Shown: positions 1 through 64,000 of the stretch, one piece after another
How positions within the stretch are numbered: the first letter of the stretch is position 1
Layout: each line of letters opens with the position of its first letter
From: Scyliorhinus canicula
Lineage: Eukaryota
DNA length: 64,000 nucleotides
Direction: 5' to 3'
Assembly: GCF_902713615.1 (NCBI RefSeq)
Contig: NC_052147.1
Coordinates: 239,912,886 to 239,976,885 of the forward strand
The notes under the pieces: generated by a model
What the model was told of the DNA's origin: nothing
What the model saw: only the letters and a program-made list of their open reading frames with translations
The model's database searches: none
Program-made: the position numbers and the translations under genes

Positions 1-412
1 AACGTTTAGAAGAATGAGGGGAGATCAAATTGAGGTATAAAGATGATGACAAAAGGGATGGATAAAGTAGATGTGAGCAGATGCTTCCTCTTGTGGGCCA
101 TTCTAGAACAAGAGGTCAAAGTCTCAGCATAAAGGGTAGCAAACTTAAAACAGATGAGGAGAAACTACTCCCAAAGTTTGTGAATCCGGAATTCACTATC
201 CCAGAATGCGGTGGATGCTGGGGCAGTGAGTAAAATTTAAGGAGGCATTAGGCATATTTTTAATTAGTAATGGGTTGAAGAGTTACATAGAATGGACAGA
301 ATCTGTGGAGATGAGACCATGATGAGATCACCCATGATCGTATTGAATGGTGGAGCAGGCTCGAGAGGCTAAATTGCCTACTCCTGTTTCTGGTTCTTTT
401 TTCTTATGTTCT
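1..412 (+). mobile_element. CR1-clade LINE, 3' fragment
   Basis: Degenerate ORF2 C-terminus (RRMRGDQIEVYKM-like) and CR1 3' tail ggctaaattgcctactcctg...ttcttatgttcta. Confidence 0.8.
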
Positions 413-606
413 AAGAAAGAACTGTTCTGTCTCATTCCACCTTCCAGCACTTGGTCTGTAGCCCTCTAGATAACAGCACCTCAAGCACAAATCTGGTGTT
501 TTTCATTGATAAGGGGATTTCTTGAGGAATATGGGGTTATGGGGAGAGTTGGCATGAGAATGGGGATGAGGAACATGTCAGCCATGATCAAATAGCAGAG
601 CAGACT

Positions 607-3600
607 TTTTTTTTGAAAAAGTATTTTTATTAAGGTTTTGCAGAATTTTTCATAATAAAACAGTAGTAACAATAATAACAAAACAAACTAGAGTGAACAT
701 TAACATAGTGCAAAAAGAGAATATACAATAACAATTAAATAGACATTACCACACACGACTCAGTCTTCCCACACCATTCCAATGAAGCACTCACACCCCC
801 CCCCACCTACGGATTGCTGCTGCTGCTGACATTTTAATTTTCCCCGCGAAAGTCGACGAACGGCTGCCACCTCCTAGAGAACTCGAGCATAGACCCTCTT
901 AAGGCAAACTTTATTTTCTCGAGGCTGAGAAACCCAGCCATGTCGTTAACCCAAGTCTCTACACTCGGGGGCTTTGAGTACCTCCACATTAATAAAATCC
1001 GTTTCCGGGCTACTCGGGAGGCAAAGGCCAAGACGTCTGCCTCTTTCGCCCCTGAACTCCTGGGTCTTCTGACACTCCAAAGATCACTATCTCTGGACTC
1101 GGCACCACCCATGTGTTAAGCACCTTGGACATTGCCCTCACGAAGCCTGCCAGAACTCTGTAAGCTCCGGGCATGCCCAAAACATGTGGACATGGTTTGC
1201 AGGGCTGCCCTTGCACCTCATACAACTGTCTTCTACCCCAAAAAACTTGCTCATTCTCACTGCCGTCATGTGTGCCCGGTGGACTACCTTAAATTGAATT
1301 AGACTGAGCCAGGCACATGATGAGGAGCAATTAACCCTGCCCAGGACCTCTGCCCACAGACCCACTTCCAACTCTTCACCTAGCTCCTCCTCCCACTTGC
1401 CCTTCAGCTGCTCCACCGGGGTTTCCTCTGCCTCCTGTAGTTCCTGGTAGATATCCGACACATTCCCCTCCCCCACCCAGGTGCCGGAGACCACCTGTCC
1501 TGTATCCTCAGTGGCGGCAGCATCGGAAAGGCCACAACCTGTTTTTTCAGGAAGGCTCGTATTTGCAGATATTTAAAGGCGTTTCCTGGAGGAAGATTAA
1601 ATTTGTCCTCTGGCGCCTTCAAACTGGGAAAGCTTCCGTCTATGAACATATCTCCCATCCTTCTGATGCCTGCCCTCTGCCAGCTCTGGAACCCACCATC
1701 CATCCTACCCGGGACAAACCTGTGGTTGTTACATATCGAGGTCCAGACCGACGCTCCCTCCACCTTCTTGTACCTCCTCTCCTCCCAGATCCGCAGTGTC
1801 GCCACCCACCGGACTTGTGGAGTAAGGGGTCAGCGAGAACGGCAAAGGAGCCGTTATCAAGGCTCCCAGACTAGTATCTTTAAATGATGCCACCTCCAGC
1901 TGCTCCCCCCCCCCCCCCCCCCCCATTGCCCGCTTCCTAATCATAGCTATATTGGCCACCGAGTAGTAGTTGCGAAAGTTCGGCAGCACCAACCCCCCCC
2001 CCAACTGCGCTCCAAAAGCGATCTCCTTACTCGTGGGGTCTTATTTGGCCACACAAAGCCCAAAATGATCCTACTCACCCGATTTTAAAAAAGGCCTCCG
2101 GGATGAAGATGGGGAGGCACTGAAAGACGAACAAAAATCTGGGGAGGACAGTCATTTTCACGGTCTGCACCCTCCCTGTCAGTGACAGCGGGAGCATGTC
2201 CCACCTTTTAAAGTCCCCTTCCATTTGCTCCACCAACCGGGTCAGGTTGAGCCTGTGCAGGGCATCCCATTTCCTGGCCACCTGTATACCCAGGTAACAA
2301 AAACTTTTCTCTACCATCCTGAGCGGTATCTCTTTCAGTCTCTCCTCCAGCCCCTTGGCTTGGATCACAAACAACTTGCTCTTTCCCATGTTCAATTTGT
2401 ACCCCTGAAAAACTACCAAAATCCCTCGGGATCCGCAGAACCTCCCCCATTCCCTCCACAGGGTCCGAAATGTACAGGAACAAATCATCCGCGTATAGAT
2501 GTTTCCCCCCCCGCCAGTTCCTCAAGGCTCTCAGCACCATAGCTAGCGGTTCTATAGCTAGGGCAAATAGTAACGGGGAGAGGGGCACCCCGCCTCGTTC
2601 CCCGGTGAAGCTCGAAGTACCCCTCAGCCGGATCGTACATACACTTGCTACAGGCGCCTGGTACAACAATTTCACACAGCCAATAAAGCCCTCACGAAAC
2701 CCAAACATCCCCAGCGTTTCCCCACAGGTACTCCCACTCCACCCGGTAAAGGCTTTCTCTGCGTCCATCGCTTTACCACCTCTGCCTCCCCTCCCTCTGA
2801 GGGCATCATAATAATCTTCAAAAGTCCCCTGACATTGGTATTGAGTTGTCTGCCTTTAACAAACCCAGTCTGGTCATCCTCTATCACCCTGGGACGCAAT
2901 CTTCAATTCTTGTGGCCAGAATTGTAGCTAGCAATTTGGCATCCACGTTTAAAAGCAAAATCGGCATGTATGACCCGTAATGTTCCGGGTCCTTCCCTCG
3001 TTTAAGAATGAGTGAGATTAAGGCCTGTGACATTGTTGGGGGAGGGTTCCTTTCTCTCTCTCGCCTCATTGAAGGCCCTCATCAGGAGTGGGCTCAATAT
3101 TTCTGAAATTTTCTTACAGAATTCTACCAGGTAACCATCCGGCCCTGGGGCCTTACCCGATTGCATGCCCTCTATGCCCTTGACAATCTCCTCCAATTCA
3201 ATCGGAGCCCCCAGCCCCTCCACCAGGTCCTCTTCCACCTTTGGAAACGTCAACTGGTCCAAACATTGCCTCATCCCTTCCGCTCCCGTCGGGGGCTCCA
3301 ACTCGTATAGTTTACTATAGAATTCCTTAAAGACTCAGTTCACCCCCCCCCCCCTTCTTTACTCCCCCGATTTCTCTGGCTCCCTCCCTCTTTCGCAGTT
3401 GGTGTGCCAGCATTCTACTCGCTTTCTACCCGTACTCATAGACAGCCCCCGTTGCCTTCCTCAGCTGTGCTACCGCTTTCCCTGTGGTCAGCAGTTCAAA
3501 CTCCGCCTGCAGACATGCCGCTCCCTCAGTAGCCCAGCCTCGGGGGCCTCCGCGTATCTCCTGTCCACTCGGAGTATCTCCTTCACCAGTCTCTCCCTCT

Positions 3601-6381
3601 CCACTCTTTCTCTCTTTTCCCTATGGGAGCGAAATTGAGATGAACTGCCTTCAGAGCCTCCCAGACCGTTGCCGCTGCTACCTCACCCGTATCATTTGTT
3701 TCCAGGTAATCCTGGATGTTCCTGCTAATCCGCCCGCAAACCTCTTTGTCCGCCAGCAGCCCCACATCCAGTCTCCAAAGTGGGCGCTGCCCCCTCTCTC
3801 CTCACTAAGCCGCAGGTCCACCCAGTGCGGGGCATGGTCCGAGACTGTGATTGCTGAGTAATCTGTCCCCGCCACCTTTGGGATTAACGCCCTGCTCAAG
3901 ACAAAGAAGTCTATGCGGGAATAAACCTTATGAACGCGGGAGAAAAAAGAGAACTCCTTCGCTCTCGGCCATGTGAACCTCCAGGGATCCCCCCCATCTG
4001 CTGCTCCATAAAGCCCTCCAATTTCTTTAGCCACTGCCGGTCGCTTCCCTGTCCTGGACTTCAATCGGTCCAGCTCGGGGTCAATGGCTGTGTTAGTCTC
4101 CCCCATGATCCGGTTGTGTGACTCTAAGTCCGGGATTTTGCCTGGCATGCATCTCATAAATTCCACATCATCCAAATTCGGAGCGTAGACGTTCACAAAC
4201 ACCACCCAGACCCCCTCCCACTTTCCACTCACCATTATATACCTGCCCCCCCTTATCTGCCACAATTCTCCCAGCCTCAAATGCCACACCCTTACTGATC
4301 AGAATTGCTATGCCCCTGGTCTTCGAATCCAGTCCTGAATGGAACACCTGGCCTACCCATCCCTTTCTCAATCTCGTGTGATTTGCGAGCTTTAAATGTT
4401 ACTCCTGAAGCATTGCTACGTCTGCCTTTAACCCCTTTAGATGCGCAAACATGCGCACTCTTTTGACCGGCCCATTCAAACCCCTCACATTCCATGTGAT
4501 CAGCCTGGTAGGGGGATCAACCCCACCCCCGCCGACTAGCCATCGCCCTTTTTTGGCCAACCTCGAGCCCGCGCCTTTCGCTTCCTCAAGCGCACCCATA
4601 GGGAGCCATTGCCCCCGACCCTCAATTGGGACCCCTCAATTGATACCTCCTCTGTCAGCAAAGCAGCACCCCCCCCCCCCCCCCCCAACTGGCCGGACCC
4701 CTCTCCCCACATGAATAAACCAATTAAACTATCTCTCCAGCCCCAGTGAGTAAATAGTAATACAAAACAAAAAATAAACAGAAGACCCTAACATTGCCCC
4801 ATGAGGAAACACTTGTTGAACCAAGGCTCCAAAACCCGAAAAATAGCACAAAGTACAGGGCCCCCTTCGTATCTCAAGTTTGCCGAAAACACTGCACCCT
4901 CCAGCCACCACCACAGCCCTTACACCCACCCAACATGTATACAATCTTATATTAGAAACGGTACCGTGTTACCCAGCCCCACCGCAGCATTCCACCAAAG
5001 CTTAACTGTCCTTTAATTCGAGTCCAGCTTTTCTTGTTTGACGAATGACCACGCCTCGTCCGGCGTCTCAAAATAGTGATGCCGTTCCTTGTACGTGACC
5101 CATAGCCTCGCTGGGTGTAGGATCCCAAATTTCACGCCCTTGCTGAAGAGGGTCGCCTTCATCCGGTTGAATCCAGCACGCCTCTTGGCCAGCTCCGCAC
5201 CCAGGTCCTGGTAGATGCGTATCACGCTGTTCTGCCACCTGCTGCTCTGTTCTTTTTTTGCCCACCGCAAGACAAGTTCCCTTGTCCGAGAAGCAATGAA
5301 ATCTTACCACCATGGTCGTCGGTGGTTCATTTGCCTTGGGCTTCCTTGTGAGGGCTCTGTGTGCTCCGTCCAGCTCCGGGGGTCGAGGGAATACCCCCGT
5401 CCCTATCAGCGTCTTCAGCATCTTGAACACTAATGCTCTGGCATTCGACCCCTCCACACCTTCGGGGAGGCCCACAATTCTCAAGTTCTGTCTCCTGGAC
5501 CTATTTTCTAGGTCCACCAGCCTCTCCTGCCACTTCTTGTGGAGGTCATCCTGCGCCTCCACCTTAAGGGCCAATACGACCAACTCGTCCTCATGGTCGG
5601 ATAACTTTTTCTCCATCTCCTTAATCGCTTTCCCTTGTGTCGCCTGAGTTGCGTTCATTTGGTCTATTGATGCCTTCATCGGGGCCAGTATGTCCTTTTT
5701 AAGATCAGCAAAGCAGTCCCTAAGGAACTCCTGTTGCTCCTGTGCCCACCTCGCCCATGCACCCTGGTCTATACCGGCCGCCATGCCGTGTCTCGGCGCC
5801 CGCTCCGCACGCCTCTGTCTGTTGGGACTTAAACGCTTCACCCGGCCACTCCTGGTCCAGCTATCCATACAACAGAGAGGGAATCCTTTTGGCAGTGTTC
5901 ACTTCACCAATCTGCCCCAAAAGGTCCGTGAAAACTCCTGAAAAAAGGTTTAAGAGTCCGTTCCAGACGGGAGCTGCCGAATGCGCGACCTACTCCTCCA
6001 TGGCCGCCACGGGAAGTCTCGTCACCGCATCTTCAGTGGCCTTTGCGAGATCTTTTCGCAGCTGTTCCCCTTGCTGCTGGAATTCAGCTTTAATAAAGGC
6101 CCTCAAATCAGCTTGAAGCCTTTAAGCTTGCCGTTCCCCCGCCTGCATGTTTGAAGAGGCTTTTGTCTTTGCTGCAGCACCAGCCAAATTCCTCACTGTT
6201 TCTGCCAGGTCTGGTAACTAAGAAACATCCCATTCCTGGGGGAAAGTACTCCTCCAACATTCACCTACATCTTTTCATCAAAATTCCACCCCGTATTGAT
6301 TAAAAAGAGCTCTTTTCTGTAACTTTGGGCAGGAGCTGCTTTGTATGTTACCGCTTACTCCATGGTCCACACCAGAAGTCT
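607..6381 (-). mobile_element. L1 LINE, end-to-end and decayed, with an extra 5' module
   Basis: Perfect 14-bp TSD tagcagagcagact (593-606 and 6382-6395) inside a CR1 tail. Poly-T at 607-614. ORF1 fragments 5013-5868 (LENRSRRQNLRIVGLPEG). ORF2 fragments with EN (ITWNVRGLNGPVKR, NVYAPN, YSRIDFF, SDHAP), RT (GKAPGPDG, DQTGFVKGR, LYADD) and C-terminus (HVHMFWACP). Many frameshifts. Confidence 0.95.
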
Positions 6382-7099
6382 TAGCAGAGCAGACTCGATG
6401 GGCCGAATGGTCTACTTCTGCTCCTGTATCAATACTCTTTGCCACCCGTGCTACTTGTCGTGAAACAGCATCTGGCATTCAGTATTTAACTTTGTTGTTC
6501 AATAATGGTTACTTGGCTGAGGTAGTGGACGGCTGCTGCTATTTGTGACTTTATACCCCACCATAAATGTCTCTACAGCTACATGAGTGATTTAATAAGC
6601 TATTGATAATTAGCTAGCACCTTCATTTAAATGCAAGTCTTATAAGGTTCATGTCACCAGATTGTTCAGCTAAGAAGTACTCAAGCTTGCCCTCCAGTCT
6701 ACACATTACTTCCCTTCATTGCCACTAATTTATATTCTGAGATTCAGCCAGTGCACGCTCCTCAAACTACTGAGTGCTTCTTGCATATTGGAGTGATGAT
6801 GCACAGTACTCTGAACCACTTAATTTATGTGATACAGGGTCATGTTCTTGGAGTATTTTCTATGTGGTCAAACACTTCTTGTGAATAATCCGCTTAAGTT
6901 ATGCGCTTAAATGAGCATAACTCCACTTATTTGATCATTCAATTTTAACACCGTAAAATAGAAATTTAGTGCTATTTAGATCATTCAGATTAAATTATTG
7001 TAGTTTTTTGTGCAGCGATTGGCTGAATTATGGAAGTGGACAATATAAACTTTGGTTTACTTATTCATGAAATGGAAATTCTATGGAACTGCAGTGGAA

Positions 7100-7310
7100 T
7101 GGGCATTGTACCCACCTTGGACTTCTGACGCTGATCCGTCGATGGGATCCTATGTTTCGCTGGCAACGCACTTGCACGCACTGATTTCCCGACAGTGTGG
7201 GCTGCCCACAATGGGAAACCATATTGGCCAGCTGCCGGGTGGAGAATCCTGCTGCACGCAGGGGCGCACTGCACCAGAAAACTTGTGCGGCGGGTCGGAG
7301 AATCTCGCTG
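7100..7310. mobile_element. Degraded short MITE of the GGAGAATC family (Harbinger-like)
   Basis: Shares the core gctgcccacaatgggaaacc and the end ggagaatctcgc with the elements at 17179, 36366 and 55856. Confidence 0.6.
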
Positions 7311-7947
7311 AAGGAATTTTGAGCTTGGTGAATTGGCTAAGTCCAGTCATTTTTGTAGTTTAAAATTGAATCCCTAAGCCTCGCTCCTCTACTCCCATAG
7401 CACCTTTTGACATTAGAAACACATTGGTCTGCAAGTGTTCAACATTGCTATTTTGTTAATGGCAAAGAATATAGAATATATTGTTTTTTACAACTAGCAT
7501 GTAATTTCAATGTGACTTCCCACTTAGGATATTGAACATGCCTGTACTTTCACTTTGAAGGTAGAGGGGAACCAAGGAAACATTCAACACCTGATTCCCT
7601 TTGCTTGCCCACAGTTCTGCTGTCTGAAATCATGGCGTGATAGAGTGTCTGCAAGGTTAAACCAATGAAGGGGGAAAAACTAACAGGATAGAAACAAATT
7701 TGCAGTCCTGAACTTGGGGGAGGACTTCATTCTGCCCAACCACCTCCGTGCTTTCACTCTTTGAGATTTTCAGCATGCCCAGATGTATTTAATAGTTTAG
7801 AGTTGCAGAGCTCAGCTCCTTTGCAGTTTTCTTTTTATGTGTTTCTTTGGTCTGCAAGGTAGTAGAATAAGTGTTGAGATGTTATAAATTTGAAGAGTAC
7901 ATAAAACAGTTGAAAAAAGGAATGGACATTTCCATCGATCCAGAAAT

Positions 7948-8117
7948 GGGGTGGGATTCTCCGGTCCCCCAACTGCGTGTTTCTCAGCGGCACACCTTGT
8001 GCTAGCAGAGGGATTCTCTCTTTCCACCACTTGTCAATAGGATTTGCCATTGAAGCCACCCCGCGCTGCCGAGAAAGCAGGGGTGCATTGCCAGAGGGCA
8101 ATGGAGAATCTCCGGCC
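7948..8117. mobile_element. Short MITE (Harbinger-like)
   Basis: TIR-like ends ggggtgggattctcc and ggagaatctccggcc. Confidence 0.7.
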
Positions 8118-8561
8118 GTTAATTTATTACTTGAAGTAGTTCAGCATAATTTCCAACTTTAGTGAAGTGAAAATCAGTAGAATGAAGTGCTGTTGTCTGC
8201 TGCAGGACCGTTTTTGTCATCAGTCACTATCTTTAAATCACTCTTAAAGATAGACAAATGACCTGGATGTCTGTGTATGATGATCTGTGTATTACAAAGC
8301 AATTCTGAATCAAAGCTACATTAGCTGGATCGTAACTGTTCTTACCCATCAATGTATAACCACAGGAGTATAAGCAATATAAATTAGAAACTATATCCGC
8401 AATAGTACCCAAGAAAATAGAAAGAAAATTTTATTTTTTATAAAATATAGTCAACAGATTCCTCCACCTGAATCAATTCTCATTAGCTAAATTGAGCAAG
8501 ATGTGCAATATATGTTGTGAATATTAAAATAGCACCAGACTTTGATATCCTGTTCATGTCT

Positions 8562-8757
8562 GATTTAGCTCACTGGGGCTAAATCGCTAGTTTTTAAAGC
8601 AGACCAAGCAGGCCAGCAGCACGGTTCGATTCCCGTATCAGCCTCCCCGGACAGGCGCCGGAATGTGGCGACTAGGGGCTTTTCACAGTAACTTCATTGA
8701 AGCCTACCCCTGACAAGCGATTTTCATTTCATTTTCATTTTTCATTTCATTTTCATT
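8562..8757 (+). mobile_element. tRNA-derived SINE with (ATTTTC)n tail
   Basis: A box tagctcactgg, B box ggttcgattcc, 3' segment tcacagtaacttcattgaagcctac. TSD ttcatgtct (8553-8561 and 8758-8766). Confidence 0.85.
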
Positions 8758-9824
8758 TTCATGTCTAATCTCACAAGGAGATAAATAATTGGAACTAACA
8801 TGTTTTTCTGGCAACACAAGTAACAAGAATGGAGAATAGATGCACAACATAGATATTTCTGCACGGAAATTTGTGTTGTCATTCAAATGCAAAGCTGCCA
8901 CACAAGCAGGCATAATTTTGTTTATGTTGCTATTAAATCTCAATCAAACTATAGCTCGGTGCCAGTATGATCTTGGTTTAACCTATTATTCATCACCTGC
9001 TTTGGCAGACATATTCAAGAAGTTCAAAATATTTTCAGATTCGGGTCTCCTCGAGTCTTTAAAGCCAAAAAGAGGTGATGAGCAAGAAACACAAAGTAAA
9101 ATGGCTGTTTTTTCATATATCCTATCTCTCTCTACCAATCCTTTATCCTTGTTAGTTATGTACCTTTTTCCACCCACTGCCCCAATTTCCTCCCATTGTA
9201 GGATTTTCTTGAATCTAAAAGTTAATCTGGGCCCCATTGGTGTTGCTATTGGAAGTTTGCTCTGAGATGCATTTCCCTCCATGTGCTTCCCCTTAATTGG
9301 CCTTTACTCCTTTTCTGCAATATGATTGAGGTTCAGAGCTGAGGTTTTCGATCACATCTGTGCCCCACCTACTTTCTGTTTTGCACATTTGCATTCTAGC
9401 ATGCTGTTTATTTTTGCCTCAATAAAGATTTCAACAAAGTTTACTTTTATTTTAAAAGAAAACTTGCACATATCCAAGCAGTATCAAGCTATGTAAATGA
9501 TAGACTTACTCTAATGGTGCACAAATCATATCTAAAAAATATTATAATCAAATCAAATATGTATAAAACTGCAATTAATTTAATTAAACAGTTTGGATTT
9601 TGGAAGCTATAAAATATTTTGCATACATCAGTTGGAAACTTGCAAGTTATCTAATCAAGTCGTATTTGAACACTGATTAGTGCATTTCACTAATCCTATT
9701 TGCCATGAGAATTATTTGCTCCATTCAACTGGTAAAAAAAATATTATAGCCCATTATTTCCATTTTGCCACCGATTAAATGACAATCATTTGAGAGTCTT
9801 GGACTTATCTAGTTAGGTCTAGAC

Positions 9825-10571
9825 CAGTGGTTCTCAACCGGGGTCCACATGGACCCTGGGGGTCCATGTAACATTACTGGGGGTTCACACAAAAAAAATA
9901 CCTAATTGGGGGTCCACAGTGATATTTTAGTGGTCCATAGAGCAATTCTACTTCAGAACAATTGTTATTACTGAGAATCAAGTAGAAGAAAAAAAGTTTG
10001 TTTTCATGATGAATATTCACCTTTCTCTCTCTCTCTCTCTCTCTCGCACTGACAAAGGTCAAAGAGAGATTATAATCTATCTAATTTACCTTGAGGGCTG
10101 AAGGGGCTCAGAACCAAAAAGGTGCATTGGCTGCGTTTATTTTTGTGGTACTGAATTCTGAGAAAAAAAAATCCATACCGGTTGATGGCAAATGGGTTTA
10201 TTGTGCTTATTAAATACCCACGGTTGACCTGACGCTTATGCCACGTTTCTCCTTGACAAGTTTAATGAATGATTTAACACAGTAATCACTAGAAACTGTG
10301 TATATTTGATATGAATTGGTTATTTTTAGAGTAATTTAATTCAATTTAGTCAGTAAAAAGTTTTTTTCATTACTTTTCATATTAGAATAAGTTTGGCAAC
10401 GTACGAAAATACCGCTAATCCGTTTCCAACCCTCACGGTAAGGTAGATGGACTTTAGGATTAGTTTACCACGCATATAAGAAGCTTTTTTCTGTGGAATG
10501 GCTACGGGGGTCCACAAAAAAAAATTAAGAGGAAAAGGGGTCCATGGGTTAAAAAAGGTTGAGAACTCCTG
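9825..10571. mobile_element. Non-autonomous hAT-Charlie DNA transposon, 747 bp
   Basis: TIRs CAGTGGTTCTCAACC and GGTTGAGAACTCCTG. Perfect 8-bp TSD GTCTAGAC (9817-9824 and 10572-10579), matching the NTCTAGAN Charlie target. Subterminal GGGGTCC repeats. Confidence 0.92.
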
Positions 10572-11247
10572 GTCTAGACTTATCTAGATACCGTCTAAAT
10601 TTTCCCCATTTCCAAATGAATATATTTGAATGAACTAAATTTACAATAATTAGTCAAATAGCTTTGTCCTCGGGCAGATAGGATGAGAATGTAAGAGTTA
10701 ATTGAACCAAAGTGGCAGAACAGGAAGAGGTAAGGGCAAAGAGCTGCAGCAGACTGGGAAGAAGGTGGCAGTTGAAAGAGAGAAAAGCCAAATGGAAAAA
10801 AGAGCGTCTGTGGCAGGAGTTAGTAGGATTTTGGCATGCTCTTGTCAGCAATGAAGAAGGAGAAACCAGCTCAGTGGGAATGTAAAATGTTTGGTTGGTG
10901 AGGGTAGGGCTTGTTGCATGTAGATATCTTGTTTAATTTATGGAATGTTTGGTCAGAAACAAGTAAGCTTGCTATTTCCTATTTCTTCAGTATTTAAAAC
11001 ATTCTAAAATTAAATTAAAAATTGTTCTTCACCCCAGTCTTCCTGAAGGTAAATTCCAAAACCCAATACGAAACAGAACCTGAGCTCATCATCTTGTAGC
11101 ACTAAGTACGTTGTCACAGGTGCTGTCTTTTTGATCGGATAACGTACCAAGGTCTGAACTACATATTCCGGTATATAAAATGTTTCATGGCACTGATTGA
11201 ACCCTGGAGGTCAAAATTTATCCCTCAGCCAGCACAACAAAAACAAA

Positions 11248-11568
11248 GGGTAGCGCGCTGGTTAGCACAGTTGCTTCACAGCTCCAGGGTCCCTGGTCCG
11301 TTTCCTGGCTTGGGTCACGGATTCTGCACGGTCTCCCCCTGTCTGCGTGTGTTTCATCTTAATGCTCTGGTTTCCTCCCACAGTCCAAAGATGTGTAGGT
11401 TAGGTGGATTGGCCATGATAAATTGTCCTTGGTGTCCAAAAATGATTAGGCGGGGTTACTGGGTTATGGGGATAGGATAGGCTTAAGTGGGGTGCTCTTT
11501 CCAAGGGCCGGTGCAGACTCGATGGGCCAAAGGGCCTCCTTCTGTACTATAAATTCTGTGATTCTATG
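11248..11568 (+). mobile_element. HE1-like V-SINE nested in an older Deu-type SINE (about 11100-11700)
   Basis: V-domain ggtttcctcccacagtccaaagatgtg...gttaggtggattggccat and CR1-type tail gcagactcgatgggcc...attctatg. The flanks carry Deu-like motifs and the L2-type end gaaaggcactatataaatg. Confidence 0.85.
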
Positions 11569-14500
11569 AAATTAATCTCCTTTGTTATTTTTGCATAGAT
11601 ATGCTTCCATGTTTGTCAATATAATAATCATAATTAATTGACTGTGAAACAATTTGGGACATCCTGAGATCATGAAAGGCACTATATAAATGCCAGTTCT
11701 TAAATTATATTTGGATTTACTTATCCGGCGTTACAAACCCTTTTGGATTCTCATTCCCAGCAAAACCAATTGAATCATTAGTGAGCAACATCCACTCCTG
11801 ACCTTATGACAGAAGATAGGTCTTTCTTGGAGCAACTAAAAATGGATAGGCCAAGGATGCTGTCCTATGAAACTCCTATAGCAATGTCTTGGGTCTGCAG
11901 TAATTGTTCTCTGCTCACCATCAAAAAGTCCGATAACACTACAGGACCTTTTCGCCAGTAAAAGAAAATCACAGCTTTGTTAGGACTCACTTGAAATACT
12001 CAATCAAATACTGTTTTGTTGTTGAGGGCAATTATTCTCACCTCTCTGTTTGCATTTAGTTCTTCTATCTACGTCCGGAAAAATGCTGTCAAGGTTTGGA
12101 GCTAAGTACTTCTGAAGAAACCCAAACTGAGTTAGTGACCAGATTATTAATGAATGCATATTACTTGATGACTGTATTGATTACTTAATCAGTTGCTTTA
12201 CTGACAATTGGAAGGAAGCTGATAACAGTGGTAACTGGTTGATCTAAATTTGTCCTGCTTTTGTGAATTGCGTATATGAGGGCAATTTTCTATTGTTAGG
12301 TAAATGCTGGTGTCGTAGCTACACTGGAAAGTCTTGGCTAGACCAGCTGCACAGACCTTAAGCACTACAGCCGGGGTGTTGTCAAGAGCCTGTGGTCTTC
12401 ACTGTATCGAGTGTACCCACTTTCCTTTACATCATGTGGAGTGAACTGATTTGGCTGGATGGAGACCACCTCTAGAGTAGGTTGTAGCATCACTCATTTG
12501 GCATTTTGGATGAAGGTACTTAAAAACCCCTTCCAACCTGTCCCTTACACTGGTGCCAAAATCATTTGTGCCTGTGGTTAGGGATTTTCATGAGAGCCTT
12601 TTGCTCCTGTTATTTTTCTGATTGCCCACCACTTTTCAAAAAGTTATGATAGAGCCTTACAACCTAGCTTTGATTTGTTAGGTTATGAAACTCTTTAGTT
12701 CTCTCTGTAACCATCTGCATTTGGTATTTAGCTTGCAAGTAACCCTATGCTGTAGCCTCAATAGATAGCTATCCAAGCTCCATTAAACCAAGGCTTTGAT
12801 GATGTAAGGGGTGCATTACAGATTGTGGTGGTTCCAATGTTGTTGTCACTGATGGTCCTACATATAGATGGCCACATTCATGTCTGTATATGTCAAGTTA
12901 ACATTTTCTGGGGAGAGTAAAATTAGAAACAAACCTTACCATTTACACAAGGTCCTTTTTTTTTTGGCATACGAACTGAATTGAGAAAGAAACATATATC
13001 TTGCTATGAAGCAATTATGGTAGAATAGATAAGAAATGAAGTGGCAACATCGATGAATGATGAAACGCATGCAGTAGCGGGTTTTAGAAAAAGTCAGTAT
13101 GGTTGCAGATCAAGCCTAAAAGAGATTTTTAAATTAGCAGGTTTGTGCCAGAATCTCTTAACTACCAGTGGTAAATTGATTAAATATGTGGACAAATTCA
13201 AAAAATTAGTAGGAATAACAACATTATTTTGATAGGAGATTTTAAGTTCCTTATTTGTTAATTGGGATAGTGAGGGAACAGATGGAAGAAAGAGAAGTAT
13301 ATATTCCTAGAAGTTAAAGTATTAATTTCTAAAACATGTGAATATGGAACCAAATCAAGCAGTACATTGAGAGGAATGTTTAGATGTCCATCATTGGACC
13401 TGGCTGATAACCAGTACTATCAGGCATCACTGTGTTCTGCTGAGGCCACTTCAGGATCATCGCAAAGAGCAAAGATACCCCCATCTCCAACTTCTTTACT
13501 GCTTAAATCTCAGCCTCACTTGACTCTTTCTGACAAAGTGGGAGGAGCTGTTAGATATCTTCTTCCCAAAGGTTAAAATGACATGTTCAGCTACCTGTAT
13601 TCCTTGTCCTTGCTCACGGTGTCAAACTATTCCTTTGATTCCTTCCTGCCCTAGCCCTGAAATTTCTCACCCATTTCCCCTCATGTAATCTCTCACTTCG
13701 TCCTTACTAAACCCCATTCCCATTAATTTGCTTGCCATAAAACTTTCATTTCTGGCCCCCATTGTAAATTATTCCCTCTCCTCAGGTATCACCTCCCTTT
13801 CAAAGTTGCATCCTTTTAGAAGTGTAATATTATTTACATGGTGCACCTCAAGGTACTATTTAAAACCTAACTCACAAGAACAATGTTTTTTTAATGTGCA
13901 ATGTTTCCAAATTTTGCTTAAGAAAATTTTGTCAAATTATTTATTGTAATAGAATTCAAACAATAACACAATTCCTGTTTATTCTGCACTAGCTCCAGCA
14001 TTTGATATTGTAATACAGCCCATTTAATGTCCTAATTTTTCAAGGTTAAACCACCTCAGCTGGATGCAACTAATCCAAATTTATATGCTAATGCATCAGA
14101 ACTTATTCTCCAGCTAATCAAGGCATGATTGGCACTGTAATTGATTGTGTGATTTCATCATGAATATGCCAGAAAATGATCAGCCCTGAACTTTAAATTA
14201 AGCTAATGCTCGCTGTTGATTGTAATCAGCTGTTGTGCCTTGTTTTCTCCAATGATCTGTGCTTCATCTCCTGATGCTTTTTCTGTTTTTCTTTATTTAA
14301 TTTCTAGTTGTGTTTGTACTTTAATTTTATGAACGTATGTTAGTACTAATGAACAATATACAGACACCATCTCTAAGCTTCTATGAAGCTGCAGTCCGCC
14401 AGTGCTTCTTAGATTTTTCCAGAAACCTATCTGCTCGAGTGTTTTCAGTTTGCAGAGTATTCACAAACCATACTGCGACAGTGCAATAATGTACTGCATT

Positions 14501-17178
14501 TCTGAAGAGCACTGTACTGAGACAACAATGGAAGGCACTGAGATACAGGTTTAGTGTTGATAGCCTGGATATAGAGAATTGGGTGCTAGTCCCTAAACTT
14601 TGATCATCAATTATGCTTTGCATGGATTTGAATTGCAGAAGCTGCATCCTCAAGGTGTTGCCCCATGTCCATATGAACACCCCATTGCTTAGTATTTGTC
14701 ACATTTCTAACAACCTGGTTCTTCTTTCCTTAATGCCCACGTGACAGCAAGGTGGGACATATCGTCAACCATCCTAGGAGTGTGTGTTGCATCCCTAGGT
14801 AAGTTTCCAGGATCGGAAATGCCATCATTATACCAGGAGATTAAAGTTAATCGATATTCAATCATATTATTTCCCCATGAACCCAATGGATTCATGAGTC
14901 CAACGCTGTTAGAAGTCCTGTTCTGTCTCGATCTCAAATACCCCTTGTTGACAATAATTATTTCTTGCAGTCTTGTGCTAATCTGACAATATATACTGCC
15001 TTCTCCTGTATTCTTTGTTTTGGGCCTTGCTACTTCTGCTTGAAATCTAAAATAGACCTCTTAGTTATTCAACTTTTTAATTTGGTCAGATCTGTTGCCT
15101 ATTTATAGATCATACCATAGGCCAGTCAACTGAAGAATTCGTTCCAGTGTTGGAACTCATCAATCTAGATTTCCTATTTTACCAAATTTATTGTTTTATT
15201 ACCGTTCTGTTGTTCTGATTTACTTTTGTTTTTCTGTGTAGTGCAAACAATATCAAGACTATTATGTAAAATTTCTGTTTAAACTTTGAAGACTCTTTGC
15301 TTAAATGTGGTAGCAGTCAAAGAATTTTTGATTTCATCAAAGCCATTGTAGCATAGTTGAAATTTTTGTGGAATCGCTAATAATTCTGTCTTAAGTGCAG
15401 ATATTTCCAAAATGGTTGGAAATAAACGGAACAAGAAAACATGGGAGTGGGTAATGGGTATTATTTAAAAACAACAGCAGAAAGAAAAGTTTTGACATGG
15501 GTAAGAGAAGCAAGGAAGCAGTATTAGGCATTTTTGTTTAAAGTAAAATTAATAGTGTATAATCGTAATGAGAACAAAACTAATGGGAATGCTGGAAATT
15601 TGAAATAAAAAAGATAAAATACTGGAAATGCTCAAATCTGGCAGTATCTGTGCAAAGAAAAACAGTTAACATTTTGTGTCAGTAAATCTTCAGCATGATC
15701 CTATGAGCAGATCAGTAAAATGAGAATCATTAAGTGCGAGGTGTGACCTCTGAGAAGACAGTAGAGGTTTATGAATTTGTAGATAATAAATGGAAATTGC
15801 ATGAACACCCAGCAAAGAATTGTTGGGTTGTATGACCTGTATTGCAATTTTTATGTTGTGTCTTTAATAAATTGGATTGGCACAGTATTTTGCAAACTGA
15901 CAGCAATCTAAATCATAGAATCTCAGAAGAAATTCCCTATCAAGTCAATTAAAAAATCTCTTGATTAATATTTTTCCCCATCTTGTTTGAAAACTGCTGA
16001 CACATTATCGGAGGAACTGGCAGACATTTCTCAGACTAAACATGTATATGAACTGAATTATATGAACTGAATTACCATAAACCACAGATTAGTGTCATAC
16101 CCTGGATTGATAGCTGATTTTTGTAGAACTGTTAACTTGGCTCCTTTACACTACTATGCTTCCTGACTCTCTTATCGGAACAAGAGTTAGCTCAAGTTAT
16201 TTAATAAAAATAGTTCTGGAAAACACCAGAATATGCCCTGTATAACTTTAAAGATTCATGATTCTAACCTTTAATACAGCTTCCCCCCCCCCCCCCCCCC
16301 CCATGCCATTAATGTCTTTAATACAGCTTTTTTGAATTATCAGTTGAACAGAAGCTATCTTGTAAAAGTTCAGTTAGTTTTTAAATACTTCCTCTTAGAA
16401 ATTTCTAAAAATAAATTTCTATGTGTAAGCGAGCTGAAAGTAATGTTCAAGTGAAATGCAAATGTGTTGCGCAATAAAAAAAATTAACTGCTTTCATTTT
16501 AAGTTTTACGTAGAGTTCCGATAGCCGCTTTCCAATATAAATTTTGATAAATTGACATGTAGCTTGTCCTGTAACACCACCGTCATAGAGTGCTTATATA
16601 TTGAACTATGCCCATATTTAACATTTTGCATTGAATGCCCTCCGTATTCGGCTGTTTTTTAGATTTAATCTCCACACTGCCTTATTTATTTCCCTTCCCT
16701 ATTTATCAAGAAAGAAACGATATATGTGATGTATAAACCCTTGTATTCTTTGTGCTAATGACATTACCACAATTATATTGATTAAGGGCTTCCAGGATAT
16801 TGACCCATCAATGATGAAAGAAAAGCAATACGTGTCTAAAACAAGATGTAGTTTACCTTCAGGCGAGCTTAGTGTTACTACAACATAGCTGTCCTATTTC
16901 TTTATGGTAGAGCTCATTGGGTTTGGGAAACACTATTGAAGTGATCTCGGTGAGTGCTCTTGGTGAGTGCTGCAGTGTATCTTGTAAATCATACATAAAT
17001 AAATCATACATACAGTAATTATATTACAATGGTAATGGAGAAGGTAGATATTAAATATAGTGGCAGAAGAGCTGATCTAGATGGTACCAAGCTGATAGGG
17101 TGGATGCAAATAAAAACAAGTGTTCTGTCACAGTTCTGAATTGAGCTTTCTAAGTGGTGAAAAGGCTTTTAAACATCA

Positions 17179-17332
17179 GGGCTGGATTCTCCGCCCTGCC
17201 GCGCCACATTTCTGCTCCGACCCGTTTCGCCGGCCAGTCAATGGGGTTTCTCATTGTGGAGCAGCCCCACACCGTCTGTAAACCCCCGGGCACCAGCAAA
17301 ACAGAGAATCCCACTGGCGGAGAATCCCGCCC
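17179..17332. mobile_element. Short MITE (Harbinger-like)
   Basis: TIRs gggctggattctccgcc and ggcggagaatcccgccc. Target context aaacatcag/cagatgtg. Confidence 0.85.
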
Positions 17333-17629
17333 CAGATGTGTCATAGAGTATCTTTCCTTTGCCCTGCTCTTCACATGGCAGTTCAATTAAGATTCTGGCC
17401 ATTGGTGACCTGAAAGGTTGATAGTGAGGGACTTGGCATTTTATTGAAGGACATTGGGAGCTGGTTGGGCCATCTTATCTTGGAGATGATTAGTATTTGC
17501 CACTTGTTCTACGTATGATAACCAACATTTTTCAGCCCAAGCCTGGAACTTGTCCGTGGACTGCTTCAGTATCGCTGTAATAATTGAAAAACAAATCTAC
17601 CTGTCTGGCATTATTGACACGTTAGAATC

Positions 17630-18340
17630 ATAGAAACTTATTGCACCAAAGTAAACCATTCAGCCTGTTGTGCCTATGCTGGCTATTTTGAAAGAACGGT
17701 GTATTTTGTCACACATCTGCATTTTTGTCTATAATCCTGTAAATTCCTCATCCTCAAGTACCTGTCCAACTCTTTTTAAAATTAATAATGGAATCTGTTT
17801 TCACCACCATTCCAGGTGGATCATTCCAGATCCTGACAAACCAATGGGGATGGTGGGGGAGAAATTCCTCATTTCCCCGGCGGCGGGGCGGGGGGGAGAA
17901 AATCCTCATTTCCCTCTGGATATTTTGTCGAACAATTTTGAATCTATGATCTCTAGTTATTGACCCATTTACCAGAAGAAATAATGTTTAGTTTTCTCAA
18001 AATCTTTCCTTAGCTTGGAAGTTTCTATTTGGTCACCTGCTAATCTTTTCTAAGGAGAACAGCCCTAACTTTTACAACTTTTACAACTTCCCTTCATAGC
18101 TGAAGACCCTCATTCCTGGTAACAAACTGTTAAGCCACCTCTGTACCCTTTCCTGAAGTGTGGTGCCCAGAGTTGGCCACAATATTGCAACTAAGGCCCA
18201 GCCAGTGATTTCTAAATTTATAGCATGATCACTTTGCTTTTGAATTCTAGTCCTCTATTTTTAAGCCCAAGTACGTGTTTTTAACCAGCATATCAATTTG
18301 TTGTACAAGCATTAAAGGTTTGTGTATATGGGCACCTGTG
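17630..18340 (-). mobile_element. CR1 3' fragment
   Basis: Reverse-complemented CR1 tail (agaatcataga) and degenerate ORF2 end. Confidence 0.65.
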
Positions 18341-18350
18341 TCATTCTGAA

Positions 18351-18558
18351 AGCTCAGTAATAAGTCTTACAACACCTTGTTAAAGTCCAACAGGTTTGTT
18401 TTGAATCACTAGCTTTCAGAGTGCAGCTCCTTCCACAGGTGAATCTGAGGAAGGAGCTGCGCTCTGAAAGCTAGTGATTCGAAATAAATCTGCTGGACTT
18501 TAACATGGTGTTGTAAGACTTCTTACTGTGCCCACCCCAGTCCAACGGGGCATCTCCA
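18351..18558. mobile_element. Penelope-like element terminus forming an inverted repeat, with a hammerhead-like core
   Basis: Inverted arms of about 84 bp (18355-18438 and 18445-18528) with a 6-nt spacer. CTGAGGA-A-GGAGC-tgc-GCTCT-GAAA at 18445-18469. Flanked by the 9-bp repeat cattctgaa (18342-18350 and 18559-18567). Confidence 0.7.
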
Positions 18559-18731
18559 CATTCTGAAGGTGTAATGATCCATTTTTTAAAGTCTTTCACA
18601 GAATATGTGTGTCGCCAGCATGGTCAGCATTTATTGCCTATCTCAAATATCTTTGAGAAAGTATTTGTTAGCTACCTTGAATACAACTAAGTGATTTGCT
18701 AATTCATTTCAGAGTAGAGGGCAGTAACGGT

Positions 18732-19077
18732 GGGGCCTCACGGTAGCATGGTGGTTAGCATCAATGCTTCACAGCTCCAGTGGTCCCAGGTTCGATTCCC
18801 GGCAGGGTCACTGTCTGTGTGGAGTCTGCACGTCCTCCCCCTGTGTGCGTGGGTTTCCTCCGGGTGCTCCGGTTTCCTCCCACAGTCCAAAGATGTGCGA
18901 GTTAGGTGGATTGGCCATGCTAAATTGCCCGTAGTGTCCTAATAAATGTAAGGTTAAGGGGGGGGTTGTTGGGTTACGGGTATAGGGTGGATATGTGGGT
19001 TTGAATAGGGTGATCATGGCTCGGCACAACATTGAGGGCCGAAGGGCCTGTTCTGTGCTGTACTGTTCTATGTTCTA
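18732..19077 (+). mobile_element. HE1-like V-SINE inserted into an antisense LF-SINE-like element (about 18585-19230)
   Basis: tRNA head ggttcgattcc, full V-domain and (GTTCTAT)n tail. The flanks show cagcatttattgcc and gtgaaccagatgggtt, which are LF-SINE-like motifs. Confidence 0.88.
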
Positions 19078-20005
19078 AAGAGCCAACCAAATTTCTGTAG
19101 GTCTGGAATCACATGTAGACCAGACCAGGTAAGGATAACAGATTTCTTTCCCAAGAGGATATCTGTGAACCAGATGGGTTCTTATGACAATCCATGGTTT
19201 CATGGTCACCATTCCTGATACTAACCTTTTATTCTTTTTCACAATCTACCATTTTGCTAAGTTTATGTGATGTTATAATGCTGCTTCCTACATCTGATTT
19301 AAGTTGTTTATGAAAATTATTTATTGAAAAGATATCTGATCCAAAACTGATCCTTGGGAACCTTCCAGCAAAACCTCTCCCAGTCTCCAAAATATCCAAT
19401 CCCCACCTCTCTTTGCGTCCTGTCACTGGGCCAATTGTGAATCCATACTACCATGTTCGATTTAATTTCATCAGCTTCAATTTTCTTAATAAGCCGCATA
19501 AGCCTCCCATGTGACATTCTGTGGATTACCTTCCAAAGATCCATATATATATCTACTGCATTACCTTGATTAACCTGTTACCCCCATCAAAGTTAAATAC
19601 TTTTCAGAGACACTGGGTATGAAATTGGATGAGGGCAAAGCCACAAAATGGATGGAAGCACTTTTGTCAACCATTATACGTCATGTCCAATATTCAATTC
19701 CATTGAATTCCGTGGATCAGTGGAGCAAACATCAGGCAACCAAAATGATAGCATCACTTTGCAGGCTTGACTATGAAAGAAAGTTTAAATGGCCATCAAT
19801 TTAATTAGGTGATTATTTTATGTATCCGGTCAAATATAGAATTGGCAGTGGTTGGGAACAGGATGCCCATACAACCTGAACATTAGTTGGAGACTAATCT
19901 CGGGTGTGGGACTGATCTTAAAGGTTAGGATGAATGGAGAGCCTCTTTAAAACCCAATTTTTTGTTTTAGTATTTCTATAGCCTAAATGTTTTTTTTCAT
20001 TGCAG

Positions 20006-20110
20006 GCTCATTGTGGTCATTAACAGGAGCAGTGTTGTATGCCATCTACATAGTCATGATTAAAAGAAAAGTTGACCGAGAAGACAAGCTTGACATACCC
20101 ATGTTTTTTG
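20006..20110 (+). CDS. SLC35F5: SLC35F5 coding exon (first one in the window; upstream exons lie outside it)
   Basis: Acceptor ttttcattgcag| and donor G|gtaagg. Encodes (G)[34 protein letters not shown], recognisable as vertebrate SLC35F5. 105 nt, phase 1-1. Confidence 0.95.
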
Positions 20111-21343
20111 GTAAGGCTAACAGCTACACAGTATACTCTGTAATTTATTTGAATGGTAAGAACAACTATGGTTGCATGTTGTACAATAACCACAGTTTAC
20201 TCGTTAAATTTTCCTGTACAACTGTTTGCGGTTACATCTGTCCACATCTATAATTATCTTCAGATTAAAATGATGAGAACCTTAAAACTTCTGGGAGGGT
20301 TGACATTTTTTTTAAAAATGCTATGTTATGTAAAATATTCAGAGCTGTTCATATGATTTAATCCTGATGCTGTCAAACCTATCAACATTCTCTCATTTCA
20401 ATGGTTAACAGCATACGTACACTGCTATCTCCATGCACTGATGCATGTGGTGGAATCTTACAAGTCCCTGGGTGGTGCAAACTGAGTCAGCGGATCTGGC
20501 AAAATGCTTGGGATCTGCATCAGAACAGCTCCCCAATGCAGTTGTACAATTTTGAAAATTTACCAGCGGTGGGAAAGACAGAGGCACAGCTGTCTGCCAG
20601 ATGGAGGTGGGCAGTCAATTTGAATGATTTGCGGTCTAATTCAGGATAACATTCCTTGGCCACAGGCATTTTGCCAGTGCTTTCTGAGGAAGCTGTGAGC
20701 TGTGCGGAGATTGCCCCAAAGCTATTGTTGAACCGCGTGTCCAAACCCTAAATGCTTGGCCCACATACACATTCATTGAACGCTAACCCTTTCGAGGGTA
20801 CCTCAAATTCCCCTTGATGCCTCACAGTGGCCACCCTTCTCAGTGTTACTGCCAAATGCCCAAAACGGCTGGCCATCTGATTGAACTGGCAGCATAGAAG
20901 GTCTGCCGCTGTACTGAATTGGTCACCTCCCCCACCATTTTTAAAAATTATTCATGGTTTGTAGGCATCGCTAGCTAGTCCAGCATTTATTGCCCATGGC
21001 TAATTGCCCTTGCGAAGCTGGTGGTGTGCGACCTTATTGAACTGCATTCCATAAGGCATAAGTAAACCCACAGTGCTGTTAGGAAGGGAGCCCCAGTATT
21101 TTAACCTGCCGTTAGTGAAGGAATAGCAATATAGTCCAATCAGGATGGTGTGTGGCCCTTGTTCTTCTAGATGGTAGAGATTACTTGTTTAGAAGGTGCT
21201 GCCAAAGGAACCTCAGTGATTTTCTGCAGTGCAACTTGTAGATTGTACACACTGCTGCCGTTGTATGTTGGTGGTGGAGGGAGTGAATGTTTAATGTGGT
21301 GGATGGGAGGGAACAATAGAGTAGGCCGTTTTGTCCTGGATAG

Positions 21344-21575
21344 TGTCATGAGAATGTCGTTTAAGAAATGTTTGGCTGCTCATGTTACTGCAGTGATGTC
21401 AGAGTGTGGGAGGAGCTGAGCTCTGGTTCTGCTTTTTAGTTTCACTTTGACAAAAGCTTGGGTGTGTCTGTGTTTTTGGTTTTGTTTTTCAGTGTGTTGC
21501 AGCTGAAGTCAGACAAAGCAGCTGTACTGTTAAGCTCCATGCCATGAAAGACTATCTCTGGATCATTTGGTGATT
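21344..21575. mobile_element. Probable truncated LTR fragment inside a CR1-like relic (about 20950-21730)
   Basis: Starts TGTCATGAGAATG abruptly within LINE sequence. The far end is not identifiable. Confidence 0.4.
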
Positions 21576-21881
21576 ATTAAAGTATTCCATTGCACTGCTG
21601 ACTTGTGCTTTGTAGATCGGGAACAAGCTTTGGGTAATCAGGAGGAGAGTTACCACATAATTTCCAGCCTCTGACCTGTTTTAGCCGCCATATTTATATT
21701 GCTGGCCCAGTTCAGTTTCTGGGTCAATGGTAACCCTGTTAACTTTTAATGAATGCCTCCTTCTGGCAATATTGCAGAGGGGTCCCACTTCCTGCCCCAG
21801 CATGCTGACCACTCTTTAAAAACCATTCTGGCAATGGGTACACTTCAGTAAAATCTCACCTGTGGATAACCACACCATCGA

Positions 21882-22500
21882 GGGCGCGATTCTCCCAGCC
21901 CCGCGCCGGGCTGGAGAATCGCCGCAACTGCGCCACGCCTCCCCGACGCCGGCACGCGATTCTCCGAGATGTGGAGAATCGCCGTGTTTGGCGCGTCGTG
22001 GGCCGCTGTCCGCGGCCGAGCCGCCAACTCGCCGGCCCCAATGCGCCGCGCGGAAACGGCAGAGTCCCGCCGGCGCCGTTAACCCCTGGTCACTGCCAGC
22101 GGGAACTCTGCGCGAAGGGTCGGGGAACGGCCTGTTGGGGGGGAAAAGCTCTCCTTCACCGGGGGGGGCCTCCGATGGGGTCTGGCCCGCTAGCGGGGCC
22201 CACCGATCGGCGGGCAGGCCTCTTTCCCCCACCGGGCCTACTTTGTTGCGCTTCCGGCTCCAGAACCCCCGCGACATGTTGCGTTGGGGCCAGAGTGTTC
22301 CATGAGTCTACCGTGCAAGCATCGGTTGGCGCTTCGTCACTGCGCATGCGCAGGTTGGCGCCGCCCCAAGTCCACGCCAGGATGTAAGGCTGAAGCGGCG
22401 TGAACCACTCCAGCGGGCCAGAATCCTTACTGCCCGTGCCCATTTTGCACCGTTGTGAAACGCAATGGCGTTCACGACGGCGTGGACACTTGGTCCCGCG
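21882..22500. mobile_element. CpG-rich MITE of the GGGCGCGATTCTCC family, right TIR lost
   Basis: Left TIR gggcgcgattctccc, internal GGAGAATC/GATTCTCC repeats and TGCGCATGCGCA at 22341. Confidence 0.8.
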
Positions 22501-22536
22501 ATCGAATGTATGCAATATTGACATGCATTTGGTTAT

Positions 22537-25500
22537 TTTTTTTAAGATTTTTATTCTCCTTTTTCACATTTTCTCCTAAATTTACACCTACCAACAATAA
22601 ACAATAATCAGTAACGAATGCAATGTCAATCCCCATATCAATAACAACAATCCCATCCTCCCAACAAACCCCCAAACATTAGACCATATGTTAATATAAA
22701 CAAATAACAAAAAGGAATCAGAAATCACCCATAGTCACCCTTAACATATACCCCCTCCCAATGTTCGATGTAATCCAATTCTCAAAAGTGCATAATGAAT
22801 AACGCCCATGAATTGTAGAACCCCTCCATCCATTCAGTTCAAAATTGACCTTCTCAAAAGTCAGGAATTCCAGCAGGTCCCCCCGTGACGCCAGGGCACA
22901 GGATGGAGAGGTTGATCTCCATCCCAACAGAATCTGCCTTCAGGTGATCAACGAGACGAAGGCTACAACATCTGCCTCCGCACCCGTTTCCAACCCCTGC
23001 TGGTCCGACACCCCGAAAATGGCCTCCCGAGGGCCTGGGTCCAGTTTCACGTGCACCACTTTAGCGATTACCCTAAAAATCCCCCCCCCCCCCCCCCCGC
23101 GCAATGTTCATGCACACCTTCTACCCCCTCAAAGAGTCGGCTCATCCTCGTCCATGTGAGGTATGCTCTATATACCACCTTCAGCTGTATCAGCCCCAAT
23201 CTCGCGCAAGAGGTGGAGGCGTTCACCCTCCGGAGCACCTCATACCAGAACCCCTCCTCCATACCCTCTGCCAACTCTTCCTCCCACTTCGCCTTGATCC
23301 CATCCAGCAATGCCTTCTCCTCTTCCAAAATAGCCCCGTAAACCGCCGATTACCCCCTTCTCCAGTCACCCTATCGTCAGCACCTTCTCCAGCAATGTGG
23401 GGGCCGGCTCTACCGGGAAGCTCTGTATCTTCTTTCTGGAAAAGTCTCGAACCTGCATGTATCTAAATATTTCCCCCTACTCCAGCCCATACTTCGCTCC
23501 CAGCTCCTTCAATCCTTCAAGGCAACCTCCAAGAAACTAATCTTTTAGTGTCTTAATTCCCATCTCTGAAAATTTCCATCCCACTGCCCTGGCTCAAATC
23601 AATGGTTCCCCCGAATCAGCATTTCCCTTGACCCTGCTCCCAAACCCAAAGTGCTGGCAAAACTGCCTCCAAATTCTCAACAAAGCTATTACTACCAGAC
23701 ACCCTGAGTATCTCCCCAGGGAGTGGCGCTGTTGCTAGCGCCTTCAATCCCGACCCCCAACACAAACTCTTCTCCATTCTGACTAACTGGGAGTCAACCC
23801 CTCTGACCTACCATGTACCTTCTCCACATTCGCCACCCAGTAATAATACTCCAGTTTTGGAAGACCCAAACCCCCTGCCTGCCTTCCTCTCTGTAGTAGC
23901 ACCTTTCTAATTCTGGCGAAATTCCCTCCCCATGTGAACGAGGTAATCATCCCTTCAATCATTTTAAAGAATGCCTTTGGCAGGAAAATCGGCAGGCATT
24001 GGAAAATAAACAGAAATTGCGACAGCACGTTCATTTTAATCGCCTGTACCCGACTTGCCTGTGACAGAGGGAGACCATCCCACCTTGCCAGATCAGCTTT
24101 CACCCTCCCCACCAAACTAGAAATGTTGTACCTGCAGAACCCCCGCAATCCCAAGCAACCTGCACCCCCAGTGAGTCACTGCCCTACAGAATGGCAGCCC
24201 CCCACCCCCGACCGAGACACCACAAAATATTCACTCTTGTCTAGATTTAATTTGTACCCCGAGAAAGACCCAAAGCAGTTCCAGTATTCCCCCTATTGAC
24301 ACACACCACTCCGACAGGCATAATAACAAGTCATCGGCATATAAGGACACCCTATGCTCTATCCGCCCCGCACTAACCCTTTCCATACCCCCAAACGTCT
24401 TAATGCGATGGCCAATGGCTCAATCGCGAGTGCAAACAGCAGGGGGGGAATAGGACATCCCTGCCTAGTCCCACGATGGTGAGAAAAGTAGTCCGACCTG
24501 ATGTTATTTGTGCGGACACTTGCCCTCAACTCCTTATATAGTAGCTTTACCCAGTTCACAAATCTTGCTCCAGTCCCAAACCGCTCCAAAATTGCCATCA
24601 AGGGGCAATTTAGCGTGGCCAATCCACCTAACCTGCCGGTCAAATGCTTTCTTGGCGTCCAATGCCGCAACCATCTCTGCCGGTGCCATAACCACATTCA
24701 ATACCCTCCTAATGTTTGAAAAGAGCTGCCTCCCTCTCAAACACTCTCTGATTTCCCCCATCGGGAGGCACTCCTCCAGCCTACCTGCCAGTACCTTCGC
24801 CAATATCTTTGGGTCCACGTTTAAAAGTGATATGGGCCTATACCGCCCACAATCCGTTGGATCCTTATCTCTTTTAAGCAACAGGGAAATCGATGCTTGC
24901 CCCAAAGTTTGTGGTAACACCCCCTTCCCTGTCGCCTCCTCAAACATCCCCACCATCAGGGGTGCCAGCTTATCTTTGATTTTTTAATAATATTCCACTG
25001 GAAACCCATCCGGCCCTGCCATCTTCCCCAACTGCATCCTCCCAGTTGCATCCTTTATCTGCTGCTCCACGAACACCCCCTCTAATGCAATCCTGTCCAC
25101 CTCCCCTAACCTTAGGTACTCCAGCCAATCTAGAAATTCCTGCATCTCCCAGTCTCCCCCAGGTGGCTCTGAGCTGTACAACCTTTCATAGAATTTCTTA
25201 AAGACCTTGTTAATCTGATCTGGACCTAACACCAACTTCACTGCCCTGTCCTGCACCCGCACAATTTCCCTTGCCGCAGCCTCCCTACGGAGCTGCCCTG
25301 CCTTCTCTCCGTGCTCGTAAACTGCATCCCTTGCTCGCCTCAATTGGCATACCGCCTTCCTGGTAGATAGTCGGTCAAAGTTCGCCTGTAGTTCCTTTCT
25401 CTTTTCCAACCTCGCTGGGTCCCCATCGTCTGCATACCTCCTATCTACCTCTAGCATTTCATCTATTACCCTCTGACGCTCTAACCTCCCCTCCTTGTCC

Positions 25501-28099
25501 AGCTAGCCTTGAACGATATCACCTCACCCCTCACCACCATCTTTAGAGCCTCCCAGACAACTGCCTTCAACACCTCACCCATGTAGTTGGAACCTACGTA
25601 TTCCTCGATTACTTTTTCAATTTTGTCACAGAATCCTCAGTTCCCCAACAGTCCCACATCTAGTTTCCACCCTGGTCTCTGTACCACCCCCTTCTCCAGT
25701 ACCATATCCACCCAATGCGGAGCATGATCTGATATTGCAATTGCCAGGTACTTCGACCCCATAACGCCAGTCAGCAGCGCTTTCTCCACCAAGTAAAAGT
25801 CGATCCGCGAGTATACCTTATGGACCGCTGAGAAAAACTAGTACTCCAACCTCCAAGGGTCCACCCCTCCCATTTCCACCATTAACCCAGCCAGCGCCCC
25901 CCCCCCCCCCCCCCCCAACAGGACTAGCGAGCGCAGCCATGACCTGTCCAATTTTGGCTCCTGCACCAAGTTCTAGGCCCCCCCCCCGCTATCAGTTTGT
26001 GAGTCTAAGTCGTGGTGGCCCCACACACCTTCGTGAATCCTACATCGTCCCAATTGGGACTATGTACACTTGCCAGTGCCACCACTCTCCCTTCCACGCC
26101 CCTGTCACAATCACATATATGTCTTTTTTTTTAATTTCGAGTACCCAATTATTATTTTTTCCAATTAAGGGGCAATTTAGCGTGGCCAATCCACCTAACC
26201 TGCACATCTCTGGGCTGTGGGGGTGAAACCTACGCAGACATGGGAGAGTGTGCAAACTCCACTCGGAGAGTGACCCAGGGCCGGAATTCGAACCCGGGTC
26301 CTCAGCACCACAGTCCCAGTGCTAACCACTGTGCCACATCACAATCACATACCGAACCTCCTGATTTGCCACCACCTTCTCCATCTGGAAGTGTACCCTT
26401 TTGCTGACCACTACTGCTACCCCGCAAGCCCTTCCGTCAAATCCAGAGTGAAACACCTGACTAACCCAGCCCTTTTTAACTCTACCACGTCCTCTCCCAC
26501 CCAGTCCGGGAAGAAAAAGAAAAACAATCTAACCCATACAATTCAATTCAATAACATATAACCGTTGCAACAACAAAAAAAGGAAACAAAAATGCCAATC
26601 AAACAAAACACAAACTTAAACTCTATAACAACGTGAAGTCAAGTAAGTTACAATGCAGGTCAATAAAAAGAAAGTTATAACATTTCTACATTTTCCAGCT
26701 CCCCAATCACTGTCCATGATCTCTCTTCCAGCTCCAATCCTCACTTCTGTCGCATGCCTTCTGCCTTCATGAACGCCTCAACCGCCTCCACAGTTTCAAA
26801 TAAAAATCTTTGGTGTTGTATATCACCCTCAGCTTTGCCGGGTATACCATACCAAATTGCAGTCCTTGTTGTACAGTGCAGCCTTCACTCGGCTGAACGC
26901 TGCTCGTCTCTTTGCCAACTCCGCCATCAAGTCCTGGTAAATCCGAACTCTAGCACCACCCCACTACACCTCCTGCTTCTGCTTCGCCCAGCTTAACACC
27001 ACCTCCTTCATGTGGTCTTTATGGAAGTAGATAATTACTGCTCTTGGCGGCTCATTTACTTTGGGTTTCGGCCTTAACGACCGATGAGTTTGGTCTAGTT
27101 CATACTGGAAGGGATCTTCACCCCCCCCCAATCAACTCCGCCAGCATCTAGTGAAGCATTCTGTTAGCCTTGAGCCCTCTGACCCTTCGGCCAAGCTCAC
27201 AATTCTCAGATTTTGCCGCCTTGAGCAGTTCTCCAAGTCCTCGAGCTTTGCTCGGAGTCCTCTGATGACCTCCACCACCCTCCACAGCTCGTCCCCTATC
27301 GAGGTGAGCTGGCCGCTGTGCTGCGACACAGCCTCCTCCACTTCCTTCATTGTTTAACCTAGTTCTCTCACCTCAGCCGATGTCTTTGCCATAGCTACCC
27401 TTACCGGGGCGATTGCCTCCTCCACCAATGATTTCAGTGCGACCGCCATCTCCTTCCTCAACGTCTCCATGTGCCTCGCAAGCTGTTTCTCCAGCTCCAC
27501 AGCCATCACCTCGGTCACCTTTTCCACCGTAAGTAGTGCAGTCCCACCACACGGTCTGGCATCCGCCATCTTGTCAGCGCTTTTGCTGGTCCTCTCATTT
27601 GACGGCGAAACAGTGTTTCCTCCCTTCTTCACAGCTGTTTTTGGCATTCTTTAACGGCTTATTATTTTCCCCTTCTTTCTTCAATCTTAAAATAAATAAA
27701 TAACAATAAAATATTTTTTTAAATTAAAATAAAAAAAATAAAGAAATCTCTTTCCCCCGGGACCGGACTTCAAACTTCTCAAACATCCATTTTCAGCGGG
27801 GGCCACCTGATGTGCTCTGCTCCCCCTCTACATTGCGTCCTGAATTCAACTGCCTCGCCTCGTGTCAAGCTCCTCCCCTACTGCTTATTTCTGGCTCGAT
27901 GCCCCCTACTCCTCCGGCCGCCGGACACTCCCACGGGGCTCCTCACCGGCTCCGACTGGCCCGACCCGTGCCCGTCCCTCAGGTTCCAAAGGTCGAAGAA
28001 AGATTTTTTTTAAAACAACGGGGTAACCCCCGAAAAGCATATCGCGGAATTGCGGGAATCTCTTCTCAACGCGACTGCTCGCAAGCGCCACCAGAAGTC
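22537..28099 (-). mobile_element. L1 LINE, end-to-end with internal deletions
   Basis: Perfect 17-bp TSD gacatgcatttggttat (22520-22536 and 28100-28116). 5' end GACTTCTGG, poly-T 3' end. ORF1 27132-27647 (LENCSRRQNLRIV). ORF2 pieces RPISLLNVDPKILAKVLA, GTRQGCP, GGLGLPK. The ORF2 start is deleted. Confidence 0.95.
26118..26338 (-). mobile_element. Short V-SINE with A-rich tail inside the L1
   Basis: 13-bp TSD tcacaatcacata (26105-26117 and 26339-26351). tRNA head plus V-domain. Confidence 0.88.
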
Positions 28100-28299
28100 G
28101 ACATGCATTTGGTTATATGGAAATTCCAACAAATTGGAAGGTCTATCATTAGAATTAATGTGTATTTTGAATTTGTACATGGGATTTGAAAATGTTATAG
28201 TAGGTAATGCAAAATTTAATTTAGTCCTACTCTACAATTGCAACATTAATATCAGAGTCACATGTAGTGCCGAAGACTTGTGCTGTAAAACTAGCTGTG

Positions 28300-29360
28300 C
28301 TACAACACCAGTATCTAACCAACAAAGTGAAAAAATGCCCAGATATATCAAAATTCAGAACAAATCCAATTTGGTCAATTGCTGCCTTTTCAGTTTGCTC
28401 TTGATCATCAGCAAACTGATGCAATGGGTCATCTATTAAACACCATTGCAACCAATAACCTGCTCGCTAGTGCTCAGTTTAGGTTTTGCTAAAGCCACTT
28501 CATTCCAGTCTTCATTACAACTTAAAGCCTAACATGGATATAAGTGCTGAATTCTAGAGGTGAGGCACAAATGATTTCCCTTGACATCAAAGCAGCTCTT
28601 GTTTGAATGTGGGTTCAAGGAGTCCATTAGCATTAAAATGGTTAATATGGTAATAAGGGACAATCTTTCCGCTGGTTGAAATCATACCTAGCACAAATGA
28701 AGATGATTGTGGGTGTTGAGGCTAATCGTCTCAAACAAGAGTTCCTCTGGGCAGTGTCCTTTGCAGAACCATCTTTAGTTCCTTGATCAATGACCATCCC
28801 TCTATCATATGATCAGAAGTGATGATATTCCCTGATGATTGCACAGTGTCCACCTCAATTCATAACTGATCCAATAATGAAGCAGCCTAAGCTCACATAT
28901 AAGAAAGTCATGGGCAGCATGTAGATTTCGTTTAAGAGTGCTAAGTAACATTTTTATCAAGTGATAACCATTTATAACAAAAACCATCTCTTGGCATTGA
29001 GTGGCAGCAACATCATCAAATTGACCAGAAACTACACATGACCAGTCGCATAAATATTGCAGCTATAAGAACAAGTTAAAGGTTAAGAACAAGTTAAAGG
29101 TTAGCAGATAACTTGACTCCCCAAAGCTCGCAGCAGCCATCGACAAGGCATAAGTCAGCAGTGTGATGGAATACTTTTCACTTGCCTGAATGATTACAAC
29201 TGCTATTGCACTCGAGAAGCTCAACACAATCCAGGACAAAGCAGCCTGCTTGATTGTCAGCCCATCCACCAGTTTAAATATTTAGGCTTTCCCTACCACC
29301 ATTGCGTCATACCTGCAACGTGTGCCATCCGCAAGATGTTCTGCAGTATTTCATCAAGAT
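28300..29360 (+). mobile_element. Old CR1-clade LINE RT fragment
   Basis: Degenerate RT motifs (LDIKAA, gttcctctgggcagtgtcctt, INDHPSII...DDCTV). Confidence 0.7.
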
Positions 29361-29565
29361 TTCCTCAGGCTGCAGATTTCCTTCCCCAAAGAACATTGGT
29401 GAACCATGTGGGTTTTTACAACAATTGATGAGTCGGTGGCCACCATTAGAGACACACTAAATTGCCCCTTAATTGGAAAAATGAATTGGGTACTCTAAAT
29501 TTATAAAATAAAAATATATGTGAATAGGAGGAAGAGATTAGTGAAAACAAACTTGAGCCAATTAA

Positions 29566-30579
29566 AGCCAGAGAATCCCAGGAGAGGCTTCCCGGCAGCC
29601 TCCATGCCTTGCGGGATTCATCTAAGTCCCACGAGGTTTGGAATCGGAACTCCGCCCAAAATGGGAGGGATCAAATATATCTGTAATGTGTACCATCCAC
29701 AAGATGTGCTCCAGCATTTTATCAAAGACTTCCTCAGGCTGCAGATTTCCTTCGCCAAAGAGCATTAGTGGATCAGTTGGGCTAAAATAAGTCACACACC
29801 TACTGAAGGCGTATCTATCTGGGATCTCCCAGCCTCCCTCGATTCACCGGCCACCCCATGCAGGCTGCAGTTGGGTGCCAATCAATGCTGGTCCACAAGA
29901 GCGTGGACCAGGCGGAACGGCACCCAGGAGCCATTGGGTGGTCAGGATCAGTGCAGGGTGGCCCTATGGCTTTCCCCCTAGAACATAGGTACCTTGTCAC
30001 TGCCCAGCTGGCACCATGACACACACCCTGGCACTGCCAAGGTGCCTGGGTGGCACTGCCAAGCTAGCTGGAGCACTGCCAGGATGCCATGGCGGAAGTG
30101 CAAGGGTGCCAGGGTGGTACTGTCATGGGTCAGGGTCCAAGGGGGGGGGGGGGGGGGCAGGCCCTTGAAAGGAGGTTGGAAGAGGGGTTAGAAGGGTGGG
30201 AGTATGCAGGGCAGGTACTTAGGGGCCTCCGCGAGATGGAGGGCTGACTGGGATGGGGGTTGTGCTGTAAGGGTGCTTGGGGATGTCCTCATTTCGGGGA
30301 TGTGGTGTAGTGCCCATGTGTGTGGAGTGACATTTCCAATGGGTGGGAGGTGTGGGGAACCCACAAGCTCACTTAGAGATTTTGGCACTCTTTCAAAATG
30401 GCTTGTTCAGCCCCCAATGCTGAAAACATTCTAAATGTGGGCTCAACAGGTAAGAACACCCCAGGGTCCAAAAAACTGTTATTGAATAGCGGTATGGAAT
30501 TTGCCAGCTTAGCCAGCAGGAAATTCCCTGAAAAACACACCACAAATGAACTTAGACATTTTTCTGGAGAATCTCACCC
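29566..30579. mobile_element. Large GC-rich MITE (Harbinger-like)
   Basis: Right TIR ggagaatctcaccc. Internal GGCACTGCC repeats are shared with 31277-32186. Confidence 0.65.
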
Positions 30580-30599
30580 TTTGCTTCTATTTTCACTGT

Positions 30600-32710
30600 A
30601 GATGGTGAAAGAAATCTGAAAATAATGTAGAACCAAGGTTCTAGAGAGGATGAGGGACATTTAAAAACATCAGTTGGAAAGAAATAGTACAAGAGAAATT
30701 AAGGTCATTTTGGCTAAAATGAGCAGAAGGCAAAATGCTAGAATATAATATTAGACAAGTGATAACTGAGCACCCAGATTTTCAAGAATTTAACTAGTAG
30801 TATATGTAAGAAGAAACCAGTGGATGTGGTGTATTTGGATTTTCAAGAAGCACTCAAAGTGACACACAAGAAATTATTTCACAAAATTGAGACTTATAGG
30901 ATTCGGGTACAATAAATTATGCTGTTGATATGAAATTAGGTGGGAACATAAGCAGTGAGAAGGTTGCAAAGGGACTGCAAATGGATATCGATATGTTGGG
31001 TGAGGGGCAAGAATATGAAGATGGAATGCAATATGATGAAGCGTGAAGCTATCCATTTTGATCAGAAAATAAAATATTTTTTCAGTTATGAAAGATTGAT
31101 AAATGGATCTGTATGTCCTTGTATACGAGTCTCAGAAAGTTACCATGCAGGCAAGCAACTAGGAAGGCAAATGGCATCTTCGCTTTTGTTACAAAGGCAT
31201 TGGTGTACAAGAGTGAAAACATCTTACCGCAATTATACAGGATATTGGTAAGGCTACACCTGGAGTACTAGTTTTAGAGCGCGATCTACCAGTTGCATTG
31301 CGCCCCAACCAGCAACGCCTCCCATGGGCTTCCCGACAGCTAATACGTCTCACGAGACCTATCCAGGTCTCGGTAGGCAATGCAAACAGGATCCCGCCCA
31401 CAATGAGTGGGACCAAGCCTCGCACTCGCAAGAAGTTTTAAAACCCACTTAGACGTGCTGACCTGGGATTTACCGGCCTCCCCAAGGAGATCCCAGCCGG
31501 GCATTGTTCAGTACTGGTCCAGGCTGAATGGCACCTGGGGGGAGTCACCCAGGGCAACAGAGGCCCCTGAGTGCTCGGAGACCAGGCAGGGTGGCTACTG
31601 GCCCACCCCCTGGAACATGGGCACTTTGGCACTGCCACCCTGGCACTGCCAAGATGCCCAGGTGGCACTGCAAAGCCAACATGAACACTGCCAGGTTGGC
31701 ACTGACCAGATCGCCCTGCCAAGGGGCCAGGACCTGAGGGGGGGCCATGAAAGGAGGGAGGAGGATTTGAAGGGTGAGGGGGTGCATGGCGGGTATGAAG
31801 GGAAGCTGGGGGGGATGAAGTGGGGCGTGGGAACGCCTGAAAGGGGGGGCCTTTAGCGACCCCATAGCAGGGTGTCATCACTTGGGGGGGAAGAGGGGTA
31901 ATGTCCATGTGTGATGGGGGTGACATTGCCCATGTGTGGGGGACCCACAAACCCACTTGGAGATCGGGGCACCCTTTTAAAATGGTGTCCCGATCTCTGA
32001 AGGGCTGGTCTGGCCATTGAGGTCAGCTCCCCAGTGATGAAAATACTTTGAGGTGTGGTCTTGCCTTCCTCCCTTGGTCCCAAAAAAGTGAGGCTAGGTA
32101 GTGATGGGGAACTAGCCGACATAGCCGGGAGCCAATAAAAACCTGCCATAAATGACACTTGAAAAGCTTTCCGTTAGGTCGAGCCCTTAGTCTTCTTACC
32201 AGAGGAAAGTCACATTCGCACTTGAGGGAAGGCGGTGAAGATTAACTAGACTGGCTCCTGGCATGAGATGAATGTCCTCTAAGTAGACGAGGCCTATATT
32301 TCCAGAGTTTACAAGAATAAAAGGCGATCTAATTGAAAAATGTAAAATATTGAGGGGTTCGATGGGGTAGATGTTGAGAAAATGTTTCCCTTGTCTAGGT
32401 AATCGATAACCACACAGGGTCAAAATATGGGCTCATCCATTTAGGACTAAAGTGAGGAGAAGTATCTGCACTCAAAAGGACTGTGAATCTTTAAAATTCT
32501 CTAACCTTAAAAAGCCGTGGATGATCAGTCATTGAGTGCAGGTATATTCAAGACGAAGGTGAATAAGATCTCGGAGTACTATAGGAATTAAAGGATATGA
32601 GGATAGTGCATGAAGATCCAGTTGAAGTAGAAGTTCCGGCATTATCGTGTTGAAAAACAGAACCGGGTTAAAGGACCTAACAGCCTGCTCCAACTATTTC
32701 TTATGTTCTT
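30600..32710 (+). mobile_element. CR1 relic interrupted by the MITE at 31277-32186
   Basis: PVDVVYLDFQ and LVRLHLEY motifs. CR1 tail ttcttatgttctta near 32700. Confidence 0.75.
31277..32186. mobile_element. Large GC-rich MITE (Harbinger-like)
   Basis: TIRs gagcgcgatcta and taggtcgagccc. 3-bp TSD TTA on both sides. Confidence 0.8.
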
Positions 32711-32934
32711 ACACGTCTTATTTGATATACTTCAGTAATGAAGCTGTATTTAGATTGCCTCAATGTTCAGATATCAGCGGCAAAGATAATTGTAAGTCAA
32801 CTGTGATAAATAACACAGCTTGTTTTCATTGGAGGAGCTTGTTTTCATTGGAGGAAAAGGACAATTTGGGGTGGTGTAGTCCATGTATTGAAAACGCTGA
32901 GAGGAATAAATTTAAACAGGTTACTTAGCATAGA

Positions 32935-33622
32935 GGGTGGGATTCTCCGGCCTCCCAGCTGCATGTTTCTTGGTGGCACGAGGTGGCAAGCAGTCCGCTG
33001 GCAGTGGGATTCTTGCTTTGGTAACTGATGTGAAACCCGCTCCCGCCCGACATTGTTAACACTCATGCACTAGACGGATTCTGAGGCATTGCAAGGGGGT
33101 TGTGGGGGGGCTCTGGGGTCTGAATTCAATGGATCAAATCCCCGCCAGCAACCTGTCCCGCCAAACCTATTCATTCACCTATTAAGGCCTTATTCAGCCC
33201 AACCTCCATTTTTAGGCTGGTGGGAGAAGGTGCAGGTAGAGTTGAAAAGTGCCATTTCCCTGACTCTGAATCTCTGAAGGTCGATGGGAGTTGTGGGTTA
33301 GGCACCTCACTGAAGGCCCCCTCATTTGGGTTCCCTCCCCCTCGGGATGCTGGAGCTCTGGCACCATTCCCTTGCCCCCAGCACCTCTCCTGCCCCTGTC
33401 CCAACCACACCAGCCATTCCCTACCCTACCAAATGTTTCCCCCCTCCCTCTGATTGACCGACAGCTCTCATGATCAGGACGTCCTTCCCAGGGGAGACTC
33501 GAGTCCCGCCTACTAGCAATCAGCGCTCAAATGAGCGTCCAAAGGCAGTGGGAGTTGGTGGCCTTGTGTTAGGCGCTGACTCACTCCATCCTTAAAATTC
33601 TGCCCTCCTTAAAATTCTACCC
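32935..33622. mobile_element. MITE (Harbinger-like), possibly composite
   Basis: Left end gggtgggattctcc. Right end aaaattctgccc is tandemly duplicated (33590-33622). Confidence 0.6.
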
Positions 33623-35289
33623 TAGGTTTCCAGGACAGCAATTAACACGAAGCTGAATATCTGATAATAAATTAAATTAATGATTAAATGTATTAGATTT
33701 ATAACATGTTCAAAATAATGTTTCCTTAGCTGCAGGATTCATAAAAATGTCATGGCAAAAAATGGGAACAATCAAAAGTGAATAATTTAAAATGATGTCA
33801 CATTTCACCAATTTTACTGTTCTGCCGCTAGGATTATTTTTTTGTTTTGGGGATTGGGGCCAACCTGGGAAAGGGACTTCAGATAACCTTCCATCAAGTT
33901 GAGTAAAATCTGTCATAAGAAAAATTATATGTTGCCTTAAATAAATTACTTTTAGAAAAATTATCTTCTGTGTTTGTCCTGCTCTTGAAATATTTGTTGC
34001 ATGTCTTGAGAAGTGGTCTGAAGGGAAGTTCAGATATCAAGGTTGCCTCAATCCGAAACATCATGCTGCTCACTTTTAAGAGTATTGTGAATCGTCAATT
34101 ATTATGTCTACTTATGATTAAAGTTTAAATTAGATTGCATCAGAAAGAGCTTTTTTGTTTTTTATATTGGGAATGTTTGATACAGCTATCTTAACTCACA
34201 TACAATATTCACTGCACTGGTAATCAGAATAATAAACCATCCTGTTTTACAGAATAATAAAACAGATCAGAAATGCCAATTTTAAAATTCGAACTATATG
34301 CTTAAAATGAATAATGACCTTGTACAACAAACTTACAAATTAAGCAATTTAAATAATTAACTAATTGCAGATTAAACTCCATATTATTGACATTTTTGGA
34401 TCTATGAACGAATTTAGCTGTCTAGCCTGCTCTTGTCAGCCCTGCAGACGGAATTGAATACAATTGAGAGCGATGAACTATTCGTGCTGGCTACAAGAGT
34501 GTTTGGTTTAAAATGGTATTGATGGGTTTCTATTCAATAGGAATAGCAGGAGGAAAGGAAATAGCATACATCTTACCTAATCATAGTAATGACACTTCTG
34601 TACGAACAAATATGAATATGAAGACTTTGATCAGTGCATTTGCAAAAATCAATCTCTTGCTTTATTAAACTACAGTAGACAATGCGAATAATCTCACTAA
34701 CATGAAATAGCTTGTTTCTGCATAAGAAGTAGCTGTTTCATATTTCTGATAGAGAAGACTGTTTTACCTTGAGGTATTTGCATATCAAAGAATTTTACCA
34801 AACTAGTCAGACGATTTCCCCCACCACCCTGTTCTCTGAGAAATAGGTTCACTCAGCAGAAGATTTTTTTTTCTGCAAGGAGCAGTATTGTTAAAACAGT
34901 ATTACCAGTGATTGTAGTATAAACTTCTGCCATATATAAATTAAGTTTTGACAAGAAAGCAATAACATGCTTCATTGCATCCTTTATACAGGGTTGCTAC
35001 TAAAATCCATTTTCCAATTTTTGTACCAGCTAGATTTGATTTGAAATAAAATGCTTTTCTATCAACATAAACTAAAATAAGTCTTAGACTACACTAACCC
35101 TCATTTTTTTGCATTCACATTGTTTTTGATAAGAACATTTCTTTATGTTTCGATTTTTATTTGAAACACACACCTTTCCTGTTTCACAAGCTTCTTACAG
35201 TCTTTAATAACTTTTTATACACTATCATTCCATAAGATTTCCTCTGTTTCTATGTGTGATTTTGCCTACATTCCAAAAAAACCTAACTC

Positions 35290-35725
35290 AACCAGGGATG
35301 GCAGAACTGTTCAATTCTGATAGATTGAGGAGACTGGGCCTATATTCTCTCGGTTTTTTAAGAGTGAGGGGTTATCTCATTGAAACATACAAAATTCTTA
35401 ACGGGTTAGACACGGTAGATGCAGAAAGGATGTTTCCCCTGGCTAGAGTTAGTACACGGACAAGCCATTTAGGACTGAGATGAGGAGGAAATCCTTCACT
35501 CTTAGGGCAGTGAATCATTGGAATTCTCCATCAAGAGGGCCGTCGAAGCTCAGTCAATGAGTATGTTCAAGCCAGAAATAGATAGGTTTCTAGATGATAA
35601 TGATGTCAAGGGATATGGGAATAGTGCATAAAAATGGCACCGAGGGTAGATGATCAATCGTGATCTGGTTGAGTGATGGAGCAGGCCCGAAAGGCTGAAT
35701 GGCCCACTCCTGCCCCTATTACCCT
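35290..35725 (+). mobile_element. CR1 3' fragment
   Basis: RLRRLGLYSL...RGYLIETYKILNGLD and tail ggctgaatggcccactcctgc. Confidence 0.85.
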
Positions 35726-35977
35726 GAATTTCAAATGGTCTATAATTCTGTTCCAGTTTGCAGGAGCATTTACCTAACACCACATAGGAACACCCTTGTG
35801 ATGAGATCCATTTTACTCAAATATTTTCATGTCTGCATTTCGTGGCTTCATGAGTTAAATTTCATAAGCTGCAACCAAAAAGACCGTTGAGCATAAACTT
35901 TCTACCTGTCAGAAAGACAGCAAAATCTGTGTATTTTAGAATCAAACTGTTGCACTTGGAATCAAGTTTTAACACCC

Positions 35978-36166
35978 TAAGGGCAGTACGGTGGTTAGTA
36001 CTGCTGTTTCACCCACCGAGGTCCCAGGTTAGATCCTGGAGTTTGGACATCCTCCCCGTGTTTGTGTGGGTTTCACCCCCAAAACCCAAAGATGTGCAGG
36101 TTAAACGCTAAGTTGCCCCTTAATTGGAAAAAATGAATTTAGCACTCTTAAATTTATCTTTAAAAA
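35978..36166 (+). mobile_element. Short V-SINE with A-rich tail
   Basis: 14-bp TSD aagttttaacaccc (35964-35977 and 36167-36180). Confidence 0.82.
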
Positions 36167-36365
36167 AAGTTTTAACACCCCGAATTTATCATTCTTTGAT
36201 AGCTTCAATTAATATTTTAAGTCTGTGTTATGGGAACAAATCCTTATTATGTAATGTCAGATTATTATGCAGTTAAATTCCGTGATCTCAAGCATCCAAC
36301 ATCGTGATGTGCTTGAAAGGAGCACAGGACAGATAAGACAGCATTTTAAATAACTTGTACACATC

Positions 36366-36535
36366 GGGCTGAATTCTCCACCGTCAGGATGCTCCATTTT
36401 GCCGGCAGCCTGGGGGTTTCCCTACAGCGTGGGGCTGCCCCACAATGGGAAACCCCATTGAATAGCCGGCAAAATGTAGAATCCCAATGGCGTGCTGAGC
36501 CAGAAATCTGGTGTGGCGGGACAGAGAAACACGCC
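36366..36535. mobile_element. Short MITE (Harbinger-like)
   Basis: TIRs gggctgaattctc and gagaaacacgcc. 3-bp TSD ATC. Confidence 0.8.
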
Positions 36536-36811
36536 ATCATCTCTAACTTTCCTTTACTTCCCCCGAAACAGGCCCAATGCAAAGTCTCTCATCAAGACTA
36601 AATCAGAATTATCCTTGCTTCTGTCCTCTAAGAACACACCCTTCCTGTGCAGTTTAACACCAGGAGCATGATTTTACTCTTAGTGTTATAAAATCTAAAG
36701 AATGTTCTAACTCATTACAGGGAATAATAATTATCTTCACTTTTTAACCATTTGTTGTTTGAGTTAATTATAAATATTTGCTCAGGATTTCACTTTCCTT
36801 TTTTTTTACAG

Positions 36812-36971
36812 GATTTGTGGGATTATTTAATCTCCTGCTGCTATGGCCTGGGTTTTTCTTGCTTCACTACACAGGCTTTGAAGCTTTTGAATTTCCAACC
36901 AAAACTGTGTGGATGTACATCCTTATTAATGGGCTCATAGGAACAGTGCTGTCTGAATTTCTCTGGCTGTG
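36812..36971 (+). CDS. SLC35F5: SLC35F5 coding exon
   Basis: Polypyrimidine tract then acag|, donor TG|gtatga. Encodes [53 protein letters not shown](W). 160 nt, phase 1-2, in frame with the previous exon. Confidence 0.95.
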
Positions 36972-37235
36972 GTATGATTTTGTTACAATTTATTTCTGAA
37001 ATGTGTAGACATGTTTACTTAAAATGAAAACCATTACATATACAAAATCTGTCATTGCTAATTTACCAATCACTCAAGTGTTTACAAACATCCCCACAAA
37101 AGTTCAAATTTATTAAGCAGGTAGAAGTGTCATGTTTAAAATGCAACAATGCTTTATTGTTTCCCTGAAGATGATCATAAAAGCAGTTGATGAATTTTAC
37201 ATCATTATACTGTTATTGTTGGCTGACATCTGCTG

Positions 37236-38226
37236 TGTTATGGGTTTGTCTGTTGTCTCATTGATGAGATCTTGAGATTTGTATGTTTAAACATGAACTA
37301 TTTATTGGTAATCCTTAGCTATGTACAGATCTGAGTTGCCTGCCGCTGCCTCCATGCAGGTTCCATCTAGACTGTTCTCAAGTCCATTACCATTTGACTA
37401 TAATCATACCATGGGGGGTGCTATTCTCCAGTCCCACACTAACCCTTGCTGCGCTGAGCACCTTTTATATTACAATGGCATGCAGGTAAACACAACAACA
37501 TTCCCCTTTCCATCAGTAAAAATACCTTCCTCCCTTCTAATGGAGTCTATTTACAATACAATCTTCACTTGCTATCCCTTTTCTACCACCTTATGTCTCT
37601 GACTTTATAAACTCAGGTGGTCTTGAGGTTTAACAGTTTTTCCACGTCTTGTTCTGTCTTGTTTGGAGGAATGATAGTCATACTCTGTGTTTCTGGTACT
37701 TTATTTTTTCCATTTGTTTTGCTTTTGCTGCTCCTTCGAGTTGTGCTTCTCTTCATTAACCACTCGTCTGCTTTTCTCAGACACTGTGGATTTACCCCAT
37801 TCCTCCCAAAGGCACTGTGTACTCCATTTGTTCCTGGACTGGATTTGAATGTTCTTTTTTTGTAGTGTGCACCATGTTCCTGCTGGCAATTGACATTTTG
37901 CAAATAGAACCTTCATTTCCAACTGTTTCACAATTTCAGCCAAACATTTGTTTGCTGTTTTATTTTCACATTGTTTTCCAAGCTTCTAAATATTTTCATT
38001 CAGCTCATTGTTGCAGGAACCATTTATTGGTAATCCTTAATGATGTACAGATCTCAGTTACTGCCATCCTGGTGCTGCCTCCATGCAGGTTCCTCCTAGA
38101 CTGTTCTTTGTGTCTAGTACGATGTGTCTCTATAATTCACACAATAGATGGTGCTATTCTCCAGTCCCACATTAACCCTTGCTCTGACGAGCCATTTACA
38201 TCACAGTGGCATGCTGGCACACACAA
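37236..38226 (-). mobile_element. Internally deleted Gypsy-like LTR retrotransposon relic
   Basis: 3' LTR at 37236-37500 (TGTTG...TAACA on the minus strand, with TATAAAAG and AATAAA), preceded by the polypurine tract GGAAAGGGGAA. A diverged second LTR copy lies at about 38010-38226. An integrase-tail-like RRGKTVKPQDHLSL* precedes the PPT. Confidence 0.65.
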
Positions 38227-38310
38227 TGTGTCTCACCCTCACAACCCAAACATGTGCAGGGTAGGTGGATTGGCCACGATAAATTGCCCCTTTAATTGGA
38301 AAAAAATAAA

Positions 38311-39026
38311 GGGCGCGATTCTCCGCTGCCCACGATGGGTCGGCGAATAGCGGGAGGGCCTTCCCGACATTTTTCCCGACCTCCCGCTATTCTCTTTCCC
38401 CCCCCCCCCTCCCACGGCCGCCCTACGACACGAATCGCTGCTCGCCGTTTTTTTACGGCGAACAGCGATTCTCCCCTAGCCGATGGGCCGAGTTCCCAGA
38501 CCTTTACGGCCATTTTCACGAACGCAAACACACCTGCTCTCACCATTCGTGAAAACGGCCGCAAAGTGCCGTTCCCGACAACCATGGCCGTGCCAAGGGT
38601 GGCATGGGCCCGCGATTGGTGGGCACCGATCGCGGGCAGCAGGTCCGAAAACCGCGCACTCTTTATTCCTCTGCCACCCCGCAGGATCAGTCCGCAGGGC
38701 GGCTGAGGGGCATGACGGCCCGCGCATGCGCGGGTTTGACGCATATGCGTGATGACATCATCTGAGCATGCGCGGGTTGGAGCCGTCCAATCCGCGCATG
38801 CGCGGCTGACGTCATCGTGCGCGTCAGCCGCCATGACCCTTGGCGCGCGGGCTTAGCGACGGTCGCTAAGCCTGCGATGCCGTGCTTCGCGGGGCCGCGC
38901 TGCTAGCCCCAACCGGGGGGGAGAATCGGGTCCCGGGAGGGGCGCGGAGGCGCGGAGGCTGCCGTGAAACACGGCCAGTTTCACGGCAGCCTTTACGACT
39001 CTCCGCATTTGCGGAGAATCGCGCCC
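38311..39026. mobile_element. Young CpG-rich MITE inserted in a V-SINE tail
   Basis: Perfect 16-bp TIR GGGCGCGATTCTCCGC / GCGGAGAATCGCGCCC with AAA on both flanks. It splits a V-SINE fragment (38227-38310 and 39027-39055). Confidence 0.92.
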
Positions 39027-39859
39027 AAAAACTCTAAATTTAAAAGAAAAAGAAAAGATTGTCACAATTATTATTTTAAAATACATTTTCTATGAAAAAT
39101 GAGCTGTAATCAATGTTTATCTGTGATATAACTAGAGATCTCTCTCCTACAATCCTGCAGTTCATTAAATTAATAAAATCTCAGATTATACAAATTCAAT
39201 CTGTAATCTTTTAATGAAAAATCAACAATTTAATTAGGCACAGCTGCCTGTAGAATACTGCCTGCAGTCTCCGAGATCATCCGTATATTCACCAAAGTAT
39301 CCCTCAGGAAAATGTAATTAGAGGTACATGGTACAGATTTATCTCCTTCAACGTTTCCTCATCCTCTCTCTCTCTTTCCCCCCCGCCCCCCACCACCATG
39401 TTAGAGCACTCCTGCCTCCAGTAATATCTTTCCAGGACAAAGCTCTGCTGCCAGGAAATGTAAGTGACTGCCACAAGCCAGTCTGGTCACCCTTCCTACT
39501 GGCTGCAGGCGGTAAAAAAACTCAGTACTCCCATATGTTTATATGTTGCATATTGGGGAGATGAAAGTCTTGGCCAGAAAATAAAAAGAAGGTTCACCTA
39601 TTTAAAACCTTTTTATGTGTGCTCTCTTACTCATGATTTGTTCTTTCCCCATTACTGTCAAAGCTCTGTAATCTACTCCAGTAGAGATGGTTCTGGAATG
39701 TGAAAACCGTATCAATCCACTTCACTTTTCCTTCATCAGCGTCATTATCACTTGTATTTCCATTGTGTTCTTCTGTACTCTATCTTATACGAATTTAACT
39801 TGACAGTTTGGAATAAATTATAGCTTTCTAAAGCCAACATTCTTGAGACATTTCTATTT

Positions 39860-40240
39860 AGCAGTTAACTTGGCTAAGTGAGTAACACTTTCACCTCTGA
39901 TGCAGGAGGTCGTAGGCTCAAGTCCTATTCTAGGAGATAATCTCATTTGACATTTCAGTTCAGTACTGAGGACATGTCATGTTCTTGGAAATGTCGGTAT
40001 TCAAATTAATAAAGCAATGCCTAGTCTGCCTGCTTCACAAGTTCATGTGTGTGTTTAAAAAAACAAAATGATGACACTATTCCAAAAAAAAAACAGCAAT
40101 TCTTCTGGAGCCTTTGCCGATATTCATATATTCTTACCTTAACATCAAAGAAACATTGACTAATGGGATCATTTATCTCATTGTCTAGTGCCTGAATGGT
40201 ACTGTGTTTGCCTTCAGAACAACAATAACTACACTTCAGA
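39860..40240 (+). mobile_element. Deu-domain SINE (SacSINE1/AmnSINE1-like), degraded
   Basis: tRNA-like head (cacctctga...ggctcaagtcc), cagtactgagg and the end acaacaataactacacttca. Confidence 0.55.
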
Positions 40241-40244
40241 ATAC

Positions 40245-40325
40245 ATCCGAAAAGCTTGGGGCCAAGTGTGTATCGGATTTTGGAATTTTTCGCTTTTTGG
40301 AATTTTGGATGAGACGCTCAACCTG
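40245..40325. mobile_element. Tigger4/MER46-like (Tc1/mariner) terminal fragment
   Basis: cggattttggaattt...ggatgagacgctcaacctg followed by TA. Resembles the CAGGTTGAGCATCC TIR and its subterminal repeats. Confidence 0.55.
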
Positions 40326-40571
40326 TAATAGATTATATGTGAAAATCCTTGCGACTCATTGCAACTTTATTGCTTTTGATTTTTTATTACTCTTGCATTT
40401 AAACTGGATAGTGTAGTGCAGTCTATGAATTCAGAATGTTTCATTATACGGAGCACTTGTAGCATAGTTAATTAGAACACTATTCTTTGACAGGTAAAAC
40501 TCATTTGAAAGAATAATTGGAATTTAACGAGATCAAAATTTCTGTAGATTTTTAAATTTTTTTTTTTTCAG

Positions 40572-40662
40572 GGGCTGTTTCCTTACATCATCACTGATTG
40601 GAACACTCGCATTGAGCCTCACAATACCTCTTTCCATGATAGCAGACATTTATTTGAAAAAG
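40572..40662 (+). CDS. SLC35F5: SLC35F5 coding exon (not in the ORF track)
   Basis: Acceptor ttttttttcag|, donor AAG|gtaatt. Encodes (W)[30 protein letters not shown]. 91 nt, phase 2-0. Confidence 0.95.
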
Positions 40663-40730
40663 GTAATTCAATCAGTTCTTGAAAACCATGTGATTAATAT
40701 GTTTTAAATAATATATTTTATATATTTTAA

Positions 40731-40877
40731 GTAAAGGTAAAGTCGCCACAGTCCCGGATGACCATAGGCTGCTTTCCCCTTTGAGGGAGAGAGCTGACTG
40801 GTGGTGGTTCTACCAGAGGATCACCACACCTCAGGTGAGGGGCAAAGTTGAGAAGGCAGGGCCTTCAAGAATAACCT
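40731..40877 (-). mobile_element. 5'-truncated retroposon with ACTTT/ACCTTT tail
   Basis: The minus strand ends ...gactgtggcgactttacctttac. Flanked by the direct repeat tattttaa (40723-40730 and 40878-40885). Confidence 0.5.
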
Positions 40878-41894
40878 ATTTTAAATAATTACTACATGGC
40901 AGCCTGGAATTGAGCCATCATATTTCTGTATTTTTCTAAATTTGTTGATGTTCCATTATTTCCATTGCTATTAACTGCTGAGTGCTTCCTTCCAATTGGC
41001 ATTGCCTGCAAGTATCCCTAGGTGTGTATTGATTTTTGCAGGAACTGCTTTAGAGTGTGACATTGCGATAGGAGAGTTCCTCACACGGAAGCATTTCAGA
41101 ACCAGTAGAGTAGGTCTTCCAAAAGCTCATTTAATTATCTTGTCACTTGCCAATACTTGCTTTGAGTGGAAAGGGGCGTATGAAGGCTAATATATGACTA
41201 ATTGGGTGAAGAAGGAATGCACTGCAACAGACTATTAGAGAATTAGAGCTCTGGAAAGGTTAGAAATAGTAAGAAGAGTACAGCAATGCAAAGCTTTTCA
41301 TCTCATTAAAGCTGGAAATGAGTGCAGCAGCTGGTGAGTAGTAATTCCTTGTTTAGGTTATGATGTACATAACAGAAAACAATGAGTGCGGTAAGTGAAA
41401 ACAGAAAATGTTGTGAGACATTGCAGGTCAGATACTGACTGAGCTGATGTGTGTCTACCAACATTTTCTGTTTTGGTTTTGATAAATATTTCCTGACATG
41501 TGTTTTGTAAGTTTAATGCAAGAACATCTTTGCATTAACACAATGTTGTGATAGCTGTGTCACAAATGTAATTTTGATCATGTTCTTCACAGGAGATTTA
41601 TAACTAAAATGAAAGCTCATGGGATCCAGGATGAAACTGGCAATTGGATTACCAACCAGCTAGATAATTGGAAACTGAGGATAGTTCTGAATGATATAGT
41701 TCTAATTGGATAGCTGTGACCATGCTGTTTTCTGGAACTACTGCTGCTCATGGGTATTAACTTTCCTAATTAGGATGTTATAAATAGGATGTCTATGTTA
41801 TGCAGGAAACTACAATAGTTTGAATTTGAGTAACGCCTTTATCATAGTAAACCTTCCCAAAGTGCTTGCAGAAGCGTTATCAAATAGAATGTGG

Positions 41895-43226
41895 ACATGA
41901 TCATCTCGGACTTTGTAGGGGTGGGGAAGGTGCTGAGGGTGGGAAGGACCCTGCTGCGACGGGGGAGGGGGGGGGGGGTGTGTGTTGGCGTTGCCGAACT
42001 TGCTTCATTATTATTGGGCAGCAAATGTGGACAAATTGCGGCGGTGGTGGGGAGGAGAAGGGGTAGAGTGGGTTCGGATGGAGGAGGAATCTTGTAAAGG
42101 GTGGAGGGCTATGGTGGCGGCAGTGTTGCCAATGGCTCCAAGTAGGTATTGAGGGAGCCCAGTGGTGTAGTCCAGGGTGAAGAGGATGGAAGAGATGTTG
42201 GTGTTAACGCCGCTGTGCAAGAATCATGGGTTTGAGCTGGGGGGATGGATAGTGTATACAGGAGGTGGAGGGAAATGGGACTGATCAAGGTGGGGGATTT
42301 GTATTTGGAGGAAGGGTTTGCCATCTGGAGGAGCCAAGGGTAGAGCTGCCGAGAGGGAATGAGTTCAGGTATCTGCAGGTTATGTGCAAAAGGTCTGTAG
42401 GGGGTTCCCTAGATTGCTGGGATACACTCTGCTGGAGTGCTGCTGCTTCCGGATGTGGAAGGGGAGGGAAGAATTGGGGATATATATAAGTGGCTGGGGG
42501 AGCAGAGAGGTGAGCGGGTGGTGAAGATCAAGGAGAAATGTGAAGCGGAGTTCGGAGGAGAGATCAATTGAGTATGGAGTGAGGCATTGCGAAGAGTAAA
42601 CGGGACCTCTTGTGCAAGGATGAGCCTGATACAGTTTAAGGTGGTGCACAGGGTGCATATGACTCGGTCATGAATGAGTGGGTTCTTTGAGGGGGTAGCA
42701 GATGAATGTGAGAGGTGGCAGTGTGGGCCAGCGAATCACATGCACATGTTTTGGAGCTGCGAAAAATTGGGAAGTTTCTGGGCGGGGGTGTTTGTGGTCT
42801 TAGCCAGGGTAGTGGAGTAGGAGGTGGACTTGGAACCTTTGGTGGTGATATTTGGGGTTTCAGAGAAGCTGGAGCCCATGGAGAGTAGGAAGGCCGATGT
42901 CGTAGCCTTCACCTCTCTGATTGCACAGCGGCAAATTTTGCTGGAGCTGCGGTCGGCTCACCACCTGGGGTAGCGGCATGGTTGGGTGACCTGCGGTCGG
43001 AGAAGATAAAATATGAATTAAGGGGCTTAGCAGGGGGGGTTTGAGAAAAGGTGGGGGATGTTTGTGACCGTGCTTGAGGAGCTGTTCATCGCAGGGGGGT
43101 GGGGGGGAGGGTGAAAAAGGGGAAGAGTCTGTACAGACTGTATAATTGATTGTTGTGAAGTAAGTTTCCTGGGTGTTTATTTGCTGTAACCTGCTTTGAT
43201 GCATGTTTGTAATAAAATACATTTAA
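41895..43226 (+). mobile_element. 5'-truncated L1 (ORF2 C-terminus and 3'UTR)
   Basis: SLIQFKVVHRVHM and HMHMFWSC motifs, AATAAA at 43211. TSD aaatagaat(g/a)tgg at 41882-41894 and 43227-43239. Confidence 0.88.
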
Positions 43227-43697
43227 AAATAGAATATGGCATCGAACCACATAGAGATGTTAGATGACCGAGGAGATGACCAAAAGCATGGTTAAAGTGA
43301 TAGGTTTTATGGAGAATCTGAAAGGGGAAAGAGAAGCAGAGAGGCTCAGGGAAGGAATTACACAGGTTAGCGCTTTGACAATTGAAAGCATAGTTGCCAG
43401 TGGAGGACCTGATGGCCTGCATCCTTGGGTGATAAAATAATTGCTTCAGAGACAATGGATACATTGGTTATAATTTTCCTCCCTTGGTTCTAAAATGGCT
43501 CCAGTGAACTGGAAAACTGTAAACCTAATACCTCTGTTCCAGAAAGAAGGAAAACAAAAAGCAGAAAACCCTAGGCCAGTTACCTTAACACCTGTCATTG
43601 GGAATATGCTGCGACCCATTATAAAGGAAGTAGTAGCAAGTCATTTAGAAAATGATAATGCAATCAAACAGAGTCAGCATGGTTTTATGAAGGGGAA

Positions 43698-44080
43698 TGT
43701 CATAATATACACCAGTATATCATGGTGCAGGCACACACTGATGGACATACACTGGGACCAATCAACATGCACAAACACCGCAGCCAATCAACAGTTAGAA
43801 TACACACACTATAAAGGCAGAGGGCATCACGGTTCCCGCTCATTCTGGATGCTGCCTCTCAGTAGAACAAGAGCTCATCAAGTTTAGCACAGACTCACAC
43901 CATGTGCTGAGAGATTCAACTGGTTCGGACAGGCTTAGGTCTCTAGTTAAACTAGCATCGTTTAAACCCACAGTTCTCGTTTGTCGATTAGTTTATAGTT
44001 AGTTAATAAAATAGAGTTGAACCTTCCTCAGTGTTGGTGGTATATGTTAACCTCACACGTCTACATTATCCAACACTTCA
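43698..44080 (+). mobile_element. Solo LTR, 383 bp
   Basis: TG...CA ends and perfect 5-bp TSD GGGAA (43693-43697 and 44081-44085). CCAAT at 43758 and 43784, TATAAA at 43810, AATAAA at 44005. Confidence 0.9.
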
Positions 44081-44513
44081 GGGAAGTCATGGTTGATGAA
44101 TTTATTAGAGTTCTTTGAGGATATAACAAGCAGCGTAGATAAAGAGAATCAGGGGATGTATTTGGATTTCCAAAAGGCACTTGACTGGAAGGCGCATAAA
44201 ATGTTGCTGCACAAGCTAAAAGCTTGTTGAGTTAAGGGTGATATATTAGCATGGGTGGAGGATTTACGAACAGGAAACAGAGCCAGAATAAATGGATCAT
44301 TTTCAGTTCAGCAAAGAGTAACCATAGGGATCAATGCTACTGCTCAACTATTTACAATCTATATTAATGACTTGGATGAAGGGACAGACTGTATTGAGGC
44401 TAATGATACAAAGCTAGATAGGAAAACAAGTTGTGAGGACTCGGGATCTTAAAGGAATACAGATAGGTTAGGTGAGCGGGCAAAACATTGGCAGATGGAA
44501 GTGGAAAATATGA

Positions 44514-44690
44514 GGCTGGTTTAGCACAGTGGGCTAAACAGCTGGCTTGCAATGCAGAACAGGGCCAGCAGCGCGATGTCAATTCCCATACCGGCTTCCC
44601 TGAACAGGCGCTGGAATATGACGACTAGGGGCTTTTCACAGTAACTTCATTGAAGCCTACTTGTGACAATACGCATTTATTATTATTATT
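44514..44690 (+). mobile_element. tRNA-derived SINE with (ATT)n tail
   Basis: Same family as 8562. Flanked by the repeat aaaatatg. Confidence 0.85.
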
Positions 44691-45145
44691 AAAAATATGC
44701 GATTACCACTTTGCTGGAAATATTAGAATCAAAATGTTATTTAAATGGAGAGAGACTATAGAATGCTGTGATTTAGAGAGATCTGGCTGCCCTCATACGT
44801 GAAAGTCAAAATGTTAGCATGCAGATCCCGGAAAAATTAGGAGGCAACTGGAATGATAATCTATATTGCAAGGGGGATGTAGTTTAAAAGCAGAGAAGTT
44901 TTAGTAAAATTGTGCAATGCGTTGCTGAGTCCATGCCTAGATTGATTACTGCATACAGTTTTTGTTCTTTTTTAAAAGGGAATATACTTGCATTGGAGGC
45001 AGTTCAGAGAAAGTTTACTGGTTTGATTTCTGGAATCGTGGGTTGCCATAGTAAGAAAGGTTGATCGGGTTAGGGCAATACTCATTGGAGTTTTTAAAAA
45101 TTAGAGGTAATCATATTGAAGCATAAAAGATTCTGAGGGAATTTT

Positions 45146-45754
45146 ATAATAATAATCATTATTGTCACAAATATGTTTACATTAACACTGCAATGAAGTT
45201 ACTGTGAAAAGCCACATTCTGGCGCCTGTTCAGGTGCACAGAGGGAGAATTCAGAATGTCCAAACTATCTAACAGCATGTCTTTCGAGACTTGTGGGAGG
45301 AAACCGGAGCACCGGAGGAAACCCACGCAGACACAGGGAGAACGTGCACCGGTCCGCACAGACAGTGACACAGCCAGTATTTGAACCTGGGACCATGGAG
45401 CTGTGAATCATAGAGTTTACAGTGCAGAAGGGGGCCATTTGGCCCATCAAGTCTGCACCGGCTCTTGGAAAGAGCACCCTACCCACACCCACACCATCAC
45501 TCTCTCCCGTAACCCCACCCACCCTTTTTGGACACTAACGGCGATATAGCATGGCCAATCCACCTAACCTGCACATCTTTGGACTGTGGGAGGAAGCTGG
45601 AGCACCTGGGAGAACCCCACGCAGACATGGGGAGAACGTGCAGACCCCACACAGACCGTCACCAAGCCGGGAATCGAACCTGGGACCCTGGAGCTGTGAA
45701 GCAACTGTGCTTGCTACCATGCTACCCTGTGAACCAACAGTGCTACCCACTGCT
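45146..45754 (-). mobile_element. V-SINE containing a nested HE1-like SINE (45408-45726)
   Basis: Two V-domains. The inner element is flanked by ctgtgaa (45401-45407 and 45727-45733). Confidence 0.82.
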
Positions 45755-46151
45755 ATCTAGAGAGAGAAACTGACTGCGGGTAAGGAAGGGCTGGGTGGGA
45801 CAAACTTTTCATGTGTGATTTGATACCAAGGCAAGGGCGGTGACCATATTAATTAGCAGGACAGTAGCGTTCACAGCGATGAATGCAATGACCGACCCGG
45901 GGGGGATGATTTGTTATGGGCAACAGGACCCTGGAATGGGCCCCAGTAGTACTGATAAATATATGTACTGCAAATTGGAACAACGCAGTATTCGTCAAAT
46001 TGCTATGCCCAAAATTCCTGACCTAGGCACTCACCGACTCATCATGGGGAGTGACTTTAATTACGTGCAAGACCCGAAAAATTGACAAATCCAACTCGGG
46101 GAGAAAGCCATAACAGGAATGCCTCGAGAGCTAAACATCTTCATGTAGCAG

Positions 46152-46183
<32 letters not shown>

Positions 46184-48705
46184 AGTTGACCCATGGAGGT
46201 TCAACCACCCGAGAGAAAAAGAGTTCTCCTCTTTCCACATGCACAAGGCTTACATCGCAGAGAAAATGGTGCAACCAGGGATAGGAGAGAATACTCCACG
46301 ATCATAATCTCGGACCACACATCCTAGTTAATCTTTATTAGTGTCACAAGTAGGCTTACATTAACACTGCAATGAAGTTACTGTGAAAAGCCCCTAGTCA
46401 GCACACTACAGCGTGAGGGAGAATTCAGAATGTTCAACTCACCTGACAAACATGTCTTTTGGGACTTGTGGGAGGAAACCGGAGCACCCGGAGAAACCCC
46501 ATGCAGACACTGGGAGAACGTGCAGACTCCGCACAGACAGTGACCCAAGCCGAAAACCAAACCCGAGTCCCTGGCATTGTGAAGCAAAAGTACTAACCAC
46601 CGTGCTACTGTGCCGCCCTTAGTTGGAGAGCAGCCGAGCCCAACACATCCCATGGAGGCTGGACACAGCCCTCTCACCACTAAGGAATTCTGTACAAAAA
46701 TATCCCAAGCTATCAACGGTTAGGAAACCTGCAACCAGAAGGGAGAGGTCTCGCCCTTCACGTTCTGGGATGCACTGAGAGCAATGATCGGGGTGGGGGG
46801 GGGGGGGAATAATAGCTTAAAGGGACAAGAGAGAAAGGGCAGCCAAGCAGCGGCTGATCAACTCCATACTGGAGGTGGATCAACAGTACTCCTTGGCTCC
46901 AACCGTGGAACTGCTGCCGGAAAAGAAAAAGCTGCAGATGGAATTTGTTCTGCTCTTCACAAGAAAAGCAGTCCACCAACTACACCAATCATGGGCCTTC
47001 TGCGAACATGGAGACAAAGCCAGCCGCAAGCTGGCGCGCCAACCAAGGAAGCAGACTGCCGCAAAGGAAATAGTGCAAGTTAGGAATAGGAATGGTAGGA
47101 TGGTGGCAGCCCCGAACAAGGTTAACGAGGCCGTTACAAATTTTTACGGGGGCCTATACACCTCTGAGCTCCCGGAGGGGGACTCTGAGATTAAACTGTT
47201 CTCAACAGACTGGAAATACAGGCGATGGGGAGAAAAAGAGGCAAGAACTGGAAGCACCGCTGGGACAGGATGAGATCATGGAATGCATTAATTCCAGGTA
47301 GTCAGGGAGGACGCCGGGGCCAGATGTGATCCCGGTGGACTTTTATTAAAAATTTGCAATGGCGTAGGCCCTGCTATTGCAGGAAATATTAAACGATTCA
47401 CTATCAAAGAGGCTCTGGCTGGCACAGGACTCGATCTCGTTGATCCCCAAGAAAGACAAAGGCCTGCCAGAGTGTGGATCAAACATGGAATGGGTCCAAA
47501 TGGAGGAGGCCTCCTGTACAGGGATGTCTTATAAGGCAGTGGCCATCATTTCACTCCCAGCCCCACCGCACCCACACTCGAGGAGTTTGGTGGTAATAGC
47601 CACATTAAAGACCTGGAACCAGTTCAAACATAGTGGTATCTCTATGGAGGCCTCCATCTGCAACAACCATAAATTCGACAAAGATAGACGCCACGTTTTG
47701 GGCTTGGAAGGAGGACAGAGGGACCTTGAGGGTGAAGGACATTTATGGTGGAAGGTAAGATAGCAACGCTGGGAGAACTGTTGGAGAAGCTTCAGCTCCC
47801 AAAAAGAAATGGGCTTCGGTATTTGCAGCTGCGTTATCATGCCGCTCATGCTCTGTAGGAAGGAAACCTGGAGGTGGAGGACAAGCGTCAGTGGTGTCAG
47901 ATGTGCCTAGCTAACCATACCCATATGTTCTGGTCTTGCCCCAGACTCAACGGGCTCTAGACAGCTTCTTTGAGGCTATGTCCAGGGCTATGGAGATTAA
48001 GATAGAGCCATGCCCGTTTGTGGCGGTTTTCGGGATGGCAGAGCATTCAAAGGTCTTCGCAGGGGCCAGGCGCCCTGGTCTTCACCCCTCTGATTACCCA
48101 AGGGAGACATCTGCTGGGCTGGAAGTTGGCAGCATCTCCCAGAACCTCTGAGTAGTTCGCTGACCTGGCTGAATTCCTGAAGCTCAAAGATAAAATTCTC
48201 AATCAGAGGCCGTGGATAGAGTCCACGACACATGGAGAAAGCTTTTCAACCTCTTCGAAGACCTGTTTGTAGCCAGCAACTTGGGGGGGGGGGGGGGGGG
48301 GTTGGCAGACAGGAGGGGAGGGAGGGAGGGGTGGACGAGTGGAGTGCCGCTGAGGAAAAGGGGACTATGCACTTGACGCAGGGGGAAAAGGGGAGGAGGA
48401 GGGCCCCACGCCATGAGGGACAAAGGCCCCTCTCGCATATTAGACACTGAGGAAGCAGTACAGCCTAACCATCCTCGAAAACAAAGGGTTTAAAATGACT
48501 CTCCCCATCGCTATTAATGTAAATACAACATTATATGTATGCCAGTATAAATAAGGAAACGCACTGCGAGGACTAAGGTCACAGACATTGTGGCAACCTG
48601 TAAATAATATGCCGTTTCAGTTGTTTTCTTTCTCTTTTCTCTGCTTGTTCTGTCTTGTGTAAAGTTTGATATTGTTAAAATTCCAATAAAAATATTTATT
48701 TTTTA
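45755..48705 (+). mobile_element. Decayed L1 ORF2 and 3'UTR with large internal deletions
   Basis: RKGWVGQTFH, IMGSDFN, EHGDKASRKLA, HTHMFWSCP. AATAAA near 48684. Contains an antisense V-SINE at 46329-46618. Confidence 0.85.
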
Positions 48706-48937
48706 AAATTATGCAGAGTACAGAACAGGCTGTACTGAACTCACTTTGTTAATAAAGCTCCTATAGTTTGTCAGCCTCTGTACCTCCTCATGTCAACCCT
48801 GAGGACACAACATCAACGTTCTCCATAAAGTTCCATGTGCTGCTGTTGTGACATACCTGCTGTACTACTATCCCTAGCTCAATATGTTTTACTTATTTAA
48901 TTTGTTCAGGTTTATGTATTTAATCAACTTCATTTTT

Positions 48938-49063
48938 TAGTTTTTTTTTAGTTTTCAGACTAATTTTGCCATCTTGTTTCAATTCCATGTTGGTTAACTA
49001 ATAATAATAATAATGGAATTGAAATAAAATGACAAAATTAGTCTGAAAACTAAAAAAAAACTA
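48938..49063. repeat. Hairpin with 51-bp inverted arms
   Basis: Arms 48938-48988 and 49013-49063 differ at 3 positions. The 24-nt loop contains (AAT)n. Confidence 0.95.
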
Positions 49064-49199
49064 GCAAGTTTACTTGTAAATTTATGCCTGCCACCCCTCC
49101 TTTTACAGCACTGTCACTGCGTTTTATTTTCTCCCATGGCTTTCGCATCTCTCTGACTAGAAAGTGTTAGAAACCTTTCTATCTGTGGGCAATTCCTAT

Positions 49200-50970
49200 T
49201 TCTTATCTACATGCTGTCTTCACTGACATCATCCGAAAACACAGCATCAGTTTCCATTCATACATTGAGACCACCCAGATCTACCTCACCATTGCCCCTC
49301 TCAACCCTTTCACTGTTTCTATTGTCAGATTGCTTTCCTGACATCTACTGGATGAACAAATATTTACTCTAACTCATTTATTGGGAAGAACAAAGCCAAT
49401 GTCCTGCATTTTCCTCAGGATAACAGTCATAGTCGGACTGCCGCACCCCGTAAACTTTTCTATGCTTCAAAGTCGCTCCACATTTCTTGCCAGGTCTTCT
49501 CCATGCAGAGCACCGAGATCCTTGGAGAACTCCGTCACAATGATATTACTTTCGGGGAACGACTCGGCAAATTCCCTTTTTATTGTATTAGCTGTCATAT
49601 GTTAAGTTTAAATGCCCAGTGTAAATGTTAGTGAATGTGTATGGTGTTATGGTGGATGAAGTGAGTGGGTAGGGTGGCAAGTGGGTGAGGTATCAAGTGG
49701 GATGGGGGAAGAGTCGGTGGAGATAGTCCGGGGTTTAGAGTGAGTGATTAAGGGGTCATTTTTGTTTACCCAGGGGTTACGCTAGGATTTTGCGGTCTAA
49801 CTTTCCCTGAACAATTATTCAGGTATGTCCCTTGGAACAATCCGAACTCTAACTCTGAGTCAGAGACATTCACGGAGAGTCAGTGGAGCAGGGGAATTGC
49901 CCTCCTTCAGTTCAAAATTCCCGGCAATTCCCACAGAACGCAGCATGTCATGACCTCTATGGGATCCTGACACGCATTTGGGTCATCCGTCTAAACTCTG
50001 ATGATCCAGAGACTGGAAGGTCTGGGCCATTGTCTTCTGTCTCCTCACAAACCCAGTTCCAAAGTCACCTACTCCGTCTGTCTCCTGGCAATTGTCTGAA
50101 ATGGAACTAAGGTCCAGGGCAAGTCGGAAGTAGGAACGCTTCGAAAATAGTGGACCCACATGGCATGCCACTGTCCCCAAGGTGAACTGGAATTTTCAAA
50201 TCGAGCATAGTGTTAGGGTGAGGGGGAGGTGGAACAGTCGGTAACCTGAGCTTATTAAAGGGCCAGGGAAGAACAGAAGACAAGTTTCAATTTGTAAATT
50301 GCCAAACCTGATTCACATTCATGCACAGTGCAATGTGAGGAACAATTAAGTGATTTTTAAAATATGTTAAATTGTGTCACGAGAATTTTGCAGCATATCG
50401 GGTGCAATACCTGTCTTCTGTGCGTGGACCTCCTTTGTGCTACTTCTCTTCTTCTACAAGGCAGAATCAATGCTATCATGCCGCTCATGCTCTGTAGGAA
50501 GCTCCTGCCTCTTAGTAATGCTCAGAGCTACTAATTGGGATTGCTGAAGACTCCTATAATGCATTTATGTTTGAAGATTGCAGCACAGGTCAGGATCTGA
50601 AATTACCCAGGCATCAGGTTTCCAACCCCAGATTGAAAGTCATGCCCTGATGTCACATTTTACCCCAGGATGAGCCTCAAACGACATATCCACACCGTAA
50701 CTAAGACCACCTATGTCCACCTCCATATCATTGCCCAATTTCACCCTGCCTCTGCTATTTGCTACTGAAATACACATCCATGCCTTTGTTATCTCTGGAA
50801 TGGACTGTTCCAGTGCATTCCTGACAGGTCATTCATGCTTTACCCTCTGTAAACTTGAGGTAACCCTAAGCTCTGCTGTCCATATCCTAACTCGTACATG
50901 GTCCCTTTCACTCATCTCCTATTTGCTTGCTGATATTCTCACCCCTGTTTTCAAATACCTCTATGACCCA
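49200..50970 (+). mobile_element. L2 LINE RT fragment split by an insertion of about 1.2 kb (about 49400-50650)
   Basis: IIRKHSISFHSY..TTQIYL and IHAFVISGMDCSSAFLTG are L2-type motifs. Confidence 0.65.
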
Positions 50971-51189
50971 TGTCCAACAGGCAAAGTGGCAGGGTGGGAA
51001 TTACTTTTGTTCTCCCCATGGCATTCCCAAGATTTGGATCGATCAGTTCACAAAGGAATATTCAGTTGATGGGGGTTCCTTCTAAATAGTGTAAGAAGCA
51101 TCCCCAAAATGATTATTGTTTGCTACATGTTGCTAAATTTGGCAATATGGAGAGTAGATATCACGTAGGGCTAAGAATCAAAGGGAGAT

Positions 51190-51465
51190 GTTGGTGTAGT
51201 CAACAAGGTAATCCAGAGGCCCAGGCTAATGTTCTGGCAACACAGGTTTAAATCCCACCATATCAACTGATGGAAGTTTGGTTGGCGGTATGTGGCGTAA
51301 CTTCATTGCAGTGTTATGTAAGCCTACATATGGCAATAAATATTATTAAAGTACCCTCTGAAATGATAGAGAACATCATTTCAATTCAAAGACAGTTGGG
51401 AATGGACAACAATTGTTGATCATGCCAGTATCTCCCATATCCCATGACAGAATAAAGAAAAAAAT
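51190..51465 (+). mobile_element. LF-SINE-like element, degraded
   Basis: gtaatccagaggcccaggctaatg, ccctctgaaatg and tail atcccatgacagaataaagaaaaaaa. Confidence 0.55.
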
Positions 51466-51539
51466 ACTAGATTTTTGCTGAAGGATTAGATCTGGTGTGA
51501 GCATATAATTTTGAAAATATCTTCAGATTTCAAACAAGA

Positions 51540-53110
51540 TGATCAAGTTTATTCGACCTTACTGAATTCTTTGAAGAATTCTCAGAGGAGACAAATGTAA
51601 TACAATCATAAAGATGTGCATAAACATTCAGAGGGATTTGATAACAAAAGGCAGAGTTCTACAGTCCAGGTAGCAGAATGGTTTGAAAGATGGCTACAAA
51701 ACAGAAAACGGATTGTTGGAGATGAGAAAATTTTCTGGCTAGAGATAAGTGGGAAGTGGTGCCCTGCAGGGATCATGCTGGGAAAATTGCTGTTCACCCA
51801 ATTGAAGCTCAGAGGATATAGGATAAAAAATTGTAGATGATAGCAAATTGAGGGAGGAGGGAAAATAAAGCTAATAATGCGAAGAGCTGCATCAAAATAC
51901 AAAAGACATCAGCAGACTTTAAGAGTTAACAGATAAATGGTAAATTAAGTTTAATATAACAAAATGTGCAGTCATATATTTTGGTCGGAGGAATAAGGAA
52001 GCACTTACACTTTGGGAGTTAGATTCCCCATAGAATCCCTACAGTGCAGAAGGAGGCCATTCGACCCATCGAATCTGCACTGTCCCTTTGAAAGAGAATC
52101 CTACCTACGCCCATTCTCCCACCCTATCCCCATAACCCTTTGGATACTATTGGGGAATTTAGCATGGGCAATCCACCTAACCTGCACATCTTTGGACTGT
52201 GGGAGGAAACCGGAGAACCCGGAGGAAACCCAGACACAGGGAGAGTGCGCAAACTCCACACACACAGTCACTCAAGGTCGGAATCGAACTTGGGTCACTG
52301 GCGCTGTGAGGCAGCAGTGCTAGTCACTGTGCTGTCCCATGGTGTATCTAAATTAAGTAGAGGATCAAAGAGCTGAGAATACTGGTACATGCCTCACTAA
52401 AAGGTGTTACGCAGGTTGGTAAGGCAATAAAGAAAGCAAACAAAAGTTTATTGCAAAAGGGATTCGATACAAAGCGGGCAGTAAACATTTCTATAGTACC
52501 TTAGCTACCTCTCATTTGGAATATCATGTGCAGTTCTGAAATCCATAATACAGAAAGGATATAGAAAGTACAGAAAAGATTTTCAAGGATGAATCCGCAG
52601 GATATACCTATGGTGAAAGATTAAGCAGGCTAGGAATCTCTTATTCTTTGTAAAAGAGGCAACTAAAAGGAGACTTGATACCACTGTTTAAAATGATAAA
52701 GTGGTTTAATAGAATAGATTTGAAGAAACTGTTTTCACTTATTGATAAGTTCAGAACAAGGATCATGAATATAACATAGCCACTGACATATCAACTGAAG
52801 AACTTAGAAGAATTTTTTCTGAGTGGTTAGAACGTGTAATTTGCTGCCATATCAGCCGTGATTGAATGATGGAACAGACTCAATGTGCCGAGTGGCCTAA
52901 TTCTGCTCCTACGTCTTATGTCTTCTATGGAATATTTCAAACAGGTAACATTGGAGCTTTAAGGAAGGCTTAATGCACATGGCCAATGAAGGATTAGAGG
53001 GTTGCAGGTGCATTGTGAGAAGTCATAGATTTGGATGTGGCTCCAATGGAATATTATCACTTACAGAGACCAGTTTGGCCAAATGGATTATTTCTATACT
53101 GACTTGAACC
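51540..53110 (+). mobile_element. Old CR1 relic containing an antisense HE1-like SINE (52029-52338)
   Basis: Degenerate RT motifs (ttactgaattctttgaaga) and CR1 tails. The HE1 shows a V-domain and an atagaat tail. Confidence 0.7.
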
Positions 53111-53413
53111 ATTCTGTAAGATTCACTATTTCTTGATTTGAATAACGTATTTTAAATATAATCTTAAAGTTCTGCTGGGTTTCAACAAGCAAGCTGGTGT
53201 CAAGGAGTCAATACCAAATATCTTATTGTAATAAAGGATGCTATACTGAAGCTGTTTTCCCTCTATAAAATAACATTTATAATATTTTATGTATGGCACT
53301 GTGTAATGCTGTAAAAATGTGTCTACATCTGTTTAAGCAATTTGAACTTAAAAATATAGACAAAAAGATTGCACCCTATAATAAATTCTAATTTTTATTT
53401 TTTAATTTTCTAG

Positions 53414-53568
53414 GTGGAGTTTTCCTGGTTATTATTTGCAGGATCAGTTCCAGTCTTCCTCTCTTTCTTCATTGCAACTCTTTTATGTCACTATAATAAC
53501 TGGGATCCAGTAATGGTTGGCCTTAGGCGGATATTTGCATTTATATGCAGGAAGCATCGCATTCAGAG
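53414..53568 (+). CDS. SLC35F5: SLC35F5 coding exon
   Basis: Acceptor ttttctag|, donor AG|gtattg. Encodes [51 protein letters not shown](R). 155 nt, phase 0-2. Confidence 0.95.
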
Positions 53569-54023
53569 GTATTGCTTTTCTTTATGTATACTGCAGGCAC
53601 CCATTTAAGATCGAAACTTTCCAAGAGCAATGTGGAGCCAGCAGTTATACTGGGCTATACTGATGGAGTACTCTTTCTATTTATACATGTTTTAGCTGTT
53701 AATGGCAGTAAAAAGGCACCAAACATGCTTTATACTAGCAATTAAAATGATGTTTACAAACTTCTTGGGACATGAGGAAGCTACTTAAAATGCATTTTAA
53801 TGTGAATTTGGAGAAATTTCTTTACTCAAAGTATAGATGGAACTTGCAATGCTTTGCCATAGTGTGTTGAAAGACTGCATTGCATTTTGTAATGGTACAT
53901 CGTGCACATGAGGAAGCAGAGGAAAATACAGGACTATAGAGAAAGGGCATAACAGCACAAACACAATGGACTGACCAGCCTTTTTCTGTGTTGCAAACAC
54001 ATATGATTTTAAATTCAATTGTG

Positions 54024-54202
54024 CTACTACTACTACTAATAATAATAATTGCTTATTGTCATAAGTAGGCTTCAATGAAGTTACTGTGAAAAGCCCCTAG
54101 TCGCCACATTCCGGTGCCTGTTTGGGGAGGCTGGTACGGGAATTGAACCCACGCTGCTGCCTTGTTCTGCATTACAAGCCAGCTGTTTAACCGACTGTGC
54201 TA
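54024..54202 (-). mobile_element. tRNA-derived SINE with (ATT)n(GTA)n tail
   Basis: Reverse complement of the 8562/44514 family. Confidence 0.85.
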
Positions 54203-54288
54203 CTTCACTCGATATAAAGTTTGTATTGCTTCTGTTAAATATAATCCAAGCTGGCAGTTAACTTTCTCATCAGTAGGTGCTGGATTGA

Positions 54289-54518
54289 GGCATGGTAGTG
54301 CAGTGGTTAGCACTGCTGTCTCACGGCGCAGAGGACCCGGGTTCTATCCCAGCCTTGGGTCACTGTCCGTGTGGAGTTTGCACATTTTCCCCGTGTCAGC
54401 ATGGGTGTCCCACCCCCACAATCCAAGACGATGTGCAGGGTAGGTGAATTGGCCATGCTAAATTGCCCCTTAATTGGGAAAAAGAGAATTGGGTACTCTA
54501 AATTTTATATTTTAAAAA
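54289..54518 (+). mobile_element. Short V-SINE with A-rich tail
   Basis: Perfect 17-bp TSD agtaggtgctggattga (54272-54288 and 54519-54535). Confidence 0.9.
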
Positions 54519-54939
54519 AGTAGGTGCTGGATTGAAACTCCTCAAACTAATTTAATTTAAAGACCCTTGCATCCAGCATACAAAGGAAATCCTCAATACA
54601 TTTCAAACCAAGCCTGATTGATTAGTGATCATTGTCTAAATCATAGCTTCATCCAATTCAGTTATCACTGCTCTCTTATACTCTGAAGCCCTTGATTAGT
54701 CTTCTTGGTAACGTAGGCTGGAAACCTTCAGTGAATAAACCATAAGCGAGTCCATACCTTAATTTCAAAATTGACTTTGAATTTATTTTTAAACTGCATT
54801 TCAATCCAGTTTATCCAGGTTAATGTGCTAAATCAGCATGTTATTATTTGTATTTGGTATAATTCTGAACTACTTTTAGCCAGGCCACTAGGTCATGCCT
54901 TTTTACTGAGGGCTGGAAAGATAAAATGAGATTGTTTGC

Positions 54940-55800
54940 CCATTATCCATTGTATTCTTGGGATGTGGACATTTCTGGCAATGAGGTGATAATGAGGTGG
55001 CTTCTTGAACCACTGCAGTCCATGTAATTTAGGCACACCGCAGTGCTGTCCTGCCGGGGGTTCCAGAAATTGCCCCAGCAATGATAAAGGTATGGTGAAT
55101 AATTTCCAGGCCAGTCATAATGATATGTGACTTTTGAGGTGAGCATGCAGGTGGTGGACCCATCCATGCGTCTTCTGCCTTGTTCTTTTAGCCAGCAGAG
55201 GCTAGAGGTTTGGAAGATGCTGTTGAAGAAGCCTTGTCAAGTAGCTTCCGTGCATCTTGTAGATGGTATATAAAACATGTTGTTGTTCTGGTGGTGGAAG
55301 GAGTGAATGTTTAAGGTGATGCATGGGGTGCAAATCAAGCTGGCTGTTTTGATCTGGATGGTGATGAGTTTCTTAAGCGTTGTTGGAGTTGCAGTCAAAA
55401 AGGTACTTAAAGAATATTCCATTACAGTTGTGCCTCCTAGATGGTGGAAAAACTTTGGGGAGTCAGAAAATGAGTCACATGCTTTAAGATACTTAGCCCT
55501 TGGCATGCCCTTGTAGAGACACTATTTATATGCTGGTCCAGTTAAATATATGGTCCATGGTGAACTATTGAATGTGCAAGTGTTTAGACTCACTTCTCGA
55601 AAATGGTCATTGTCTGGTAATTGTATGGCATGAATGTTACTTGCCACTAGTTAGATTAAGCTTGTACATTCATTGAACCTTGTTGTATGCGGGCACAGAC
55701 TGCTTCTTCAACTGAGGAGTTGTGAATCATCAACAAACAACCCACTGCTGACTTCATTATGGAGGGAAGGTCATTGAATCAGCTCAAGATAGTTGGGCCT
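54940..55800 (-). mobile_element. CR1-clade LINE 3' fragment with an LF-SINE-partner-like tail
   Basis: Same family as 28300-29360 (FNDLPSIMKSAVG on the minus strand). Confidence 0.65.
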
Positions 55801-55855
55801 AGGTAGCTTAGTAGTTAGCTAGCTCAATGGAATACTTAAAAGCGATTCTGTTCTG

Positions 55856-56026
55856 GGGCTGGATTCTCCGCCACGCCACATTTCTGCCCCGACCCCCCCC
55901 CCCCGGCGGGATTCTCCGTTATGCCGGCTGGTCAATGGAGTTTCCCATTGTGGGGCAACTTCACGCCGTCGGGAAACCCCCGGGCGCTGGCAAAACGGAG
56001 AATCCCGCCAGCGGAGAATCCCGCCC
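55856..56026. mobile_element. Short MITE (Harbinger-like)
   Basis: TIRs gggctggattctccgc and gcggagaatcccgccc. Target context ttctg/ctggtctttt. Confidence 0.85.
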
Positions 56027-56039
56027 TGGTCTTTTACAT

Positions 56040-59000
56040 GACGAGGAGCAGTCTGAGAGAGGGAGCAAGAAAAAATGAGATCTGAAAGCTAAGTCTTGAG
56101 CTATCAATTAGGTGAACAGGAAGGTGACTCAGCAAATTGTGCAATTTGTTTCACGAAACAAGGCAGTTGTTTAAACTAGGACCAAGGAGCTTTAAAAAGT
56201 TTATTAAAGTTAAAATGTAGCTAGTTAACCTACTTAATGTCACTCAATTTTTATTAATTTAAAAATTTTAAACCCTAACTAGTTAAACAAAATAAAATAC
56301 GCAAAGGCAGAGCAGGTGATGTGTTGCAGCTGTCAAATCTAAGAGTTGTTTGCCACCATTTTATCCACAACCACAGCAAATATACCTGCAGTAAATATCT
56401 GCAGTTTAAGAATCATTGGCTCAGTTGATGAGCTGAAGTCCAAACTTCAATCTCTGATGTACCAGGGAGGAGAAATTTAATGTTCCAGGAGGCAGTCACA
56501 CCTCTTGGGTTATGTACTTCATATTTGCTCCACTGTCAGGGGTAGTAGAGTGTGACTAAGAATGAGGTAGATATGGTGATCCAAATGGTAGCATTGGAGG
56601 ATTCTCAGCCCTTGTACTTATTCAACAGGCATGAAGCTCTTGCAGCCTGTGTGGGTGAGAGCAAGGACTGCAGGGAGGGTGAGAAAACTGACCACAGCAC
56701 TGTGGTTCAGCAGGATATTCAAGTTGGAGGAGTAAAAATGAATGGAGTAGTGGGGGTAGAGTTAAGGGGATTAATATGGCTCTCTGCTGACAAGACAGCG
56801 AGTCCCTGGGGCTGTGTTGTCTGCCCGGTGGCAGAATTCAGAGAATGTTCTTGTGAGGGAAGGATCCCTACTTCTTAATTTGCCCATGTGGACCACAACT
56901 GGATCATAGATCATAGATTCTATGATCTATGATCCAGTTGTGGTCCACATGGGCACCAATAACACAGGTAGGAATAAGAAAGAGGTTCTTCCAAGATCAT
57001 TTGAGTAGCTAGGGGTTAAATTAAGAAGTAGTACCACAAAAACAGTAATCTCTGGATTATTGCCTGAACTACGTGCAAATTGGCATTGGTAAATAAGATC
57101 GAAGAGTTAAATATATGGCTTAAATTACGTTGTTGGAGAAATGGGTTTTGATTCATGGGGCATTGGCACCACTGAAGAAAGATGAAACTGTTCCATTGGG
57201 ATAGGATTCACTATATGGGGGTTTTAAACTAAATAACGGCAGGGGTGATTTAGAAAGTTAGTGATAAAGAACAAGGCAATTACGTAGGTAGCATTACAAG
57301 GAATGATAGCCAGAATGCGATGGGAAAGAACAGAGGCCAGAATTTTCCAGCCATCCTTACTGGTGGGATCTACTGGTCCCGCAGATTTTTTTTTTGGGGG
57401 GGGGAGGTTGCAGAGAACGGAAAACCCTGTTGGTAGGCTGCTGCAAAAAATACTACAGGGGTGTGTGGAAAATCCCGCCCAGAGTGTACAAGTGCAACAG
57501 AAAATAGAGTCATAGAGTGGGGAAAAAGCTATTAAGACAGAATTACTGACTCTTGCGAAATGCATGAATCATTCCAAAAAGGATTGGTAGAGCAAATATA
57601 AAGAGGTGGATGTTATATAATAGCCGGTAAAGAGATGTGGTTGCAACGTCACAACGTCTTAAAACTCATTATTTAAGTATATTTAACATTTCAAAAGGCT
57701 AAAAAGAGGAGGAGATGGGGTGGCTTTGTTAATAAATCAGATTATAATGCAGTAGTGAGAAATTATCTAGCTTAGAACATCAAATGTAGAATCAGTTTGG
57801 ATGGAGATGAGGAGAGTCAATAGAGGCACTGAATAATCTTGGGTAATTTTAATCTTCATATGGATTGGATGAATCAAATTGACAAAGGTAACCTGGAGCA
57901 TGAGTTCATAGAGTGAATTCAGAACAGTTTATTTGGATAATACTTTAGAGAGCCAATCCGGGAACAGGCTTTTTTAGCGTAATGAGACAGGGTTAATTAA
58001 CGATCTCACAGAATAGGATACTCTGGGGAAGAATAATCATAACATGCTGGAATGTCACATTCAGTTTGAAGATGAGAAACTTGGAAACTGGGTTAAAGGG
58101 TAAGATAAGCAGTGGCAGGCATTTAAGCATATATTTCACCGTATATTCCATGGAGAAAGAAAGGCTCTATGAGATGGATGAATTATCCCTGACTAACTAA
58201 GGAAGCTAAGGATATAATTGAATTAGAGAAAAGGCAAACACTGCTTCAAAAATCAGTGTTAAGTCAGAAGTTGGAAATCTTTAGAAACCAGCAAAGGATC
58301 ACTTTTTTTTTAAAAAATTAGATAAATTAGAATATGATAGTAAACTAGCAAGAAATTTAAAGAGACATTTAGAGCTTCTACAGGAATATGACAAAGACAA
58401 TAGTTAAGGGAAACATTGATCCCTTAGAAGATGTGACTGAGGAATTAATAATGGAGACAAGAAATGGTGGAGAATTTGAACAAGTATATGTATTTGTCTT
58501 TGCGGTGGAAGACACCAAAAGCTGGTTTAGCTCACTCAGCTAAATCACTGACTTTTAATGCAGGCCAGCAGCACGGTTCGATTCCCGTACCAGCCTCCCC
58601 GGACAGGCACCGGAATGTGGCGACTAGCGGCTTTTCACAGTAACTTCATTGAAGCCTACTCGTGACAATAAGCGATTTTCATTTAATTTTCATTTCAAGA
58701 ATAGTAAAAACTCAAGGGCCAAAAGGGAGGGAGGAACTTAAACAATCCCAATCACTAGAGAAAAGGTACAAAGAAACTGAATGGGACTAAAGATGAACAA
58801 GTTGCTTGAACCTGATAGTCTGCATCCCAGGATGTTGACAGAAGTGTCTCTGAGATGGTAGATGAATTGGTTGTAATCTTCCAAAATTTCCAAGTTTCTG
58901 GTAAGGTCCCAGTAGATTAGATAACTATGAATGTAATGCCCTATATTCCAGAATGGTGGGAGACAAAAAGCAGGAAACTGTAAGCCAATGAGTTTAATAT

Positions 59001-60340
59001 CTACCATTCGGAAAATGCTGGAATTCTTTATTAAGGAAGTAGCAGAAGGACATTTAGGAAATCATAATTCAAGCAGATTCAACATGATTTTGTGAAAGGA
59101 AATCTTGTTTGATAAATGTATTATAGTCCTTGAGGATGTAACAAGCAGGGTGAATAAAGAGGAACCAGTAGATGTGGTGTATTTGAATTTCCAAAAGGAA
59201 TTTGATAAAGTGCCACATAGAATGTTTCTACACAAGATAGGATGTTAGGATAATATGTTAACATGGATAGAGGATTGGTTAACTAAGGATTAAAAAGAGT
59301 CAGGATAAATGCGTCATTTACTTGTTAACTAGTTGGGTGCCACAAAGATCAGTGTTGGAGTTTCAGTTTACTATCTATATTAATGATTTTAATGAAGGGA
59401 GTGTATTGAGTCCAAAATTGCTAATAGGATAAAGATATGTAGGAAGCCAAGTTGTGAGGAAAACTTAGTCTGCAAGGGGATATAGACATGTTAAGCGAGT
59501 GGGCAAACAATTGGCAGATGGAGTACAATGTGAGAAAATGTGAGGCTGTGCACTGACAAAAAGTACAGAAAAGTAGAATATTATTTGAAATGAGAGACCA
59601 CAGCGTACTAGTGTACAGAGGGATCTTGATGTCCTCATACATGATTCACAAAATGTTAGCATACAGGTACAGTAAGGAAGGATGAAGTCAAATTGAATGA
59701 TGTCCTTTATTGCAAGGGGATGTTGGGGTATAAAAATAGGCAAGTCTTGCGGCAACTATATGGGCATTAGTGAAACCGCACCATGTGTTTTGTGCTGTTT
59801 TGGTCTCCTTTAATTTAATGAGAGGTATATTTGCATTCAACGCTGTTCTAAAAGGTTCACTGGATTGATTCCTAGGATAAATGAGTTGTTTTATGAGGAA
59901 GGGTGAGCAGGTTGGCCCTTTACTCATTGGAGTTTAGAAGAATAAAAGTTGATTTTATTAAAATGTACAAGCTCCTGAGGGGGTTTGACAGCATAGATGC
60001 TCAGGGAATGTTTCCCCTTGTGGACTGATCTAGCATTTGGAGGGGAGGGGGGGGCGGCATTTCAGAATAAGCTGCCTCCCATTTAAGAAGAGGAGGAATT
60101 ACTTCACAGGAGGATTGGTTTATCTTTTGAATTTTATATCCCAGAGAGTAGTAGTGGCTGAGTACTTGAATATATTCAGCGGAATTGAACAAATTTTAAT
60201 CTAAAAAGGAGTCGAGGGTTATGGGGGCAGATAGGAAAGTGGAGCTTGGGCCACGATCTGATCATCCATGATCTTTTTAAATGGAGCAAACTCAAGGGGC
60301 CAAATGACCTGTGCCTGCTTCTATTACTTATGGTCTTATG
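56040..60340 (+). mobile_element. Near full-length, heavily decayed CR1 (ORF1 zf/lz and esterase, ORF2 EN/RT)
   Basis: VMCCSC...TCSK zinc finger, VVVHMGTNN esterase block, VVYLNFQKEFDKVPH and tail cttatggtcttatg. Interrupted by a MITE (57335-57480, TSD AGA) and a SINE (58521-58697). Confidence 0.85.
56881..56955. repeat. Perfect 75-bp palindrome (37-bp arms, 1-nt spacer)
   Basis: tgcccatgtggaccacaactggatcatagatcataga-t-tctatgatctatgatccagttgtggtccacatgggca. Confidence 0.97.
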
Positions 60341-61148
60341 TCCATTTTCCACTGCCCGAAGGAACTCCTATAGCAATGTCCTCGGGTAGAGATGATTAGC
60401 CTTCATCAACCACAACATCCTTCCTTTTTACTAGGTCTAACTCCAGCCAGCGATAAGTTTTTCACCTCTTAATCTTCTATAAACTTAAACAGGTAGTGGA
60501 AACCATACTGAATGCTTCATCTAGAATATCTGTCAGATGAAGTAAAACATGTACAATCCTGTGTCTTTTGGTAATGTGAATAATTTTACTTTTTCAAATA
60601 GCATAATGGGCAATGCATTTATTGAACTCCAGAGTGGAATAAGGAAGTGCCATTTAATAAAATGGTATGTGTAGACTGTTGAAGGAAAAATCAACTATCT
60701 GACTAAGTGCTATGGTTAAACATTTGATTTGATCTGAAATATTCATATTTTCCTTCCAGAAGATAATCACCATCCTCTTTATTGATTCATTTAACAAAAT
60801 TAATAAATGGCATTAATTCCCATGTCAGCCAGGAGGTTTGTTACCATTGTTGTAAATGTAATTTGGTCTATTTTCAGCATGATTTTTAACATTTTCTGTT
60901 AAGTTATAGTCTCCAATGAAAGCAAAAGTTGAAAGTGATAATAGTTCTACTTTTGTCAGCAAGCTACTTGAAGGAATACATGGAAGAGCATTTAAAATTT
61001 GATTGCATTAAAATTAAATCAACTAATAAGGAAAACTTAATATTATTATAGTTTCCCCAATAGTTTTTATAGGAACACATGGTGTAGTACAAAGCCCAAT
61101 AAAGATCTGAGCATCCCAGATTTTATTCTTGGTTAGTACTGACTATAA

Positions 61149-61790
61149 GGGCAGAACCTTGTGGATGCAACAGGCATGTTAGCCACCAACTGGACAGCGA
61201 CGGGAGCCCCACGTCGTATCTTTTAGGGATGGCCCTCTGGCAGGCCTACCCCCAAGATCAAGGACCTTGGGGTGGAAACCCCGCCCACTTAGAGTTGCCA
61301 GCCAATCTGAGGCCAGCAGCTCTATTGAATGGCCGTGCCACTGGGGAGGTCATGGCTGCTGCGGCATGACACCCACATGAGATCCAATATTGTCGCTAGA
61401 TTCCAGGTCAGAGGTAAGTGATGGCTGGACGGAGGTCTCTGGGATGGGGTGGGGATCACAGGAGAGGGGTTTGGCAGCAAGGGCAGGGGTATGGAATTCA
61501 TTGGGCAACTCCCACCTTCCAAATGCCAGTCCCTCGATCAGGCACTGAATGCCTTTGAAGAAGGCAATCCCCCTGGAAGCCCTCAAGCAACCTTGCACAG
61601 GTTTGCATATAGTGCACCTCACATGATGAGCCCACTTGCATTAAGTGTCGACTTCCAGGCCTGAATTGGCTACAGGATGGGAAGAATGGGCCTTCCCATC
61701 ATGGACTTAATAAGTGTGATGGTGGCAGGTTCCTCACCCACTACCCTTCCATCTAATTAAATACCTCCACCATCAGCAAACATTCCATAG
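61149..61790. mobile_element. Old GC-rich non-autonomous DNA transposon
   Basis: Starts gggcagaac after TAA and forms a GC-rich block in AT-rich DNA. The right end is eroded. Confidence 0.45.
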
Positions 61791-62109
61791 GAGTGCACTC
61801 GAGATGAATCTCCAGGACACTGCTGTAAGCAGCTAGGTCAATTCATTTTGTTTTTAAAAAAGTATTTATTTTGATTCTTTTATGCTTTCATTCATTACTT
61901 ATAACAATGCTGAAGATGAGAAAAAAAACTAACAGTCAAGAATCTTCCAGCTGTCCAGAAATCTAATCAACCTCTGTTTTAAACATGCTCGATGACTGAG
62001 CCTCTACAGTCCTCTGGGATAGAGAATTCCGAAGACTTATCATCCTCCGAATGAGGAAGTTCCTCCTCACCTCATTCCTAAATGTCCTACCTTTTTTTAT
62101 TCTGAGACT

Positions 62110-62908
62110 AGGCCCGATTTAATGGGACAAGTTCTAACTGTCGTAGCGAGCAAGGTTTCCTGTGAGCTCCTCAACAGCTGCATTGGCGAGCCCCTGACCG
62201 CTACCGAGCTCCTCTCCAGACGAGCCCACGCTTTGAATTATTTTCAGAACTGGGGAGCTGAGCTCGCTGGCCAAGCCGATTCCTCAGACACCCAGCCGCC
62301 ATTTTGGAAGGGTATCCCCCCAATCTCTTGAATGAGCTTGGGGGCCCCCACACCCTCCATCCAAAGGCAGTGTCACCCCCCCCAGCACATTTATTGGTGC
62401 CACTTGGTCACCCCATATTATTATTTAGTCTCATTATTTAGAGTTAGATGTTCTGCCATTAACAGGTTTTGCCATGGTTGTATCATTATGATGAGCACCA
62501 ACCCTCAGTGAGGACACCCCACCATGGGGTCGCTGAGGGCCTCCCTTTTCAGATGTCCTGCATCCCCTTTTGGCCTCCCCCTTTCCAGGACCCCCACCCT
62601 GCAACCCCCAACATTCTGGAGGCCTGCCCTTCAACCCCTATTCTCCATACTCCCCCTCATCGCTCCTCTCACGCTTATTGCTCCCCTCAGACCAAAGACC
62701 CTTGGCAATGAGATGGAAATTGGACTTGATTGGTGGTTTTTGCTTTTTCGCTGCACCGAGACAAGTTCCTGAGTCCGCCAACGTGAGCAGGCTGGTTCAA
62801 TCACAAACCGCTAGGTGCCTGGCGAGATTCCCGATTTAGGCTGCTCCCGCAAACAAATGGCCTTGCTCGGGTTCTCGCCAGGCGCGACGAGGCCGCTAAA
62901 TCGCACCC
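62110..62908. mobile_element. MITE (Harbinger-like) carrying an internal inverted patch
   Basis: TIR-like ends ggcccgattta and taaatcgcaccc. Confidence 0.7.
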
Positions 62909-63475
62909 TGTGTCCCTGATTCTAGACCCGCAGCCAGGAGAAACATCCTTTGTGTAGCTACCTTGTAAAGCCCACTTAAAAGCAGGCATACTCAGCTTTT
63001 AGAGAGAGTTGATGATACAACCATGGCAAAGCCTATTAATGGCAGAACATCTAACTCTAAATAATAAGAGTAATATGCGGTGATCAAGTGGCACCAATAA
63101 ATGTTGTTGTCTTTTAGCATTTAGGTACGTGGATCAATTCAGTAAAATGTATTTTTCTTTTGAGTAATTTCAATTTGCAAGACTCCTGGAGTTGGCTTCA
63201 TTACAAATGTTTCATCACGAACCATAACTTAAAGCTAATGGAAATAAATAAAGTTGCAATATATTATTGAAATTAAAGGTTGACTTTTCTTTATATGTAT
63301 ATGCAAGCAAATAATTTTTAACTTCATTACGGGTGTGTTGTCCTGACAAACTGATATTGTATTTTGACATTTACTTTGGTGTTTCTTTTCAACAAACAGC
63401 ATTTCAAACCTTTCTCCGATTCTGTTGCACAATGAGTAACCAACTAATAAATAAATGAGTATAACCTCTTTTCAG

Positions 63476-63560
63476 AACTCCAGAGGACAGTGAGCAGTGT
63501 GAAAGCCTCATTCCTATGCATGGTGTTTCTCAGGAGGAAGGAACTAATTGTTGTTCATGA
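63476..63560 (+). CDS. SLC35F5: SLC35F5 last coding exon
   Basis: Acceptor ctcttttcag|. Encodes (R)[27 protein letters not shown] followed by TGA (63558-63560), matching the known [12 protein letters not shown]-terminal motif. Confidence 0.93.
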
Positions 63561-63567
63561 GGCGCAG

Positions 63568-63824
63568 GTATAAGATTATATTCTTAATGGATATCTAGCA
63601 TTTGCAGATTGGTAACTGTTGCTTGTTTGAAAATCCATTACATTTCTGTGTAAGTGCAAGAAGTGCAAGCATAGCTTACTTGAGGCAGATTAACCTTTAA
63701 AATGAAAATCCCCTGGTTGACTGCATATTGATGTTTTTGAACTTGCTTATACTTGTGCATTTGGAAATGACAATAACTGTTTGAAGAAGCTTAACGTTGC
63801 TGCTGTGTGTTGCACCATTTTCAG
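63568..63824 (+). other. SLC35F5: Putative intron in the SLC35F5 3'UTR
   Basis: Donor CAG|gtataa 7 nt after the stop codon. Branch-like CTTAAC at 63790-63795. Acceptor ccattttcag| at 63824. Confidence 0.6.
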
Positions 63825-64000
63825 ATGCTCTTCAGGCTGTAACCTGATTTAAACCATGATAAATATATCACTTTAAAAGTAATTATACTTTAAGGCAACT
63901 GTATGTCTGGTCAATATGTGTTCAGGAATGTTATGAATGCAATACAGCCATTAAAAGAATACACATAACATATTTGGATGTTTTTATAGATCCTAATAGT

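What the first reader, a model, noticed from the sequence alone, without database searches (positions are those of the whole stretch)
5960..6395. Chimeric L1: 5'UTR and ORF1 start of a second L1 stacked on a complete L1 within one TSD
Seen: the 14-bp TSD closes at 6382, but the main L1 already has its own 5' terminus at about 6020 (minus strand GAGACTTCCCGTGGCGGCCATGGAG...GCAGCTCC). The extra 360 bp begins with a homologous terminus (AGACTTCTGGTGTGGACCATGGAG...GCAGCTCC). It then encodes an ORF1-like helix, LQADLRAFIKAEFQQQGEQLRKDLAKATEDAV, resembling the ORF1 N-terminus of the L1 at 27354-27647, and breaks off exactly at the inner 5' end. Established: L1 lineages repeatedly recruit new 5'UTRs. 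Inference: this is a snapshot of promoter capture, by RT template switching or by read-through from a host L1 into a nested one, and may mark a dual-promoter L1 subfamily.
Basis: partly seen in the sequence, partly recalled or inferred. Interest (0 to 1): 0.72.

Follow-up and report, generated by a model that had tools for sequence, protein, structure and literature searches.

The report
Shark L1 with extra L1 head
A dead but complete L1 jumping gene in a catshark-type genome carries, in front of its own start, the first 361 bases (promoter region and start of the first gene) of a different L1. Both parts were pasted in as one piece, which is a clean single example of a known way for L1s to pick up new front ends.

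Summary
A minus-strand L1 composite (607-6381) sits between a perfect 14-nt target-site duplication and ends in AATAAA plus an A8 tail. A paralogous copy of the target repeat runs uninterrupted across the TSD.

The inner L1 starts at 6020/6019 with the L1 5' extremity. The same motif opens the outer piece right after the TSD at 6381. It also opens a second, independently TSD-delimited L1 in the window (22537-28099). It matches the published L1 5'-end consensus of lizard and zebrafish.

The extra 361 nt are an L1 head of a related but different lineage. They hold a 233-nt UTR (inner: 236 nt), an ATG, and 42 codons collinear with the ORF1 N-termini of the inner L1 and of Scyliorhinus ORF1 proteins.

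Best reading: one retrotransposition event of a chimeric template. Read-through from a host L1 into a nested L1 (5' transduction) is slightly favoured over a reverse-transcriptase jump from the capped end onto a second L1 RNA. The two cannot be separated here.

Whether the junction is multi-copy (a propagating two-promoter subfamily) could not be tested, because no genome search or reads were available. This is a known kind of event and of modest interest.

The parts
6382..6395 (-). 5' copy of the 14-nt target-site duplication
   Evidence: Exact direct repeat of 593-606. It lies in register with an uninterrupted paralogous repeat copy.
6149..6381 (-). Outer L1 head: 233-nt 5'UTR starting with A+GACTTCTGGTG directly after the TSD
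   Evidence: The motif equals the published L1 5' extremity. It is CpG-poor (2 CpG, o/e 0.18).
6021..6148 (-). Outer L1 head: ORF1 start. ATG at 6148-6146, TAA at codon 9 (6124-6122), then 33 codons. It is cut off after codon 42.
   Evidence: Translation and collinear alignment with the ORF1 N-termini of the inner L1, P0023 and P0001. Smith-Waterman against P0001 gives z 5.0.
6019..6022 (-). Junction: outer ...GGTGAC | G | AGACTTCC... inner. One or two bases (G or GA) are of ambiguous origin.
   Evidence: The homologous terminus begins at 6019, so 6020 is an extra G relative to the outer terminus.
5785..6020 (-). Inner L1 5'UTR (236 nt), starting at the canonical L1 5' extremity; CpG-rich (o/e 0.85)
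5013..5784 (-). Inner L1 ORF1. The homologous start MAAG is at 5784-5782, and an in-frame upstream ATG is at 5868. One frameshift lies near 5300-5250.
   Evidence: HMMER/BLAST homology to L1 ORF1 proteins of Scyliorhinus and fish.
834..4599 (-). Inner L1 ORF2 (endonuclease, reverse transcriptase, zinc knuckle), broken by a dozen or more frame changes and stops
   Evidence: Frame map. Pfam RVT_1 E 8e-7; zf-RVT E 2e-4 and Exo_endo_phos E 0.03.
607..833 (-). 3'UTR with AATAAA (626-631) and A8 tail (607-614)
593..606 (-). 3' copy of the 14-nt target-site duplication

Best explanation
One target-primed reverse-transcription event inserted a chimeric L1. It consists of the first 361 nt of one L1 lineage (5'UTR plus 42 codons of ORF1) joined head-to-tail to the very first base of a complete L1 of a related lineage.

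Most likely the RNA template was already chimeric. At a source locus, the inner L1 had earlier inserted, in the same orientation, into the ORF1 start of a resident L1. Transcription then began at the resident L1's own start site, ran into the nested element, and ended at the nested element's poly(A) signal. That RNA was copied into this site. This is a 5' transduction in which the transduced DNA happens to be an L1 head.

Shown: a single TSD, a poly(A) end, two canonical L1 5' termini, and the L1 nature of the extra piece.

Inferred: the source arrangement and the read-through.

The confidence given (0.45) is for the read-through route specifically. That the composite arrived as one chimeric insertion, by read-through or by a template jump, I hold at about 0.85.
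For: A single perfect 14-nt TSD encloses both parts, with AATAAA and an A tail at the far end. An uninterrupted paralogue of the target repeat acts as a stand-in for the empty site.

Both parts begin with the L1 5' extremity. This motif is defined independently by the TSD of the outer piece and by the 17-nt TSD of a second L1 at 22537-28099. It equals the published consensus GACTTCCGGTG of lizard and zebrafish L1 (PMC5381506).

The extra piece has L1 head anatomy. Its UTR is 233 nt against 236 nt in the inner L1, and its ORF1 start is collinear with clade relatives.

The inner L1 is full length to its first base. Full length is expected under read-through, and is the pattern reported for the 17 human L1 insertions carrying 5'-appended, transcript-start sequence (bioRxiv 10.1101/2025.02.02.635956).

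The outer UTR is CpG-poor (o/e 0.18) with TG/CA excess, against 0.85 and 1.12 for the two ordinary L1 UTRs in the window. This fits an older resident copy acting as host.
Against: No source locus was seen and no other copy could be searched, so read-through is inferred from priors and not shown.

The CpG argument is weak. The 128-nt coding part of the outer piece is not CpG-depleted (o/e 0.62), and natively CpG-poor short L1 UTRs are known.

Every structural feature is equally produced by a template jump at the capped 5' end.

A resident L1 old enough to have lost its CpGs would still need a start site that fires accurately.
Confidence: 0.45

Rival explanations
1. Template jump during reverse transcription. 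The L1 reverse transcriptase copied the inner L1 RNA to its capped 5' end, added or copied a G, then jumped onto a second L1 RNA, or onto a 5' fragment of one ending near nt 361. It copied that RNA to its 5' end before the cDNA was joined to the target.
For: The structural evidence is the same as for the best explanation. There are one or two bases of ambiguous origin, including an extra G, exactly at the inner 5' end, as expected for a jump at a capped end. Strand switching is one of the three models proposed for mosaic L1 families (PMC3600994). Chimeric retrocopies made by LINE template jumps are documented (PMC2104539 and PMC4476161, listed).
Against: Known template-switch or ligation chimeras such as U6/L1 mostly carry 5'-truncated L1 parts, whereas this L1 is complete (contrasts the two classes). 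Entry of the acceptor at an internal position needs a broken RNA or an internal landing. The extra G is equally explained by the earlier insertion of the nested L1 under the read-through model.
Confidence: 0.3
2. Three events at this locus. An outer L1 inserted here and made the TSD. The inner L1 later inserted into its ORF1 start. The rest of the outer L1 was then deleted, for example between the two A tails or by recombination between the two ORF2 regions.
For: This would also give one TSD around the present structure. It fits the outer UTR looking older (CpG o/e 0.18 against 0.85).
Against: It needs a deletion that leaves a full-length L1 ending exactly in AATAAA, an A tail and the TSD. There is no composition or CpG switch along the inner L1 that would mark a crossover. 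The two heads are too diverged for homologous recombination: only 33/50 identity at the tip and nothing alignable beyond. The TSD copies are still identical.
Confidence: 0.07
3. This copy is one descendant of a propagating subfamily whose normal 5' end is the stacked double head. The chimera arose once by either route above and then amplified. This reading is not exclusive of the routes above.
For: Nothing direct. The composite would keep a canonical start site at its tip. Unchecked notes from other windows of this genome report L1 5' ends built from repeated UTR/ORF1-junction units.
Against: The outer ORF1 start would act as an upstream reading frame in front of the real ORF1. No second copy exists in the 64-kb window. 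[quoted passage not shown]
Confidence: 0.1
4. Assembly artefact: the junction at 6021/6020 joins two different L1 loci.
For: None.
Against: The join falls exactly on a canonical L1 first base. The two sides share no repeat that could mislead an assembler. The outer tip and the far 3' end share a perfect TSD in register with an intact paralogous target.
Confidence: 0.03

Closest known systems
L1 5' transduction / 5'-appended chimeric L1 insertions (human; Law & Burns 2025, bioRxiv 10.1101/2025.02.02.635956)
   Same: Extra sense-oriented sequence that begins at a transcription start lies between the 5' TSD and a (near) full-length L1. One TSD and a poly(A) end enclose both.
   Different: Here the appended sequence is not a host-gene exon but the head of another L1 (promoter region plus ORF1 start). 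No splice-site signature can be assessed, and the host is a shark.
Template-switch or ligation chimeric retrocopies (U6/L1 and related; LINE double template jumps in Magnaporthe, PMC2104539)
   Same: Two RNA copies are fused in the same orientation inside one TSD. The 5' partner is copied to its own 5' end.
   Different: In those chimeras the L1 partner is usually 5'-truncated and the 5' partner is a small or cellular RNA. Here the L1 is complete and the partner is a 3'-cut L1 head.
Mosaic L1 families with exchanged 5' ends (mouse and rat; Sookdeo et al. 2013, PMC3600994)
   Same: A 5' terminus from one L1 lineage is combined with the body of another.
   Different: Those are amplified families in which the new 5' part replaces the old one at a homologous position. 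Here the new head is stacked in front of an intact old head, and only one copy is known.
Monomer-array 5'UTRs of mouse and rat L1
   Same: More than one promoter-bearing unit lies in tandem at the 5' end.
   Different: The two units here are heterologous (alignable only over about 50 nt at 66%). The upstream one includes coding sequence, and there is no array.

Membership tests
L1 (LINE-1) retrotransposon (inner element) | ORF1 of L1 type (coiled coil, RRM, C-terminal domain) | tested here: met
   ORF1 5784-5013 matches L1 ORF1 proteins. P0001 gives E 2e-43. P0007 is named 'L1 transposable element RRM domain-containing protein'. Relatives carry PF02994/PF27943.
L1 (LINE-1) retrotransposon (inner element) | ORF2 with AP-type endonuclease and reverse transcriptase | tested here: met
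   RVT_1 E 8e-7; zf-RVT E 2e-4; Exo_endo_phos only E 0.03, on a short piece. ORF2 is broken into a dozen or more frames.
L1 (LINE-1) retrotransposon (inner element) | Poly(A) end and TSD | tested here: met
L1 head (outer 361 nt) | Starts with the conserved L1 5' extremity | tested here: met
   A+GACTTCTGGTG directly after the TSD. The same motif lies at the inner start and at a second TSD-delimited L1. It matches the published lizard and zebrafish consensus.
L1 head (outer 361 nt) | UTR followed by an ORF1 start homologous to L1 ORF1 | tested here: met
   The UTR is 233 nt, then M-x-A-G...F-I-K..F..L-R-K-D-L, collinear with the inner L1, P0023 and P0001. Only P0001 is statistically clear (z 5.0, 4/2000). 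The parent family was not found.
L1 5' transduction | Extra sequence and a full-length L1 enclosed by one TSD | tested here: met
L1 5' transduction | A source locus where the transduced sequence lies directly upstream of the progenitor L1 | not testable with these tools
   No search of the source genome is on offer.
Template-switch chimeric retrocopy | The two partners are not contiguous anywhere in the genome | not testable with these tools
   Same limits as above.
Recombinant / mosaic L1 family | Many copies with independent TSDs share the junction | not testable with these tools
   There is one copy in the window. The genome-wide count is unavailable.
Monomer-array 5'UTR | Tandem copies of one unit | tested here: not met
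   The outer and inner heads align only over the first 50 nt (33/50). The rest is unalignable.

The most novel reading that the evidence does not exclude
The composite is a member or founder of an L1 lineage that spreads with two stacked L1 promoters. That would make it a caught intermediate of 5'UTR turnover, or of monomer-array formation, in a cartilaginous fish. In this group of short-UTR L1s, published surveys saw no 5'UTR replacement.
Probability: 0.1. Interest if true: 0.6.

Novelty: new member of a known kind. Interest (0 to 1): 0.33.

Why it matters
How L1 lineages acquire new 5'UTRs is inferred mostly from family-level phylogenies in mammals, and physical intermediates are rarely seen. 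This copy shows, in a shark, that a complete L1 can gain a second L1 promoter region in a single retrotransposition event. That event is the raw material for 5'UTR exchange.

It also extends the conserved GACTTCCGGTG-type L1 5' extremity, described in lizard and zebrafish, to three L1 lineages of a cartilaginous fish. As a single decayed copy with no evidence of spread, it illustrates a known process and does not open a new one.

Tried and rejected
- **Earlier-findings index:** nothing by place or by sequence.
- **Word search with the inner ORF1 and with P0001:** the best relative of the inner ORF1 is only 50% identical, so neither L1 family is represented in the protein collection.
- **Loci of the Scyliorhinus proteins P0001 and P0024:** no DNA was returned because the files are too large.
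- **Metagenome scan with the terminus motif:** three chance matches without L1 context.
- **Rfam on 5700-6700:** nothing, so the extra piece is not a known small RNA.
- **Sensitive blastn of the outer piece against the window:** only the inner tip.
- **Exhaustive protein search, not run:** a 33-42-residue coiled-coil peptide can only reach significance on near-identical proteins, and the same collection lacks even the inner family. The operators also asked for restraint.
- **Rejected readings:** a monomer-type repeat, because the units are heterologous. A homologous-recombination mosaic, because the join is at non-homologous positions (inner nt 1 to outer nt 361). A splice junction at the GTGAC of the outer end, because those bases are retained in the composite.

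Full report
**What is there**

On the minus strand, 607-6381 (5,775 nt) is one insertion.
- An exact 14-nt direct repeat (minus strand AGTCTGCTCTGCTA) lies at 593-606 and 6382-6395.
- The 3' side ends with AATAAA (626-631) and an A8 tail (607-614) that abuts the repeat.
- The target is itself a dispersed repeat. A paralogous copy at 270-440 aligns with the 5' flank on one side and the 3' flank on the other, and the two flanks overlap only on the 14 nt.

So the duplication is a real target-site duplication, and everything between its copies arrived in that site.

**The inner element is a complete but dead L1**
- ORF1 (5784-5013, one frameshift) matches L1 ORF1 proteins. The nearest are 'uncharacterized proteins' of Scyliorhinus torazame and S. 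canicula, at about 50% identity.
- ORF2 (about 4599-834) carries endonuclease, RT and zinc-knuckle signatures. It is split over a dozen or more frames.
- Earlier notes of this scan call the genome small-spotted catshark. The protein hits agree with a catshark origin, but I did not verify the species.

**Is 6020 a true L1 5' end? Yes.**
- The first 50 nt of the outer piece, whose start is fixed by the TSD, were slid along both strands of the window. The best non-self match is 6019-5970 at 33/50. The next best is 28/50, and the background is 12.5 +/- 3.1.
- A second full-length L1 in the window (22537-28099, minus) has its own 17-nt TSD and an AATAAA/A-tail end. It starts with GACTTCTGGTGGCG directly after that TSD.
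- The motif GACTTCYSGTGKYG occurs three times in the window, only at these three places, against 0.13 expected.
- It matches the conserved L1 5' extremity published for lizard clade 1 (GACTTCCGGTGN8ATGGCG) and zebrafish (GGACTTCCGGTT) (PMC5381506).
- The inner L1 therefore begins at its canonical first base, preceded by one extra G (6020) relative to the outer terminus.

**Is the extra 361 nt an L1 head? Yes, from a related but different lineage.**
- Its UTR is 233 nt, against 236 nt in the inner L1.
- An ATG at 6148-6146 opens a frame that reads MQAGERQA, then a stop, then RLQADLRAFIKAEFQQQGEQLRKDLAKATEDAV.
- This aligns collinearly with the ORF1 starts of the inner L1 and of P0023 (M-x-A-G..Q). 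It also aligns with P0001, with which it shares a 4-residue insertion before the L/M-R-K-D/E block.
- Only the P0001 comparison is statistically clear (z 5.0, 4 of 2,000 shuffles).
- Beyond the first 50 nt the two UTRs do not align, so this is not a monomer repeat.
- Rfam finds nothing in the region.

**The junction**

The outer piece ends ...GGTGAC and the inner motif begins AGACTTCC, with a G between them. One or two bases are of ambiguous origin. Extra G residues at full-length L1 5' ends are commonly attributed to the cap; this is from general knowledge and was not tested here. The outer reading frame runs nine codons into the inner UTR and stops. In an RNA it would therefore act as a short upstream frame.

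**Mechanism**

Both parts lie inside one TSD, and the outer piece lacks any 3' end of its own. The simplest history is a single retrotransposition of a chimeric template. Two routes give exactly this product.
- **(a) Read-through (5' transduction).** At a source locus the inner L1 sat nested, in sense orientation, in the ORF1 start of a resident L1. Transcription from the resident start site ended at the nested poly(A) signal.
- **(b) Template jump.** A jump occurred from the capped end of the inner RNA onto a second L1 RNA.

I favour (a) modestly, at about 0.45 against 0.30, for three reasons.
- The L1 part is full length. This matches the human class of transcript-start sequences appended to near-full-length L1s, and contrasts with the mostly truncated L1 parts of U6-type chimeras.
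- A rough estimate from general knowledge, not a computed result, suggests that nested sense L1-in-L1 sources are commoner than end-of-template jumps onto an L1 5' fragment.
- The outer UTR is CpG-poor (2 CpG in 233 nt, o/e 0.18, TG+CA o/e 1.25). The two ordinary L1 UTRs in the window have o/e 0.85 and 1.12. Several CG positions of the inner tip read TG or CA in the outer tip. An older host copy would look like this.

The last point is weak. The outer coding part is not depleted (o/e 0.62), and natively CpG-poor short UTRs exist.

A third route is possible: an outer L1 inserted here, a later nested insertion, and then loss of the outer remainder. It needs a very precise deletion. It finds no crossover signal along the inner L1, and I give it about 0.07. 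Mis-assembly is unlikely given the register of the join and the TSD, but it was not checked with reads.

**What could not be done**

It is not possible with the tools on hand.
- Shark genome loci returned no DNA.
- The protein collection holds neither family.
- A metagenome motif scan gave only chance hits.

The 'dual-promoter subfamily' idea therefore stays open at roughly 0.1.

**Comparison with what is known**

Chimeric or 5'-transduced L1 insertions are documented in human. Template-jump chimeras are documented in several organisms. Transfer of 5' termini between L1 families is inferred in mouse and rat, with three proposed mechanisms. This locus is a shark example in which the appended sequence is itself an L1 head, stacked in front of the old head and not replacing it. 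[quoted passage not shown] The raw event is therefore worth noting, but one decayed copy does not show evolutionary success.

**Verdict**
- Observation: confirmed.
- Interpretation: partly supported.
- Novelty: a new member of a known kind.
- Interest: about 0.33.

Noticed in passing
window 22520-28116: A second full-length but decayed L1 lies on the minus strand at 22537-28099 (5,563 nt). It has a 17-nt TSD (minus strand ATAACCAAATGCATGTC) at 22520-36 and 28100-16, an AATAAA/A-tail end, and a 452-nt CpG-rich 5'UTR (o/e 1.12). Its ORF1 belongs to another clade (closest is P0008, 55%).
   Followed up: partly
window 6367-6380, 6005-6018, 28086-28099 (all minus): Three L1 lineages of this cartilaginous fish start with GACTTCYSGTGKYG. 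This is the same 5' extremity published for lizard clade 1 and zebrafish L1, so the start-site element looks conserved across jawed vertebrates while the rest of the UTR is not. The outer and inner heads also share CCATGGAG and GCAGCTCC blocks within the first 50 nt. The CCATGG core recalls the YY1-type box at a similar distance from the start of mammalian L1; that is from memory and untested.
   Followed up: partly
window 784-803, 1899-1934, 1983-2013, 4663-4697: Long C runs on the plus strand, which are G runs of up to about 19 nt on the L1 sense strand. They lie in the ORF1-ORF2 spacer, inside the C-terminal part of ORF2 (read as Gly runs) and in the 3'UTR. They may be real expansions or homopolymer length errors, and some frame changes lie near them.
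   Followed up: no
window 270-440 and 500-606 / 6382-6450: The L1 landed in a dispersed SINE-like repeat, which has another copy about 200 nt away in the same orientation.
   Followed up: partly
protein P0001 (Scyliorhinus torazame), residues 1-37: The annotated ORF1-like protein begins with a 24-residue tandem duplication that spans its start codon: MAAARDKGELQE + LEQREGPGKKDR, then MAAARDKVELQE again. This is a small-scale repeat of the UTR/ORF1 junction. Unchecked notes from other windows of this genome describe L1 5' ends built from such units. No DNA was available to check it.
   Followed up: no
window 46005-46253 (+) and 42608-42754: Further L1 ORF2 fragments of other lineages (39% aa identity to the inner endonuclease piece; one 148-nt stretch at 69% nt identity).
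   Followed up: no
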